Shown here one piece after another: positions 1 through 64,000 of a stretch of DNA of 64,000 bases. The translations under genes were made by a program, and so were the position numbers. The first letter of the stretch is position 1; every line of letters starts with the position of its first letter. Origin of the DNA: an uncultured virus (IMG/VR IMGVR_UViG_3300041583_000459) (taxonomy: Duplodnaviria > Heunggongvirae > Uroviricota > Caudoviricetes); IMG/VR virus record IMGVR_UViG_3300041583_000459, one strand, 5' to 3'. A model generated the notes under the pieces. It was not told the origin of the DNA. It searched no databases and saw only the letters and a list, made by a program, of their open reading frames with translations.

Positions 1-190
1 AGGCACCCATAAGCTTGGCACCCACAAGCTTGGAGCCCATGAGATTGACACCCTCAAGATCAGCACCCTCGAGATTGACACCCATAAGATTGGCACCCTC
101 AAGATTGGCACCCACAAGCTTGGAGCCCATGAGATTGACACCCTCAAGATTGGTGTTTGGACCGATTGTGTAACCATTAACAATATTCAT
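1..190 (-). CDS. Pentapeptide-repeat protein, runs off the window start
   Basis: ATG at 190 reads [47 protein letters not shown]...; 15-bp DNA repeats encode A(N/D)Lxx-type pentapeptides. Confidence 0.85.
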
Positions 191-257
191 TGTATATACC
201 CTTTGCTTTGCTTCAATTATTTATCTCACAATTCTCTATGTGAGTCAATCGCTAAAT

Positions 258-977
258 TCATTTTGCCAAATTTTCTTTTTGTAGATGAATTAATTGTTTC
301 CAAGTATCACGCCAATCAACAACCTGATAACTATTTTTTATTATTTTTGCAAGTGGTTCATCATTTCCACCCTGTTCCATCTTGTCACCAAAAAAATAAA
401 GATTGTCATACTTCATATCAAAGTCTACAATTATTTGACCTTTATCCCAACCAGTAGGATGAATATCAATACCAGTATCACCACCTACTGTAGCGGTTAT
501 AAACTCAAATTTTTCGTTGATGGCGGCAGCAATGTTTTCACGTTCTTCATGGGCAGTATCCCATTTAACGTAAATTTCTCTGTCAGATATAGAAGCACCG
601 CGACCAACAATACTAAAATTAATCATGCCAGTTCTTTGTTCTATATGGTGCCCTTGCCTAATAGGAAATTTGCTTTCAGCAAGCCAATAATTTAAAGTAT
701 GAAAAATTTCTTTAGGAGCTTTCCATATTTTTTCGCGTACCAATAACTCATTGGATCTTACTTCGTTTCCTGCACAATTATATACATAGATTGGCAAACG
801 TAGCAAGTATTCACCTAATTGCTCTTGTGTTTTTGTATAATCGCTACCAGTCACAATATAGACTTTGTTATCGATGCAAAATTTCACAAAAAAATCTTTA
901 AAATTGTTATCTATAGATTTGCGGCTTGGTGTTAGTGTCCCATCTACGTCAAAAATAAACTTATTCGTTTTGACCAT
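258..977 (-). CDS. HAD-IIB hydrolase, eukaryote-type phosphomannomutase-like
   Basis: FDVDGTLT motif I, VTGSD motif II, FFGDK..GGND motif IV. Confidence 0.85.
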   Translation of the reverse strand: MVKTNKFIFDVDGTLTPSRKSIDNNFKDFFVKFCIDNKVYIVTGSDYTKTQEQLGEYLLRLPIYVYNCAGNEVRSNELLVREKIWKAPKEIFHTLNYWLAESKFPIRQGHHIEQRTGMINFSIVGRGASISDREIYVKWDTAHEERENIAAAINEKFEFITATVGGDTGIDIHPTGWDKGQIIVDFDMKYDNLYFFGDKMEQGGNDEPLAKIIKNSYQVVDWRDTWKQLIHLQKENLAK

Positions 978-1284
978 TTACCATTTCCAAATACGAATAG
1001 AACAATGCTATGACAGCATTGTTCTCTACTAATTCACTGTGGCGTTCGCCATTACGAAACCAAAAAGTTGGTCTATCGTTATTCATTGGGTCATACTCTA
1101 TTGACCATTTGTCATCAATTTTTAGAATTTTCATTGCACTATTCCCTAATGTAGCATTCACGCATAAAATCAAATATCACCTTGTGATTTTTTCAATATA
1201 ACCTGCCCCAAAATTTTTAGAATCAAAAGAGTTGAAGAAATTTACAAAATCATAAACTTCTTGGGTTAAATCTCATATTATCCC

Positions 1285-1596
1285 TCAATCGTAATATGTT
1301 GCTCGCTCGTATGGTGAAAGGTCATTTAGCGCAAGATAGTCGGACTCTGTAAAGCCTTCAATGTCAACGCCTTTACCATGACCAACAAATTTGTTCTCAC
1401 TGTCGAAGGAGGAATACCCATAGCGGTCGTATCCATTTTCATCGTAGTCACCGAACATTGTGTTTGCATCAAAGACAGCACCAGCGTCGATCATTTCTTT
1501 GGTCCAAGGTTCAGGCTCTTTGCCATAGCAGTTGAATTTATACTCATAGTCTGTTGGCCAAGATTTACAGTTTGGGCTATATTTTCCGCGACTCAT
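1285..1596 (-). CDS. Hypothetical phage protein
   Basis: 103-aa ORF with short GYD/GY repeats, same strand as neighbours. Confidence 0.6.
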   Translation of the reverse strand: MSRGKYSPNCKSWPTDYEYKFNCYGKEPEPWTKEMIDAGAVFDANTMFGDYDENGYDRYGYSSFDSENKFVGHGKGVDIEGFTESDYLALNDLSPYERATYYD

Positions 1597-2081
1597 GATT
1601 TTTCTCCTTCACAATTTACATTATCAACATCACACACATATTATTTTCTTTCCACCATTTTCTTTCGGGCATCACAATATAATTCCCAAATGGTTAGAAG
1701 TATTCCAAGAAAAACACCAAAGAAAAGGCTAATTATAAGAGGAAAAGAATTTCCAATAATAATCATATTTAACATAACATATGCCATCACAAAAGCAAAT
1801 ACAAAGTCATACCATTTCATAATCAACCTCACTTAATAATTGTGCGACACGAACCAAATTATTAGCCCATGTTCCTTTTATATTAACATAGTATAAAGTA
1901 TCTGTGTTGTCAAGCACTTTTTCAATAGTAAAATCAAATAAAATTTCGTCATCTATTAATAATTTAAAAAAATTACGAATTTGTACTTCATCACAGAAAT
2001 GAAATTCTAGTTCCCAATTACACACACTTGCTCGATTTGTAATTTTATCGCTAACAGTCAATTTATATAATTTCCTTAACT

Positions 2082-2435
2082 TTATTTTCTATCAAACTTC
2101 AATTTTTTGATGTATCTATCGGCTTCATCTTTCGTAAGAAACCAATTATGTAGATATGAATCATCTTCTTCTGGCCAAACTTCGCCATCTGGATATTTAA
2201 AATGATATGAATTTAGATGATCTTCGTCAAATCTTATAGTTCCTTTTTTTAAAAACCAAGACATTCCGCAATATTCTACAACCACAATTTCATATTCCCA
2301 ATGATCTCTGTCATATCTATACCACTCAATTCCATCTACATCTACCATCGTAAACTTCACTTTTTTAAATGAATTATTGGTTTCTTTGACAATGTATACT
2401 TTATCGCCAATCACCATACTTTCAAAATTTACCAT
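2082..2435 (-). CDS. Hypothetical phage protein
   Basis: ORF with AAGGA RBS upstream. Confidence 0.6.
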   Translation of the reverse strand: MVNFESMVIGDKVYIVKETNNSFKKVKFTMVDVDGIEWYRYDRDHWEYEIVVVEYCGMSWFLKKGTIRFDEDHLNSYHFKYPDGEVWPEEDDSYLHNWFLTKDEADRYIKKLKFDRK

Positions 2436-2813
2436 AATATCCTTCTTTTAGCTAATTTATAGGTGTTAAATTGTTGGGTTGTACTTTTTTTGTAATTTCA
2501 AGAAATGCTCGTGCTCTATGCGATTTTTGCTTGAGCATAGGCATCTTCTCGACTCTTCTTTTCTTCATAGGCGGCAGCTTTTTGTTTGGCTTCTTCTAAT
2601 GTAAACCCATGCCCCAGTGAAAGGTCATCGAAATCTACTAGAAATCCATCATCAAACTTAATTAGAGTATATGCGCCACTGGAATAATGTGCACCATCAT
2701 TTTCTTCCCAGACTAGTTCTTTGAAATTTTTTTCTATCATTTCTCTACCTTTACGTTCTACCATAGTAGTTGTGGCTATATATAAACCATTAGACCATAT
2801 TTGTCAACAACGG

Positions 2814-3191
2814 TTACGAATTATTAGTATCAGGTTTCCAGAGTTTGGCGTATTTCAAAACATTGGGCAATTGAGTTCCGTCTGGGTATGGACAAACGAT
2901 TGCGCAGCTTTTTTGCGCACCCAGTGTTGTATTTTCATGGCCCAGATACACATCAGGCAGTGCAGCAATCTTATCAAATTCTTTTTGGTTTACCCGAACA
3001 GTAACTTTCTTGAATGAGTTTTCAAGCCAATCAATATACTGAGGATACAAATATATACCCAAATTAGGTATACCATCTAGTTTTTTAGAAAAACTAAATT
3101 TTATATGGGCGCCCAATACAGAATGGGCTACCAAAGTGGGAGTCATAAAGTCTGGCACCTGATCCAATACCGCGATATACATTTTAGTCAT
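2814..3191 (-). CDS. Peptidyl-tRNA hydrolase PTH2-like protein
   Basis: KMYIAV...VAHSVL...W....FKKVTVRV...CAIVCP pattern of the PTH2 fold. Confidence 0.6.
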   Translation of the reverse strand: MTKMYIAVLDQVPDFMTPTLVAHSVLGAHIKFSFSKKLDGIPNLGIYLYPQYIDWLENSFKKVTVRVNQKEFDKIAALPDVYLGHENTTLGAQKSCAIVCPYPDGTQLPNVLKYAKLWKPDTNNS

Positions 3192-3742
3192 AATATAATC
3201 CTTAGTCTATATAGATGGTGTATCCGCGTGATGCTGCTTCGTAATCTACTTGCACCTCGGAACCGTCGTCTTGAATCTTATACAATTGCACCACATGATC
3301 GCTTTCTAATAGATCTGACATCTCGCTCTTGATATTTTCCAAGTTATCTGATACATATGGCGTAATAGATGCGCCGCTACCGTGATACCCTTGTGCTTTT
3401 ACTCTATACATCATCTTTATATCCCAATCTATTAAATTTTCCATTAAATTATATAGTCCTATGCCATTAATATTCGAAAATATCGAAAGGCCAATTAACT
3501 TGGATAGCGCCCATAGAATTAAAAATGGGTTCCTGTTTCTGTGATAATTTCAACATTATTTCTATTGGTGACTATCTTTTGATAGGGGTTGGTCCTATGT
3601 TTTCACCTAACATTTTTACCGTTTTTTACAAGTAGTATTAACAGAAAACATCTTTAAAATGCATGTGCAGAAATATCCGCCGCCGTTGTCTTCAAAATTC
3701 CCCCACCGTGCGCAGACAGTCTCACATTCACAAAGCGATATA

Positions 3743-4108
3743 TTATTGGTCACGACATATCCAGTGTTTAATAAAGTTTTCCATATAGCAGCGAATATTT
3801 TCAGCACCTATTGGGTTCATTGAATGTATAGAATATACAAAGTTTTCGGGAAAGTCAAGATTGTTATCCATAATATATTGACAAAGCCATCTTGCAAAAG
3901 TATACCCAGTCTTTTCACCATCATCGGTGGTATAATGAATTTCTGCCAAATCGTGATCAAAACTAATCTTTGTTGGCAATCCATATTGCGTTACACACCA
4001 TACGGCATCATCCATAGTACGACAAATAATTAAATCTTTGTATGCACCTAAATCATAGGGAACATCTTCTGGAAATCTCAAATCGTCAAGAAATAGTGTC
4101 CATTGCAT
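3743..4108 (-). CDS. Cyclic-phosphate-processing receiver-domain protein
   Basis: LFLDDLR.P, ISFDHDL, TGY, IHSMNPIG motifs. Confidence 0.7.
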   Translation of the reverse strand: MQWTLFLDDLRFPEDVPYDLGAYKDLIICRTMDDAVWCVTQYGLPTKISFDHDLAEIHYTTDDGEKTGYTFARWLCQYIMDNNLDFPENFVYSIHSMNPIGAENIRCYMENFIKHWICRDQ

Positions 4109-4736
4109 AAAATATACCCTTATAATTATTGTAAAGCTGAAATTATTGGAACAGAAAGTATTAAAACTACAAAGAAAGTAATTGATACCATTTTATCGGC
4201 TCGTTTCTGTCCTATCCAATATGACAACATCTGGATATGAACGCAAGCAAATAGCGCAAAAATCAATGAAAAAAGTACAACTACCATGTTTTTACCTACC
4301 TATAATTTATTTTACACTTATGCTTATATCAATCAAATCCCTTGCTTCATATAGATGAATATCATATCTGCAACCGTAATGCAACTTATATTTGACACGA
4401 ACTTTTTTTGGCGTAAATGAAATTATCTGGCCTTGTACAAGTTCTCTGTAGTTTGGTCGTATAGCAGCAACAATGTCACCTTCTTTTAATGTGACGCCTA
4501 CAAAATCTTTAAACATAATTCGCTCATTTTTGTTCCCATCGTTGACAATTCGTTTCTTCAAATGCATTGGGCATAGACCGTTCTCTCGGACACCAATACC
4601 AGTTAATTGGCAACAGTGCCATAATTTCAGCATCAAGGCTACATTCACCATACGCAGTTTCTTCATCTATGTATTCGGGACAGTAGTTTTTACAAGAAAC
4701 GCAAGTTGCCATTTTTTATTCCTTTTTTACAAATAC

Positions 4737-4765
4737 ATAATATTACATCAACAAACAAATGTCAA
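4737..4765 (-). promoter_or_regulatory. Sigma70-type early promoter, representative of many in 1-38 kb
   Basis: TTGACA-N17-TATTAT on minus strand; similar TTGACA boxes near 2802, 6756, 12152, 14001, 16556, 22829, 26293. Confidence 0.7.
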
Positions 4766-5455
4766 GTGATATGATTTACCACCCGTTACTTCCCCACTTA
4801 CCGCTTTCAATTTCTTCATCGGTAAAGCAACCACCTGATCTATCTGGATTTATTTTCCAATTCAAATCTATATTTGCTTTACGAAGCCTAGTAATTTCAC
4901 CAACTGCACGACTCATAATAATATAAATTTCACTAATATCAAACGTATCTGAATCTGCTTCGTCGTCATCGATAGTAGCCACAAAGTCAGAAAGTGATTG
5001 GAGTATATCAGTCATCGCGCTGTCCCTTCAAATTCAATAGAAAAACGTGTGGCGATAATTTGTGCAAGCGCATTTGCTTCCTCTCTTTCATGTTCATTAA
5101 ATTCTTTAATCCAGCAATACAGATTATTAACTACTAATATAACATCAATAACCTTGCGGTCTAAATCTGTGGCAGTTTTAACATACATTTTAATCATATT
5201 CAATATCTTTCTCACAACAAATAACAGTTTCTGAACCCAATATAGTGTTTATGTGGTTATCAACACAAGAAGCAGCATCTAAAACATCTTCACTAGATGG
5301 TGTTTTGCCATCTGGAAATTCAAATTTTATGATCAAAATATCAGTCCTTTCAATTTCGGCCCAGTAAATAGCCATTGGTCTGTGTCTCCCCTTTATTATT
5401 AAACCATATTAAAAGAGAGAAAGCAAAAATTATCACCTTCTCTCTTTTTTGTATT

Positions 5456-5725
5456 TTAGTTACCCAAGTTTAAGAATGGCACAGTTGTAGCTGGCACCAT
5501 TGTAGTAGGTAAAGTTCCATTCCAACGTTCCGCTTGCACCAAATCAATTAGCGTTGGGTTGTCTCTTAGTGCTTCCCCTTTAGCATTAATAGCACTTGCT
5601 TCCGCTTCACCTGTTACGGTAATAGCTTCTGCTTCGGCATTAGCTTGTGAAATGCGGGCAGCAGCTTCCGCTTCTGCTTGAATAACCCTTGATGCAGCAT
5701 CTGCTTGCGCTTGGATTACCTTAAT
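5456..5725 (-). pseudogene. C-terminal fragment of an SPFH/band-7 (prohibitin-like) protein, no start codon
   Basis: IKVIQAQADAA...AEAEA...KGEALRDNPTLIDLVQAERWNGTLPTTMVP; begins directly after an in-frame TAA. Confidence 0.75.
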
Positions 5726-6211
5726 TTACAACACTTCGTTTGTAAAATCACTAGAAGGTCTAAAAACATATTCTGGTGATTCTGGTCGCACCCAAGGAAA
5801 AATCACATTTACACGACTACCGCTACTGGTGAAATGTGTTTTGTATGGTTGGCCTCATCAATTTCTGGTGTAGAAAACCATTCCCAGAAAACTCTTCCAT
5901 CAGACCAATAAGCAATATTATCTTTGCCTTTAAATACAGAGCTGTCACGTCTATTCTGCCACATATTTTCACCAACTTCATTCCATTCTAAATCGTTACC
6001 ATAAAGTGGGGTAAGTGGTTTCCAATTAGCAAGTGTCTCAAAAATTTTAATTGCATACGGTGCCGACATTCCACTATGGCCTTGCTCAGAAAAAAACTTC
6101 AAGTAACTCTAAATTTCCTTGCGCAAGCCATTTATTGGGACCATCTTCAGGGTCATCTACGAAATAACCTGCGAGTTCTAATTCTGTTTTCGCCCAAGAT
6201 TGTTTATTCAT
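5726..6211 (-). pseudogene. Phage protein interrupted by two compensating 1-nt frameshifts (or sequence errors)
   Basis: MNKQSWAKTELELAGYF...LLEVF|SEQGHSGMSAPY...IDE|GQPYKTHFTSSGSRVNVIFPW; extra T in run 6090-6096, missing G near 5853. Confidence 0.65.
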
Positions 6212-6235
6212 ATTATACATTCCTTTACTAAGTTT

Positions 6236-6706
6236 CTAAACTGCCGTCGTATCTACTAATTTTTCTACAATTTCAATAGAGAATTTTTGATATTTACGAA
6301 CTCTTTCAATATCTTTTTCTGTGACATTTTTTAACCTATTAAGATCACTATTATGTCGAAGATCACAAAGTTTTACAAGCATTGCATCTCTATTTGAAAA
6401 TACAACACTTTTATATTCATCTGGTGTCTGCCCATCAATTTTTGTCAGGGCTACAATACCAGATACAATACGTTCTGTCATTCCAATATCTTTTAAGTCT
6501 TGAGATGTGGTGTTGGTATCTTCTATTGTATCATGCCCGAGTGCGATACATTGCAACTCTTCATCATCAATATCGATATAATCTAACACTTTCAAAACGT
6601 GAAGAATATAAGGTGAACCACCTCTATCAAACTGCCCTTGATGCACTTTTGCCACATATTGGAGCATTTGGCTTAACATTACACCTTTTTTAGTAATTTC
6701 TTTCAT
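6236..6706 (-). CDS. HD-domain (p)ppGpp hydrolase-like protein (SAH/Mesh1-like), early copy
   Basis: HQGQFDRGGSPYILH, LGHDTIEDT, VKLCDLRHN; TTGACA promoter at about 6756. Confidence 0.85.
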   Translation of the reverse strand: MKEITKKGVMLSQMLQYVAKVHQGQFDRGGSPYILHVLKVLDYIDIDDEELQCIALGHDTIEDTNTTSQDLKDIGMTERIVSGIVALTKIDGQTPDEYKSVVFSNRDAMLVKLCDLRHNSDLNRLKNVTEKDIERVRKYQKFSIEIVEKLVDTTAV

Positions 6707-6762
6707 AATAATACCTTACATATCTACTAATAAACATAACAAGTAAGTTATGCCATGTCAAA

Positions 6763-7185
6763 TCACAAACTGTAAATTTCGGAAACAATTGCTCCTGCTT
6801 GCTTCATATCAACAAGAACACCAAACTTTTCTTTCAGTGCTTTCATAACAACACCTTTATTTTGTGGCGATTCCACACTTTCAAGGAAGAATCTGATTTC
6901 ATCTTCAGTTGCCATGATAGGCAGCACAGACATTAGTATATTTTTTTCTTGATTTAGAGAAAACAACCTATCATCTTTACCAACTGCGAATGTGATGTTT
7001 ATTTCTATAGTAGAAAGTAGCTTCTGAACTACTTTGATTGCTTCATCATTATTAGTAGTGCGGTTTCCAGAATTTTTGCCGACTTTTTCAATTTCACTAA
7101 CAGCAAATATAATAGAAGGTGCAATGTCACTCTTAGTTTTTCTAAGCATAAGAGCTTTTTCTTTTAGTTGGTCTAGTACGTTCAT
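6763..7185 (-). CDS. GatB/YqeY-domain protein
   Basis: Helical pattern LKEKALMLRK...EKNILMSVLP.MATEDEI...KGVVMKALKEKFG..VDMK. Confidence 0.7.
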   Translation of the reverse strand: MNVLDQLKEKALMLRKTKSDIAPSIIFAVSEIEKVGKNSGNRTTNNDEAIKVVQKLLSTIEINITFAVGKDDRLFSLNQEKNILMSVLPIMATEDEIRFFLESVESPQNKGVVMKALKEKFGVLVDMKQAGAIVSEIYSL

Positions 7186-7297
7186 TATATCAACTCCAAA
7201 ATTTATTTTTATGTTTTGTACAACTGGTTTGGGTTTCTGAAAAAACATACATACCAAAAATGCCTCGTATATGTGACTTTTTCAAAAGCATCTATGG

Positions 7298-8443
7298 TCA
7301 CAGTCCCATCCATTTAGCAAGTGCATCATATTTTGCAGTGTTTCCTACATTTTTCTTGATGTGTTCAATTATCATCGGCCTCAGTTCCTTACCGTCAATC
7401 ATCTTGAAAATAAACCCCCCATCTTCTTTATGGATTAGGTTTGGCACAAAATAAAGTGCAATGTCTTTCTTAACATTGCCATGCAAAACCTTAGAAATGT
7501 CTAATAGACCCTCAATGCGACCAAGAACATTTTCAATGCCTTCGTCAAATTTCTTGTTATAAATTGATACTCTGGTTTTGTCTGCATCATCAAGAAATGA
7601 CATTAGGTCGTCAATTTGCTCGTTCACAATAATATCCGCAATATTTCGGTCAAATCGAATAATATCTTTGGTTTTATGAATACGAACATATTCTTCTGCT
7701 TTGATTTTTACCCTATGCCCATTGGCAAAAGCTACAACAAACCCTTCTTGCTTTTTAAGCGGACGGGTATATTCAATAAGATCATTTGCAGATTTAAATG
7801 GTTCAATATGCCCGACAACTGGGATGCTGTAAGTGCGCGCCAAATCCATCAACTTATCATTGCTAACATATTCACCAGATACGGTATACCTTCCCGCAAG
7901 AAGAATCATATTTTCATCTGCATAGTCAAGAACAACTTTATTATGTGGCCCAACATATTCAAAAATAGGAGTGATATTATGGTCCATGCAATAGGTAGCA
8001 AAATCTTGATAGATTGTGTTTTTTGCAGCAAAATCTGACGCTTGTTTTGCAACATCAGAAAATCCCATTTTAGTACCCCAATGAATGCTGTCATTGAACA
8101 TAATAGGGCGCAACATACTGCCATCTAGTTTTTCATACACCATATGTGGTTGTGAAAAATCAAGATTGTGTGACTGGGTTTCATTACGCTCGCCAATGTT
8201 GAAAAATTTATTCACTGGACGACTCATAATATTGCCATTAGGGTAAAAGATCATACCCCGACATTCCCTACGAATAGCACCACCCAAATCATCAGGACCA
8301 GTCATGTCAAAAGTATTTTCTTTTGATACTACATAGTTTATGATAGTACCAAACTCGCGCTCGGCAACAATAAATTCTGAACGTCCTTCAATGTGTTGTA
8401 GTACATCTTGGATATTATTAATTACTGGAAATTTATAATTCAT
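7298..8443 (-). CDS. rnlA: RNA ligase 1 (T4 RnlA family)
   Basis: RECRG, KFFNIGE, EKLDGS (motif I), FEYVGP.N..V, EGFVV, KIKAEEY. Confidence 0.9.
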   Translation of the reverse strand: MNYKFPVINNIQDVLQHIEGRSEFIVAEREFGTIINYVVSKENTFDMTGPDDLGGAIRRECRGMIFYPNGNIMSRPVNKFFNIGERNETQSHNLDFSQPHMVYEKLDGSMLRPIMFNDSIHWGTKMGFSDVAKQASDFAAKNTIYQDFATYCMDHNITPIFEYVGPHNKVVLDYADENMILLAGRYTVSGEYVSNDKLMDLARTYSIPVVGHIEPFKSANDLIEYTRPLKKQEGFVVAFANGHRVKIKAEEYVRIHKTKDIIRFDRNIADIIVNEQIDDLMSFLDDADKTRVSIYNKKFDEGIENVLGRIEGLLDISKVLHGNVKKDIALYFVPNLIHKEDGGFIFKMIDGKELRPMIIEHIKKNVGNTAKYDALAKWMGL

Positions 8444-8597
8444 TATTCTTACACCCTGTTTTGTTGAAGTATGATATTCGGGGCGGATTAAACCTTTACC
8501 CTACAAGTTCGTCATTGCTATGTATAACAGAAGTCAATATTGAAGCCAACTACTAAATTAGGATGTCAGCCCACAAGGCTGGACACCAAAGGCAATG

Positions 8598-8855
8598 TTA
8601 ATCTGTTTCCGGTGGAGGCGGCATTTCCATCCAGTGGGTTACGCCCCGCATACTATTATTATGGTAGCCATAAACGTAATCTTGACCGTTAAAATAAACT
8701 TGCAGCATCAGATCGCTTGTTTGATTTTTACCATCTGCAGCCCACGCCAATACTGTTTGGCCCCTTTTCGGCATCGCAACTGTTACATTTGTCCAATCCG
8801 TCACATTATTCTCCGTCGTTAAGTTATTTTTTGTAGTTTCAGCACCGCCCCACAC
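8598..8855 (-). CDS. DUF551-like protein
   Basis: W..V...MP...VLAW...VTHWMEMPPPP. Confidence 0.65.
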   Translation of the reverse strand: MWGGAETTKNNLTTENNVTDWTNVTVAMPKRGQTVLAWAADGKNQTSDLMLQVYFNGQDYVYGYHNNSMRGVTHWMEMPPPPETD

Positions 8856-8902
8856 TCTAATGTTCTGGCATGGTGTGATATGTGCATGGCGGGCCGATAT
8901 GG

Positions 8903-9525
8903 TTAAGATGCTATGAGAATTTCAATCAGCGTGATGCGTTGCCTATCATGGGAGACATAGGCGGCATCGGCGGCATAGGCGGCATAGGCGGCATCTACGG
9001 CATAGGCGGCATAGGCGGCGGCATAGGCGGCATCGGCGGCATAGGCGGCATCGGCGGCATAGGCGGCATCGGCGGGGCATAGGCGGCATCGGCGGCAATC
9101 CATTTTTGCCCGCTAGTCAGCAAATTTATTCCTGCAATAACTGGATCGATAACCGCCTGAATTGCATTAGGCTGTGGCGGGATTTCGCGCAACATTGCAG
9201 ATAGCAACTGCCACTGAACGCGGCTCAAGTCTCGCCCGTCGTGCCCAACTGCGGCAGCAAACTCAAGGGCAAATTCAGTTTTGGCTTTGGTTGTATCAAT
9301 GTTTTCAAAAATACATTCGGCAATTTTAATCAACGCAACAGGAATACCATACATGTCCTCGATTTTTTGGGGGTCGTTGCTTTGAACGTGGCAACCGATA
9401 AAACAAGCTTGGCCTGTAGCTTTTTTGAAATATGTTCCGCCAATATAAAGGTCTGCTGCTGCGTGATCAGAGCTACGCTTTTGAAAAGCTTCAATGTTGT
9501 GGGTAAGCATGTCATTATTCTCCAT
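8903..9525 (-). CDS. Protein with an Ala-rich (AAD/AAY)n tract, split by a 1-nt frameshift at about 9075
   Basis: ORF 8995..9525 shifts to PPMPPM where ORF 8903..9103 continues AADAAY...RQRITLIEIL; adding one base restores a 207-aa frame. Confidence 0.7.
8955..9097. repeat. 9-bp tandem repeat GGCGGCAT(A/C)
   Basis: Directly visible tandem array. Confidence 0.95.
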
Positions 9526-10388
9526 TGTGTCGATGGGCCTCTTATTTAAGACATATATTATATTACCTATCTTGTCAAATATAAAATTCGTTTACTTGAC
9601 AAGATAGGTTCATTTCATGGTTTTGTACAAATGTGCTAATGCAGCACGGGCGACACAGCGCGCTTGGCCTAACATGTGTCTGGCGTATTCTAAATCTGGC
9701 ACATCCGCCATTGCATTTGACGGATTACTATCGTGGATATGTGACAAAATATTTAGCACATCCCGCATCACCTCATTTTGCTTTTTTGTAACATCTGACC
9801 TATCCTCCAGCACGGGTTCGACCACGCGGCGGCGGAAGGCTATGATCTGCGACCAAACCCAATGCCCAGCGTTAGTTATGCCCTCCTAGTGTGTTTAGCT
9901 TGCTGTCGCTATTCGGCATCACATGATACCCCATATTTTTGCGCCGTAAAAGATTGTTGTGTTTCTTTCATTATAAATTCGTTCATTTAAAGGTTAATTG
10001 ACACTAGAGACAAAATATAGTTTCATATATTTGCCACATTTTGGGCAGCGATTAGTGAATTTTTATCAAGTAGAAGTTGGCGATTCATTATATTCCAGCT
10101 TGCCCATCTTAGCAAGCTGCAAAAAAATGTGTCCTTGATCTAAAGGATACCAATCAGAAAACAAGTTTGGGTCTACACTCACACATACTTTCAACAAGCC
10201 CCGCTTTGCATATGAAAGAATTTGGATACCTGATGACCCAGCAAAATGTGGTGATTCATCATGGTTCATACAATAATCGTTTAATGCATGGTTTACTAAT
10301 TCTTTTTTATTCTGGTCCCAATAAGATTTATGCACGATTCATTCCTTTTTGCTACATGTATTTTGTAGCATATCTACTATTATTCAAA

Positions 10389-11273
10389 TTAATTCTCCAA
10401 TCTTACATCTGCATTGCCAGAAATGAATTGATCAAAATCTAAAATTGCAAAATCACGGACCACATCTTTGTTTACGTCTTTTGCTTTCATAAACCATTGT
10501 GGGGTTTTATGATATTCTGTAGTGCCATACCAAACACTCATAGGGAAAAGTTTACGTTGTGAGGTTTCACTTCTCCAATTAGTGTACACCACAATTAGTG
10601 GTTCTTTGTTGATTTGCAGGTTCAAAGTATCTTGCTCTAAGTTCAGCGCATCTATTTTATTTCGCAATAGACCTGATGCATATTCAACCGCAGATTTCTT
10701 ATCAAAGAAATACCAATTTCCACTTTTTTCAAAATTGCCTTTTTCGTATTCGGTAGAAGAAAACCCAGACCTACCACTACTATAATAAGCGGTGTTTTTG
10801 TTACTGTAAATGCTAAAACTTTCTTTTTTCACTATTTCTTGTTCAACCAACATAGAGTAATTATTTACAGTCCAAAAATTTGTTCCTATTTGGCATCGCT
10901 TACCATCTATATTGATATTTTCTGGTATTTCTTTGACTTCTACATCCTTGATAGTATAAGAATCAAGCGCGTCTTTTGATAATTCTTTGTCTATTAAATA
11001 TGATCACAAAGAATTTCTAAGTGAAAGATTCCAAATACTCCGAAAACGGTAAACATACAGTGTATATTTTGAATACTTGTGCCGCTTATAATCCAAAGAA
11101 AGTTCTCTTATTTTTCTCATAAAGGAATATTCAATGGCATTAGATTTTTGTTCTATAGGAAAATAATTACTTTCTGCTTCATAGTCTGGAAGTATACCAG
11201 TTTTTTCTTTTACCACACCAGCATATGCTAAATAATGCTTTTCAGGGATTTCGGATTTGTTTATTGTAAACAC
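10389..11273 (-). CDS. Reading frame with a C-terminal WYL-like domain, interrupted by one in-frame TGA at 11004-11006
   Basis: ORFs 11004..11273 and 10389..10853 share a frame with 50 sense codons between; C-terminal YTNWRSETSQRKLFP...W...A.D..K...RDF. Confidence 0.5.
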
Positions 11274-12378
11274 TTTTAATCACTTTCATCGTTTATATAC
11301 TCATTGTTAATACTTTTTACTTCTATGTAATAACCAGTGACAGGACAAGATCTACACACACTATAAAATTTTATGCTCGATTTTCTACCATATTCAGGAT
11401 TTTCTATACGTTCATATCTACTACCAGTCCATTCATCCCAATAGTGAAATCTACTTTTAAAAATTTTTATAGCATTCAAATCTTTTGAGCTTAACATGGG
11501 AACGCATTTAGGAACAAGATTCGCGGCATACCACTTTTTGTATTTTTGTGCTTTTATGTAGCTTGATTCTATAGTTTCAGTAGGTCCATACTTTTTAAGC
11601 CTGTACGCATCTCCTTCTGCAATGAGATTAAAAAGCCTTTTAATTAATTTAAAAATCATTCATTATTGTTTTCTTTTGATTTGGCAAAAACAATATAAGA
11701 TAATATAAGGTACATTTAATGTGTTGCCGACCTGATTGTTTTGATAATCGCAATTTCAGCAGATTCCAGCGCGTCAGTATCAGTCCAGTTAAGAATTTCA
11801 CCGCCCAGAAAACCACCCCATGCAAGGGTTTCGTCGCTTGGGTGCTGAACATGGCGTTGAGCACTTGCACAGTCAACAATCGCGTTTGCGTGACCCAAGC
11901 AAAGTTCGCGGTAGTATGCAATACCCCCAGACTTGAAGTTTGCTTTGACATAATTATAAGTCATCTGAACCGATGCACTTTTAGGCCCAGCTGCCTCGCA
12001 ATGGATTGGCTCAAGCGTTGCCTGCAAACGAATCAAGATGGCCTTAGATTTAATTGCCATAAGTTCTTTGTAAATACTTGTCATGTCAGTATCTCCGGTT
12101 GGGTTTATTTTGTTACGTCTATGATATATGTATACAACGGAGCGATCTTAGTGTCAACTACTAAGATCGCTCTGAATTAGTTTGCGTTACTTGATCGCGT
12201 CATTATAGGCGGCGAGTAGCTTCACCCATTTCACTCCATGCGACTTGTTTCACATTGTGAATGTCAATCATATTAGTTTTCTCCAAATCTATCTGATACA
12301 TTTTCAGTGCAATTGTCTATTTCGACATGGCCATGCCAACAAGAACTAGACAATTGCACAGTTATTTTTTCTAGCCTG

Positions 12379-13368
12379 TTACGTTCGAATAGGCGGATGT
12401 GAATATGCACTCTCAGGTAGACGGGCCAAGAAAGCTTGAGCACCAACTGCTGATGTGATATATTTACCATTATCCCAAGGATTAGACAACGGAACACCGA
12501 GAAATACTGGACCATTACGTGGGCAAATTGCTTCTAGAAAGCGACCTTTGCGCGAAAGCCCAGGGATTGTAATTTCAATCAATGCGCCAATATCAGTTTC
12601 TGGATCTCCTTCTAATACATTATAATTTAGGCTGTGCTTCAAGCGAGCGTAACCATACAAAGCAATTCCCGCCGCCCGCTTGTCCACGTCGGTGCAGCTA
12701 AGGATTTCCGATGGGTCAATTGTATCTCGCTCGATAACCCATTTAGCAGGAATTACAACCCCATTGAAAGAATATACTTTAGTTCCATCATTGTACTCAA
12801 TTGCAGCAGTTTTCTCGTTATGCAGATCACCTGTCGCATTTAGGGTAAGACGAGTTGGCTTTTCGCAGATGATCACTAAATCACCATACAACCATACCCA
12901 GCCTGAGTGAAGGGCTAGAGCCCGAATACCAGCCGACAATTCTGAAAGGTTAAAATGTTCAGCAAAGAAGTCGTATAGCGAAAGCCAGCCAGCTTCGTGT
13001 TGTCCGTAAAATCCAGGCCAAACTTTGGTGTATGTAAAGTCTGGATTATCTTTCTCTGCTTTTTCTACTTTGGCACGGATCGCTTCGGTCAAAGCATACG
13101 GACCTAGTGCACTCAAGTTAGCAAAATCGGTTTCAGTAAAATCAATGAACTTACCAAAACCAATGAACTTCATTGCCTCTTTCGGGCCGCTCGGAAAGAT
13201 AAAGAATTTTGGGTTGGGCAGATTGGCATATTTGTATGAAAGATTAGAAGCTTTGATTGCCTCGATGTGGTCGATCTTTGAGGTATCCGTACCAATGGCA
13301 ATCCACTTACTGCGGAATTTCGGCATCGAATCTACCTGTTCTTGAGTAAGTTTTTCAATTTTATCCAT
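12379..13368 (-). CDS. DUF6745-like protein
   Basis: IEKLTQEQ...W...G, YGQHEAGWLSLYDFF, GWVW.Y..LVIICEKPT.L.....G.LH....AAIEY.DG..VYSFNGV; likely start MDKIEK after an AAGGT RBS. Confidence 0.75.
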   Translation of the reverse strand: MDKIEKLTQEQVDSMPKFRSKWIAIGTDTSKIDHIEAIKASNLSYKYANLPNPKFFIFPSGPKEAMKFIGFGKFIDFTETDFANLSALGPYALTEAIRAKVEKAEKDNPDFTYTKVWPGFYGQHEAGWLSLYDFFAEHFNLSELSAGIRALALHSGWVWLYGDLVIICEKPTRLTLNATGDLHNEKTAAIEYNDGTKVYSFNGVVIPAKWVIERDTIDPSEILSCTDVDKRAAGIALYGYARLKHSLNYNVLEGDPETDIGALIEITIPGLSRKGRFLEAICPRNGPVFLGVPLSNPWDNGKYITSAVGAQAFLARLPESAYSHPPIRT

Positions 13369-13500
13369 TTTTTTACCTTTCGGGTAAATTACATTATATA
13401 AGGTTTCGGCGGTCAATGGCATATAAAATGCCATCAACCTTAGTATATACCGATTCTAAGTAGATGTAAACAACGATTTCTACTTTCGACAGAATTTCTA

Positions 13501-13866
13501 TCAGTCCTGTACTTCACGGATTTCATCCGCGAAGGGGTCAAATTCTACATCGGCGCGGATTGCATAAATGCCTTCTGCAAGCATCAAGTCTGCATGGCCT
13601 TCGGTTGCTGTCTGGTGCAGCGCAGTCGGTGCCTTTACAATTGCGTAAAGCGTTCGCATTGCGAGGGTTTGAGAACCGATGCTCTGCATTTCGGTGTGCT
13701 CAATCACGTCGACGTTGCCGCCAAGCACGTGATGATGTCCCTTTTCGCTATGAGCAAGAATAAATGCTCCGTTATTGTCTTTCTTCGGGCGCGCAGAACC
13801 GATATTATCTGGCAATGCTGCAATTTTGTATACTCGTAGTTCGCCTTGTGCTCCAATATTTTCCAA
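13501..13866 (-). CDS. Small His-rich protein of the type usually adjacent to DUF6745 genes
   Basis: QGE..., LAHSEKGHHHVL, L.H....GH, GIY.IR...EFDP....R.V.D. Confidence 0.65.
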   Translation of the reverse strand: MENIGAQGELRVYKIAALPDNIGSARPKKDNNGAFILAHSEKGHHHVLGGNVDVIEHTEMQSIGSQTLAMRTLYAIVKAPTALHQTATEGHADLMLAEGIYAIRADVEFDPFADEIREVQD

Positions 13867-14028
13867 TTGAAATGCTCCTTTGTGTTAAGTTTGTGTAATG
13901 ATATTTCGCTGTATTTTGGTCTATTTATGAGAGTACACGAATAGAAAATGTAGATATATTACTTTACCCTCATTAGTACATTACACTTATCCTAGTAAAA
14001 TGTCAACCACTATTTTGCTATTGTGAAT

Positions 14029-14103
14029 TTAAGCTCGGACCTCTACTTGGTTCCCGACTTGGTCCCTAACTTTGTTCTTTGTTAGTTGTTCAAAATATGT
14101 CAT
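14029..14103 (-). CDS. xxQV mini-protein 7 (24 aa, truncated terminal copy)
   Basis: [24 protein letters not shown]. Confidence 0.6.
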
Positions 14104-14321
14104 TGTATTTCTCTCCAGACTTGGTTCCTGACTTGGTTCCAGACTTGGTTCCCGACTTGGTTCCCGACTTGGTTCCCGACTTGGTTCCCGACTTGGTTCC
14201 CGGCTTGGTTCCCGACTTGGTTCCCGACTTGGCTCCTGACTTGGCTCCTGACTTGGTCCCAGACTTGGTCCCCGACTTGGTACCTAACTTTGTTCTTTGT
14301 TAGTTGTTCAAAATATGTCAT
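14100..14321 (-). CDS. xxQV mini-protein 6 (73 aa)
   Basis: [20 protein letters not shown]...WREIQ. Confidence 0.8.
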
Positions 14322-14418
14322 TGTATTTCTCCCCAGACTTGGTCCTCTACTTGGCCTCTACTTGGTTCCCGACTTGGTACCTAACTTGGCCCTTTGTCAG
14401 TTGTTCAAAATATGTCAT
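14318..14418 (-). pseudogene. xxQV mini-protein 5, with a 1-nt deletion (33 aa if repaired)
   Basis: One 11-bp unit near 14353 gives an early TAG. Confidence 0.65.
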
Positions 14419-14588
14419 TGGATTTCTTTCCCGACTTCGTTCCTGACTTGGCTCCAGACTTGGTCCCAGACTTGGTCCCTGACTTGGAACCAGACTTGGT
14501 TCCCGACTTGGTTCCAGACTTGGTTCCAGACTTGGTTCCCGACTTGGTACCTAACTTGGTCCTTTGTTAGTTGTTCAAAATATGTCAT
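14415..14588 (-). CDS. xxQV mini-protein 4 (57 aa)
   Basis: [24 protein letters not shown]...RNEVGKEIQ, manual translation. Confidence 0.75.
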
Positions 14589-14674
14589 TGGATTTCTTTC
14601 CAGACTTGGTCCATAACTTGGCTCCTGACTTGGTACCTAACTTGGCCCTTTGTTAGTTGTTCAAAATATGTCAT
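14585..14674 (-). CDS. xxQV mini-protein 3 (29 aa)
   Basis: [29 protein letters not shown], manual translation. Confidence 0.7.
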   Translation of the reverse strand: MTYFEQLTKGQVRYQVRSQVMDQVWKEIQ

Positions 14675-14904
14675 TGGATTTCTTTCCCGACTTGGTCTCC
14701 GACTTCGTTCCTGACTTGGCCCCTGACTTGGTGCCAGACTTGGTCCCAGACTTGGTTCCTGACTTCGTTCCTGACTTGGTCCCCGACTTGGTACCTAACT
14801 TTGTTCCTGACTTCGTTCCTGACTTGGTCCCCGACTTGGTACCTAACTTTGTTCCAGACTTGGTACCTAGCTTGGTTCTTTGTTAGTTGTTCAAAATATG
14901 TCAT
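14671..14904 (-). CDS. xxQV mini-protein 2 (77 aa)
   Basis: [20 protein letters not shown]...GKEIQ. Confidence 0.8.
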   Translation of the reverse strand: MTYFEQLTKNQARYQVWNKVRYQVGDQVRNEVRNKVRYQVGDQVRNEVRNQVWDQVWHQVRGQVRNEVGDQVGKEIQ

Positions 14905-15125
14905 TGGATTTTCTTCCTAGCTAGATCCCAGTCTTCATTCCTGATTTTGTTCTTTGCTTTATCCCCCAAATGATGCCATACTTGCGCCAAAACTTGGTTA
15001 CTGATTTGATCCCACACTTTACTCTCGACTTCACCACATACTTCACCACGTAATTCAATTATTTGGCCACTTGGGCCGTACATTTCATAAACTTCTTTTT
15101 GTGTCAGTTGCTGAAAATATGTCAT
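14901..15125 (-). CDS. xxQV mini-protein 1 (74 aa, most diverged)
   Basis: MTYFQQLTQKEV...KVWDQISNQVLAQVW...RKKIQ; GAGG RBS. Confidence 0.8.
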   Translation of the reverse strand: MTYFQQLTQKEVYEMYGPSGQIIELRGEVCGEVESKVWDQISNQVLAQVWHHLGDKAKNKIRNEDWDLARKKIQ

Positions 15126-16673
15126 TGGATTTCCTCAATTTTTTATTGCATTAGTTTTAGCATCATCGCAGATTTTTGTCAACAGTCAACCTTGCAACCT
15201 CGTTCCAAATCAGTTTGATTGCAACATCACTGATCAAGTTAACATCCTGTGCCACTACGTATAACATCCACTGTTCTGTAATATCAGTTGTCTTCACGCT
15301 ATGAGGTCTTGCAGAAGGCGATTGATATTTCACAATCCACGAAGAGTCTCCGTCTTCGTCTTTGCGGATAAAAACCAGCGTATAGCCTAGTACCTGCATT
15401 GCTCTGAGAATCTTCTCGGGTTCGCCGCCGATAACTCGCAAATTACGTTTAATCCATTCCTGTGTGGATTGTTCGGGTGTCATTGTGTTGTGTCCTTATG
15501 TGTTGCATTAGTTACTATGCCATCTCAACTTCTTTGGATTTTAGTGTCATCACTTCAAGTTCAGAAATAAGTTCTTTCAAGGTTTCTACGACTGCCAAAT
15601 TACTAACAAAATATCCACCACCAGTATATTGCTGCTTGATAGTTTCTTCAATTTTACGAACAACAGATGAAATTTCTTTGTCAGCCGCTAATTTCGCGAT
15701 TCGTTTTTGAAGTCCAAAAACATCAGTCACGAGAACAGGACCATAGTTATCTTTGTAAGAATTGCCACGGCTGTCAAATTTCTTTTGGCCATTTTTAGTA
15801 GCTACATAGATGTGACCATGGCCATTAATTTTTTCAACGGTACCAAACCCATGATTAAAAATGTGACCATTATTGCCATAACGAACAAATCCAACAATAT
15901 TACCTACTTCTAAAACATTCATGGCATTCTATCCTTTTGATTACTTATTAGATATAGCACTTAGAAAAAGAGTTGTCAATATGCAAATCAACAACTTTTT
16001 AAAATTTACTTGTATATAGCGCAAATGTAATTTCTGGAAAGAAGGTCATCATGGCGCACCAAAAAAATAGTAATTATCGGCATGTCAATCAAAGCATTTT
16101 TAGTTGGGAGCATATCAGGATTTTCTTTGGTTAATAACTATGTTGCAGCGCAAAAACTAATGACCATTTCATACAAATCTTCAAAAATATCATGTACCCG
16201 TTGAAGTCCTTCGTCATGTCCATCAGAGTATGCTTTATCATAGATAATTTGGAATTGTTTATCGTTAATTTTATGTTGTTTTTTCAATTCATCTTCAAAC
16301 ATGGTTTTTCTCGTCAAAACCATATCTTTGTAATCCCGAACATCTTCTGAATAAGAATCAAGATATTTTTCATATTCACCAAGTGAGTCAGCAAATGCGA
16401 CAGCTTCGATATGAGTTGGGTTTTGCCCAAGCTTAGGCTTAATTGGTTTTTTTGGTTTGACGATGTTTTCACCCGAATAGAAGTCAAAATGATATTCCAT
16501 ATTATTTTCCTTTTGTTTCGTCTATAATACAACAGATACAACAAAACGATCTTAATGTCAAGCACTAAGATCGCTTTTATGATTTTATTTAACTGCGAGT
16601 AACAATCGTGACAATGTTATGTACTACATCATCTGCTATGGTAGTATCATATCTTATATCAATCCAAAAAAGA

Positions 16674-16865
16674 CTAATCTTTTGATAAGATAGTATATTG
16701 TTTTTCGAGGCCAATACGACTTGATATTGTTGGCGTTCTATCATCTAGTACAGGCTTCACTAACAAAGTTTTAAAGCTTTTTTCGCATAACATAAAGTTT
16801 TTAGTAAGAAGGGCAAGTGTCTTTCCAGAGTTCATAGATGAAAATGCAAAAGTAAGTTTGCTCAT
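16674..16865 (-). pseudogene. Truncated thymidine kinase paralog (N-terminal 63 aa)
   Basis: MSKLTFAFSSMNSGKT...KP..DDRT..ISSRIG aligns with tk at 20759..21322, then stops. Confidence 0.85.
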
Positions 16866-17207
16866 TTAACCAATTATCATTTCACATGATACTTTTTCGG
16901 GTAAAATCTTAATATAATCAACTAAATTTTCATCAAGTATGGCTTCTATCTCACCATCTAATACTATAGCTTGATCCACAGATTGATATCTACCAGAAAT
17001 ATCATAATCGTATGTTCTTTCAAGCAGTATGTTTATAGAAGGAAATATTATTTTGCTAATGCATCTTTTTCTAGTACATATAGTTTCCATTCGACAAATG
17101 AAGTTGTAATAAAGCCAACACCAAAACCAGTATTAACATCTTCCCAGATACTATCTTTGCGCATAGGGATTACTTCTACACTTTCTATTTCCATATTATT
17201 TCTCCAG

Positions 17208-17516
17208 TTACCATTTTTCTTTGTCAGACCAATATGCAGCGCTCATTTTACCACGAGCTATATCTGCACCATGCCTAGCTTTAAATGAAGCCCTCTTGGC
17301 TTTCATTCTATCTGACTCGCCTTCTTTTGGTTCCCCCGCAGTTTCCGCTCCTTGTTCACCAAAGCGAATTAATTTTATCTTTGAACCTTCTTTGGCAACT
17401 ACGACATGCGATTTAGTTGGATGCGAAGGAGTTTTTTTTGGTTTGTTATATTCAGATACCCCAGCCGCTTTAAGCTGCTCTTCGGATTCTTTTATGTGTT
17501 CTATGAATGTTTTCAT
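17208..17516 (-). CDS. Late-expressed basic protein with a capsid-targeting-like leader
   Basis: MKTFIEHIKE leader; TATAAATA at 17545-17552; IRFG..G...RASFKARH...AAYW core. Confidence 0.75.
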   Translation of the reverse strand: MKTFIEHIKESEEQLKAAGVSEYNKPKKTPSHPTKSHVVVAKEGSKIKLIRFGEQGAETAGEPKEGESDRMKAKRASFKARHGADIARGKMSAAYWSDKEKW

Positions 17517-17544
17517 TTGGTATTTCCTATATGTAGAATACAAG

Positions 17545-17552
17545 TATTTATA
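17545..17552 (-). promoter_or_regulatory. T4-type late promoter
   Basis: TATAAATA. Confidence 0.85.
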
Positions 17553-18035
17553 TTCTGCATACAGTCCTCAATGAGGTATGATATTTTTACTTTGGTACAC
17601 TATAGAATTTTTACGCCTATTGATAATACAGGTGATTTTCCATTATCTTCTTGGAAATCGGGATTTTCAACATTCAAATAAACGCCGTCTTCACCCCAAT
17701 TTTCTATATTATACTCATAGCCTTCCGCTATGAGACTTATAATTGTTTCCAAATCTTTCATTTTATCAATCCCCATTAAAATTTTATGGTGATTTCATCA
17801 CCTTCATAAACAAGAACCGAACCTTTTAGCTTTGACCAGTACAATAAGTCACCGCTTGTTGGTGACACTGTGTCAGTAATAACATGTGCAGGATATGCAG
17901 GATATCCACTTGCCACTATCTCACTTGTCACTATCTCAGGTGTTGCAGCCATAACAACATCACCATATTCTGTAATAATGGCAACAAGTTTTTTTTCATT
18001 TGGTTTGTGCGTGGCTTTCATGTAAATTGTCCTTT

Positions 18036-18461
18036 TTATTCATTTCCATTAAAATATACCGATAAATCATTTTCTTCCAGAAACCAACCATCAATATGAC
18101 CATCACCATCAACATCCATGATTATATAATCACCATAGCCGCTATCATTTGGGCACAAGAAGTTTGGCACATAACCACTTGCTTTTACCACTAATTCATT
18201 ATCATTTCCTAATAGTTGATACTCACCATCATCGCAAACTTTGTAGTGAATAGATGCGGTAATGCCTACTGGCCAATTTTCAATAACGCCACTTGTAAGG
18301 TTAATAGTGATATCCCAAATATCTTTTTTTCGTAGTGGAATAAGATCACCGTCTGTATCTTCAACATCGTTGACTTTTGAATCTTCCCAGTATCTTACAC
18401 CCATCATACAACGAATTTTTGCAGCATCATAAGACACATATTCTAGTTTTTTAAATTTCAT
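18036..18461 (-). CDS. Conserved hypothetical phage protein
   Basis: GVRYWED..VN, HYKVCDDG.Y, GYGDYI motifs. Confidence 0.6.
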   Translation of the reverse strand: MKFKKLEYVSYDAAKIRCMMGVRYWEDSKVNDVEDTDGDLIPLRKKDIWDITINLTSGVIENWPVGITASIHYKVCDDGEYQLLGNDNELVVKASGYVPNFLCPNDSGYGDYIIMDVDGDGHIDGWFLEENDLSVYFNGNE

Positions 18462-19126
18462 TTTCGGATTCCTATATGCGAGATTATCAACTCGATAACT
18501 TATCTGGGTTGGTTAGTATTTGTGGCGGTATCACAGAGATTGCTATATCTGGATTTATATAGTATCGTCTTTTACTTCACTACAATTTCCTTGTGAATAT
18601 AGCATCTCTGGATATCCCAATTGTACTGCAAAATATTTCCCAATAACACCCTCAATTATTTCTTTTTCCATTTGTTCTGATCTGATATTGCAATTATATT
18701 CTGTCTTATACGGACCCCAATTGTCTTTAATATATGCGCATTTGTCGAAGTCAACATCAAGTGTAATGGTGCTTGCGCAAATCATAACCATAGCTTCAAA
18801 CATATTCATTTCCTTTCATTTCATTTTACGATATTGACGCCGAAAACTTATGGTCTATTGCGGCGATATGTTGTTATAGCAAACACCTTATGAATACGAA
18901 TCAAACCACTCTTCAATTGTATAAAAGTCAGGTACTTTATCTTTTTCCATATTACCATAAAAATTACGGCCACAGAATTTGAATTCTTTTGTAGATGAAT
19001 CGTTAATGGCTTCGAAGTCACACAATGCTTTTTCTACAGATTCATACATTATAGGATGCGTTTCAGTAAATGAATATGTGCATTCGTCAGAAAAATGAAT
19101 CATCATAACTAATTTTTGCATTATCA

Positions 19127-19852
19127 TTACCCCAACATTTTAATTTCATGGAATTCACGAACTTTATTTACAAATTCATATGCGCGTTGCATCCAGAAAT
19201 TTTTTGCCCAATCTCGTGTATAATGGCTTCTACCATCAACACTTCTGGCATGGCAGTAATTTTGATAACCTGAAAAGTTTTCACCATCCATTTTGCGTGT
19301 AACAATAACTCTTTTACCTTCAAACACAGAAAGGTCTTGCATTGTGCGATCATCATCGGTTCTTCCAAGACTCCAAGGTAAATGATAGGTTCTTGGGTAT
19401 TTTACATACTCAACAAACTCGATCACGTCAATGAATTCTTTTTGGTCAAAATAGTTAAAATCTGCTAGTGCTTTTTTTACAGATTCATCATTATATAGTG
19501 CGCCTTTTGTTCTTCTACCATCGGCAAGAATTACATTGCCCCACTTATCATAAATGTGATCTGCATACAAATCCTCGGGAAGCACAAGTTTTTCTATTCC
19601 AGCATATCTACGAATATCCTCTACACTCAAAGATGTAGTCTCTGCCTTGTAGTGGCACCCATCTTTTCCGATATCGCAGAGGGTGGCACCATTATCTAAA
19701 TAGTACCCACCGTCAGTCCACAGGCGGCGTTCTATGATGTGATGGGCATCAAGTTTTACGCCATTGCCAGCTGATTTTCCACAAACAACGCAACAGTTAT
19801 TATCACGAGAGAATACTAATTCTCTAAAATCTTCGCGTGAGAGTAGCATCAT
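19127..19852 (-). CDS. HNH domain fused to a C-terminally truncated RNA-ligase-family nucleotidyltransferase
   Basis: CVVCG..DAHHII..NGATLC..CH, then KYPRTYHLPWS and RKMDGEN; later ligase motifs absent. Confidence 0.75.
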   Translation of the reverse strand: MMLLSREDFRELVFSRDNNCCVVCGKSAGNGVKLDAHHIIERRLWTDGGYYLDNGATLCDIGKDGCHYKAETTSLSVEDIRRYAGIEKLVLPEDLYADHIYDKWGNVILADGRRTKGALYNDESVKKALADFNYFDQKEFIDVIEFVEYVKYPRTYHLPWSLGRTDDDRTMQDLSVFEGKRVIVTRKMDGENFSGYQNYCHARSVDGRSHYTRDWAKNFWMQRAYEFVNKVREFHEIKMLG

Positions 19853-20758
19853 ATCCTCCTATGACAGATTTATGTTATATCTAATATAAACCATAACTTT
19901 TTATTTTTCAATTGCAAGCGGTGCTTCGAGAATTAGGTTGCGTATCTGAAGCGTTATAACTAATGCCTCATCTTCACGTATTGGGGCGCTGGAATGGTTT
20001 GATGCTCCAGCTGTGTGTGCTCTAGATAGACTAATATCGGATGCATCTTTAAGCCCTGCTGCGTATCCATCCGTTCTTGTGGTTTTTAGCAAATCCTGTA
20101 GCACCACCTGTGCCAATACGCTGGTCAATCACTCGAATGTCTACGTCCTACCATAGTGTCTCACTCATGGCTTGGCCTCCAATGCTTTTCGGGCGAATTG
20201 CTGCATTATGTTTGCGCGGCGTCTTTCCCATTCCTCGTCCGTTCCTCCCCACGTCATGGGGCAGTCAAAACCTACGCAAGTTGTGTCTTCCATCGCCGCC
20301 CGCAGCCGTTCAATCTCGGCCTGTTGCTCTGTGACAATGCTGTGCAGGTCAGGGGCGGCAATCAGTTCGGTTTCAAAGCATGTCTGCAAGGAATCGCTGT
20401 CATATAAAATTCTAGCCCCAGCTCTATACCCAGCAGGGTAATCAACGCTGGCATCGTCCATTGTATCCTCGACGTGCTGCATCAGCCGTGCGATTAGTTC
20501 TTGTGGTGTCTCGGTCATAGGCCCGCCTGTATTAATCTTGGTCATTTAATTCTCCAATTTAATTCAGTTGTATCTATTAGTATAGTAAATTAATTCCTTG
20601 CAGGAATATTGATTGTATATTTCAGCCCGCACTTTCCCCCCACGAGCAGCTTTCTTGCAATCCTTGCACCTACAAATCTTCATTAGACACCTCTTATTTC
20701 CTATTTTTAATATGTACATAAAGAACAAGTCTGTCAACACAATAATTACCGACAGCCG

Positions 20759-21322
20759 TTATGTTCTTGTATCCCACCATCGTTTCCAAATCTTTCTAGA
20801 AACAGTATCATATAAATCCTCGTATCCTGTTTCTACCGAAGCATCAGTACCGCCTCTTTTGATATGAAAAAATGCTTGCGCTCCGTGATTCTGTCTACAG
20901 AAGTTTTCTATGGGTATAAGTTCATCTGCTATCTTGAATAGATGCTCTGAGCCCTCGAAAAAGTTTCCTTGCCAGTCCAATTTTAGCCCATAGCAGTATA
21001 TGTTTATATCCCAGTTATCACATAGATTTGCAAGGTCCCATACTTGGGTTTTTGTAAGGAATTGTGCTTCATCTACCATTACAAAATCAGGCTTTCCAGT
21101 GCCGGATATAAGTATTTTATGACTAGGCAGTTCATCTTTCGCGAGCACAACACAGTTCGCGCTTATTCCTAGTCTTGAAGAAATAGTATCAGTCCTGTCG
21201 TCTGTGGCAGGTTTCATCAGAATGGTGGAAAACCCTTTTTGTTTTAGCGTATAATTTCTTGTAAGTATTAAAAGGCTTTTCCCAGAGTTCATTGATGAGA
21301 ATAAGAATGTTAGTTTAGCCAT
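20759..21322 (-). CDS. tk: Thymidine kinase
   Basis: SSMNSGKS, VDEAQFL, YGLKLDW.G..FEGS. Confidence 0.95.
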   Translation of the reverse strand: MAKLTFLFSSMNSGKSLLILTRNYTLKQKGFSTILMKPATDDRTDTISSRLGISANCVVLAKDELPSHKILISGTGKPDFVMVDEAQFLTKTQVWDLANLCDNWDINIYCYGLKLDWQGNFFEGSEHLFKIADELIPIENFCRQNHGAQAFFHIKRGGTDASVETGYEDLYDTVSRKIWKRWWDTRT

Positions 21323-21626
21323 TTCAGCCTTTCGGGATTTTTAATGAGGTAAGGGTCTATGCCAATTCCTATATCGTGCAAATCTCGCATAGTATCACAT
21401 ATTCCTACAAAAAATATAGAACCCACAAATGCAACTGGTATAATAAAGAAACATAATGGGTTCCAATAATTCCATACAAATCCAAAACCATCGCCGTTTT
21501 TATACACTCCAATTGCTCGAAGATAAATCATAATTCTTCCGAATTTAGAGATGGATTCATCTATCATATTGACCTCTATTTTTCTGGTTGGTTTATGAGA
21601 GAAAGTATTCTATACTCATAAGCATT

Positions 21627-22007
21627 CTATTCTTCGGGGTTCCATATCTTAAGTGAGTGTTTCGGCGGGTCGTAAACCTTTTTGAGCGTATCAATAGCAC
21701 CAAAAACTTTCCTAGTGTCGTCTCTATGCTGCACATTCTTAATACACTGCTCGGGATTATTCTCGAAATATATCGTATGGATACTAAATCGTGGATATTT
21801 TTCTTTCAAGATACCCCTCGCAAGTTCTAGTGTACTTTTCTTACAGAAATTAATATCGGTAATTGCAAGATCTTTCTTCCCAAGTACCTCAAGGGAAGGT
21901 AGTTGGGCCAGATCAAAAATATCATCTACGATAATAGCATCCATTCTATTGGCGTGGTAGGTCTTACCGGAACCAGGGAGACCAACAAACAAAACTATAT
22001 TATGCAA
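21627..22007 (-). CDS. Small P-loop kinase (PNK/AAA_33-like)
   Basis: VGLPGSGKT Walker A, C..N...R lid. Confidence 0.7.
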   Translation of the reverse strand: MHNIVLFVGLPGSGKTYHANRMDAIIVDDIFDLAQLPSLEVLGKKDLAITDINFCKKSTLELARGILKEKYPRFSIHTIYFENNPEQCIKNVQHRDDTRKVFGAIDTLKKVYDPPKHSLKIWNPEE

Positions 22008-22200
22008 TATTTTCTCCTATTATAAAATCCCATACCCGCTGGCACAGAAAGTGCATAAGCAGTCTTTACAATATCTTGAAGATTCATATTAGTCACGTCG
22101 ATTGTGTTGTTTTTCGTAACTTTAAATCCTTTTATTTGATTATTCTATGTATTACTATTACTACAGTTTTATAGGAAAGTCAAGATAAAAATTATCTATT

Positions 22201-22700
22201 AAAGCAGGGATTGTGGCTTTACACTAGGAGAGCCGCAGCTTGTCCTATTCCCCTATACACCTCTACAGCGATCAACCTGTATTATCCTGTAACATTCAGG
22301 AATTGCCTTTTCAGGTGGTTGACGATAATTCTTGTGCGGGTCTCTCCCCGCCAGTCACGATTTCACTCGTCGGCCCAGTCGCGATCTGGTGCTTTTCTTA
22401 AATTCTAGACCTTGAAAAATTACTAGAGGAATCGAACCCCTCATCTCGGCCTATCCCGATGTTCTACCACTAAACTAAGTAACCTACTATAAAACAATCG
22501 GCAAATTACAATATAGTATTTCAAGGTCTTGGGTGATTGCCGCCACCCAAAGTTTGCTATTGCGTATTTAAACCCAAAAGGAAATCCCCTTGTCACAAAC
22601 TATTCTATGCCACCATTCTAAAAATTTAACTATTCGCGCTAGTCTTCCGTGATTTTTATCTTTGTAATATCAAAGTAATTGATAACAGATGCTAGAAATT
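22201..22700 (-). ncRNA. Large structured ncRNA, possibly GOLLD-like
   Basis: ORF-free on the minus strand, GC-richer, many hairpins (CCAG/CTGG, GCGGG/CCCGC, TCCTG/CAGGA, TTGGGTG/CACCCAA), closing stem AAAGCA/TGCTTT; directly 3' of a tRNA. Confidence 0.5.
22418..22484 (-). ncRNA. tRNA-like domain with an aberrant anticodon arm and no CCA
   Basis: GGTTACT/AGTAATT acceptor stem, TAGTTTAGTGGTAGAAC D arm, AGGGG-TTCGATT-CCTCT T arm, anticodon arm TCGG-GATAGG-CCGA. Confidence 0.7.
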
Positions 22701-22784
22701 TGGTGAACGAGGTGGGATTCGAACCCACGAAGCATATGCGACTGATTAAAAGTCAGTTCCCTTTGTCCACTTGGGTACTCGTCC
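22701..22784 (-). tRNA. tRNA with anticodon UUU (Lys), long variable arm, encoded CCA
   Basis: GGACGAG TA CCCA AGTGGACAA AGGG A ACTGA CTTTTAA TCAGT CGCATATGCTTC GTGGG TTCGAAT CCCAC CTCGTTC A CCA. Confidence 0.9.
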
Positions 22785-22805
22785 GTATTTTTCTATTATA
22801 TATCT

Positions 22806-22834
22806 AACATAATTGATTCTGTCTTCTTTGTCAA
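22806..22834 (-). promoter_or_regulatory. Sigma70-type promoter for the tRNA/ncRNA locus
   Basis: TTGACA-N17-TATGTT. Confidence 0.65.
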
Positions 22835-23125
22835 CTAATTTTTTATAATCTGACTATTTTACTTAGCTGTATGTTTCAACCGATACAGCCCAATATTTTC
22901 TTGTTTTGTTAACCCAGCTCATGTCTTTATATATTTTTGCTTCATCTACATACATAGGCTCAGAAATATATATATCGTCAATAGGATTTTTACATTCATT
23001 CTGCTTTTTACAGAAAATCATTGCTTCTTCTTCGGTTTCAAACTCATTTCTGACAGACGTTTTCATGTTTTATTTCTCCTTAGAATTAAAACATAGCTTA
23101 TTCAGAATACTATGTCAACAACATT

Positions 23126-23560
23126 CTACAAGATATATGCAATTGGTTTTGTTTTTACCAAAGTATTTTCGATGATAGCAGAAATAACTCCCCAATCCCC
23201 ATTTGCTAAACCAGAGCCGATGAGAGGCATTGCAATTTCTTCCATTTCACCATCAATTGCACTAAAGCAATCTGCAATCGCCTTGTAGCTAACGTACACT
23301 TTGTTGGCATCTCTACCATAATTATCTTGTGTAATGGCATTCCAAATAGTTTTTCCGTTTGGTTGTAAAGATGGGTGAACTTGGCCTATAATTAAGCCGT
23401 AACCATTATATACACATCGATAGTCATCATATGCTTTTGGATATGTATTTCTTACCGCATATGCAACACCAGAATTCATAGCCCCACGACTATTGCATCC
23501 ATGAATGATATGAAGAACATCTGTAGACATCAAGTCTCCCTTGCGATATTCAATTTTCAT
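23126..23560 (-). CDS. Macro-domain protein (T4 Tk.4-like)
   Basis: KGDL, IHGCNSRGAMNSGVA, PLIGSGLANGDW. Confidence 0.9.
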   Translation of the reverse strand: MKIEYRKGDLMSTDVLHIIHGCNSRGAMNSGVAYAVRNTYPKAYDDYRCVYNGYGLIIGQVHPSLQPNGKTIWNAITQDNYGRDANKVYVSYKAIADCFSAIDGEMEEIAMPLIGSGLANGDWGVISAIIENTLVKTKPIAYIL

Positions 23561-24169
23561 TTTAACCCCTATTCATTTCAATGCCAATTTACAAAAAACT
23601 TCAACTGCTTTATCAATACCATGTGTTTTTACGCTGTCTTTAAACTGACCACGCACAACACATCTACCTTTAGAATTTCGCAACCCTATCATATAAGATT
23701 TGCCTGTTTCTACAAATTCTATAGATAATAGACCACCTTCTGCATTAAAGTATTCGATTATATATTTTTTGCATTCATGTATCATATTCATATTCAACCT
23801 CAATTATTTTAGCCGAGAGCAAATCTATTGAAAGAATCGAACTTTCACTTTCCTATCAAAGACGTGCAGATCCATACACTAATAGTCATGATACTAAAGG
23901 TCTACAACCCGTATAAGCATCATGTCTCTCGACTAAGGTAGTTGTAGCTACCTATTCTTAGACTACTACCAGTTTGCCTTCCTGAAGCATATCATTGGCG
24001 GTCTTTTCTTGTACCCAACGAATGACTTTTCGGCCAATATCAGAAACTTGAATTTCCATTGGCGTAATGCCAGTATGAGTATTTCTGTTTTTTGAATACC
24101 TCTTATCAAGAACCAGATAATGGTTTCCTACATCATCAAGAAGATTATCGTTAATCTCAATTGTTTTGG

Positions 24170-24679
24170 TCATTCGATGGTTTCTCCCATAACCCGCATT
24201 TTTTCAATGCTATCAATCGCATAGGTCCGAATGATAACTTTATTGTCCAATCCACCTTGGGATTCTTCGGATGCTACCGCAATTTCAAGACCTTCAATTT
24301 CATCAGCATTCACTTCTTTATCGTCAATCATATACACACTTTTACCACCTTTCAAGAAAATACACTCAATATATTTTTTTTCTTTGTGGTCTACGAAAGG
24401 ACTGTTTGGAACACGCTGGCCCCAAGCCCGTGGTTTCAGTTCAAAACTGGTAACATCTTTACCCTCTTGCTCAAGCCGCCGCTTTACCATATTGGCATAG
24501 CCATTCGAGTTTTTGTTGGTGAAAATCATCACAGTAGAACCTGTGGTAACTTTAGAAACACGACCTTGCAGTAGATTCTTTTTTCCGCCTTTTAGCTTCA
24601 CTTGCGTAACAGTATCAAGACCTGCAAATGTTGCACCGTTTACTTGATCTAGAATTTCTTTTACTTGATCGTAGTTCAT
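24170..24679 (-). CDS. Conserved hypothetical phage protein
   Basis: 169-aa ORF with a promoter-like TTGACA upstream. Confidence 0.6.
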   Translation of the reverse strand: MNYDQVKEILDQVNGATFAGLDTVTQVKLKGGKKNLLQGRVSKVTTGSTVMIFTNKNSNGYANMVKRRLEQEGKDVTSFELKPRAWGQRVPNSPFVDHKEKKYIECIFLKGGKSVYMIDDKEVNADEIEGLEIAVASEESQGGLDNKVIIRTYAIDSIEKMRVMGETIE

Positions 24680-24734
24680 AATGTATTCCTTTTGATTACA
24701 TTTACAATATAACCTAACAACTTTTAATTGTCAA

Positions 24735-24959
24735 CTACCATTTTGGCAAGTCGGGCAATTCCATCCAGTGCGTCGGCTGAAATTCTTGTATCAGGTTAAT
24801 ATGAACTGTTGGTGCATAAGCGAACATCCAACATCCTTGTTTGAAAGGATACTCTGTAGACCACCGCATTACTTTATAATTTTCCCTAAACAGATCGCAA
24901 CCTAAAATCCACTTTTCTGTATCTTTAATTGCGCTATCTATAGATTTCCAGTCATCCAC
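24735..24959 (-). CDS. DUF551-like protein
   Basis: WKSIDSA.KD...ILG...PTHWMELP. Confidence 0.6.
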   Translation of the reverse strand: MDDWKSIDSAIKDTEKWILGCDLFRENYKVMRWSTEYPFKQGCWMFAYAPTVHINLIQEFQPTHWMELPDLPKW

Positions 24960-26304
24960 TAAAACTTCCCCTTATCTATCCGACTTGACCATCAATAACA
25001 GAAACAAGCTGATCAAAGAAAACACCATCAACTTGCTTCACAACTTTCCACTCATATTTACGAATTTTTGCAAAGATTACGTTATAAATATCACGACCTT
25101 CATCGTACTGAATATAAACATAACCTTTCCAACGCACCATGCCGCTGGTTTTGAATTTCAAACCGTCTTTCATGGCAACAAGTTCTTTAGAACCCCAAGC
25201 CATAAAAGCGTTACGATCCATGCCGCGAATTTGGTCACGAATGATAGTTGCGATGTTGCTCATTGATGTATCTTTCTATTTGCTACAAGAATAATCTAAC
25301 CCATTTAACATATAGTGTCAAGTCATTTGTTGTACAATTTTACGAAGCGCGGTATCAATGTGATCGTCATCAAGATACTGGTAAACTTTGTCGAACCAAG
25401 TTTGCCGCTTTTCACGACCTACACTCCAAACCATATCCCACCGCATACGTTTATCAGACCAGCCATTAATTTTAGCTTGTTCAACCCAATCTGATGTTTT
25501 TAGACCGTGGATATTATCATTTTCGATAATAATTTCTTTGAGTTGGTTGAAATCGTTTTCAGTCATTTTCATAGTTTTTTTCCTAAACCTGTTTCATAAA
25601 GAAGTTTTTCACCACACGACTGTATAACCTATACTCTTCAAGTGTCTTACTTCATCCATCATACTGTTTCCACTGAACCACTCATAATGCCTACCTTCTA
25701 CAAAAAGATCGTTTTTGTAAAGGTTTACATAGTAATTTCCCATAGTTTCTTTGGAAGTATCTACTGGTGTATTAAAGGTATTAATTTTGGACATTTGATT
25801 TCCTTTCCTTACACATTAAAGGTAGTATATCTATCAAAGAATGTCAATTATAATTTTTGAAAAAACTAATTTTTTTGCCTTCGATGTAAACAGTATATCC
25901 ATATTTTTTTGCTATTTTTTCTGCTACACCGACATAAACATTCATTTTTTTCTTTTCGTTTGCGGTATAGGTGAAATAATATGGCATCTTTTTGCCAATT
26001 ACGCTTTTCACAAACGAGATGACGTTGGCATATACTTTCATGGGGTTTTTAGTTTTTATCATGCTGCTCATGTAGAACACTTTTTCTACAGGCCCTTCAT
26101 CTACAAAACTATAAAATTCATCACTGACATTTTTGGAAGTTTTTTTCTTAGACTTCAAACCGTCAACATACAAACTGAATTCATTATTATCGAATTTAAC
26201 GACATACGCAATGTCATCAACTTCGAAGCATTTCTCAAACATAGTAATTGTACCTCCTGATACCTGCATAATTTAGTATATCAGGAGGCTATTGTCAAGA
26301 TATA

Positions 26305-27063
26305 TTATTCTAAATCTTCAAAATATTCGAAAGATTCAACTCGGTTTCCTCTATTGAATATCTGCTTTGACATTTGACTAGCTTGCTTGGTCGGACCACT
26401 AGGATTTGACCGGAAAGTGTCATAAATTTTACCTGCTTTCTTTTTTTGCTTCCAAAGAGTTTTTGTCATGACTTGAACTTCAGCATAAACGCCCTGTATA
26501 TCTATCAATAGATGATATGCACCGTAGTAGCCATATTCTGGGTCGCTACCTTTTTCTTTTTCTTCAATCTCTACAATTTTATCTTTGTTCTTGCGAACTA
26601 AATCTTGCATAAATTTATCAGCATCATCCTTAGTGTCAAATACAACCGCACCTCTAATGAGATCGTTGATTTCTATGATACTTTTACCACGATTGCCAAC
26701 TTTATCTTTAAGTGAATCTAAGGACTTTAACTGAGCATATATTTCTTGATTTTTAAATTTTCTGGAATTTTTCTTTAAAAAATTAGAAAATTCTTTTTTT
26801 AGTGCATTTAGTTTGCTTTTGTTATTATCGTATATAGTCTGAATAGTAGATAGAATCTTGTCTTTGTCTATTGACCCTTTTTTGATTTTAGCATCTAAAT
26901 CTCCAAAGCTGCCAAATTCTTTTCCAGTCATGAATGCTGGATTTACCAGACCCTCAAAAACAAATTCAATCTCTTCAAGTAATTCGTCATTTTCAAACAT
27001 CATGCTGTCATCAAGTGCAAATGCTATTTCTTCTTCTATGTACTCTCTTAATAGGCTTGCCAT
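26305..27063 (-). CDS. Small alarmone synthetase (RelA/SpoT synthetase domain)
   Basis: KSLDSLKDK, INDLIRGAVV, GYYGAYHLLI, AEVQVMT; acidic leader with several I/L-x-E sites. Confidence 0.85.
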   Translation of the reverse strand: MASLLREYIEEEIAFALDDSMMFENDELLEEIEFVFEGLVNPAFMTGKEFGSFGDLDAKIKKGSIDKDKILSTIQTIYDNNKSKLNALKKEFSNFLKKNSRKFKNQEIYAQLKSLDSLKDKVGNRGKSIIEINDLIRGAVVFDTKDDADKFMQDLVRKNKDKIVEIEEKEKGSDPEYGYYGAYHLLIDIQGVYAEVQVMTKTLWKQKKKAGKIYDTFRSNPSGPTKQASQMSKQIFNRGNRVESFEYFEDLE

Positions 27064-27621
27064 TTATTCTACCTCCCCAAGTTTATTTTTTATTGCTTTT
27101 ATTATTTTTTTATGTGTATTAGAAAGTTCTCTATCTTTTTCAAGCCTATCAAGTATTTTTTCTGTTTCAGCTCTATACTTTCTGCGCCACTCTGGAGTTT
27201 TGGCAGTAGCGATATCACGCACATTATCTAATCTATCCGCCAACTTTATCACAAGCGCCCAGCTACTCATCTTAGCCATTTTTTGTGCCAAGTATTCATC
27301 TTTTCCGATATCAGCAATTTTACTATTATCGCTGGTAAGCTCTTTCACTAAAGATGCAATTAAACCACCATACATTTTTACTAAATCTTCATGCGTGGTA
27401 TCGGTATCCTCTACAGTATCATGTAAATATGCTGCGCTTATTAGAGCATCAATATTGTGTGATTTTTTAAATTTTTTGACAAATTCCGCAACTCTTTCGG
27501 GATGCTTTATATATGGTGTCCCATCTGATCTCATTTGACCTTCATGTGCTTTAACAGCATATTTTAAAGCTGCGGCGGAATCTTCACGTAAGTCATAAAT
27601 GTAAGCATTAAAAGTTTTCAT
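27064..27621 (-). CDS. Small alarmone hydrolase (HD, SpoT/Mesh1-like), late copy
   Basis: AHEGQMRSDGTPYIKHP..VA, AAYLHDTVEDT, IKLADRLDN; MKTFNAYI.DLRE leader. Confidence 0.9.
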   Translation of the reverse strand: MKTFNAYIYDLREDSAAALKYAVKAHEGQMRSDGTPYIKHPERVAEFVKKFKKSHNIDALISAAYLHDTVEDTDTTHEDLVKMYGGLIASLVKELTSDNSKIADIGKDEYLAQKMAKMSSWALVIKLADRLDNVRDIATAKTPEWRRKYRAETEKILDRLEKDRELSNTHKKIIKAIKNKLGEVE

Positions 27622-27639
27622 CCCATATCCTTTTCTTTT

Positions 27640-27647
27640 TATTTATA
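27640..27647 (-). promoter_or_regulatory. T4-type late promoter for the SAH-SAS operon
   Basis: TATAAATA about 20 nt upstream of the SAH ATG. Confidence 0.85.
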
Positions 27648-28734
27648 AGGAAGGCATTTTATCAACCCCAATATACTCATGCGCGAAACATAATCTATTT
27701 GTGTGTTTTTCTTGCAACTCTCTACTGAATTTATTTTCTTTTGTTGTCACAAGCATATAATCTTTTCTTACTTCAAGATTATGTGATGTTCCGCGCCATT
27801 TGGGTGAACTCTCGCGATATTCGCCCAATCTGGGGTGTGCAGTTTTTGTGAAATATCGTTTTCCATCTTGCAAGAATATTTCAGCAACTGCTTCTGACAT
27901 TCTAACACCAAACCCCATTCCTTGAAAATCTGGTAGTATTACTGTCCTATGACCTTTCCATGCATTCTTTAAACTGCCTGATGGTAATGCTAGGTTTGCA
28001 GAAAATCCAACAGGGATGTCGCCCCAGACTGCAAGCCAACATCTTGAACTTTTATTGATGTCACCTGAGAGATAGTGATGGTCGCGGAAGATCGCCCAAG
28101 CATCTGTGGTGCAAGGTAGGATTTCCAAAATAATTTCAGGTCGCCTTCGCAACCCCCTCGTGGAAACCACACCCGTTTTGGTATCAAATACCCAATCTGG
28201 TTGTAACCACTCTATGATGTCATAATGACAAGATGCAAACACAACATTTTTCAATTCTTTTTTGTCAACATATCTTCTTATAGCAACAGAACAAGCCTTT
28301 GCAACATTTCTATCTACTACTGATGTGAATTCATCTATTACCGAATTGCTTTCAAGTTTTCTGGCAAGATCCGCACGAAACTTTTCACCATTAGAAAGAA
28401 CATGGTACGGTCTCATCCAAGAAGGGATCGTATTGAAACCAACTGCAGAAAGTTTTTCTTGTGCATCATCTGCATCATCAAAATGAGATACTATAGCCGA
28501 TTTTTCTTTCCAAACTACTGATTTCTCAATTCCAAAGTCTGCTAACAAAGTAGATTTTCCACTACCAGATGGGCCAACAATAAGTCCTATTGTAAACCCA
28601 TCATTAATGTAAAGTTGTCGTTCAATAGTAGGAATTTTCGGGGCCTCAAATGAAGTCTCCCCATCAAAATCATAGTCAAATAGTTTGCTTATTTCTGTAG
28701 TTATTGTATCTTGATTAACTTTTACTGTTTTCAT
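27643..28734 (-). CDS. ABC-type ATPase fused to a GNAT-like domain
   Basis: GPSGSGKST, LSNGEKFR signature, VIDEFTS, SCH; HHYL and RTVILPDFQGMGFG acetyl-CoA-binding motif. Confidence 0.85.
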   Translation of the reverse strand: MKTVKVNQDTITTEISKLFDYDFDGETSFEAPKIPTIERQLYINDGFTIGLIVGPSGSGKSTLLADFGIEKSVVWKEKSAIVSHFDDADDAQEKLSAVGFNTIPSWMRPYHVLSNGEKFRADLARKLESNSVIDEFTSVVDRNVAKACSVAIRRYVDKKELKNVVFASCHYDIIEWLQPDWVFDTKTGVVSTRGLRRRPEIILEILPCTTDAWAIFRDHHYLSGDINKSSRCWLAVWGDIPVGFSANLALPSGSLKNAWKGHRTVILPDFQGMGFGVRMSEAVAEIFLQDGKRYFTKTAHPRLGEYRESSPKWRGTSHNLEVRKDYMLVTTKENKFSRELQEKHTNRLCFAHEYIGVDKMPSL

Positions 28735-28741
28735 ATCACTG

Positions 28742-29368
28742 TTATTCTAAATTTTCATGCTTAATTTCATAATCTTGTACTACTTTCTTCCTGACCACTT
28801 TGTGAATACCTGGGTTTACGACCAACACTTTAGGTAAAATTTCACTTCTGATAAAATTTCGCATGTACTTAGTGTCTTGATTAGATTCATCTTCAATCCA
28901 AGATACGTTTTTGTTGCGGCACCAATCGGTGAAAAGACTTTTAGCATTTGTTCGAAATGGACGAATTACATTTCTGTTTTTATATGGGATGATTTTACCT
29001 TCACCATGCATACAAGACCAGATCCAAGTCTCAACGCAATCATCTAAGTGATGACAAGTAATAATTGGGACATCGAAAGAATGAAACCATTCATATCTTT
29101 GATTGCGCCAATACTCTTCCCAAGACTCATCACTATTCTTATTTCTAGTGATAGAACCAGTATTGTATGTTATCTCATTAATAACGCCAGCCGAATATCT
29201 TGAGTCAAGGAAATCTTTTGCTTGTTTGGATGTCTCTGTTCCGTGGTCAAAAAAGAAAATGTTCACTTTATGGCTTTTTGATAGAAAATCTACAACAGCC
29301 ATAGAATCAACACCACCAGAACAGGCAACATTAACCACTCGCTCAAGTTTTCCTTGAATATTAATCAT
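28742..29368 (-). CDS. tilS: tRNA(Ile)-lysidine synthetase (catalytic domain only)
   Basis: ACSGGVDS, R..RY, HHLDDCVET, IRP, DESN....Y.RN.IR. Confidence 0.9.
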   Translation of the reverse strand: MINIQGKLERVVNVACSGGVDSMAVVDFLSKSHKVNIFFFDHGTETSKQAKDFLDSRYSAGVINEITYNTGSITRNKNSDESWEEYWRNQRYEWFHSFDVPIITCHHLDDCVETWIWSCMHGEGKIIPYKNRNVIRPFRTNAKSLFTDWCRNKNVSWIEDESNQDTKYMRNFIRSEILPKVLVVNPGIHKVVRKKVVQDYEIKHENLE

Positions 29369-29456
29369 TACTCAAATCCATCCTCTTTAGCTTGCTCAAG
29401 CAAGTATTGAATATACTTTAGGTATTCTTCGATTGTCATATCCATATCATTCTCCA

Positions 29457-29765
29457 TTATGGGCCAGACCAACTAATGGAATAGCCACCTTCAAAAATAT
29501 TTCCGCGCGAAAAGTTCTTTGCGGGAGTTGCCCAACCTGCTGCTTTCAAAATATCACCTTTGCGGAATTTAATGTCATCTTCTTTGACGATAAAACCCCA
29601 AACAGATCCATCCTTAACAACACGAATGTATTTCTTACCTACAGTATATGTGATACTTTTGTTGAACTCAGCAATCATACGTTTGCGAATTTCGTTACTT
29701 GCACCATTGTAATTGGCATAATCAATTTTGATCGCTTCGATAAGGGTTTCAATAGCTGTCTGCAT
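29457..29765 (-). CDS. Conserved hypothetical phage protein
   Basis: GKKYIRV...V.GF....GDILKAAGWATPAK..RGNI. Confidence 0.65.
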   Translation of the reverse strand: MQTAIETLIEAIKIDYANYNGASNEIRKRMIAEFNKSITYTVGKKYIRVVKDGSVWGFIVKEDDIKFRKGDILKAAGWATPAKNFSRGNIFEGGYSISWSGP

Positions 29766-30114
29766 TTTATAGACCTTTCATTTCATTTCATAAAAACAAG
29801 TTATTCGTTTATTAGATCGATGTCAAGCCCTAATGTCATCAAGTACAATATCACGCACATATTCACGATCAAAAGAGTCACCAACAAAATCACTTTTGAC
29901 TTTTTCAAAATGCATCAGTGTGGCGGTTTCTACTTCTTCTTTGGTGAATTTATAGTCATAAAGACCACCTACACCATAAAAGCTAAGTACGTAATCAACA
30001 AATTCTCTTCCGTTCATCTTGTCACCTCTTTTGCTACAATTATAATATGACATGGGAGCTATGCTTTGTCAATAAAAAAGTGCGCAAGGCTTATACACCA
30101 CACGCAATTTTTAT

Positions 30115-30237
30115 TTACTCTTTTTTCGGTTCTTCTTTGTTCTTTTCTTTGTTCAGAAATGCCGAAATGGCTTTTGCATCATCATAACTGGATGTTGGTG
30201 CACCCCATTTCAAAGAAGGATCATTTTCTTTAGTCAT
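30115..30237 (-). CDS. 40-aa mini-protein homologous to the Alt C-terminal peptide
   Basis: MTKENDPSLKWGAPTSSYDDAKAISAFLNKEKNKEEPKKE with AAGGA RBS; 35 bp identical between 30185-30219 and 31695-31729. Confidence 0.7.
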   Translation of the reverse strand: MTKENDPSLKWGAPTSSYDDAKAISAFLNKEKNKEEPKKE

Positions 30238-30261
30238 ATACACAATTCCTTTCGTATAACT

Positions 30262-31540
30262 ATAATTATAACTTTCTGTAAATTTCTATAAACTTACGGT
30301 TTGTCTAGTCGCTTCAACGAGGTCTGCCGTAAATTTCCTTTGCAGGAACCATTCCGGTCTTACATCCTCTCCACGATTGTAGTCGGGTAATTCCTCCGAC
30401 AAAAGTCCATGCTGCTTGAACATGCCTTCTTTATAGATGTTCTTGGCAGCATTAATGTCTCTGTCATGCTGAACATGGCAACTTGGACAAGTCCACTCTC
30501 TGATAGATAGATCAAGTTTCTCAAGTTTATGATCACAAGAAGAACAGGTTTTTGAACTTGCAAAGAACCGGTTCACCTTGCACATTTCCTTGCCGTACCA
30601 GTTTGCTTTATAGCTTATCATACCCACAAGCGTAGACCAAGCAACATCAGCAATTGATTTTGACAAACACCTGTTCTTGATCATATTTTTTACTGCTAAG
30701 TCTTCAACAAAAATGCTGTCATAGTTGGTGACTAAAAAGTTACTAATCTGATGATAATACCAATTCCTCTGCCTAGTAATCTTTTCATGTAATCTAGCAA
30801 CTTTTAGTCTTGCCAGTTCTCTTCTCTTACTGCCTTTAGTTTTTCTTGCAAGATGCTGTTGCATCTTCTTCAACTTTGCTTGGGTTTTGCAAAAATATTT
30901 TGGGTTGGTAAATTTAGTTCCGTCAGATAGGATTGCTAGATGATTGATACCAAGATCAATCCCAACATCCTTACCTGTCTTGATCTTTTCTTGAATTTCT
31001 TCTTTCACTAGAACCGAGACATAATATTCATTAGTCTTGGTCTTGGAGACAGTGACACTTCTCAATTCACCGTTAAATTCTCGGTCATAGACGACCTTGA
31101 TGGGCTTCATCTTTGGAATTTTAATTGTCCCTGCTTCGAAGTTGCAAGCTTTGTTATATCCTAGTGCTTGACTAGGAATTCTTATGGAATCCCTTGCCAA
31201 ACCACGCTTTTTAAACTTAGGTCTACCAGACTTACTTTTTCTCTTCTTGTTGAAGTATTGTTTCACAGTTTCGTAGAAGTCCATTCTCTTCTGCTGGATG
31301 CTGTAAGAAATACAGTCCTTAAGCCAGTTGTGTTCTAACTTTACTTGAGCCTCGTTCATGTTTTTGATATGAGAATCAGTTCCATAGTTGTTGAAATTTG
31401 CAACTAATTGGTTCCAAATAAATCTAACTGCGCCAAAATTCCGATCAAGAGTTTGTTTTTGATCAAAAGTTGGGTAGATTCTGTATTTGTAGGCTCGAAG
31501 TTGCAATTAGTTTTTTTACTTTCACGGAAGTTATAATTAT
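30262..31540 (-). mobile_element. Stand-alone TnpB element bounded by 13-bp inverted repeats
   Basis: ATAATTATAACTT at 30262-30274 and its reverse complement at 31528-31540; no TnpA in the window. Confidence 0.65.
30286..31506 (-). CDS. tnpB: RNA-guided endonuclease TnpB (IS200/IS605/IS607 family)
   Basis: RAYKYRIYPT, GIDLG (RuvC-I), VEDL (RuvC-II), SKTCSSC..CPSC zinc ribbon, DRDINAAKNI (RuvC-III). Confidence 0.95.
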   Translation of the reverse strand: MQLRAYKYRIYPTFDQKQTLDRNFGAVRFIWNQLVANFNNYGTDSHIKNMNEAQVKLEHNWLKDCISYSIQQKRMDFYETVKQYFNKKRKSKSGRPKFKKRGLARDSIRIPSQALGYNKACNFEAGTIKIPKMKPIKVVYDREFNGELRSVTVSKTKTNEYYVSVLVKEEIQEKIKTGKDVGIDLGINHLAILSDGTKFTNPKYFCKTQAKLKKMQQHLARKTKGSKRRELARLKVARLHEKITRQRNWYYHQISNFLVTNYDSIFVEDLAVKNMIKNRCLSKSIADVAWSTLVGMISYKANWYGKEMCKVNRFFASSKTCSSCDHKLEKLDLSIREWTCPSCHVQHDRDINAAKNIYKEGMFKQHGLLSEELPDYNRGEDVRPEWFLQRKFTADLVEATRQTVSL

Positions 31541-31543
31541 TAG

Positions 31544-31551
31544 TATTTATA
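31544..31551 (-). promoter_or_regulatory. T4-type late promoter upstream of the TnpB element
   Basis: TATAAATA. Confidence 0.8.
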
Positions 31552-31630
31552 CAAATCTTACGTGACCAACTTCATTATTTGTAAATAATGAATACAATCT
31601 ATACTGGAATTTATCGAAAAGTAAATCTAG

Positions 31631-33751
31631 TTATGATATTTTGATTTTTATCTTGCCGTCTTTTACCATCTTACTAATCAATTTAGAGTCTTCGTAACTG
31701 GATGTTGGTGCACCCCATTTCAAAGAAGGGTCAATATCTTTCTTTGGTATCTTCTTATTGGCTTGCTCAAGAATTAACTCATTTTCCATCGCTTTCAAGA
31801 AGTCTTGATAACCAGAACCTATCATAGTACATACGAACATTCTTTTATTTTCATTATTATTAATTCCGTCATATGTTTCAGTAATGCGCAATACAGACAT
31901 AGGTGGAAAAACAATTTCATCTTCACTTGGGATTTCAGATTTACCAAAAATAGGAAACATTTTTGTCCCACTAGGAACGTATATTTTTAATCTGGTGTTG
32001 CCGCTATTCGCAAGTGAAAATACAGAACTTACTGTAGTTGATAAAAATCCAGCATCTATATAATCATCACCGACTTCGTATTTTTTTACATCTGGCGTAT
32101 CTGCATTCCTATATACCCATATACCGTTTTCAAGTCTTGGTGCTTTGTCAAAATAACGCATTAAAATCTCTGTACTAACTTCCATTTCGCCTGATCTCGG
32201 CTTGTATGAATATATGCTTTTTAAAGATAAATTTTTACTTGAAATCATACTTCTCAGGTATGGATTAATGTCATATGCGGTTGATCCAGTATACCGTTTA
32301 AGATTGTGTTGCTCTACGTTATTTGATATGTCACCAAACTCATTATACCAAGTAGAAACTTCTTTCATAGACAATACTGCTGTCTTCTTTGCTGCTACGT
32401 CTTCATTAGATTCTTCAAATCCTTGATACCCAGAATATGGACTCGATTCATTAGAACTACCAAATGCTTCTAAGACAGAAACTGGATTTTTATCAAGTTC
32501 AAGCTTTTTTTCAACAACTTCGATTCCACCACTTGAAAGTTTAGATTTTTCCTTTGGTTCCATTTTAGTCTTAATGATACCTTTAAGTGTATTAATAGCG
32601 GGTGCATCAATATACATGAATGATGCAAGTGATGCTTTTAATATAGATGTATTTTCTGGTGTCAAATTCAATTCGCCATTTACTTTAAATACGCCTTCAT
32701 CTACGAGGGACTTTCTTATGTTAGTTGGCAGATTATTATATCCCTGCTTCGCTGCATAACTCAAATCATTAAAATTTATCTTCGATTCTTGGTATCCAAA
32801 TTTAGATATTTTTTCATATGCGCTCGGAAGTATGATAGCCATGATGTGTGGTAATGATAGGGTGAATAGTGAATCAGAAGCATTATCAAAATATCCAGCA
32901 CCAGATATATAAGACTTACTACCACCATCAAGAGCTTTTAACAATAAGTCCTTTGCGGAATTTACGTTGATAGACACAACGTAATCTTTTTCTGGAATTA
33001 GATTTGCGTTCTTTGGTTTGGGGTTTTCTTTTTCTGCTTTATATTTTAATGAGGCATTGTCAAGCATGTACACTGTCTCATCTTCGGCAGATAATTCAAC
33101 TTTTATTTTACCAAAAGCAAATTTATCACTTGCTTTCATAGACACATTAGGTTTTATGAACTTGTAATATTCTTTGGCATCGTCCATCATATCGCTTGTG
33201 AACTCTGGCATCTTTTTGCCGTCAAATTGAAAATTTTTGTGAAATGCAGCAGACTTAAACAATGAAGTTGGCTCTACGCTTTTCTTGACAAGGAATAAGT
33301 AATTTTTTGCTTTGTCGGAAGTTTTTATAATTGGGACTTCCCGAAATTGTTTAATATAGCTTCTTTTCAAAATTCTTCCCAATAACGGGACATATTTTTC
33401 AGAACCAGTTTTACCTGGGATGTCGATAAGTATCCCTTTCATTTTGACCATGACAAACGGGTAACAAGCCTCCATAAATTTTATGACAGTAGACAGCATA
33501 GGTCTAATATGATTTGGCTTAAAGAAAGACCAAAATCTTTTTTTGACGTTTACAATCCGATAAAAATCAAGTATGTAAACACCATCATAATCTGATAAAA
33601 TTAAAGACATCCCATAAGATGTCCCATCATGATCTATAGCCGCGAATATTTCTTTCGGCATTTTAGTATCGTCAGTCATATAAAATTCTATGGGGCTGTC
33701 CAAGGACTCTTTTATAAACCCATTTTCGCTAAACTTATCAAAGCCAATCAT
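31631..33751 (-). CDS. alt: Alt-like ADP-ribosyltransferase
   Basis: 706 aa; YTGS....IN.YLR, VYRN, FLSTT, EDEIVFP (R-S-E class); IKE near the N-terminus and ILE before the C-terminal tail. Confidence 0.8.
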   Translation of the reverse strand: MIGFDKFSENGFIKESLDSPIEFYMTDDTKMPKEIFAAIDHDGTSYGMSLILSDYDGVYILDFYRIVNVKKRFWSFFKPNHIRPMLSTVIKFMEACYPFVMVKMKGILIDIPGKTGSEKYVPLLGRILKRSYIKQFREVPIIKTSDKAKNYLFLVKKSVEPTSLFKSAAFHKNFQFDGKKMPEFTSDMMDDAKEYYKFIKPNVSMKASDKFAFGKIKVELSAEDETVYMLDNASLKYKAEKENPKPKNANLIPEKDYVVSINVNSAKDLLLKALDGGSKSYISGAGYFDNASDSLFTLSLPHIMAIILPSAYEKISKFGYQESKINFNDLSYAAKQGYNNLPTNIRKSLVDEGVFKVNGELNLTPENTSILKASLASFMYIDAPAINTLKGIIKTKMEPKEKSKLSSGGIEVVEKKLELDKNPVSVLEAFGSSNESSPYSGYQGFEESNEDVAAKKTAVLSMKEVSTWYNEFGDISNNVEQHNLKRYTGSTAYDINPYLRSMISSKNLSLKSIYSYKPRSGEMEVSTEILMRYFDKAPRLENGIWVYRNADTPDVKKYEVGDDYIDAGFLSTTVSSVFSLANSGNTRLKIYVPSGTKMFPIFGKSEIPSEDEIVFPPMSVLRITETYDGINNNENKRMFVCTMIGSGYQDFLKAMENELILEQANKKIPKKDIDPSLKWGAPTSSYEDSKLISKMVKDGKIKIKIS

Positions 33752-34263
33752 TTCTTTGGCACCTCTATCAAAATAGCCTCTGGAATGACGCCCATTTGAA
33801 TTGCAATATCTGCTCTTGTGTTTCCACCCATTATTCGCATACTACCATCAGGCATTTTCAGAATTATTGGCATGGTCATAGGCTTATTGTCTTCAAACCC
33901 TTTGTATATCAAATCAATGGTTTTTTCGTTTCTGAATTGAGGATATGAAGCATAACCTTTAATCAGACTAATGATTTGAGATTTTGTTTTCGTTCTGCTT
34001 CTATATCCAATTTTATTGTCAACACTTGCTGTCAACTTTATAACCTTAGCAGATTTAGCAGCTTTCTTGAAATCATCAACGGTAGGAAATGCGTTATTTG
34101 TCATCGCCTTTAAGGGTTTTATGTCATATTCAATTTTATACTCAAGTTCAAGATCACTGTCTTTAGGACGAACCCAATTAGTGAAGTCTTTGGCATCTTC
34201 ACTTAACCGCAAAACCTCATCTTTTACAATAGATTCTATGATTGATTTAATTTTTAGCCCCAT
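33748..34263 (-). CDS. ParB/Srx-like domain protein, late
   Basis: PIILK..DG..RIMGGNTR; late promoter at 34299-34306. Confidence 0.5.
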   Translation of the reverse strand: MGLKIKSIIESIVKDEVLRLSEDAKDFTNWVRPKDSDLELEYKIEYDIKPLKAMTNNAFPTVDDFKKAAKSAKVIKLTASVDNKIGYRSRTKTKSQIISLIKGYASYPQFRNEKTIDLIYKGFEDNKPMTMPIILKMPDGSMRIMGGNTRADIAIQMGVIPEAILIEVPKK

Positions 34264-34298
34264 TTACTTACCCCATATGTAGATTATATTATCCAATC

Positions 34299-34306
34299 TA
34301 TTTATA
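34299..34306 (-). promoter_or_regulatory. T4-type late promoter
   Basis: TATAAATA. Confidence 0.85.
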
Positions 34307-34349
34307 AGAAAGGGATTCTTCAAGAGCCTCCCTTTCAAACAACATCAAT

Positions 34350-34688
34350 TTACCACCATTGTTTTCCATACAGTTTTTCTTGCCACCCGTTCATCACAGA
34401 CCACACATACATGTATGCACTTTTTCGATCAGTATCATTTTTTTTGATAGAGTCTTTGAAGTTACCATAGTCGATAGCCATGACTTTTTCTTGTAATACT
34501 TTAGAAACATATTCTTTATTTAAGAACATACGAAACTTGTAATCACTTTCTTTAGTATCAAAAACCTTATGTTCATGACCAAACACATTTTCCAGATCAC
34601 CTTTGATTCTAGCGCGAACAACTACCACATTGTTTTCTTCCCTATGTTGTACAATAGAGAAAAACGAATTATTTAGAAAAACCCACAT
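34350..34688 (-). CDS. Conserved hypothetical phage protein
   Basis: MWVF....FFSIV, VRAR, DYKFR, IDY.NFK. Confidence 0.65.
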   Translation of the reverse strand: MWVFLNNSFFSIVQHREENNVVVVRARIKGDLENVFGHEHKVFDTKESDYKFRMFLNKEYVSKVLQEKVMAIDYGNFKDSIKKNDTDRKSAYMYVWSVMNGWQEKLYGKQWW

Positions 34689-34965
34689 ATTATTTTCAAT
34701 CCTTATTTTATAGCTTATACACTCAATCGGTATAGGCTTTTACCCATTCTTTAAATGCGGCATCTGCCAACTCATTAGCAGCTTTTTCATCTATGCCGTA
34801 TACTTCAATTAGCTTTTCTACAGTGTTTTCTTTACAGTAGATACTACCGATACAATCACCGTACAATTTACAAGCAATTTTAAACATCTTTTCATTCATC
34901 TTTTTTCCTCTCAATCAAACTACATTACATATGTATAGATGAATGAACCGTTTGTCAAGTGTATT

Positions 34966-36384
34966 TTATTTTTTTTTCATGTCTTTTAATCTTTTTTCTT
35001 CAGCATCATTGGCAATGTCTCTTTGTACCAAACCGATACCACCCTTTGCTTTGTCTATCTTTTTTTGACTTAACTTGGGGTCATTTATGTCTTTAGTTAG
35101 GTCTTCGATAGCATTTTGTCTAAGTGTGTTTATTGTGTCTGCCCCGCCTGGGATATTGTCTACTATTTGGCGATGAAGTTCTTCTTTCCAAGTCTTTTCG
35201 GGATAAAATGGCTTTCCGGCTTCCTTAACAGTAATATAGTAGAATCCTTTCACCCCAGCACCACCAGCAGTTTTTTGATTTTTCAAATCTACTGTGCGAC
35301 CTTTAAATTTTTGTCCAGTCTCAAAGAAAATAGTATTATCCCTATTATTCATAATGACAACAAATCTCCCATTTGCACCTGGGAGCATTTTCTTTTTATC
35401 AAGAAGATTTTGCATCGTCTTTGCGGCACCTTGATGTGTGTCTAAGAAAACGTCGGCTGGAACTACACGGTCTCTGGTAAGGTTCGCAGAATAAGCTACC
35501 TTAAAATCCGTAAGAACCCAAGCAAGGTGAATATTCTTGGGATTGTAACCAGCATCTTCAAGACTGAATATAGCAGATTGGAAATCGCTAATATCTTTTC
35601 CTGTAACATCAAAAATAATATTTGGCAAACGGTCAGCTCTTGCATCATTTAACAAAAGATCAAGTGTCCTATCACGTATCCCCTTATCCTTTACAAATAA
35701 ATGTAAGGCAAACACATCTTTTGGATTTTTCAAATCAAGATTGGCAATTTCTGGATTCATGCCCTTTAGTTTAGCAAGTTTGAGATAAGCTTTTTTCCAT
35801 TCATCTACATCTCTAATTTTAAATTTGTCTGAATCCATAAAAGAGGAAGAAGCAAAACCCTTTCCAGAGTTGTGCACAACAATATCACTTTTTGTTATCA
35901 TGTAGTTGTGGTTGTCTTCTACAGATAAGTCATACACCACTCTGTCCACTGTACCCAAGGGTTTCTTTGATATGGCTTCGAGGTCTCTCGCCTTAACCCA
36001 TTTACCATCAACATAAAATAGATGATTTTCGGTGCAAATAACAGTTTCACCATTTTCAAATGTTATCTCTAATAGATTATCTGTTTGTTGTGATGGATTG
36101 TATGAGATTTTTTTCAAAACTGGTTTTATTTCTATTTCGCCAGTATCTTCATTTATGGTGTATACTTGGTCATCTTCCGTAACTTCACTTATTTTTTTAT
36201 GTCCTTCTGTGGTTTTGACGAGTGTATCACCATCAAAACATCCTGCTCCACCAGACATGAAAACAATTTGGCCATACTTTGCACCACCACCAAAAACGAC
36301 TAATTTTTCATGTAGTATTTCCATCTCTTGCAGCATATAAGATTCTTCTAATTTTTCTTTGATATAATTTTTGAATGTGAACAT
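34966..36384 (-). CDS. Zeta-toxin-like P-loop kinase containing a mini-intein
   Basis: Spliced Walker A GGAG|SGKG, DVDE, IIFDVTG, A...N..R.RVVP; MFTFKNYIKE leader. Confidence 0.75.
   Translation of the reverse strand: MFTFKNYIKEKLEESYMLQEMEILHEKLVVFGGGAKYGQIVFMSGGAGCFDGDTLVKTTEGHKKISEVTEDDQVYTINEDTGEIEIKPVLKKISYNPSQQTDNLLEITFENGETVICTENHLFYVDGKWVKARDLEAISKKPLGTVDRVVYDLSVEDNHNYMITKSDIVVHNSGKGFASSSFMDSDKFKIRDVDEWKKAYLKLAKLKGMNPEIANLDLKNPKDVFALHLFVKDKGIRDRTLDLLLNDARADRLPNIIFDVTGKDISDFQSAIFSLEDAGYNPKNIHLAWVLTDFKVAYSANLTRDRVVPADVFLDTHQGAAKTMQNLLDKKKMLPGANGRFVVIMNNRDNTIFFETGQKFKGRTVDLKNQKTAGGAGVKGFYYITVKEAGKPFYPEKTWKEELHRQIVDNIPGGADTINTLRQNAIEDLTKDINDPKLSQKKIDKAKGGIGLVQRDIANDAEEKRLKDMKKK
35869..36240 (-). 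mobile_element. Mini-intein (124 aa, no homing endonuclease)
   Basis: CFDGDTLV (block A), CTENHLF (block B), VYDLSVEDNHNY (block F), VVHN|S (block G). Confidence 0.92.
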
Positions 36385-36389
36385 GATTA

Positions 36390-36665
36390 TTACCTCTTGA
36401 ATTTAATTACATAATTGCCGCGACGCGACACTTTACGACCGCGATCATCCAGTTCACGTTTTGTCATTGTTAATTTGACAATATCATTTTCTATGCTTGT
36501 TATAGTATAATCGAAGCTTGCATTTGATGCATCTTTCATATCGTTAGCAATCATATGTGCAATATGCTTTTTGTTGGTAGCAGTCAAATGAAGACCTTCT
36601 ATCATTTTTATGCTGATTTCCTGCAGATTATTGGACTCTTCAATATGTTTGATAAATGTGTTCAT
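36390..36665 (-). CDS. Small late protein with a capsid-targeting-like leader
   Basis: MNTFIKHIEE..LQE; late promoter at 36691-36698. Confidence 0.65.
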   Translation of the reverse strand: MNTFIKHIEESNNLQEISIKMIEGLHLTATNKKHIAHMIANDMKDASNASFDYTITSIENDIVKLTMTKRELDDRGRKVSRRGNYVIKFKR

Positions 36666-36690
36666 AATTGTCCTCATATGTCATTTAACA

Positions 36691-36698
36691 TATTTATA
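36691..36698 (-). promoter_or_regulatory. T4-type late promoter
   Basis: TATAAATA. Confidence 0.85.
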
Positions 36699-36703
36699 CA
36701 AAA

Positions 36704-36734
36704 CGATGGGGCTGATTTGAAATCAGCCCCATCG
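36704..36734 (-). terminator. Intrinsic terminator after cca
   Basis: CGATGGGGCTGATTT/AAATCAGCCCCATCG hairpin followed by TTTT on the minus strand. Confidence 0.8.
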
Positions 36735-36742
36735 AAGGTATT

Positions 36743-37954
36743 TTACATGTTATTTATTGCTTTAATGCGGGCATTCCGCAAACCATCATGTATTTTATTG
36801 GCATCAGTTTGACCATTAGGAAAAACATCAACAAACTTTACACTTTGATATGCTCCAAACTTTCTCATCAATGTCCAGATTTGTCCAATATCATTGTTTT
36901 CCGAACCCAACCTACCACGCTCATCACAGATACAGACCGAATGCAAAACATTAACCGATTGCGGGTCATTCAATGCACCCATATCATCAAACATTTTCAC
37001 AAATGTTTTTGAAGTAATCTTATCCAAGGAATGGCCACACATATGGTAACGAGTTGATTTCATGGCCCTATCCCGCATTTTTGCTGGTACAGTTAGCCTA
37101 TTTGAAAAAGCTTCCACAGCGGCAACACCATTAACGTCATGACCATAATGCTTTGGTAGGTGGTGAAAGGGTGTCAATCCCTTACCAATATCATGTACCA
37201 AAACTGCAAACCTACTTTCCAAGTCCATATTAAATTTGGCGGCTTGTGTCAGACAAAGCATGGAATGTTGATATGCATTACCTTCTGGATGCCAACGATA
37301 ACTTTCCAATGCGGCCAATAGCTTGTAAATTTCTGGAAAAATTACATGCAGTGCATCACATTCCAACAGTGTATCAAAAAACAATCTAGGATTTGGTTCC
37401 ATCAGCGCGCGACTAGTTTCTTTCCAAACTCTTTCGGAATTTAACTCATCCAACACACCAGCTTTTGCCATATTGTGGATCAATATTTTTGTTTCTGGTG
37501 CAACTTTCCATTCTACACCAAACCTTGCACGAAATCTTGCAATCCTCAAAACACGAACAGGATCTTCGACAAAAGCATCACTGGCATGGCGCAAAATTTT
37601 ATTTTCAATATCAGTTGCGCCATCGAACGGATCTACAAACCCGCTATTATCATATGCGATAGAATTTATAGTCAAATCACGTCTACTTTGATCATCTTCC
37701 AAAGTAACATCAACACCAAATTCAGATTCAAACCCAAGATAACCAACACCAATTTTCTTTTCGCGCCGTGCCAATGCATACTCATCACCTGTTTCGGGGT
37801 GCAAGAATACTGGGAAGTCAGCACCAACTTTTTTGAAACCAAGCGCGACCATATGCTCTTGTGTAGAACCGATAACGACATAATCTTTGTCTTTTGGCTC
37901 AATGCCCATCAACATGTCACGAACTGCGCCGCCAACAAGATAAACAGATTTCAT
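36743..37954 (-). CDS. cca: Multifunctional CCA-adding enzyme with HD domain
   Basis: YLVGGAVRD, DKDY, RRDLTINS, EDPVRVLRIARF, HPEG, HDIGKG. Confidence 0.95.
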   Translation of the reverse strand: MKSVYLVGGAVRDMLMGIEPKDKDYVVIGSTQEHMVALGFKKVGADFPVFLHPETGDEYALARREKKIGVGYLGFESEFGVDVTLEDDQSRRDLTINSIAYDNSGFVDPFDGATDIENKILRHASDAFVEDPVRVLRIARFRARFGVEWKVAPETKILIHNMAKAGVLDELNSERVWKETSRALMEPNPRLFFDTLLECDALHVIFPEIYKLLAALESYRWHPEGNAYQHSMLCLTQAAKFNMDLESRFAVLVHDIGKGLTPFHHLPKHYGHDVNGVAAVEAFSNRLTVPAKMRDRAMKSTRYHMCGHSLDKITSKTFVKMFDDMGALNDPQSVNVLHSVCICDERGRLGSENNDIGQIWTLMRKFGAYQSVKFVDVFPNGQTDANKIHDGLRNARIKAINNM

Positions 37955-38796
37955 AACTTTTCCTTATGTCAAAAATGTAAGATGTTAGCCACAACCACCA
38001 AGTTGGTAAAGAGTAGGTTTGAAGCCATACTTTTTTTGGAAGTATTCCCAGTTACAAGTTTGATTCAATCTAGTATCACCAGCTTTAATGATATCGCTTT
38101 CATCTGCAAGATCGAAATTGCGTTCATTAACTTGAAACCAAGGGGTATCAGAATCCTCATACCCATAAGTTGGCATATTGGTTCGCTCGCCCAAGTCTAA
38201 AATAGTTTTTACGCCCCAGCAAACGCCGAAATCGTTAGTCATGACAACTTTATCACCGACTTTAAACTTGTAATTCATTTTTTGATTCCTATCAAAGTTA
38301 TCTACAGTTATTTCTACTATGTTTTTACGAGAGTGTCAATAACTAATTACTCAAATTCACAGATTAATTCGTCGTAATGGAAACAATCATCAATATATTC
38401 TTGGTCATAAACACTTTCGAGATATAGCTGATGATTATGAAAATCGGCTTCGGCTTCGAGATGATTTACAAGTGTGCTTTCATTAGATACACAGGCGGAT
38501 AAAATCAGAAATATTGCTGGTAGGATGGTTTTCATTATGTGTTCCTTTTTTGCTTCGTTTGACATTGCGACATATTGATATAATTGTCAAGAAAAACTTT
38601 TCAAAATACGTTTTGCATCTTGAGTCATTGATTTTACATAAGTGTTCCAATTTGCAACATTTTCACCTTCTGGCACATCACCCATCTTGATATACCACCA
38701 ATGGTTTACGTTCGACTGTGCTTCTTTTTTGGACATTGGCGATTTGTAATATGTAAATTGATTCATGGTTTTATCTTTCAGAATTTTGTTTCATCT

Positions 38797-38804
38797 TATA
38801 AATA
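38797..38804 (+). promoter_or_regulatory. T4-type late promoter for gp3
   Basis: TATAAATA at the strand-switch point. Confidence 0.85.
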
Positions 38805-38835
38805 CATGTAAATAACATATATGTCAAGAGGAAAA

Positions 38836-39327
38836 ATGATGATTACTAATTATCTTTCGCCATTAGAATTTCAAGTCACCATACAAAAGCTCGAAAATGT
38901 TGAGTTTTTTATTCAGAAGGTTTCGATCCCATCAATTTCTATGGCACCAGTAATTGTACCAACGCCATTTAACAATACTTATGCAACGCCTGATAAACTC
39001 ACATATAGTGAAATGAGTCTGTCTTTCATAATTGATGAAGGAATGAGAAATTATTTAGAAGTTTTCAATTGGATGATTTCAATATCAGCACCACAAGATT
39101 TTAAACAGTACAGGGGATTGCCCGAAGATAAAAAAGACATGTATTCTGACATGAGTATAATTATGCTAAATAGCAATAAGAACCCGAGCATAAGATTCAA
39201 TTTCAAAAATTGCTTTCCGATAAGCTTGTCAGAGGTATCACTGGACACAACCCAACAAGATTTGCAATATCCTGAAGCTACGGTAAGTTTTCAATATGAT
39301 TACTTCGATATAGATATTTTACGTTGA
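38836..39327 (+). CDS. Tail tube terminator / tail completion protein gp3
   Basis: NYLSP..F, FF.Q.V.IP.I, F.IDE...NY.E..NW, F.NCFP.SL; synteny with uvsY/uvsW. Confidence 0.85.
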   Translation: MMITNYLSPLEFQVTIQKLENVEFFIQKVSIPSISMAPVIVPTPFNNTYATPDKLTYSEMSLSFIIDEGMRNYLEVFNWMISISAPQDFKQYRGLPEDKKDMYSDMSIIMLNSNKNPSIRFNFKNCFPISLSEVSLDTTQQDLQYPEATVSFQYDYFDIDILR

Positions 39328-39381
39328 ATTTTCAATTTTTATGTGATATACTCAATATAATTATAAAATGGAGGAATTAAA

Positions 39382-39819
39382 TTGGATATTGAAGATATCA
39401 ACAAAATGTGGGCAGCGGATTCGCAAATTGACACTACCAATCTGATAAACGAATCCACCAATATTCCAAAACTACACAACAAATATTACATGCTTTACGT
39501 TAAAGAGTCACTGAGAACCAAGAAACTAAAAAGTGAGCTCACTGAACTTGAAAAAGCAAAGACAGAATATTATAATGGGTCTATGGACGAAATAGACCTA
39601 AGACAGCGTGGATGGAAACCAAATCCGTTAAAAATTCTTAGACAAGATATTGACAGATATGTAGAGTCAGACGGAGAAATTATAAAATTGTGTCTGTTGA
39701 TAGCGTATCACGACGCCGCTACTAAATACCTCGAAGATATCGTAAAACAACTAAACAACAGAAATTATATAATCAAGAACATAATTGACTATATGAAATT
39801 TACTTCGGGGTCAGGTTAA
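39382..39819 (+). CDS. uvsY: Recombination mediator UvsY
   Basis: W..DS.ID, IPKLHNKY, R.Y.IKN.I...KF..G. Confidence 0.92.
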   Translation: MDIEDINKMWAADSQIDTTNLINESTNIPKLHNKYYMLYVKESLRTKKLKSELTELEKAKTEYYNGSMDEIDLRQRGWKPNPLKILRQDIDRYVESDGEIIKLCLLIAYHDAATKYLEDIVKQLNNRNYIIKNIIDYMKFTSGSG

Positions 39820-39820
39820 A

Positions 39821-41332
39821 TTGGACAAAGTAACAATAGCATATCTTGATGAAGTTCATATGAAAGTGACTTCTACTCCAGATGTTAGACAAGAACTATG
39901 TGATTATTTTAAATTTAGACCATTAGGATATCTATTCAATCCAAGTTATAGGAATAAGATATGGGATGGGTATATACGTCTATATTCACCATTCAAACCG
40001 ATCTTATATGTAGGGTTACTACACTACATAGTAAAGTTCTGTGAAGACCGCGATTATGAAATAGAAATTGACCCTAAGCTTATAGTCAATGAAAAAGTTG
40101 ATGATGATTATGCTTATCAACTTGCAAAACAGATAAAATCACCTTACGAACCAAGAGATTATCAAAACGAGTATGTAAATCATTGTATTAAAAATCAAAG
40201 AGCATTAATCTTATCACCAACTTCATCAGGCAAAAGTTACATACAACACCTAATACAGCAACATTACTACCTTACTACAGAGTTAAAAACCCTTGTTATA
40301 GTACCAACCATTGGACTTGTTCATCAGTTGGCAGGTGATTTCGTATCTTATGGTGTTGATGAGAAAAAAATACATAAAATCATGGCTGGGGTAGATAAAA
40401 ATGTAGATAAGGCAATAACAATATCTACTTGGCAGTCAATTGTAAACATGCCTAAAGATTGGTTTGATCAGTTTGGTCTTTTATTAGGTGACGAAGCACA
40501 TAACTACAAAAGTAAATCGCTCATAAAAATTGTAGAAAAAATGTCCGATTGTAAATATAAATTTGGATTTACAGGTACTATCTCATCAAAATCACAAGTA
40601 AACAAACTAATTCTTGAAGGTCTGTTCGGACCACTCAAAAGGGTAGTATCTACAAAAGACCTAATAGATGAGGGAACACTTGCAGAATTTAGTGTGAAAG
40701 CCATATTACTAAATTATAGCTTGGAAGCTAAGAAAGCTTATAAAAAAGCAAGTACAGAAACTTTCAATGCTTGTAAAGTAGAAAGTAAAAGAAAAAACTT
40801 GAGATATCAAATGGAGTTGGAATACATCAACAGCTCCGAAGAACGCAACATTTTTATCAGGAACTTAGTTTGGTCTTTGAAGGATCAAAATAACTTAATT
40901 CTGTTTGATAGAATTGATAAGCATGGTAAGATACTTGAAGAATACTTCAGACGTGATGATAGGCAGCTTCACTTCATTCATGGTAATGTGGATGGTAAAG
41001 AGCGCGAGCGTATAAGAAATATGGTCGAAAACGATGTCAATAAAAATCATAACATCTTGGCTTCTTATGGTACATTTTCTACTGGCATAAACCTGAAAAA
41101 ACTTGACAATATAATTTTTGCTTCTGGTTCAAAATCAGAAATTCGAGTTTTACAGTCTATTGGCAGAAGTCTTAGAAAAGGTAACGGGGCTGATCTTGCT
41201 ACGTTATATGACATAACCGATAACATATCAACGACTACTAAAGAAAACTACACTTTGAAACATTTTAGAGAACGCATAAATATATATGCGGCAGAAAAGC
41301 TACCATACAAAGTTTTCATGGTAGATATATAA
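39821..41332 (+). CDS. uvsW: RNA-DNA/DNA helicase UvsW
   Basis: WDG.IRL, PTSSGKS, DEAH, GFTGT, FSTGIN, QSIGR.LR. Confidence 0.95.
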   Translation: MDKVTIAYLDEVHMKVTSTPDVRQELCDYFKFRPLGYLFNPSYRNKIWDGYIRLYSPFKPILYVGLLHYIVKFCEDRDYEIEIDPKLIVNEKVDDDYAYQLAKQIKSPYEPRDYQNEYVNHCIKNQRALILSPTSSGKSYIQHLIQQHYYLTTELKTLVIVPTIGLVHQLAGDFVSYGVDEKKIHKIMAGVDKNVDKAITISTWQSIVNMPKDWFDQFGLLLGDEAHNYKSKSLIKIVEKMSDCKYKFGFTGTISSKSQVNKLILEGLFGPLKRVVSTKDLIDEGTLAEFSVKAILLNYSLEAKKAYKKASTETFNACKVESKRKNLRYQMELEYINSSEERNIFIRNLVWSLKDQNNLILFDRIDKHGKILEEYFRRDDRQLHFIHGNVDGKERERIRNMVENDVNKNHNILASYGTFSTGINLKKLDNIIFASGSKSEIRVLQSIGRSLRKGNGADLATLYDITDNISTTTKENYTLKHFRERINIYAAEKLPYKVFMVDI

Positions 41333-41337
41333 AAATC

Positions 41338-41512
41338 ATGAGTTACTTAACTTTCCCAATGTAACATTGATTATATACAGTTTTTTGTATCTGTCAAGTA
41401 CAAATTTGTAGCTTTTTGGTAGCGACAATAGATCATATGAGTTATATGAGTTACTTAACTTCCCCAATGTAACATTGATTATATACAGTTTTTTGTATCT
41501 GTCAAGTACAAA
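41338..41512 (-). repeat. Two 67-bp direct repeats, each containing a TTGACA-N16-TATAAT promoter on the minus strand
   Basis: 41338-41404 and 41446-41512, one mismatch. Confidence 0.9.
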
Positions 41513-41589
41513 AATGCACAAAATCAAAATTTTTTTGTTGACATGTGGCACAAATATGTGTTACATTATAGATTATTAGAAGGTGAATT

Positions 41590-42102
41590 ATGAAAAAAAT
41601 CAAAAAAAATTATATAAACAACAAAGACTTACTTCAAGCCCTTATCGACTATAAAGGCGTTTGTTTTGAGGCAGAAGAGGGTGGCGAGATCAAGCCTATT
41701 GTCCCTGACTACATAGCGGTGTCTATTCTTACAATAGCAAAGCGGCTATCCACAAAACCAAACTTTTACAACTATCCTTTTCGTGAAGACATGATAATGG
41801 ACGGCGTTGAAAACTGTCTACTATATATGCATAATTTCGATGAGAACAAGTATAACAACCCATTTGCTTACTTTACTACAATTATATGGCAAGCATTTAT
41901 TAGACGAATTACAAAAGAAAAAAAGCAACTGTATATCCGATATAAAAATTCACAAAGTGCAATCGCAAGCGGTGGTACATATGTAGGTGATTCCAATATA
42001 CACCTAACCAGCGATGTAGATTATATCAATAGCTTTATAGAAGACTTTGAGGAAAAAATGGCAAAAGATAAGGAAAAGAAAAATGCTCCCCGTAATAATT
42101 GA
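41590..42102 (+). CDS. Late-transcription sigma factor gp55
   Basis: NYINNK.L, NF.NY.FREDMI.DG.ENC, NPFAYFT.I...AF.RRI.KEKKQ. Confidence 0.95.
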   Translation: MKKIKKNYINNKDLLQALIDYKGVCFEAEEGGEIKPIVPDYIAVSILTIAKRLSTKPNFYNYPFREDMIMDGVENCLLYMHNFDENKYNNPFAYFTTIIWQAFIRRITKEKKQLYIRYKNSQSAIASGGTYVGDSNIHLTSDVDYINSFIEDFEEKMAKDKEKKNAPRNN

Positions 42103-42237
42103 AGACTACATAAGAAATCTGAATAACAAAGCAGTTCATGTAGAAAAAAGACAATTCTACTACACATCTTTAGTAAATATTAGGAATGCAGTCAACCGTG
42201 CGATAGAAAAATATGATGAGGAAAGAAACTTCAAAAA

Positions 42238-43299
42238 ATGAAAGTTGCTGTAATAACAGATACACATTTTGGGGTTCGTGGCGACTCTCCTTTATTTTTA
42301 GATAATCAAAAGATGTTCTATGATGATGTTTTTTTTTCTACACTCGAAAAAGAAGGCATAACAACATTACTCCATTTAGGTGATCTGTTCGATAAAAGAA
42401 AATCTATAAACTTCTTGACATTATCAAGAACCAAAGAAATGTTCTTAGATAAACTTCTCAAAAAAAATATTCAGGTTCATTTGGTTGCTGGCAATCACGA
42501 CTGTTTTTACAAGAACACAAACGAAATAAATTCGGTTGAACTTCTATTGGAAGAATACCCAAACATTCATACTTATACGCAAGATCCCGTAGAATTGAAA
42601 CTTGGTTCTTGCTCTATTATGCTTTCACCTTGGCTTTCAAAAGATAATGAAGAAGTGTCTTTTGAAATGTTCAAAAAAACAAAGTGTTCTATACTGGCAG
42701 GTCATTTTGAATTTCAGGGGTTTGAAATGACTCGCGGAAATTTATCGAAGCATGGTCTAAAACCTGCTGATTTTATGAAGTTTGAAATGGTCTGGTCTGG
42801 TCATTTTCATATACCATCAGTTTACGATAATGTAGAATATCTAGGTGCACCATATGAAATGGATTGGTCAGATTATGATGGAATACGTGGGTTTCATATT
42901 TTCGACACAGAAACCAAAAATCTTGTTAGGGTTCGCAACCCACACAAACTACACCATAAGATAGTTTATGATGATACTGATATGACAATTGAAGATATTG
43001 CGGATCTTGACGTATCGATGCTAAAAAATTGTTTTGTTATGTTGGTAGTCGGCGCAAAAACAAGCCCACATCTTTTCGAAATGTTAGTAGAAAAAATAGA
43101 AAATTCTGGTGCCGCTGATGTGAAAATTGTAGAAGATGCCCTTAGTCTCGAAAATGTAGCAGACGACTCTACGATAGATGAAGCGAAAGACACAAGAGAA
43201 ATTCTTTATAACTATATTGATGATCTGGATACTAAAGTGACAAAATCAAAGGTCAAAGACCTTATAGGTAATTTATATATTGAGGCGATAAATCTATGA
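42238..43299 (+). CDS. Recombination nuclease gp47 (Mre11/SbcD-like)
   Basis: TDTHFG, LGDLFD, GNHD, GHFE, SGHFH. Confidence 0.95.
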   Translation: MKVAVITDTHFGVRGDSPLFLDNQKMFYDDVFFSTLEKEGITTLLHLGDLFDKRKSINFLTLSRTKEMFLDKLLKKNIQVHLVAGNHDCFYKNTNEINSVELLLEEYPNIHTYTQDPVELKLGSCSIMLSPWLSKDNEEVSFEMFKKTKCSILAGHFEFQGFEMTRGNLSKHGLKPADFMKFEMVWSGHFHIPSVYDNVEYLGAPYEMDWSDYDGIRGFHIFDTETKNLVRVRNPHKLHHKIVYDDTDMTIEDIADLDVSMLKNCFVMLVVGAKTSPHLFEMLVEKIENSGAADVKIVEDALSLENVADDSTIDEAKDTREILYNYIDDLDTKVTKSKVKDLIGNLYIEAINL

Positions 43300-45005
43300 T
43301 AATTTTTAAAATGCTTCGGTATAAAAACATTCTTTCTACTGGCAACACTTTTACAGAAATAGAGTTAAATAGAAATAAAACTACTCTGATAAGTGGTTCT
43401 AATGGATGTGGCAAATCTACTATATTGGATTCTATTGCCTTTGTATTATATGGAAAGCCTTTCAGAAAAATAAACAAAAGTCAATTGATTAATACGATAA
43501 ACCAAAAAGAACTTCTGGTTGAAATAGAGTTTTCGATAGCTAGTAACAACTATCTTATTAGGCGTGGAATAAAGCCAAATGTTTTTGAGATATGGAAAAA
43601 TAACGAAATGATAAATCAAGATGCTTCTGCTCGTGATTATCAAGAATATCTCGAACAAAACATTTTGAAAATGAATTTCAAATCCTTCAGTCAGATTGTT
43701 GTTCTGGGGTCGGCAACTTACGTTCCCTTTATGGAGTTGGGCGCTGCGGCAAGAAGAGAAGTCATCGAAGATCTGCTAGATATTCAGGTGTTCAGTACAA
43801 TGAATTCTATATTGAAAGAACGTGTTTCGGAAAATAAGCAAGAAATCACACAAAATAAAAGTCGGTATGACTTGGTGCAGTCAATGATAGATATGGCAAA
43901 AGACCATAACGATTCTATCATGAAAATGAAGCAAACCGAAGTTGAAAAAATAAAGAAAAAAGTTGGCGAAATACTTGACAAAATTGATGTCGAAAAAGAA
44001 CATGCGGATTCTATCCAAACACAGATAGAAGAAGTTATTGTTGCCATTGTGGATAAGGGCGCAGTAAAAAACAAACTTTCTAAAATGCGCGAACTTTTCC
44101 AAGAACTGAAAAGCAACAAAAATACACACAACAAAGAAATAAATTTCTATCATGACCATGACAACTGTCCCACTTGTAAGCAAGGAATAGAGGAATCCTT
44201 TAAAGAAAATATCGTAGTAGGTAAGAAAAATATGATGGAAGAGTTGGAAGATGGCATACAAAAATTAGGCGCAAAAATATCCGCACTAGAAAGTAGATTA
44301 GAAGAAATATCAGATGTTGAGGATTCTATCCAGAAGCTTAACATCAATATTGGCGGTCATAATGCCAACATCAATATAATGAAAAGTAATCTACGAAGTT
44401 TCAAGTTAGAGCTTGACAATGCAAATAAAGAGGTGGAGGAAGTAGATTCGAGCAAAATAAAAGAATTCGAAACAGAAAAAAATAGCTTGATAACCCAACA
44501 AGAAATGTTGTATGATACTAAAGAGACTCTAGGTGTGGCATCTACCATACTTAAAGACGGCGGCATAAAAACGAGAATTGTCAAGCAGTATATACCTGTT
44601 ATGAACAAACTCATTAGTAAATATCTTGCTGCTTTTGAGTTATTTGTTGATTTTCAACTTGACGAAAGCTTCAATGAAAGTATAAAATCAAGGTTCAGAG
44701 ATACGTTTTCGTATGCCTCTTTTTCAGAAGGTGAAAAGCTTAGAATTTCTCTTGCTATTCTGCTAACTTGGCGAACCATTTCTAAAATGAGAAACTCGGT
44801 TTCTACCAATCTGTTGTTTTTAGATGAAACTTTAGATGGATCTATAGATGCCACAGGTATTGAAAAGCTAATTGACACCCTAAACAACATCAATTCAAAA
44901 GATAATGTTTTTGTGATTTCTCATAGAGGTGATCATTTTGGTGATAAGTTTGAATCGCATATTCAATTTGAAAAAGTGAAAAACTTTAGTAGAATTGCGG
45001 CATGA
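43296..45005 (+). CDS. Recombination ATPase gp46 (Rad50/SbcC-like)
   Basis: GSNGCGKST, CPTC hook, FSEGEK, LDE. Confidence 0.95.
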   Translation: MIIFKMLRYKNILSTGNTFTEIELNRNKTTLISGSNGCGKSTILDSIAFVLYGKPFRKINKSQLINTINQKELLVEIEFSIASNNYLIRRGIKPNVFEIWKNNEMINQDASARDYQEYLEQNILKMNFKSFSQIVVLGSATYVPFMELGAAARREVIEDLLDIQVFSTMNSILKERVSENKQEITQNKSRYDLVQSMIDMAKDHNDSIMKMKQTEVEKIKKKVGEILDKIDVEKEHADSIQTQIEEVIVAIVDKGAVKNKLSKMRELFQELKSNKNTHNKEINFYHDHDNCPTCKQGIEESFKENIVVGKKNMMEELEDGIQKLGAKISALESRLEEISDVEDSIQKLNINIGGHNANINIMKSNLRSFKLELDNANKEVEEVDSSKIKEFETEKNSLITQQEMLYDTKETLGVASTILKDGGIKTRIVKQYIPVMNKLISKYLAAFELFVDFQLDESFNESIKSRFRDTFSYASFSEGEKLRISLAILLTWRTISKMRNSVSTNLLFLDETLDGSIDATGIEKLIDTLNNINSKDNVFVISHRGDHFGDKFESHIQFEKVKNFSRIAA

Positions 45006-45057
45006 ATCAGAATTACTGATTCATGCATTTATAATGAAATAATTAAAGGATTACAAT

Positions 45058-46569
45058 ATGTCAGATTCGTTTTATACGAATGTCACTCGCTATGGCAATA
45101 ATATATTATGGCGTGGTTACGAAAATGGTGTTGCATTTTCAAGAAAAGTAAAATACCAACCCACACTTTTCACCAGAACAAAAGATGAGACTCCTTGGAG
45201 TTCTTTCGTCGAAAACATGCCAATTCAACCCAAGAAATTTGAAACGATGGGTGACACAAAAGATTTCATAGAAAAATACAAAGGCGTTGATGGTTTTGGT
45301 GTTTATGGCAATTCTAACTATGTCACACAATTCATACAGGAAAAATACCCAAACAATATCACATTTGATATGAACATTGTCAACATTTTTTCTTTTGATA
45401 TTGAAGTTGATATTCGGGATGGTAAACCAAATATGGAAATAGCAGACAAGCCCATTACATCTATTGCCACAAAATCTTCAAAACAAGACCATTACTATCT
45501 TCTTGGCCTTAAAGACTATGATAGGTACGCGACCGTAACAGGCATAGATCCAAAAAACATTCGCTTTATCAAATGCGATTCGGAAAAGGATTTGCTCGAA
45601 AAATTCATGAGGATTTGGTGTGAAAATTATCCTGATATCGTAACTGGGTGGAATTGTGACTTCTTCGATGTGCAGTATGTAGTGACTAGAATTATCAGCC
45701 TGTTCAGTGAAGCAAGAGCAAAAGAGCTTTCACCTTGGGGATATATTAAAAAGAAGTCGATTGAAAAATTTGGTAAGAGACAATACAGCTATGAAATTTA
45801 TGGCATTTCAATAATAGACTATATGGACGTGTTCAAGAAATTTGGATACAAATATGGCACACAAGAAAGTTATAGACTTGATCATATTGCACATGTTGTG
45901 TTGGGTGAAAAAAAGCTGGACTATTCACAATACGGAACACTTACCGCACTATATGATAACAATCCCCAACTTTACTTAGACTATAACCTAAAAGACACTT
46001 TACTAATTCAAAGATTTGAAGATGAAACAGCAATGCTTTCTTTGACTCTTACTGTTGCCTATGGTGGGGGCGTTAACTTCAACGATGCATTTGGCACAGT
46101 AGGCATTTGGGAAGCTACACTATACAGAAAACTAATGGACAAAAAGTTAGTTCCAGCCGTAAAATCTAGTTCGGGTGGTACACCATCAGATTTAGTTGGG
46201 GGGTATGTGAAAGAACCAATTCCAAATATTTACCCTTGGGTAGTTTCATTCGATTTGAACAGCCTATATCCTATGTTAATGGTTCAATACAATATGTCGC
46301 CCGAAACTTATATTTCAGATGTGCGTTCTAAAGTGACACCAGATATGGTCTTGGAAGGTAAGTATCAAAACAACAATAAAAATAATTCTGTTTGCGCTAA
46401 TGGGGCTCATTTCAGTAACGAAAAAATCGGTGTCATCCCCGAAATCATTAATGAATATTATGCCAAAAGAAGCAAAACTAAAGTAGAGATGTTAGAGATG
46501 GAATCTCTGTTAGAGATTATAAACGAAGAGAAAGCTAAAAGAAAGTCAAATTTGGCAATATCTACATAA
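45058..46569 (+). CDS. Family B DNA polymerase gp43, N-terminal subunit (exonuclease and motif A)
   Basis: FDIEV, GWN..FFD, YN.KD, SFDLNSLYP. Confidence 0.95.
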   Translation: MSDSFYTNVTRYGNNILWRGYENGVAFSRKVKYQPTLFTRTKDETPWSSFVENMPIQPKKFETMGDTKDFIEKYKGVDGFGVYGNSNYVTQFIQEKYPNNITFDMNIVNIFSFDIEVDIRDGKPNMEIADKPITSIATKSSKQDHYYLLGLKDYDRYATVTGIDPKNIRFIKCDSEKDLLEKFMRIWCENYPDIVTGWNCDFFDVQYVVTRIISLFSEARAKELSPWGYIKKKSIEKFGKRQYSYEIYGISIIDYMDVFKKFGYKYGTQESYRLDHIAHVVLGEKKLDYSQYGTLTALYDNNPQLYLDYNLKDTLLIQRFEDETAMLSLTLTVAYGGGVNFNDAFGTVGIWEATLYRKLMDKKLVPAVKSSSGGTPSDLVGGYVKEPIPNIYPWVVSFDLNSLYPMLMVQYNMSPETYISDVRSKVTPDMVLEGKYQNNNKNNSVCANGAHFSNEKIGVIPEIINEYYAKRSKTKVEMLEMESLLEIINEEKAKRKSNLAIST

Positions 46570-46628
46570 TTATGTGGAAATTAGAACGAATTTGTGATAT
46601 AAAGTATGATACTGATAAAGGATTTTGA

Positions 46629-47732
46629 ATGATAAATTTATGCGATATGACAAACGAAGATTTGCTGATTTTGGAGTTACAGACTAAGAAAAAAATTGTA
46701 CAGTTGCACAATGCCCAAATGGCAATTAAGATTGCTATGAACTCACTATATGGCGCAACCGCAAATATATATTTCCTGTATTATATTGGCGAAATGGCGG
46801 AAGCTATTACTATGTCAGGCCAACTTTCGGTTAGGTATGCAGAAAAAGCAGTGAACGCTTACATGAATAAAATAATGAAAACACAAGATGTAGACTATAT
46901 TCATTACATCGACACCGACAGTATCTATCTGGGCATGGGTCCATTAGTTAAAAAAGTTTTTGGGCCAGATGATATTTCTGTGTCACAAGGCGAAGAATTT
47001 CTAGACGGTGTTTGTAAGACTAAAATTGAAGTTGTGTTGTCTGACGCATATAAAGAGCTTTCAAATTATATGGGTTCATACGAAAATGCGATGAGGATGA
47101 AACGAGAAAAGATAACAAACAGATCACTGTTTGTTGCGAAAAAGCGATATATTATGAATGTCCTTAACAGCGAAGGCGTCCATTATGATATTCCTAAAAT
47201 TTCTATAACGGGAATTGAAGCAGTAAGATCCTCTACCCCAGAGGTATGTCGTAAAAAAATGAAAGAGACCTTTAAGGTTATTATGAACAGCACTGAAAAA
47301 GAAGTTCAGAGTTTTGTTGATGATTTTAAAGACACATTTAAGAGCTTGCCTGTAGAAGAAATATCAAAGATATCAGGTACTAATTCTATCGAAGAATATA
47401 TGGATGGTAACACATACCGCAAAGCTTGCCCTATTCATGTTAGGGGCTGTATCATATACAATCGGATGCTCAAGAAACAAGAATTAGATAAGAAATATGA
47501 CATCATAATGTCTGGCGATAAGATCAAATACGTCTATCTTAAAATGCCAAATCCCTCCGGCGAAAACGTAATTTCATACGCTAACGTATTACCACCAGAA
47601 TTTGGGCTTCACAACTATATTGACCACGACTTACAATTTGAAAAACTTTTCGTTGCACCAGTCAATAAAATTCTTACTGCTATTGGTTGGAGTGCCAAGA
47701 AAATTGATACCATCGAAAGTTTTTTTTCATGA
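46629..47732 (+). CDS. Family B DNA polymerase gp43, C-terminal subunit (motifs B and C, thumb)
   Basis: KIAMNSLYG, YIDTDS, KKRY, C-terminal clamp-binding-type IESFF. Confidence 0.95.
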   Translation: MINLCDMTNEDLLILELQTKKKIVQLHNAQMAIKIAMNSLYGATANIYFLYYIGEMAEAITMSGQLSVRYAEKAVNAYMNKIMKTQDVDYIHYIDTDSIYLGMGPLVKKVFGPDDISVSQGEEFLDGVCKTKIEVVLSDAYKELSNYMGSYENAMRMKREKITNRSLFVAKKRYIMNVLNSEGVHYDIPKISITGIEAVRSSTPEVCRKKMKETFKVIMNSTEKEVQSFVDDFKDTFKSLPVEEISKISGTNSIEEYMDGNTYRKACPIHVRGCIIYNRMLKKQELDKKYDIIMSGDKIKYVYLKMPNPSGENVISYANVLPPEFGLHNYIDHDLQFEKLFVAPVNKILTAIGWSAKKIDTIESFFS

Positions 47733-47746
47733 AAGGAAATATATAA

Positions 47747-48385
47747 ATGCGCAATAGAAAAGACCTTTTCATAGACTTTCAGACCTTTGGGTTCGATCCA
47801 AATAAATGTGCAATTATAAACTGTTCTATGTTTGTTTTCGATTGGGGTCTTTTTGGTACAGACCCATATAGTTTCAAAAGTATAGTTTCTAATGTCAGTA
47901 CATTTAAATGCTCGGTCAAAGAGCAAGTGACGAAACATAATTTTGAAGTTGATAGTAATAGCGTAGATTGGTGGGCAGGAAAATCACAAAATCACAAAGA
48001 AAATATTAAACCAAAAAAAGATGACCTATCACTAGAAGATTTTTACGATAAAATTACATCACATATCGAAAATTACCCTTATGTGTATTGGTGGACGCGC
48101 AATAATATGTTTGACCCTGTTGTATTACAAAGGGTTTCACATTCGGTTGGGCATCAAGATTTGCATAGTAATAAATTCAAACCTTGGCGAGTTCGTGATG
48201 TTAGTACATATATTGACGCAAAATTTGATTTCACCACTGACACCAATTTCATACCAGTTGAAGATGAAGAATTATGGAAAAAAGAATATCTACAACATTA
48301 CTCCGCCCATGATATTGCAGCCGACGTGATGCGACTACAAGCAATTTATCGTGCAGAAAATGACCTACCAACCACAAAACAATAA
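47747..48385 (+). CDS. dexA: DexA-like DEDD exonuclease
   Basis: FIDFQTFG, WW..., WTRN..FD, W.VRD..T.ID, H.S.HD.A.DV. Confidence 0.8.
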   Translation: MRNRKDLFIDFQTFGFDPNKCAIINCSMFVFDWGLFGTDPYSFKSIVSNVSTFKCSVKEQVTKHNFEVDSNSVDWWAGKSQNHKENIKPKKDDLSLEDFYDKITSHIENYPYVYWWTRNNMFDPVVLQRVSHSVGHQDLHSNKFKPWRVRDVSTYIDAKFDFTTDTNFIPVEDEELWKKEYLQHYSAHDIAADVMRLQAIYRAENDLPTTKQ

Positions 48386-48468
48386 TATTATACTTGACTA
48401 TGTGATATAAAAAGGTTAGTATGGTCTTTATACTAATCTAAATTGAATTTATTATGAAAGGACTACAA

Positions 48469-49134
48469 ATGAAGTTTTCAGAAAATACGATGAGCATATT
48501 GAAGAATTTCTCTTCAATTAATCAATCCATTGTTTTCAAAGCAGGAAATGAACTGCGGACAATTAGCCCACAAAAAACGGTGATGGCTATCGCTACTATC
48601 GAAGACGAAATCCCAAGCAATGCATGTGTTTATGATCTATCGCGCTTTCTATCAGCATATAGCCTATATGGCCAACCGACACTAGAGTTTAATGAAAAAA
48701 ACTTTGTCATTTCCGAAGGCCGACGCAAAACAAAATATACCTATGCCGAGCCATCTATGGTCATAACACCGCCCGATAAAGAAATCAAGATTCCTTCTGT
48801 TGATGTCCAAGTTGATATCGAATGGTCTGATCTACAATCTGTTATCAAAGCTTCTGGTATTTTGCAACTTCCAGAAGTGGCATTTGTTGGTGAAGGTGGC
48901 GTTTGTTATTTGCGGGCAATTGATAGTGGAAATCCAACTGCTGATACTTTTGGGGTTGAACTTGGCGAAACTAATGATACATTTACCCTAATTATCAAGA
49001 CAGAAAACCTAAAAATTCTACCAAAGAACTACAAGGTTTCCCTAAGCTCTGCTGGTATTTCGAAATTTGAAGCAGAGGGTTTGATGTATTTCATTGCCAT
49101 TGAATCAAAATCAACATACAAAAAGGGCGAATAA
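48469..49134 (+). CDS. Sliding clamp gp45
   Basis: T..ILKNFS.IN.S, YDL..FL, Y.IA.E. Confidence 0.95.
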   Translation: MKFSENTMSILKNFSSINQSIVFKAGNELRTISPQKTVMAIATIEDEIPSNACVYDLSRFLSAYSLYGQPTLEFNEKNFVISEGRRKTKYTYAEPSMVITPPDKEIKIPSVDVQVDIEWSDLQSVIKASGILQLPEVAFVGEGGVCYLRAIDSGNPTADTFGVELGETNDTFTLIIKTENLKILPKNYKVSLSSAGISKFEAEGLMYFIAIESKSTYKKGE

Positions 49135-49328
49135 TGACACAAGAACAATCTAATATAAACCTTCAAGACCTTGCGACCGTTGTGAACATCATTGATGCTT
49201 GTTCACAACGGGGTGCAATCAAGGGTGATGAGCTTGCTGTTGTGGGGCAACTTCGTGAAAAGTTTTTTGCTATTGTAAAAGCAAATACACCTGAAGAGAA
49301 AGTATCAGAAGAGGAAGTAGGGGAATAA
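49134..49328 (+). CDS. Small conserved hypothetical protein
   Basis: DL....IID.CSQRGA....EL..VG; coupled to gp45. Confidence 0.65.
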   Translation: MTQEQSNINLQDLATVVNIIDACSQRGAIKGDELAVVGQLREKFFAIVKANTPEEKVSEEEVGE

Positions 49329-49379
49329 CCCTACTTCTTCACTACATTATATTATGAAACACACAGAGGTAAAGAAAAT

Positions 49380-50333
49380 ATGAATTTAGAGTCTAAAAAT
49401 GACGAGATACTTTGGGCGCAGAAATATCGCCCATCCCGCATTCAAGATACCATTTTGCCAGAAAAAACTAAAAAATCGTTTCAAAATTTTATAGATAATA
49501 AGAGTATACCAAATCTTCTCTTATCAGGCCCCCCAGGAACTGGCAAAACTACCGCTGCGATTGCTATGTTAAAGGAGCTAGATTGTGATTATATGATAAT
49601 CAACGGTTCGCTTGATGGGAATATGGATACTATACGAAATGACATTACCACATTTGCTTCATCTGTCTCTTTTTCTGGTGGAAGAAAATATGTAATTATT
49701 GATGAGGCTGATTACATCACTTCAAAAGCGCAGGCAAGCTTTAGAAATTTTGTTGAGGAGTATTCAAAAAATTGCGGTTTTATCTTTACTTGCAACTATA
49801 AAAATCGTATCATCGAACCACTTCGCAATTCGCGTTTCTCAAATGTTGATTTTGTCATCGAAAATGAAGAAAAGCCCAAACTTGCTGGCCAGTTTTTCAA
49901 GCGGGTAATTGCTATTCTCAAAGAAGAAAATGTAGAATACGAGCAAAAAATTGTTGCGAAAGTAATTGAAAAATTCTTTCCCGATTTTAGAAGAGTGCTG
50001 ACTGAGCTTCAAAGCTACGCAGGTACAGGAAAAATTGATGAGGGCATTCTTATAAATGTCAAGCAAGAAACTGTAGAGCAACTGTTTTCTATTCTCAAGA
50101 AAAAAGAATTTGATGCGATGATTAATTGGTGTGATGATAACTCTGACCAAGATGCCAATGAATTATTTGAAAAAATCTACCGAACATCGGTAACACTCGT
50201 AAAGAAAAATGCGCTACCTGGGTTCATCGTTGAGTTGGGTAAATATTCATATCAACATTCTATGGTAGCAAATCCTACTATCAATCTTTGTGCTTTCTTG
50301 ACAGTTGTAATGTTTGAAGCAGAGTATGTGTAA
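49380..50333 (+). CDS. Clamp loader large subunit gp44
   Basis: W..KYRP, GPPGTGKTT, DEAD, SR, FPDFRR. Confidence 0.95.
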   Translation: MNLESKNDEILWAQKYRPSRIQDTILPEKTKKSFQNFIDNKSIPNLLLSGPPGTGKTTAAIAMLKELDCDYMIINGSLDGNMDTIRNDITTFASSVSFSGGRKYVIIDEADYITSKAQASFRNFVEEYSKNCGFIFTCNYKNRIIEPLRNSRFSNVDFVIENEEKPKLAGQFFKRVIAILKEENVEYEQKIVAKVIEKFFPDFRRVLTELQSYAGTGKIDEGILINVKQETVEQLFSILKKKEFDAMINWCDDNSDQDANELFEKIYRTSVTLVKKNALPGFIVELGKYSYQHSMVANPTINLCAFLTVVMFEAEYV

Positions 50334-50335
50334 AA

Positions 50336-50542
50336 GTGTTTAGTTTTTTTGGCAAAAATACAAAAGTAGAATACACCGATTGTTTCTTTTGTGACTTGAA
50401 ACCCACAAAAGAGCAATCGTTTCAATTTCAGTATAGTGCAGATGGAAGCACATTTACTGTTGATATGTGTCCTATTTGTGCAGGAACATTGGAAGAAATA
50501 ATGAAAAAAAGAGATGGAAACAAGGAACCAGTATATGAATGA
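50336..50542 (+). CDS. Small CxxC..CxxC zinc-ribbon protein
   Basis: CFFC and CPIC. Confidence 0.55.
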   Translation: MFSFFGKNTKVEYTDCFFCDLKPTKEQSFQFQYSADGSTFTVDMCPICAGTLEEIMKKRDGNKEPVYE

Positions 50543-51896
50543 GTATAGGCTATACAATGGCGATTGTGTTGATAAGTTGAAAGAGTTGCCTGACAATAGT
50601 GTAGATAGTATCGTGACAGACCCTCCTTATGGTCTGTCTAAAGAACCTGATATGATAGAAGTTCTTACACACTGGATGAATGGCGAATCGTATAGTCATA
50701 ACCACAAAGGATTCATGGGAAAGGAATGGGATAGTTTCGTCCCAAGCCCTAATATCTGGAAAGAGTGTTTGCGCGTATTAAAGCCAGGTGGACATATGGT
50801 TGCTTTTTTTGGCACAAGAACATATGACATCGGAACTTTATCAATACGAATTGCTGGTTTTCAAATTCGCGATCAATTAGCATGGGTTTTTTCCACAGGA
50901 TTCCCGAAATCTATGAATATTTCTAAAGCTATAGACGCTAATTTGCTAACTGGTGAAGGCGAATCTATTATCAGTGATGAAGCAAAAGAATGGGAAGGTT
51001 GGGGGACTGCGCTAAAACCCGCGTATGAGCCTATTGTGTTGGCAAGAAAACCACTTATTGGGACAGTTGCAAAAAACGTATTGAAATATGGTACTGGGGG
51101 AATTAATATTGATGGTTCAAGAATAAAAACTTCTGAAAGTAAACCAAGAGATCATGAAATGTCACAATCTAAAAGCTATTCTAAATCGGGAAGCGTGAGC
51201 TTTACTTCTGATGCTGGTAAATTTATTGGTGGTGATCCAAAAGGAAGATTCCCTTCTAATCTTATTCATGATGGAAGTGATGAAGTTGTTGATCTTTTTC
51301 CATATTCTAAATCTGGTGCGTTAACAAGCGATCAGCAAGCAAAAGGTGGTTATGCTGGTTCGGGTAGTGGCATCATATACGGAAAAGCATCGCGCGGGGG
51401 TACATCTGAATATGGCGGTAGTGAAGGTAGCGCGTCACGATTCTTCTACTGCGCAAAAGCAAGCTCTGGTGATCGAGATGAAGGTTTAGGAGAATTTAAT
51501 TCAAAACAGGCTTTGGGTCTTCCACTTAGAAGTAAAGATAAAAAATCTGTTGGGGCTGGTTTGGATGGAACAAAGACATTTCGGGAAACTACCAGAAAAA
51601 ACGTACATCCTACAGTCAAACCCGTTTCGCTTATGCAACATCTAGTTCGCATGATAACACCACCAAACGGGACAGTTCTTGATCCTTTCATGGGTTCAGG
51701 GTCTACAGGTAAAGCGGCTATGTATGAGGGCTTTAAATTTATTGGTATTGAAATGGACAAAAGTTATATGGAAATTGCGGAAGCAAGAATAAAATTTGCA
51801 ATGCATAATAAAGATAAGGTACAACTTAAAACTGTTGCAAAATCACCACCTTTGGTGTATGATGATTCAAATGACAATTTGGGAAAGTTTCTATAA
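50535..51896 (+). CDS. DNA amino-methyltransferase (N6-A/N4-C, beta-class order)
   Basis: VTDPPY, HPTVKP, LDPFMGSGSTG. Confidence 0.92.
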   Translation: MNEYRLYNGDCVDKLKELPDNSVDSIVTDPPYGLSKEPDMIEVLTHWMNGESYSHNHKGFMGKEWDSFVPSPNIWKECLRVLKPGGHMVAFFGTRTYDIGTLSIRIAGFQIRDQLAWVFSTGFPKSMNISKAIDANLLTGEGESIISDEAKEWEGWGTALKPAYEPIVLARKPLIGTVAKNVLKYGTGGINIDGSRIKTSESKPRDHEMSQSKSYSKSGSVSFTSDAGKFIGGDPKGRFPSNLIHDGSDEVVDLFPYSKSGALTSDQQAKGGYAGSGSGIIYGKASRGGTSEYGGSEGSASRFFYCAKASSGDRDEGLGEFNSKQALGLPLRSKDKKSVGAGLDGTKTFRETTRKNVHPTVKPVSLMQHLVRMITPPNGTVLDPFMGSGSTGKAAMYEGFKFIGIEMDKSYMEIAEARIKFAMHNKDKVQLKTVAKSPPLVYDDSNDNLGKFL

Positions 51897-52297
51897 TGAG
51901 TGAAGAATACAAGTTTACTGATTTCATTAAGTCGGTTACGCATAACAAAAAAGACATAATAGGCGAAAGTGAATCGCCCGAAACAGTCGAAAAAGCATAT
52001 CCGGCATATGCTATAAATAAGATACTTTCGAGATTTCCTGATACCATATTACACGCAAACGAGATGAATATGTGCCATGGGTTGTCTAATGATGCGCAGT
52101 ACAGATACTATCTAAATATGCTTAGGCCAAGGAATAGGTTTAGGGCGGCACATCAAAAAGATAAAACTCTTGAAGAAAATACTAAGATGGTTCAAGTGTT
52201 TTATCAGTGCAATCGTACTACTGCCAAGCAATATATTCGGGTTTTGAAAGAAGAAAACTTGATTACAATCAGAGATAGTATGCAAAAAGGCGGATAA
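51896..52297 (+). CDS. Clamp loader small subunit gp62
   Basis: Y..Y.IN..LS.F.DT...ANEMN, QY.Y.LN..R. Confidence 0.9.
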   Translation: MSEEYKFTDFIKSVTHNKKDIIGESESPETVEKAYPAYAINKILSRFPDTILHANEMNMCHGLSNDAQYRYYLNMLRPRNRFRAAHQKDKTLEENTKMVQVFYQCNRTTAKQYIRVLKEENLITIRDSMQKGG

Positions 52298-52306
52298 TAT
52301 TTATTG

Positions 52307-52314
52307 TATAAATA
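52307..52314 (+). promoter_or_regulatory. T4-type late promoter upstream of regA
   Basis: TATAAATA. Confidence 0.75.
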
Positions 52315-52371
52315 CCCTTGTGACTTGTTAATGTTTGGTCATGATAAAAATAATAATAAAGGGGTGAAATT

Positions 52372-52779
52372 ATGGTTAAAAATGACATCTTTAGGGGTGT
52401 TGGGGTAGAAATTTCACTACACCAACCAGAAGATTTTCTTAAAATTAAAGAGACACTGACCAGAATAGGCATAGCTTCAAGAAAAGAAAAAAAACTATAT
52501 CAGTCTTGTCATATATTACATAAACAAGGTAGATACTCAATTCTTCATTTTAAAGAACTTTTTATCTTAGATGGTAAAGACGACAATTTTGATGAAGATG
52601 ATGAAGGCAGAAGAAATACCATCGTAAATCTTTTGGAAGAATGGGGCCTATTAGAAGTCGTTGATAATATGGAAACAGAAGATCTTGTTGCACCATTGAG
52701 CAAGATTAAGATACTATCACACAAAGAAAAAGAGCAATGGGTTCTTGAAAGTAAATATAATATTGGAAAAAAGAAGTGA
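52372..52779 (+). CDS. regA: Translational repressor RegA
   Basis: DFLKIKETLTRIGIA, LYQSCHILHKQG.Y..HFKE, KYNIG. Confidence 0.97.
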   Translation: MVKNDIFRGVGVEISLHQPEDFLKIKETLTRIGIASRKEKKLYQSCHILHKQGRYSILHFKELFILDGKDDNFDEDDEGRRNTIVNLLEEWGLLEVVDNMETEDLVAPLSKIKILSHKEKEQWVLESKYNIGKKK

Positions 52780-52787
52780 GGTAAATA

Positions 52788-53297
52788 ATGAAAATTTTTC
52801 GTTTGAACGAAAAAGCTATCCTACCAGAATTTGCGACAGAAGGTTCGGCGGGGTTTGATTTGCGGGCATGTTTTGAAGTTACAACAAGAATCAAAACATT
52901 CAATCCACATAACAAAATGATTGAAATTCCGGTCAAAAAAGTTGAAAGCGGCATTCAATTTCAAGTGCAACCGCAGTTCAGAACTTTAATACCAACGGGT
53001 CTAATTTTTGATATTCCAGATAAGCATGTCATGAAAGTATATCCGCGATCAGGTATGGCAGTAAAATATGGTTTGACTTTGGCTAACGCTGTTGGTGTCA
53101 TAGATTGTGATTATATTGATGAGGTATTCATCACATTGTTTAACATGAGTGATACCCCAATTACTGTCTATGATGGCGATAGACTTGCACAAGCAATGCT
53201 TGAAAAGCTTCCTACATATTCAATCGAAGAAGCAAAAAGACGCCCTAAACAAAAAACTACAAGAGAAGGTGGTTTTGGTAGCACCGGAACCGAATAA
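52788..53297 (+). CDS. dut: Trimeric dUTPase
   Basis: SAGFDL, PRSG, GVIDCDY, RLAQ, REGGFGSTG. Confidence 0.95.
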   Translation: MKIFRLNEKAILPEFATEGSAGFDLRACFEVTTRIKTFNPHNKMIEIPVKKVESGIQFQVQPQFRTLIPTGLIFDIPDKHVMKVYPRSGMAVKYGLTLANAVGVIDCDYIDEVFITLFNMSDTPITVYDGDRLAQAMLEKLPTYSIEEAKRRPKQKTTREGGFGSTGTE

Positions 53298-53426
53298 CAA
53301 AAATCCCTACACGAAAATCATATTTGTGTAGGGGTCCATACACACAGAGGAGAACATGGTATGTCACATATACCATACTACGGCGAAGAAGAAAACACAC
53401 ACACACAAAACAAAAAGGATACGAAA

Positions 53427-53672
53427 ATGAGTAAAAATGGATTCGAGATTAGGTTAGATGTCCTAAAAATGGCAAAAGAAATGATGGATCGACAATACCA
53501 AGATTCGATGAATACATACTGGAACACAGTTGAAAGTGCATCTAAACATTGGAACAAATCTGTGTCAGATGTTATCACACAATCAAAATTTGTAAAGCCT
53601 TCTATGTATTCACCAAAAGAAATGATGGATAGCGCACAAGAGCTTTATTCTTTTGTTTCCAAAAAAGATTAA
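53427..53672 (+). CDS. Conserved hypothetical phage protein
   Basis: MSKNGFEIRLDVLKMAK...A.ELY.FV. Confidence 0.65.
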   Translation: MSKNGFEIRLDVLKMAKEMMDRQYQDSMNTYWNTVESASKHWNKSVSDVITQSKFVKPSMYSPKEMMDSAQELYSFVSKKD

Positions 53673-53677
53673 TTGAC

Positions 53678-54274
53678 ATGGAGAAACATCATACACCAAA
53701 AGATGTTTCGGATAAAATAGCGAAGGGTTTCACAAAAGCCCTTCGCTTTATTGCTGATACCTTCTTTAGGAAAAAGTATATACATAGAGCAGTTGTTCTT
53801 GAAACAGTAGCTGCTGTCCCTGGGATGGTTGCAGGTGCAGGATTGCACTTGAAATCACTAAGAAACATGCAAGATGATAGAGGCTGGATAAAAGAATTGT
53901 TGGATGAGGCAGACAATGAAAGAATGCATCTGATGACATTTGTTGAACTTTCTAAACCTTCTTGGTTTGAAAGAGTGTTAATAATGACTACGCAAGCATT
54001 ATTTGTTATTTTCTATGCATTTGTGTATTTCTTTTTTCAAAAAACTGCACATAGAATTGTAGGATATTTCGAAGAAGAAGCCGTTCGCTCATACACTGAA
54101 TTTCTTTTGGAGATTGACAAAGGAAAAATTGAAAATGTACCTGCACCAAAGATAGCAATTAAATACTGGGGCCTCCCTGAAGATGCTACACTTAGGGATG
54201 TTGTAATTGCAGTAAGATTGGACGAAGAAGGACATCGTGATAGAAATCACGAAATGGCTGACGAGTTATCATAA
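53678..54274 (+). CDS. aox: Alternative oxidase (di-iron ubiquinol oxidase)
   Basis: LETVAAVPGMV, EADNERMHL, HRIVGYFEEEA..SY, R.DE..HRD. Confidence 0.95.
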   Translation: MEKHHTPKDVSDKIAKGFTKALRFIADTFFRKKYIHRAVVLETVAAVPGMVAGAGLHLKSLRNMQDDRGWIKELLDEADNERMHLMTFVELSKPSWFERVLIMTTQALFVIFYAFVYFFFQKTAHRIVGYFEEEAVRSYTEFLLEIDKGKIENVPAPKIAIKYWGLPEDATLRDVVIAVRLDEEGHRDRNHEMADELS

Positions 54275-54296
54275 AATAACCATTGACAAATGATTG

Positions 54297-54324
54297 AAAG
54301 AGAGCATGTTTATGCTCTCTTTTT
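54297..54324. terminator. Bidirectional terminator between convergent genes
   Basis: AAAGAGAGCAT-GTTT-ATGCTCTCTTTTT. Confidence 0.75.
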
Positions 54325-56140
54325 AGTTTATACCTCTTGGCATTCCATAATCAAGACTTGACCCACCGCCATTGCCTCCGCCACTAATAAATGTTTGATT
54401 TGAGCTCGAACCACCTCTAACATTATTTTGAACAGAAGGTGCGATGACTGGCGATTGATTTATCAGTATTGTACTTCCAGATTTTGCCGCGTTTCTTTCT
54501 ATCATTTGAAATTCACCCATACGGGTTTCTAAATCAAGTCTTGCTGCCGCCGCTGTAGCTTTTATTTGATCTATGTTTGATCTAAAATCGTTTTGTCCAT
54601 TATTGACATTTGATTGTGCTTCATTAAGGTCTGATTTTGATACTATTTGTGCCCATTCAGGAAGTAAGGATGTTGCCGAACTAATCGCATTCAATGCCAT
54701 CAATTTTATTCTTGCTGGTATAGAGGAAATCCAATCGCCAAATTCTGCAAACCCAATTTTTATTTTTTCGGACACATCAATAAACATGCCTTCTGCAAAC
54801 ATCTGTATCCTGTCTGGAATGCTGGAAAAAAATCCAGTCAAGTCTTGAAATTTTTCTACTACCATATTTCTTACACCACTCCACACATCTTTCAAATAAG
54901 AAAGAAGATTGAAGGTAGGTGCATCTTCGTCTCTGAAACCAAACTTTTTAGACACCCAATCAATAGCTAAACTTACTGGCGTCCATACTAAATCAAGAAA
55001 CCCACCTTCACCAACATAACCATTCCACAGTTGTTTGAGTGCAGTAACGGGATCTGAAAATAATGTTTTTACCCATTCGAACGTATCACGCAAGAAATCA
55101 AAAACACCAGCTGTCATATTAGTAAATAATGTCGTAAAACTGAAAGATTTTATTGCCTCAGATGTTTCATCAAAACCAAGTTTACCAACAACCCAACCAA
55201 CCATATTTTTTATTAAATCTAATGGTACGGTAATAAGTGATGTGAAAAATCCATTTATTGCCCCTTCGAAAAAACCAAGTTTACCCCCCTCTGCATAACC
55301 ATCTATTGCGCCCTTTATAGTCTCAAATGCAGTAATAATTATATTCAAAGGCAAGAATATTTTTCCAAGTATTTTACCTAGCCAAGAAACACTTGAACCT
55401 ATAGCTCTTAAAAAATCGCCAATTTTTGTAAAATACCCATTTAGCGCAGTTGACGAAGTAAATAAACTTTTAATAGCCACTATACCGTCTCTAAAAATAT
55501 CACTCACTAGTTTTATTCTATCGCTAAGAGAATTTATGAAATTTGCAATTGGTGATTGTGCTGTAATTGAAAATGTATTTCTTATACTAGTAATTGCGTT
55601 TGTTATCGTTGTAGATAATGATTGCCTTGCAGCATTAAATGTATCTCTTATAGCGATACCAAAATTTACAAATGTTGTTATTACTGATGTCTTAAAATTA
55701 TTTAACCCTGTAGCCAAACTTGGGACGAAAAATTTTGTAAAAAAAGCTATTTCTTTTAATTGTGAAGTAATTACCGCAATACTCGCACTTACTGCTATTG
55801 TAAATGCGCTACCAAGTAATCCCAATTTAAATATTGCACTTAAAGATCCCTCATCTTCAATATTTCTATTCGCATCTGGTGCTGGAGGCGGTACTGGTGC
55901 TGGAGGCGGCTCGCTCCCATTAGTATTAAGTCCATCAAGATCATCTTTTCTATTTTGTGCCTCTAAAGCTTCTTTTGTTGCTGCATTTTGTGTAAGTAGG
56001 CTTGTTTTAATAGATTCAAAGACTGGCCCATAAGCTTCAATTTTTTGTGAAATATCTTTAGATGAGTTTATCTCTGAGACCCTTGTTAGCTGTCCCTCAT
56101 CTTTTAGCTTTTCGATTACTTCTTCTAATGTTGCCGCCAT
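54323..56140 (-). CDS. Tape-measure / gp29-like protein
   Basis: 605 aa, helical, periodic W/F residues, hydrophobic segment; downstream of gp26/gp51-like genes. Confidence 0.7.
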   Translation of the reverse strand: MAATLEEVIEKLKDEGQLTRVSEINSSKDISQKIEAYGPVFESIKTSLLTQNAATKEALEAQNRKDDLDGLNTNGSEPPPAPVPPPAPDANRNIEDEGSLSAIFKLGLLGSAFTIAVSASIAVITSQLKEIAFFTKFFVPSLATGLNNFKTSVITTFVNFGIAIRDTFNAARQSLSTTITNAITSIRNTFSITAQSPIANFINSLSDRIKLVSDIFRDGIVAIKSLFTSSTALNGYFTKIGDFLRAIGSSVSWLGKILGKIFLPLNIIITAFETIKGAIDGYAEGGKLGFFEGAINGFFTSLITVPLDLIKNMVGWVVGKLGFDETSEAIKSFSFTTLFTNMTAGVFDFLRDTFEWVKTLFSDPVTALKQLWNGYVGEGGFLDLVWTPVSLAIDWVSKKFGFRDEDAPTFNLLSYLKDVWSGVRNMVVEKFQDLTGFFSSIPDRIQMFAEGMFIDVSEKIKIGFAEFGDWISSIPARIKLMALNAISSATSLLPEWAQIVSKSDLNEAQSNVNNGQNDFRSNIDQIKATAAAARLDLETRMGEFQMIERNAAKSGSTILINQSPVIAPSVQNNVRGGSSSNQTFISGGGNGGGSSLDYGMPRGIN

Positions 56141-56142
56141 TT

Positions 56143-56319
56143 TTACCTACTATTTTGCTGTTGTTCTTCTAGTTGCTTTATGTAATCTGATAACATATCA
56201 AAATATATATCTCTTTCAAAGGGTAGCATATTTTCTATTTCTGCTATCGAATAATCATGGTGTTGGGCCATCACAAATATCTTCTTATAATATAAAAATA
56301 AATTAGTGTGGCACAACAT
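56143..56319 (-). CDS. gp51-like baseplate hub assembly protein (58 aa, not in the ORF track)
   Basis: MLCHTNLFLYYKKIFVMAQHHDYSIAEIENMLPFERDIYFDML..YI. Confidence 0.8.
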   Translation of the reverse strand: MLCHTNLFLYYKKIFVMAQHHDYSIAEIENMLPFERDIYFDMLSDYIKQLEEQQQNSR

Positions 56320-57020
56320 CAGATAAAAAAAGATTCTGTTCCTTGTATCACAAATATCTTATTATTCCCTTCCGAGTTTGTATATGCGATTTCATGTCTT
56401 ACTTTTGGAAGGGTGTCGAAGAATTTCTTTATTTGTTTGATCGTGTCGCTGTGCAGGCTATCAACAAAATCATCAATTTCTTTTTTACTGAAATCTTTGA
56501 AATTGAACACATCTTCATCAGAAGCCATTTTATCAAGACATGCAATCATTACATTGTAGCTGTCTTCGCTTGTTTGTTTTTCTTTTAATGCAATTATAGC
56601 AAAGTTGTCAATAGTAGGATACTTTAGAAATAAAGTGTACACATCAGATAGCTTTATTTTATTAGTATGGTTTGGGTCTTTTTCTATTTTCACCGAACCC
56701 AAATCTAGCTCCAGTTTTATTTTTTCTTGTGTGTCGGGGTCTGTAATTTCAAATTCTACCTTATTGTCAACTGATTTTGACCTAAGTGTTATCAACAGAT
56801 ATTCAATATCGAAAACCGCCAAACTATCAATGTCTTTTTCGAGCAAGCAGTTATTCAGTATTTGCTTAATTGAAAGCATAATTTGTTCAGGGTCATCGGA
56901 CTCTTGAGCAGTCAGAAGTATCTTTTCTTCCTTGACAGTGAATGGTCTAAACTTTACATTTTCACCAGTAGAAGGCAATTTGAATGTGTATATCGGTAAA
57001 TCTATCTTAGGTAATGCCAT
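56319..57020 (-). CDS. gp26-like baseplate hub assembly protein
   Basis: MALPKI..P.Y...LPSTG..VKFRPF.VKEEKILL, FD.EY....LR.KSV, G..SFF end. Confidence 0.9.
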   Translation of the reverse strand: MALPKIDLPIYTFKLPSTGENVKFRPFTVKEEKILLTAQESDDPEQIMLSIKQILNNCLLEKDIDSLAVFDIEYLLITLRSKSVDNKVEFEITDPDTQEKIKLELDLGSVKIEKDPNHTNKIKLSDVYTLFLKYPTIDNFAIIALKEKQTSEDSYNVMIACLDKMASDEDVFNFKDFSKKEIDDFVDSLHSDTIKQIKKFFDTLPKVRHEIAYTNSEGNNKIFVIQGTESFFI

Positions 57021-57034
57021 AATTTATGTCCTTA

Positions 57035-57802
57035 TTATTTAAAAAGATTTTTCAATCTTGCGAAGTCATTTTTGATTGTGGTAAATTTATTAACTGCATC
57101 TTGTATAGACCTTGGCAACCCAGACTGTTCAATTGATTGTCCGTACCCGCCTACTGTATTTAGATACTGAAGATAACCAGTTCCTCTTGAAAACCTTTCA
57201 GTAGGTGAACCTGTAATTGCAGCCTGCATTCTTATTTCACTATAAGAAAAGCTAACTGGCAAGCTGGCCAATGAGTTATTTTCTTCCCAACTTAGATTGA
57301 TGGAACCAATTTGAGTTGGGTAAACGTCTTTCAAAGTGCACAGATAAAATGCGTTTTCATCGTGGGTAGAATAGAAGCGTATTTCCATATCCAAAGCATA
57401 TTCTTTTTTATATCCAATTTCATATGGGTACTTATCATCTACCGAAGAAAAAGCGCCACCAGATAAATCATAGTTCACTACGCGTTGAATCCATTCATGA
57501 AAAAAGCTAAGAACCTTGTGATCCGAATCTAGTATGAAAATACAGCTTAGTGGGTCAGAGTTTATACCGATTGGCATAGTGTGAGCCATACCAAATCCTT
57601 GTGGTTTGAAATCAGTCACGGCTAAATTTATACTTGGCATATTTACAGATTTACAAAAAAAACGCAAATCACCACTTGGCATGTATTGATTAGAAGGTCT
57701 GTCTATATTTTTTTCAAATATGCTTACTACAAAAAAACTGGTGCGCGCTAACCCCCCATACTGATTTATCTTGGCCTTGAAATCATTTATGTTAAAAGTC
57801 AT
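57035..57802 (-). CDS. Tail-tube-fold protein (gp54-like tube initiator)
   Basis: GGLAR...F.V, C..V.MP, FF..W...V, YP..IG.I.LSW, V.F.Y. Confidence 0.75.
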   Translation of the reverse strand: MTFNINDFKAKINQYGGLARTSFFVVSIFEKNIDRPSNQYMPSGDLRFFCKSVNMPSINLAVTDFKPQGFGMAHTMPIGINSDPLSCIFILDSDHKVLSFFHEWIQRVVNYDLSGGAFSSVDDKYPYEIGYKKEYALDMEIRFYSTHDENAFYLCTLKDVYPTQIGSINLSWEENNSLASLPVSFSYSEIRMQAAITGSPTERFSRGTGYLQYLNTVGGYGQSIEQSGLPRSIQDAVNKFTTIKNDFARLKNLFK

Positions 57803-58398
57803 TTACTTCCTCGTATTATCTTTTTTGAGTCTGCCCAGACTTGGGTTTTTGTCGCTTTTTCAAATCTTGCGGTGTCTAAGAATAATGCAATATCCCATTC
57901 AACTGGATTAACATACAAAAGACGACTACGAATTTGACTTGATAGATAATGTTTTATAGTCGGTTTGAATTCAGCAAACTTTTCCGCAGATTTTAATATC
58001 TTGTATGATATTTCCATTTTTGTTTTTTCGTCGTATTTTTCATTACTGGTTATCTCATATAGATTGTCCATCAAAGAAGCTCTAAGTTTCAATGGAAGAT
58101 AATGGAAGTTGATGCCTAAGAAACCACCCTTTGCTTTATTTATTGGAAATATTAAAGGGAACCTATCATAATACGGTAGTGTGGCTTTGTGTTTTGGATC
58201 ATAAAAGAACATGTACATATTGCCAATTCGGAACCTACTTTCAAATTGATTTTCTTTACTTTTCATCAGAGAGGTTTCGTTTATCTTACCAAGACCTTTG
58301 GCTTGATCCCGATACCATGTCCTTGCCGTGCTTGTTCGTGCTGGCACTTGTCCAGCCTTCAACCCCTTGAGTAATAAATCATCGAAAATTTTAGCCAT
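57799..58398 (-). CDS. DNA end protector gp2
   Basis: G.MY.F.YDPK.K..LPYYD.FPL, GINFHYL, K.YL. Confidence 0.92.
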   Translation of the reverse strand: MAKIFDDLLLKGLKAGQVPARTSTARTWYRDQAKGLGKINETSLMKSKENQFESRFRIGNMYMFFYDPKHKATLPYYDRFPLIFPINKAKGGFLGINFHYLPLKLRASLMDNLYEITSNEKYDEKTKMEISYKILKSAEKFAEFKPTIKHYLSSQIRSRLLYVNPVEWDIALFLDTARFEKATKTQVWADSKKIIRGSK

Positions 58399-58399
58399 T

Positions 58400-58858
58400 C
58401 TATTTTATCCCAAGTCCTTTTTCTGTCATTATTTCAAAAACCCAACCTTTTTCGTCACAGTATTTTTTTGCAGCTATCCACTTCGCTTCATTAACACCAT
58501 AAGTTTTAACCTCGCGCAAATACCTTGTAGATATTCTTCCAGTTGGTGTAGAATTTTTCTTTTGAATGTCTGGTGGTCTAGTCTGCTTGTCTGGTTTAAT
58601 TTCTATCATCACTATTGCATATTTATCATCGCCAATTTTTTTCTTTAAAATAACATCAGGGAAGTAACGATGCATTTTTCCATCTATAGGTGAACGATAA
58701 GGTACTGCGATTTCTTCACTCTGCCACCAAATGATATCTGGGTGCTTATCCACAAATCTAAAAAATTTTAATTCCCAAAGCGACCTGTAAATAATCTTAC
58801 TTGGGTCGCCTTTATATTTTTCTGGTTTATTTGGCTTAAATCGTCCACTATATGCCAT
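58400..58858 (-). CDS. Head completion nuclease gp4
   Basis: Y.G.F.P..P.KY.GD, YRS.WE, W.SEE, RYFPD, EIKP, N.AKW. Confidence 0.95.
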   Translation of the reverse strand: MAYSGRFKPNKPEKYKGDPSKIIYRSLWELKFFRFVDKHPDIIWWQSEEIAVPYRSPIDGKMHRYFPDVILKKKIGDDKYAIVMIEIKPDKQTRPPDIQKKNSTPTGRISTRYLREVKTYGVNEAKWIAAKKYCDEKGWVFEIMTEKGLGIK

Positions 58859-58874
58859 TTTTTATTTTCTTTCG

Positions 58875-58907
58875 TATAAATAAGAATAAGCGTTAATACT
58901 ATTTATA
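58875..58907. promoter_or_regulatory. Pair of opposed late promoters for gp48 (+, 58875-58882) and gp4 (-, 58900-58907)
   Basis: TATAAATA on both strands. Confidence 0.85.
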
Positions 58908-58925
58908 CGAACATAAGGAAGATAA

Positions 58926-59903
58926 ATGCCAATATCTACAGTAATAGAAAGAAAAAGAAGAGGCAGAAATAGTAATATATTGCAGTTCCCCGATGATTTG
59001 GGTGCGCACTCTCTTCTTTTTATGTTCAGAAAATACGAGTACGTTAAGCCAGGTGAAAGGGCGCTCAATAAGGTTACTGATGAAACTTTGTCTAATGCTA
59101 ATCTTACTGGCATGGATAACATAATGCTTCCTTTACCAACTAACATAGCAGATAACTTCACTGTTAGAATACAAAGATTTGATCAGGAATTTACAGGTGA
59201 TATTGTGTCTGCTGGTGCCGCTGGTCTGGGCGTACAAGGAAATGTGTCTGACCAAACATTAGGCAATTTGGGTGGGGTTGTGCTAGATTCGCTCCCTACG
59301 CCAGATTTGAAAGCATTGATGGCATTGGACTTGGGAAGCCTGTCAAGAGATGCTGCATTTTTATCAAGAAGAGTTATTGACAAAAATTTTAGTGGTTTGT
59401 CGAGAAATTTAGATGCTGGTTTTGGCAATACAGTAAATCCAAAAGCATCATTATTTTTTGATGGTATTGAAATGAAAACCCACACATTCAATTGGAGTTT
59501 AGCTCCTAGATCCGAATCAGAATCAAAGGCAATTCGAGACATAAATAATACAATAAAGAAAAACATACTTCCATCTTACGGCCAAGTTCGTGGTCTAAAT
59601 AGAGTACTTTTGAATTATCCAAGCACTGTTGACATATTTTTCTTTGGTGTGGATCAATCATATTTCGTGTATTATAAAACTTGCATGGTACAATCTTTCA
59701 GTGTGGACTTTTCACCACAAGGTCTTGCTTTTGTAAAAGGCGGAAAGCCTGCCATGGTTAATATTTCTATGAACGTCATAGAAACAGATATACATACTTC
59801 CGAAGATTACGGCGGGGTAGGTAGCACCAATTCAGGACAAACGGATGAAGATATCCAAGGCGCTATAGCCGATTTGCAGCGCGGAATTACAAGAGGATTT
59901 TAA
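58926..59903 (+). CDS. Baseplate tail tube cap gp48
   Basis: I.LP.P..I.D, NP....F.G....H.F.W.L.P.S..ES. Confidence 0.8.
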   Translation: MPISTVIERKRRGRNSNILQFPDDLGAHSLLFMFRKYEYVKPGERALNKVTDETLSNANLTGMDNIMLPLPTNIADNFTVRIQRFDQEFTGDIVSAGAAGLGVQGNVSDQTLGNLGGVVLDSLPTPDLKALMALDLGSLSRDAAFLSRRVIDKNFSGLSRNLDAGFGNTVNPKASLFFDGIEMKTHTFNWSLAPRSESESKAIRDINNTIKKNILPSYGQVRGLNRVLLNYPSTVDIFFFGVDQSYFVYYKTCMVQSFSVDFSPQGLAFVKGGKPAMVNISMNVIETDIHTSEDYGGVGSTNSGQTDEDIQGAIADLQRGITRGF

Positions 59904-60284
59904 ATGAGTGAATATTTTGAAACACTTCCACTGATAAGATATGATGGTAAATTGTCAAGAGATTTATCAAGAAACGATAAGTTCAATAATTTTAGTCTTT
60001 CAAATCCATATGTTTTTTTGCCATACACTATAAAAGATGATGATAAAGCAGAAGACATTGCCTTTTATTATTATGGTAGCACTGACTATACTTGGTTGGT
60101 ATATCTTTCAAACAATACACTAGACCCATATCATGATTGGCCACTTTCAGAACAAAATTTTCATGAGTACTTAATACAAAAATACAAAGTTGAATCAGGT
60201 GGATTGGAAGGTTATGATGTGGTAGATTGGACAAGAAGACAAGACAATGATGATAATATAGTTTACTACTATAAGGAAGTATGA
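59904..60284 (+). CDS. Baseplate wedge gp53, N-terminal part
   Basis: YF..LP...Y, Y.I.D....E.IA..YYG....W.V...N...DP...WP. Confidence 0.85.
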   Translation: MSEYFETLPLIRYDGKLSRDLSRNDKFNNFSLSNPYVFLPYTIKDDDKAEDIAFYYYGSTDYTWLVYLSNNTLDPYHDWPLSEQNFHEYLIQKYKVESGGLEGYDVVDWTRRQDNDDNIVYYYKEV

Positions 60285-60526
60285 TGCCAGATATAATAAA
60301 ATTAAACACAATAAGCTTCCAAACTTTATATTTAAGAAAAGAAGATAGTGTGATATTGAGAACAGAATCGAATAAAAAAATTGTTATTGATAGGATCATT
60401 CCAGAAGAATGGAAGCCTTATAGAATCTATGATCTCGAATATGCTACTAATGAAAATAAAAGAAATATTCTTTTAGTTGACAAGAAATACTTGTCGCAAA
60501 TTGATGATGAAATTAGAAATAGATAA
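60281..60526 (+). CDS. gp53 C-terminal-like separate ORF
   Basis: YD.E...NE.KR.I.L....Y motif; ATGA overlap with an AAGGA RBS. Confidence 0.6.
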   Translation: MMPDIIKLNTISFQTLYLRKEDSVILRTESNKKIVIDRIIPEEWKPYRIYDLEYATNENKRNILLVDKKYLSQIDDEIRNR

Positions 60527-61794
60527 TGTCAGAAGGATATGTATTACCTGGGTTTTATACTTTAGAAAAAGCTATTATATCAAATTATAATGGCAAGCAA
60601 ATTGATATTCAAAATATAATACCAAGAATTGATATAAATGAATCCATAGAATATGATAGCATTAGAGGTTCTATTGATATAGTAGATAATATAGGATTTA
60701 TGGAAGATTTTCCACTTCGCGGCGAAGAGCGGTTAGAGCTATCTTTTATAGACCCATTAAAAACCAAAAAAGTGTTCGATCTTTTTGTATATAAAATTGA
60801 TAACGTCCAGATAAAACCAAATAATGATGGTGTGATATACACGATGCATTTTACTTCATATGCAAGATTTAAAGCAGGTTTGAGAAAAATACTGACGCCA
60901 TACGAAACCGCTATTTCAAACATCGCACAGGATGTATACGAAAAGTATTATGACAGTCCAAAACCTATTGTAATAGAACCGACAGAAGGCATTTTCAGAT
61001 GTGTTATCCCAAACTATACGCCAATGCAGACTATGAATTTTTTGGCTTCAAGGGCATACAGTATAGAAAGTCCTTCTTGTTCTTTTAGATTTTTTGAAAA
61101 CAGCGATAGCTTCAATTTCGTATCTGATGAGTTTCTTATGAAAACCGCATTTGACAATGATGGCAAAGATATAAAAGAGTTTACGTTCGATCTTAATATT
61201 GACAATTCCGGAATAGAATTTTTGAAGCAGATGCAAAATCTTAAAGAGTTGTATAATTCACAAAGAGCAGACTCAATTTCCGATTTAAATTCTGGAGCCT
61301 ACACAAACAATGTTGTTGAGCTAGACTTAGTAAGGAAAAAGCTTATCAACAATCGTTATGTGTATAGAGAAGAAAAAGATCGGTACATTAAGTTTGATGT
61401 TAATAGCAAAGATACACACAGCGAACAATTTGAAAACGATGTTTTTGTACAAGAAAACGAACGAAAGTTTTTGTTGGTTCGAGATTACGGATCACTTGGT
61501 GACGAGCCCAGCAATATTAGGGGCGAACAATTTTTAGCTGAGATTGCTTCTAATAGATTAGCATATAGACATCATCTAAAAGGTACAACAGTAAATGCAG
61601 TTGCTTATGGGAGATTAGACTTGAAGGCGGGCGATGTGATTAAGTTGCTGGTAACAGAATTTACTTCAAGTTCAGATAAGAAAAACAACCCCCAACTTTC
61701 CGGCAATTATCTTTTACATACCTTGAGACACAGTTTTGACAATGACGTATATCAAGTAGTTATGCAATTAGTAAAATATGATTGGAGTTCATAA
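60526..61794 (+). CDS. Baseplate hub protein (gp27-like)
   Basis: I.ES....G.I...D, P..GEE, F.FFE, G...L..G..I, SG.YL...RH.F; located between gp53 and gp5. Confidence 0.7.
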   Translation: MSEGYVLPGFYTLEKAIISNYNGKQIDIQNIIPRIDINESIEYDSIRGSIDIVDNIGFMEDFPLRGEERLELSFIDPLKTKKVFDLFVYKIDNVQIKPNNDGVIYTMHFTSYARFKAGLRKILTPYETAISNIAQDVYEKYYDSPKPIVIEPTEGIFRCVIPNYTPMQTMNFLASRAYSIESPSCSFRFFENSDSFNFVSDEFLMKTAFDNDGKDIKEFTFDLNIDNSGIEFLKQMQNLKELYNSQRADSISDLNSGAYTNNVVELDLVRKKLINNRYVYREEKDRYIKFDVNSKDTHSEQFENDVFVQENERKFLLVRDYGSLGDEPSNIRGEQFLAEIASNRLAYRHHLKGTTVNAVAYGRLDLKAGDVIKLLVTEFTSSSDKKNNPQLSGNYLLHTLRHSFDNDVYQVVMQLVKYDWSS

Positions 61795-63794
61795 TGGAAG
61801 AAAGTGGCATGGGGATAAAGAACCCATTGTGGTTTATCGGTGTGGTCGAAAACAATGTGGACGAAAGGCTTGAAGGAAGGGTACAGGTAAGGGCCTTCAA
61901 CGTTCATGGTACAGTAGACCAAGTTCCATCAGATAGCCTTCCATGGGCCATCCCAATAAGCGGTAGCTATGATCCAAACAATCCACCTCCACCATTGAAC
62001 TCTTGGGTGTTTGGATTTTTCATTGATGGACGTGATGCACAACAGCCTATGATATTAGGATTGATCCCTACGCAAATGACCGAAACCATAGATCCACAAA
62101 AAAATGGTTGGGGTAGATTCCCCAACAGTGAGCCATCATATTATGATAGACTTGCTTTTGGTAGTAGGGCGCGCGATTTTGGACAACCACTTTTGTCAAG
62201 ATTGGCAAGAGGCGAAAACATAGAAGAAACTTACGTCTTAGGACAAGAAGTAAATAGAGTCCGTAATATTTCTTCTACTGAAGGAAACCCAACATGGGAA
62301 GAACCAAGTGCGGCATATGCTGCACAATACCCATTTAATAGAGTTACAGAAACCGCATCAGGACACTCTATTGAAATAGATGATACCCCAGGTGCCGAAA
62401 GAATAATGATATGGCATCGCTCTGGTTCATTTTTACAAATAGATTCCAGAGGAACCAAATTAGATAAAACAGCGTCAGATAAGTATGATGTAACAAAAGA
62501 TAATCATCATGTTTATATAGGTGGTCGCAGTATCGTAACGATAGAAGGCGATAGTCATGTTATTGTGAAAGGAAATAAGACCGAAGAAATATTCGGAGAT
62601 TATAGACAAATGATCCATGGCAATCATGAACTTTCTGTTGCGGGTCAGCTAAACTTAAATTCAAGTGAAGAAATACAAGCAAGAGGCGCTAAGATTAGAA
62701 TCGAAGCAAATGTAGAAAATGTTAATATCAAATCAGCAAAAAACATGAATGTCGAATCCGCCAAGTCTATCCATATAAAATCAGGAATTTCCATATTTCA
62801 AGAAGCAACTAATTCGATTAATATAAAATCAGGTGATGACTTACTTGCACAATTTGGTGGGGTTGCCAACATAAAATCACAAAGCATGTACCTAACCTCT
62901 TCTGGTGCGCTTGATATTAAAGGCGGTCATGTCAAGATAGGCGGCGGCACAAAAATTAGCTTAAACGCTAGTTTGGTAGCAGTAGACGATATCATACAGC
63001 TTTCAAGTGGACAGTCAGTCGTGCCCGTGCAAGCAAGCAATTCAAATAGCGCAGAATCTGCGGAAAGCGCAGAATTACCAGAACCAACAGCTAAAGCAAT
63101 CGGTTCTACAGCTGGTTCTACAGGTAGTTCTACAGGAGGCGGCGGCGGCGGATCATATAAAAACACTTCATCAATCGGTTCTACTGGGTTTTCATCACAA
63201 GACGATAACGATGGGTCAGTAGGTGGTGGTGGTGGCGAGACTTCTGAATTTGCACCAGAAGCATTAAGATCATTATTAAATCTTATTGCCAAGGCTGAAT
63301 CAGAAGCAGCAGGGGGATATAATGCGTACAATAGAGGAACTTCTGGAAATAAGGTGTTATCCGCCAACAGCAAGGTAGATTTTAGCCAAATGACAATTGC
63401 AGAATTGCGTAGAAGACAAGCATTACCTATATCTAATCCAGATAGGATATTTGCGGCAGGTAGATACCAAATCATACCTTCTACTCTTACAGAAACACTT
63501 GCAAGAACCAATATCAGTAACAGTGACAAGTTTTCACCGGACGTGCAAGATGCACTCGGAATCCAACTTTTGGTTAGCGGTGGTCTCAATAGATACAAAA
63601 GTGGCGCAATAACCAAAGAACAGTTCGGAAATAATATAGCTAGAATATGGGCAGGTTTGCCAGTCATAACTGGTCCAAAAGCTGGCAATAGTTTTTACGG
63701 AGGTCCAAATAAATCGAACGTATCAATTAGTGCAACTTTAAGTGCAATAGACTACATCAAGAACTACACTGGTTCTGGTGGGGTTATGGTTTAA
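61794..63794 (+). CDS. Baseplate central spike gp5 with a C-terminal muramidase domain
   Basis: WF.GVVE...D....GRV.VR OB fold, YP.N...ET.SGH..E.DDTPG.ER, beta-helix repeats, G/S linker, AES...YN, AAGRYQ, F.P..QD, WAGLP. Confidence 0.9.
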   Translation: MEESGMGIKNPLWFIGVVENNVDERLEGRVQVRAFNVHGTVDQVPSDSLPWAIPISGSYDPNNPPPPLNSWVFGFFIDGRDAQQPMILGLIPTQMTETIDPQKNGWGRFPNSEPSYYDRLAFGSRARDFGQPLLSRLARGENIEETYVLGQEVNRVRNISSTEGNPTWEEPSAAYAAQYPFNRVTETASGHSIEIDDTPGAERIMIWHRSGSFLQIDSRGTKLDKTASDKYDVTKDNHHVYIGGRSIVTIEGDSHVIVKGNKTEEIFGDYRQMIHGNHELSVAGQLNLNSSEEIQARGAKIRIEANVENVNIKSAKNMNVESAKSIHIKSGISIFQEATNSINIKSGDDLLAQFGGVANIKSQSMYLTSSGALDIKGGHVKIGGGTKISLNASLVAVDDIIQLSSGQSVVPVQASNSNSAESAESAELPEPTAKAIGSTAGSTGSSTGGGGGGSYKNTSSIGSTGFSSQDDNDGSVGGGGGETSEFAPEALRSLLNLIAKAESEAAGGYNAYNRGTSGNKVLSANSKVDFSQMTIAELRRRQALPISNPDRIFAAGRYQIIPSTLTETLARTNISNSDKFSPDVQDALGIQLLVSGGLNRYKSGAITKEQFGNNIARIWAGLPVITGPKAGNSFYGGPNKSNVSISATLSAIDYIKNYTGSGGVMV

Positions 63795-63806
63795 TAGGAA
63801 TCTACA

Positions 63807-64000
63807 ATGATAGAATACCAAGATAATCCAAATAATATAGAAAATCGCGTTTTAGCTGAAGTTTTCGTGCCAACTAGTGTTGTGACAAATGCACCTAACT
63901 CTTGTGACAATACAAGCGACATGGACAAAAAATATATAAACGCAACTAATGTTGCCCCTTCTAATGATGGATTTTTAAGAAGAAGTGATGTTTCTTTTTT
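63807..64000 (+). CDS. Start of the next ORF, runs off the window
   Basis: ATG after an AGGA RBS, open to the end. Confidence 0.55.
   Translation, partial: MIEYQDNPNNIENRVLAEVFVPTSVVTNAPNSCDNTSDMDKKYINATNVAPSNDGFLRRSDVSF

Follow-up and report, generated by a model that had tools for sequence, protein, structure and literature searches.

A tandem array of small tetrapeptide-repeat genes upstream of a tract-less DUF6745 gene in an uncultured phage

Seven small genes that encode variable numbers of tetrapeptide repeats lie head-to-tail upstream of a two-gene core, consisting of a DUF6745 gene and a His-rich partner gene, in a 64,000-nucleotide stretch of DNA from an uncultured phage (the whole stretch is henceforth referred to as the window). 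Most DUF6745 proteins hold such a tetrapeptide tract internally, the DUF6745 protein of the window does not, and in related loci the internal tract and the detached mini-genes were not found together. We consider it probable (at roughly 0.6) that the array is a genuine tandem family of small early genes that evolves fast, and that its mini-proteins supply tract variants to the DUF6745-partner core.

Results

Organization of the array and the two-gene core

The features of the region are as follows.

14901-15125, minus strand: mini-gene A, 74 aa, with leader MTYFQQLTQ, degenerate tetrads and a KKIQ end
14671-14904, minus strand: mini-gene B, 77 aa, with 15 core tetrads and an ATGA overlap at either side
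14585-14674, minus strand: mini-gene C, 29 aa
14415-14588, minus strand: mini-gene D, 57 aa
14347-14418, minus strand: mini-gene E, 23 aa, in which a 1-nt frame change leads to a premature TAG
14100-14321, minus strand: mini-gene F, 73 aa, containing consecutive identical GNQV units
14029-14103, minus strand: mini-gene G, 24 aa, a truncated terminal copy at the array boundary
14114-14878, no strand assigned: 12-bp tandem-repeat tract, 63.2 copies (TRF)
13501-13866, minus strand: His-rich partner gene, 121 aa, 132 nt upstream of the DUF6745 gene; its TTG start codon follows AAGGAG
12379-13368, minus strand: tract-less DUF6745 gene, 329 aa from Met24 (the mechanical ORF extends to 13437, 352 aa)
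12138-12174, no strand assigned: hairpin with a 16-bp stem, ~200 nt past the DUF6745 stop codon (consensus scan)

The original prediction had described seven coupled mini-ORFs, and our ORF analysis recovered all seven head-to-tail on the minus strand at 14029-15125 (74, 77, 29, 57, 23, 73 and 24 aa, the fifth being the frameshifted E), five of them intact, one frameshifted (E) and one truncated (G). Their common plan is a leader, MTYF(E/Q)QLT, followed by x-x-Q-V tetrads and mostly a KEIQ end; a 20-nt leader pattern had seven matches in the 64-kb window, all inside the array, against 0.01 expected from shuffles. The uniform plan first proposed describes most copies but not ORF A, which is an old, diverged, barely repetitive copy with a GAGGA ribosome-binding site of its own. 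Similarly, the proposed ATGA stop/start overlap is present at five of the six junctions (A/B, B/C, C/D, D/E and F/G) but not at E/F, where a 25-nt gap stands instead. If E is read through, its product ends in ...EIQ and the reading frame overlaps with F, and the E remnant (14322-14346) still contains the tail and the ribosome-binding cassette for F. Throughout the chain, the tail of each gene is the ribosome-binding cassette of the next one (GGAAAG, GGGGAG or GGAGAG, then ATGA), with the same spacing as the GAGGA of ORF A, and since this arrangement is preserved at every junction the chain appears to be built for translational coupling. Mini-gene B has an internal duplication of 4 tetrads, and TRF also reported higher-order periods of 86 and 97 bp in the array.

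The ORF at 12379-13437 matched the Pfam family DUF6745 (PF20530) with 70.6 bits (cut-off 27; E 1.4e-19; residues 143-268), which settles the family assignment suggested at the outset, and its homologues begin at Met24 (position 13368). We found 52 homologues and aligned 20 of them with the window protein; in these 21 sequences H183, E185, C282, R328 and T329 are invariant and YGQHEAGW is aligned, D194 and R231 are further invariant polar residues, and the window protein carries the motifs YGQHEAGW, LHxE, CPRNG and a C-terminal RT. The AF2 model (pLDDT 89.5) is helical in its N half and alpha/beta in its C half, with two short helices (residues 79-107) predicted at the expected tract site, and a period-4 segment is absent from the window protein and its clade. 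Fold searches with this model gave a best Foldseek E of 0.12 and a best VIA-align Z of 4.4, the latter over residues 247-294 only, and the protein had no match among PDB sequences. The hairpin downstream of the gene is possibly the terminator of the unit; promoter- and terminator-like sites in the window did not exceed those in shuffles in our consensus scan.

Homologues of the partner are present in 123 of 130 related DUF6745 loci, two database proteins (P0120 and P0143) are natural DUF6745-partner fusions, and the window shows the same two-gene module, a partner of ~115-120 aa adjoining DUF6745 on the same strand. The partner is an orphan family that accompanies DUF6745 and comprises 4077 clusters at 50% identity. 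Its invariant residues are Q7, G8, P19, H39, S40, E41, G43, H46, H91, G99, E108, R117 and D121, and its AF2 model (pLDDT 89.1) is predicted to be all-beta. It had no match in Pfam, NCBIfam or PADLOC, a Pfam scan of 44 members found no family in more than four of them, a profile search against PDB sequences gave a best E of 0.14, the best structural hits were a Foldseek E of 0.56 and a VIA-align Z of 3.4 among 48,161 chains, and the matches in Atlas were unnamed phage clusters only. The H-x-E...H pattern led us to consider a cupin/2OG-type metal enzyme, for which these searches gave no support; cupin chains appeared only at Foldseek E >1.

Related sequences were sought in several collections. 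Window DNA from 12000 to 16000 matched no GenBank phage, tblastn with the window DUF6745 protein returned a single uncultured record (25.7% identity) from GenBank phages, and the partner query returned none, so these searches provided no cultured phage model. Viral contigs searched with a single DUF6745 protein yielded no related locus, and the related viral loci were obtained with the DUF6745 alignment as query. The nearest virus record (G001, 20.7 kb) contains neither DUF6745 nor the array region. The literature searched did not mention DUF6745 and gave no account of such a system, in agreement with its earlier description as undescribed.

Internal tracts and detached mini-genes are mutually exclusive

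According to the original prediction, an internal tract before YGQH is frequent in DUF6745 proteins; it further proposed that in the window this tract had been externalised into small genes. Among 92 complete DUF6745 genes, 58 have an internal tetrapeptide tract and 34 do not, so this statement was accurate for the family. The tract spans 6-118 tetrads in 51 unique tract-bearing ORFs, and [WRG][DA]QV or SV tracts occur inside the database proteins P0047, P0049, P0050 and P0052 and in many viral loci. In contrast, mini-genes were found near 22 of the 34 tract-less genes and near none of the 58 tract-bearing ones (Fisher p 1e-11 in a first count that ignores kinship among the genes). Tabulating homologues in this way never placed internal tract and neighbouring mini-genes together, in support of an externalised tract. 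In 21 viral loci we counted 72 unique mini-ORFs of 53-114 aa, with 80 of 91 on the DUF6745 strand.

Examples of the fused form are P0047, P0050, P0052, P0049 (a Rhizobium sp. protein that its source calls DUF6745 domain-containing) and loci L002-L013. Their C-terminal domains are homologous to that of the window protein (27-39% identity for the four proteins, with YGQHEAGW and CPRNG conserved). Fused and window proteins share the N-terminal LT..Q start, the partner gene and the [WRG]-x-Q-V type of tetrad; they differ in that the tract lies inside the fused protein, whereas in the window it is absent there and seven separate small genes stand upstream.

The tract-less genes form two clades, a single clade being rejected (AU p 0.012; lnL difference 66), and the mini-gene leaders differ between them (MTYF versus MKSV/MNSV). 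By these phylogenies, the tract-less state arose, or was lost, at least twice, so that genes have changed between fused and split forms on two or more independent occasions. The MTYF family of the window is of separate origin and has so far been found in 5 contigs besides the window. Five split loci from other uncultured phages (L014, L026, L041, L043 and L075) resemble the window in having a tract-less DUF6745 gene, a partner gene and chained x-x-Q-V genes of 53-114 aa, but belong to the other tract-less clade, and their leaders (MKSVK, MNSVR) and tails are unlike those of the window. A proposed match between mini-protein leader and DUF6745 N-terminus did not hold up: in the window it scored 24, tied third among 160 ORFs with two unrelated ORFs higher, and in 18 other split loci it was mostly mid-table, so we rejected derivation of the leader from that N-terminus as a general feature.

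An alternative that we regard as unlikely is that the mini-proteins are stand-alone products, for example decoys or inhibitors of a host factor, which came to lie beside DUF6745 by gene fission and do not bind the core. Consistent with it, and counting against our preferred explanation, 12 of the 34 tract-less loci have DUF6745 and partner without a mini-gene in their flanks. L084 and L085, close relatives at 69-70% identity, are among these 12, which makes the array either dispensable or located elsewhere. Furthermore, the array has its own ribosome-binding chain and is separated from the partner gene by ~160 nt. Against it stands the restriction of mini-genes to the neighbourhood of tract-less cores in two independent clades, which is more easily explained if they replace the missing tract.

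Turnover of the array among close relatives

Arrays of the MTYF family occur in the assemblies L082, L083 and L001/L086, the first two at the site of the window, and three close relatives carry ~16, 4 and 0 MTYF mini-genes at this same site. The first 16 and last 15 aa of mini-gene C are identical to those of a 73-aa copy (L082:3197-3415), which identifies C as an 11-tetrad deletion form, and the first 16 aa of mini-gene B are identical to those of L082:4047-4271. The first copy in L083 is a chimera of two L082 copies, and one gene differs by 5 tetrads between L001 and L086. The deletion and the chimera identify unequal recombination as the driver of turnover in copy and repeat number; it proceeds in register, at the level of 12-bp units as well as of whole gene units. 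Together with the L001/L086 difference, they substantiate the earlier suggestion of diversification by slippage or unequal recombination. The relatives X2 and X3 have a 13-nt insertion at 14039, in mini-gene G, and the record behind L001 (G002) had no match to the window-specific leader pattern.

Such turnover would also be expected if the array were mostly neutral debris, a recombination-prone repeat that spawns and loses short ORFs of little or no function, and several observations lend this reading some weight: two of the seven window copies are broken, copy number ranges from 0 to ~16 among close relatives, and frozen silent sites mark the copies as very young. The broken copies, and the fact that variation in the young copies is silent for the antisense frame, likewise count against our own preferred explanation. 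Nevertheless, we consider debris improbable, because copies that have diverged and lost their repetitive character (ORF A, two in L083 and six in L082) retain their start codon and an open sense frame, while the antisense D-L-V-P frame of such copies has gained stops and a KEIQ-like tail is kept in most. Across the MTYF family, 25 of 25 copies are open in the sense frame, as opposed to stops in the D-L-V-P frame of 13 of 25, every diverged copy included; in ORF A the sense frame alone is open, with 2-4 stops in each of the three antisense frames. The retention of so many unique mini-ORFs in the viral loci, mostly on the DUF6745 strand, and the intact ribosome-binding cassettes at all junctions also argue against debris.

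We give equally little credence to the possibility that assembly produced the seven copies artificially from a repeat that is shorter or arranged in another order. Independent contigs of the best-matching run (X1) end at 14094 and resume at 14882, and no independent contig bridges the array, so that copy order and number are those of the original assembly. Between these contigs, six pieces of 76-139 nt are listed, all of them 100% identical to the window; they leave 14160-14203, 14292-14301, 14547-14571 and 14785-14881 uncovered, the first of which lies within the GNQV run of F, where the number of units is accordingly provisional. However, the listed pieces span several junctions and cover mini-gene C (in a piece of 105 nt) and even the frameshifted mini-gene E (127 nt) whole, and MTYF arrays are also present in the three other assemblies.

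Comparison with known systems

The closest parallel is gp54 of mycobacteriophage Tweety (with Che8 gp57 and PMC gp51), which is described as a non-essential protein with 15-48 tetrapeptide repeats between unique N- and C-terminal parts, two residues of each repeat being fixed and two variable, third codon positions invariant and repeat number variable between related phages (PMC2884959). Mutants escaping the defence of Phrann gp29/gp30 are reported to have different numbers of repeats (PMC9262239). The tetrad differs, A-A-[GWQ]-[SY] in Tweety versus x-x-Q-V in the window, and detached mini-genes are not described for gp54. Tweety gp54 had no Pfam match, hhalign against the DUF6745 alignment gave a probability of 0.13%, and its neighbours gp53 and gp55 did not match the partner; by sequence, gp54 is an analogue and not a homologue of the DUF6745 module. 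The Tweety authors cite a parallel in Bordetella phage BMP-1, where VR2 of the non-essential gene bbp36 has 9-20 in-frame short repeats (PMC2884959); the repeated unit there measures 24 bp and has spacer variants, as against 12 bp in the window.

The combination of two conserved proteins with numerous small genes, in which a variable core follows a constant leader, also recalls RiPP-like precursor peptides, which DUF6745 and the His-rich partner would modify, and invariant polar residues occur in either protein (H183, E185, D194, R231 and C282 in DUF6745; H39, E41, H46, H91 and E108 in the partner). This is very improbable: 58 of 92 homologues contain the supposed core as a segment inside the putative enzyme, the two tract-less clades do not share a conserved leader, and a scan of five proteins against Pfam, NCBIfam and PADLOC detected no known RiPP enzyme family, nothing among defence or RiPP families being better than E 0.004 and all hits falling far below cut-offs.

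Repeat unit and coding strand

Among 46 core units, residue 1 is W, R or G (M once), residue 2 is N, D, Y, S, H, F or G, and residues 3-4 are Q(E/K)-V(A), and nearly all nucleotide variation falls at positions 1 and 4 of the unit. A pentapeptide-repeat reading does not fit, the period being 12 bp or four residues rather than five, and there was no pentapeptide Pfam match. Variation by a diversity-generating retroelement was rejected as well: there are tandem units only and no template/variable pair, and the CAA adenines of the unit are constant (0 of 46 vary), unlike positions 1 and 4. Among the window ORFs of at least 250 aa, all of which were scanned against PHROGs or Pfam, none matched a reverse transcriptase.

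That the coding strand is instead the plus strand, with (P-D-L-V)n mini-ORFs, or that the repeats do not code but serve as DNA sites, iterons for example, is extremely improbable, since, even though positions 1 and 4 are third codon positions of GAC TTG GTN CCN, DLVP is read in 29 of 46 units and plus-strand ORFs of 30-176 aa are present, the DLVP frame is interrupted in about half of the family as noted above, the plus-strand ORFs switch frame at every unit and have a TTG start without a ribosome-binding site, neighbouring genes and ribosome-binding sites are all on the minus strand, the tract stays in frame over hundreds of residues inside long DUF6745 ORFs, and the Tweety tract, inside a long ORF, is reported to have the same frozen third positions (PMC2884959).

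Proposed function and genomic context

In our preferred explanation, the product of each mini-gene is a free-standing version of the homologous tract that most DUF6745 proteins hold between their N- and C-domains, and the mini-proteins would provide exchangeable tract variants for the tract-less DUF6745-partner core; they may also act alone on the same target. In the original prediction they would act in trans as adaptors, decoys or anti-defence binders. Specificity would depend on tract length and on the two variable residues, by analogy with repeat number in Tweety gp54, and the module may be an accessory early function in phage-host or phage-phage conflict. Two further points count against this explanation: neither core protein resembled a fold or family of known function in our searches, and a tract-less core is unable to use a detached tract as a covalent spacer, so action in trans would need a mode other than that of the fused form. 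A bolder version, which we think rather doubtful, holds that the tract is a programmable recognition rod, to which every repeat contributes two variable residues, and the arrays a library of variable ligands for a conserved DUF6745-partner effector, renewed by unequal recombination and serving to evade or disarm host or prophage defences.

The tract behaves like a fast-evolving specificity element, and its sole studied analogue, Tweety gp54, tunes escape from a prophage defence by way of repeat number. The split form amounts to a natural experiment, in which one conserved core is accompanied by many exchangeable small proteins, and with close relatives that have ~16, 7, 4 or 0 copies the role of the tract is directly testable. 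The module occurs in phages both virulent (T4-like) and temperate as well as in alphaproteobacterial prophages, and has no matching solved fold. Prophage loci were identified in non-pathogenic laboratory strains, among them Ruegeria sp. (L106), Brevundimonas (L111, L115) and Novosphingobium (L121). In the window, which is part of a T4-like genome, small early-type genes surround the array, and in temperate relatives the DUF6745-partner pair stands beside Erf, exonuclease, SSB, methyltransferase, repressor and integrase genes.

Architecture of the mini-gene array

Seven ORFs, here called mini-genes A to G, lie head to tail at 14029-15125 on the minus strand, upstream of a 121-aa His-rich partner ORF and the DUF6745 gene:

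Mini-genes of the array
14901-15125, minus strand, mini-gene A, 74 aa
14671-14904, minus strand, mini-gene B, 77 aa
14585-14674, minus strand, mini-gene C, 29 aa
14415-14588, minus strand, mini-gene D, 57 aa
14347-14418, minus strand, mini-gene E, 23 aa
14100-14321, minus strand, mini-gene F, 73 aa
14029-14103, minus strand, mini-gene G, 24 aa

The leader is MTYFEQLTK in six of the seven and MTYFQQLTQ in A, and a 20-nt leader pattern matched the window seven times, always within the array, against 0.01 matches expected. The bodies are built of x-x-Q-V tetrads, and TRF reports a 12-bp period (63.2 copies) with higher-order units of 86 and 97 bp. Mini-genes A, B, C, D and F close with (K/R)(E/K)IQ, and the TGA stop of each forms part of the next ATGA; E ends early after a frame slip and G is a truncated last copy, so that the array comprises five intact and two broken mini-genes. 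The tail codons of each mini-gene form the ribosome-binding site of the next, the junctions running from GGAAAG, GGGGAG or GGAGAG (at the same spacing as the GAGGA of ORF A) through ATCCA or ATACA to ATGA. It follows that the duplicated unit ran from ribosome-binding site to ribosome-binding site, and that translational coupling, not a role as peptide cap, may be what preserves the constant EIQ end.

To what extent the assembly is independently supported was assessed with X1, the best-matching sequencing run (labelled salt lake metagenome; 0.90 of sampled words), whose own contigs end at 14094 and resume at 14882. Between these positions, the six X1 pieces listed, each 76-139 nt long, all agree with the window at 100% and include the whole of mini-genes C and E, and the frameshift in E is therefore real in the reads; 14160-14203, 14292-14301, 14547-14571 and 14785-14881 lie outside these six pieces. 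The local structure of the array is thus confirmed, and the order and number of copies, together with the unit count in F and B, are without an independent bridging contig. Three further runs (X2, X3 and X5) carry relatives with other array contents.

The array is read on the minus strand

Across 46 core units, nearly all variation falls at unit positions 1 (A21/G15/T10) and 4 (A26/G11/T8/C1), which the minus strand reads as NGG (W/R/G) and NAC (N/D/Y/H), while third codon positions of this frame vary in only 1, 0, 0 and 5 of the 46 units. Read from the plus strand, these bases become silent third positions of GAC TTG GTN CCN, encoding D-L-V-P in 29 of the 46 units, and coding on that strand therefore needed testing. 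We rejected it on five lines of evidence: the D-L-V-P frame contains stops in 13 of 25 MTYF-family members (from the window and four related contigs), every diverged copy included; plus-strand ORFs change frame with each unit and have no ribosome-binding site; a purine-rich site stands at a fixed distance before every minus-strand start; long DUF6745 ORFs read the same kind of tract in the mini-gene frame; and diverged MTYF copies exchange V for I/L/M/A and Q for E/K/N. The frozen silent sites on the minus strand fit units that are very recent copies of each other, in which only the two x codons have retained variation. By the passages of PMC2884959 that treat it, the tract of Tweety gene 54 likewise has frozen silent sites and variable first and second positions.

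Internal tract and nearby mini-genes do not co-occur at DUF6745 loci

The original prediction called the ORF at 12379-13437 DUF6745-like and described an internal tetrapeptide tract as frequent in that family; both statements hold. The Pfam profile scores 70.6 bits against a cut-off of 27, and of 52 homologues about 46 are phage-like, repeat-free proteins of about 325 aa starting at the equivalent of Met24 in the window. Four more distant homologues (P0047, P0049, P0050 and P0052, two of them from named Rhizobium/Agrobacterium records) bear runs of [WRG][DA]QV or [WRG][DA]SV exactly between the N-terminal part and the YGQHEAGW motif. Among 130 loci gathered (80 viral, 24 metagenome and 26 bacterial genome), 51 unique tract-bearing ORFs contain 6-118 tetrads (median 29) from near residue 83, and the fixed pair of the tetrad differs by lineage (QV in 13, AT in 12, SV in 7, QL in 5, AA in 4, and others). 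Two bacterial-genome loci have runs of N in the tract region (L112:5540-5920 and L129:5560-5880), their public records being masked or gapped exactly at the repeat.

The proposal that the tract has been externalised into the mini-genes was supported by tabulating 92 loci with a complete DUF6745 ORF. In the first count, mini-genes were nearby at none and absent at 55 of the loci with an internal tract, and nearby at 22 and absent at 15 of those without (Fisher p 1e-11, relatedness not corrected for). Three loci with neither feature (L031, L112 and L129) proved to have broken or N-masked tracts, and the corrected count is 0/58 tract-bearing versus 22/34 tract-less genes with mini-genes nearby. 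The mini-genes elsewhere resemble those of the window (72 unique ORFs of 53-114 aa from 21 viral loci); 80 of 91 mini-ORFs at other viral loci share the strand of DUF6745, and overlaps of 4 nt often link neighbours in a chain. Their leaders (MKSVK, MNSVR) and tails differ from those of the window.

When a tree is built from the C-terminal domain, tract-less genes fall into two clades, of 28 rows and of 7 rows including the window, both in FastTree (93 rows) and in an IQ-TREE quick search (58 rows). Forcing a single tract-less clade cost 66 log-likelihood units (AU p 0.012; quick search under LG+G4, with trait groups tested after the first tree had been seen). Since the nearest tract-bearing relatives of both clades have QV-type tracts, the switch between internal tract and separate mini-genes happened at least twice, the unrooted tree giving no direction.

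The leader had also been said to match the DUF6745 N-terminus, and this we discount as evidence: the score of FEQLTKDQV against IEKLTQEQV, 24, is exceeded by two unrelated window ORFs, and in 18 other split loci the N-terminus of the locus's own DUF6745 is mostly mid-table in the leader ranking.

Turnover of the array in relatives

Near relatives show that the array turns over fast. Locus L083 (DUF6745 identity 94%) matches the window collinearly on both sides of the array, at 94.8% upstream and 89.5% downstream, and has four different MTYF genes between these flanks. L082 (98% identical) has about sixteen, and L085 and L084 (69-70%) have none upstream and only one degenerate, repeat-free MTYF ORF downstream. 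Individual changes could be traced: mini-gene C equals a 73-aa copy (L082:3197-3415) minus 11 tetrads, the first L083 copy combines the 25 N-terminal aa of one L082 copy with the 32 C-terminal aa of a second, and the single MTYFENL genes of L001 and L086 differ by five tetrads. Such products are what in-register unequal recombination, acting between units as well as between copies, is expected to yield; the original prediction had suggested slippage or unequal recombination. L082 also has an extra 189-aa ORF (L082:6175-6744) between DUF6745 and the next shared gene, absent from the window.

The His-rich partner and the DUF6745 core

The partner (13501-13866, 121 aa, TTG start behind AAGGAG) is a member of an orphan family that travels with DUF6745. 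Homologues occur at 78/80 viral, 26/26 bacterial and 19/24 metagenome loci, the remaining five being fragments that break off at the 5' end of the DUF6745 gene, where the partner is placed in the window's clade; at viral and bacterial loci it usually lies on the same strand within 60 nt of DUF6745. Its profile matched 4077 clusters at E 0.001 or better among 1.84 billion representatives, and two of the best 150 matches (P0120, 485 aa; P0143, 481 aa) place a DUF6745 domain and then the partner in one protein, as true fusions or read-through calls.

The partner is predicted to fold as an all-beta protein with a C-terminal helix (pLDDT 89.1), and DUF6745 (pLDDT 89.5) to be helical in its N half and alpha/beta in its C half; no solved structure matched either protein (best Foldseek E 0.12; best VIA-align Z 4.4). 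The invariant polar residues of the partner (H39, E41, H46, H91, E108, R117 and D121) and of DUF6745 (H183, E185, D194, R231 and C282) hint at an active or ligand site.

Our literature search found no paper containing 'DUF6745', and for phage tetrapeptide repeats, apart from unrelated papers, only the work on Tweety. Tweety gp54 is built like the tract-bearing DUF6745 arrangement but is not homologous to it; according to the portion of PMC9262239 that concerns it, escape from the Phrann gp29/gp30 defence is tuned through the number of its repeats. The array is very probably a real gene set that shares homology with the DUF6745 tract and has a functional tie to the DUF6745-partner pair. That the mini-proteins work with this core in trans is a tentative proposal, and a role of the module in defence or counter-defence is more doubtful still. 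The composite of these readings, our best explanation, is given a probability of roughly 0.6.

Genome setting

By gene content the window (GC about 35%) is part of a T4-like myophage, encoding a split gp43-type DNA polymerase, sliding clamp, clamp loader, gp46/47-type nuclease subunits, RNA ligases, thymidine kinase, and baseplate and tail-tube proteins. The array lies within a stretch (about 1 to 38000) of minus-strand, often small genes, and small early-type genes surround it and the core pair; in temperate relatives the pair sits among early recombination, replication, methyltransferase and regulator genes. Other features were observed:

45058-46569 and 46629-47732, plus strand, T4-type DNA polymerase as two adjoining ORFs, matching the N and C parts of one PHROG polymerase family
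30286-31506, minus strand, TnpB-like gene within the phage genome (OrfB_IS605 and Cas12f1-like TNB domain)
26305-27063 and 27064-27621, minus strand, 252-aa RelA/SpoT-domain protein (29.4 bits, cut-off 27) adjoining an HD-type phosphohydrolase
6236-6706, second phosphohydrolase
31631-33751, minus strand, 706-aa ORF ending in an ADP-ribosyltransferase domain (Pfam 45 bits), presumably like the Alt-type enzymes of T4-like phages
34966-36384, minus strand, 472-aa ORF with helicase-family matches and, at residues 47-178, a Hint/intein domain; by these features a candidate intein-bearing gene
8956-9097, another tandem repeat in frame, 15 copies of a 9-bp unit, which encodes the (P-P-M)n C-terminal tail of an early 176-aa ORF (8995-9525, minus strand) with no family match
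2-153, 15-bp repeat (10 copies; periods of 30 and 45 bp also read), cut by the window start, which would encode a pentapeptide repeat on the minus strand
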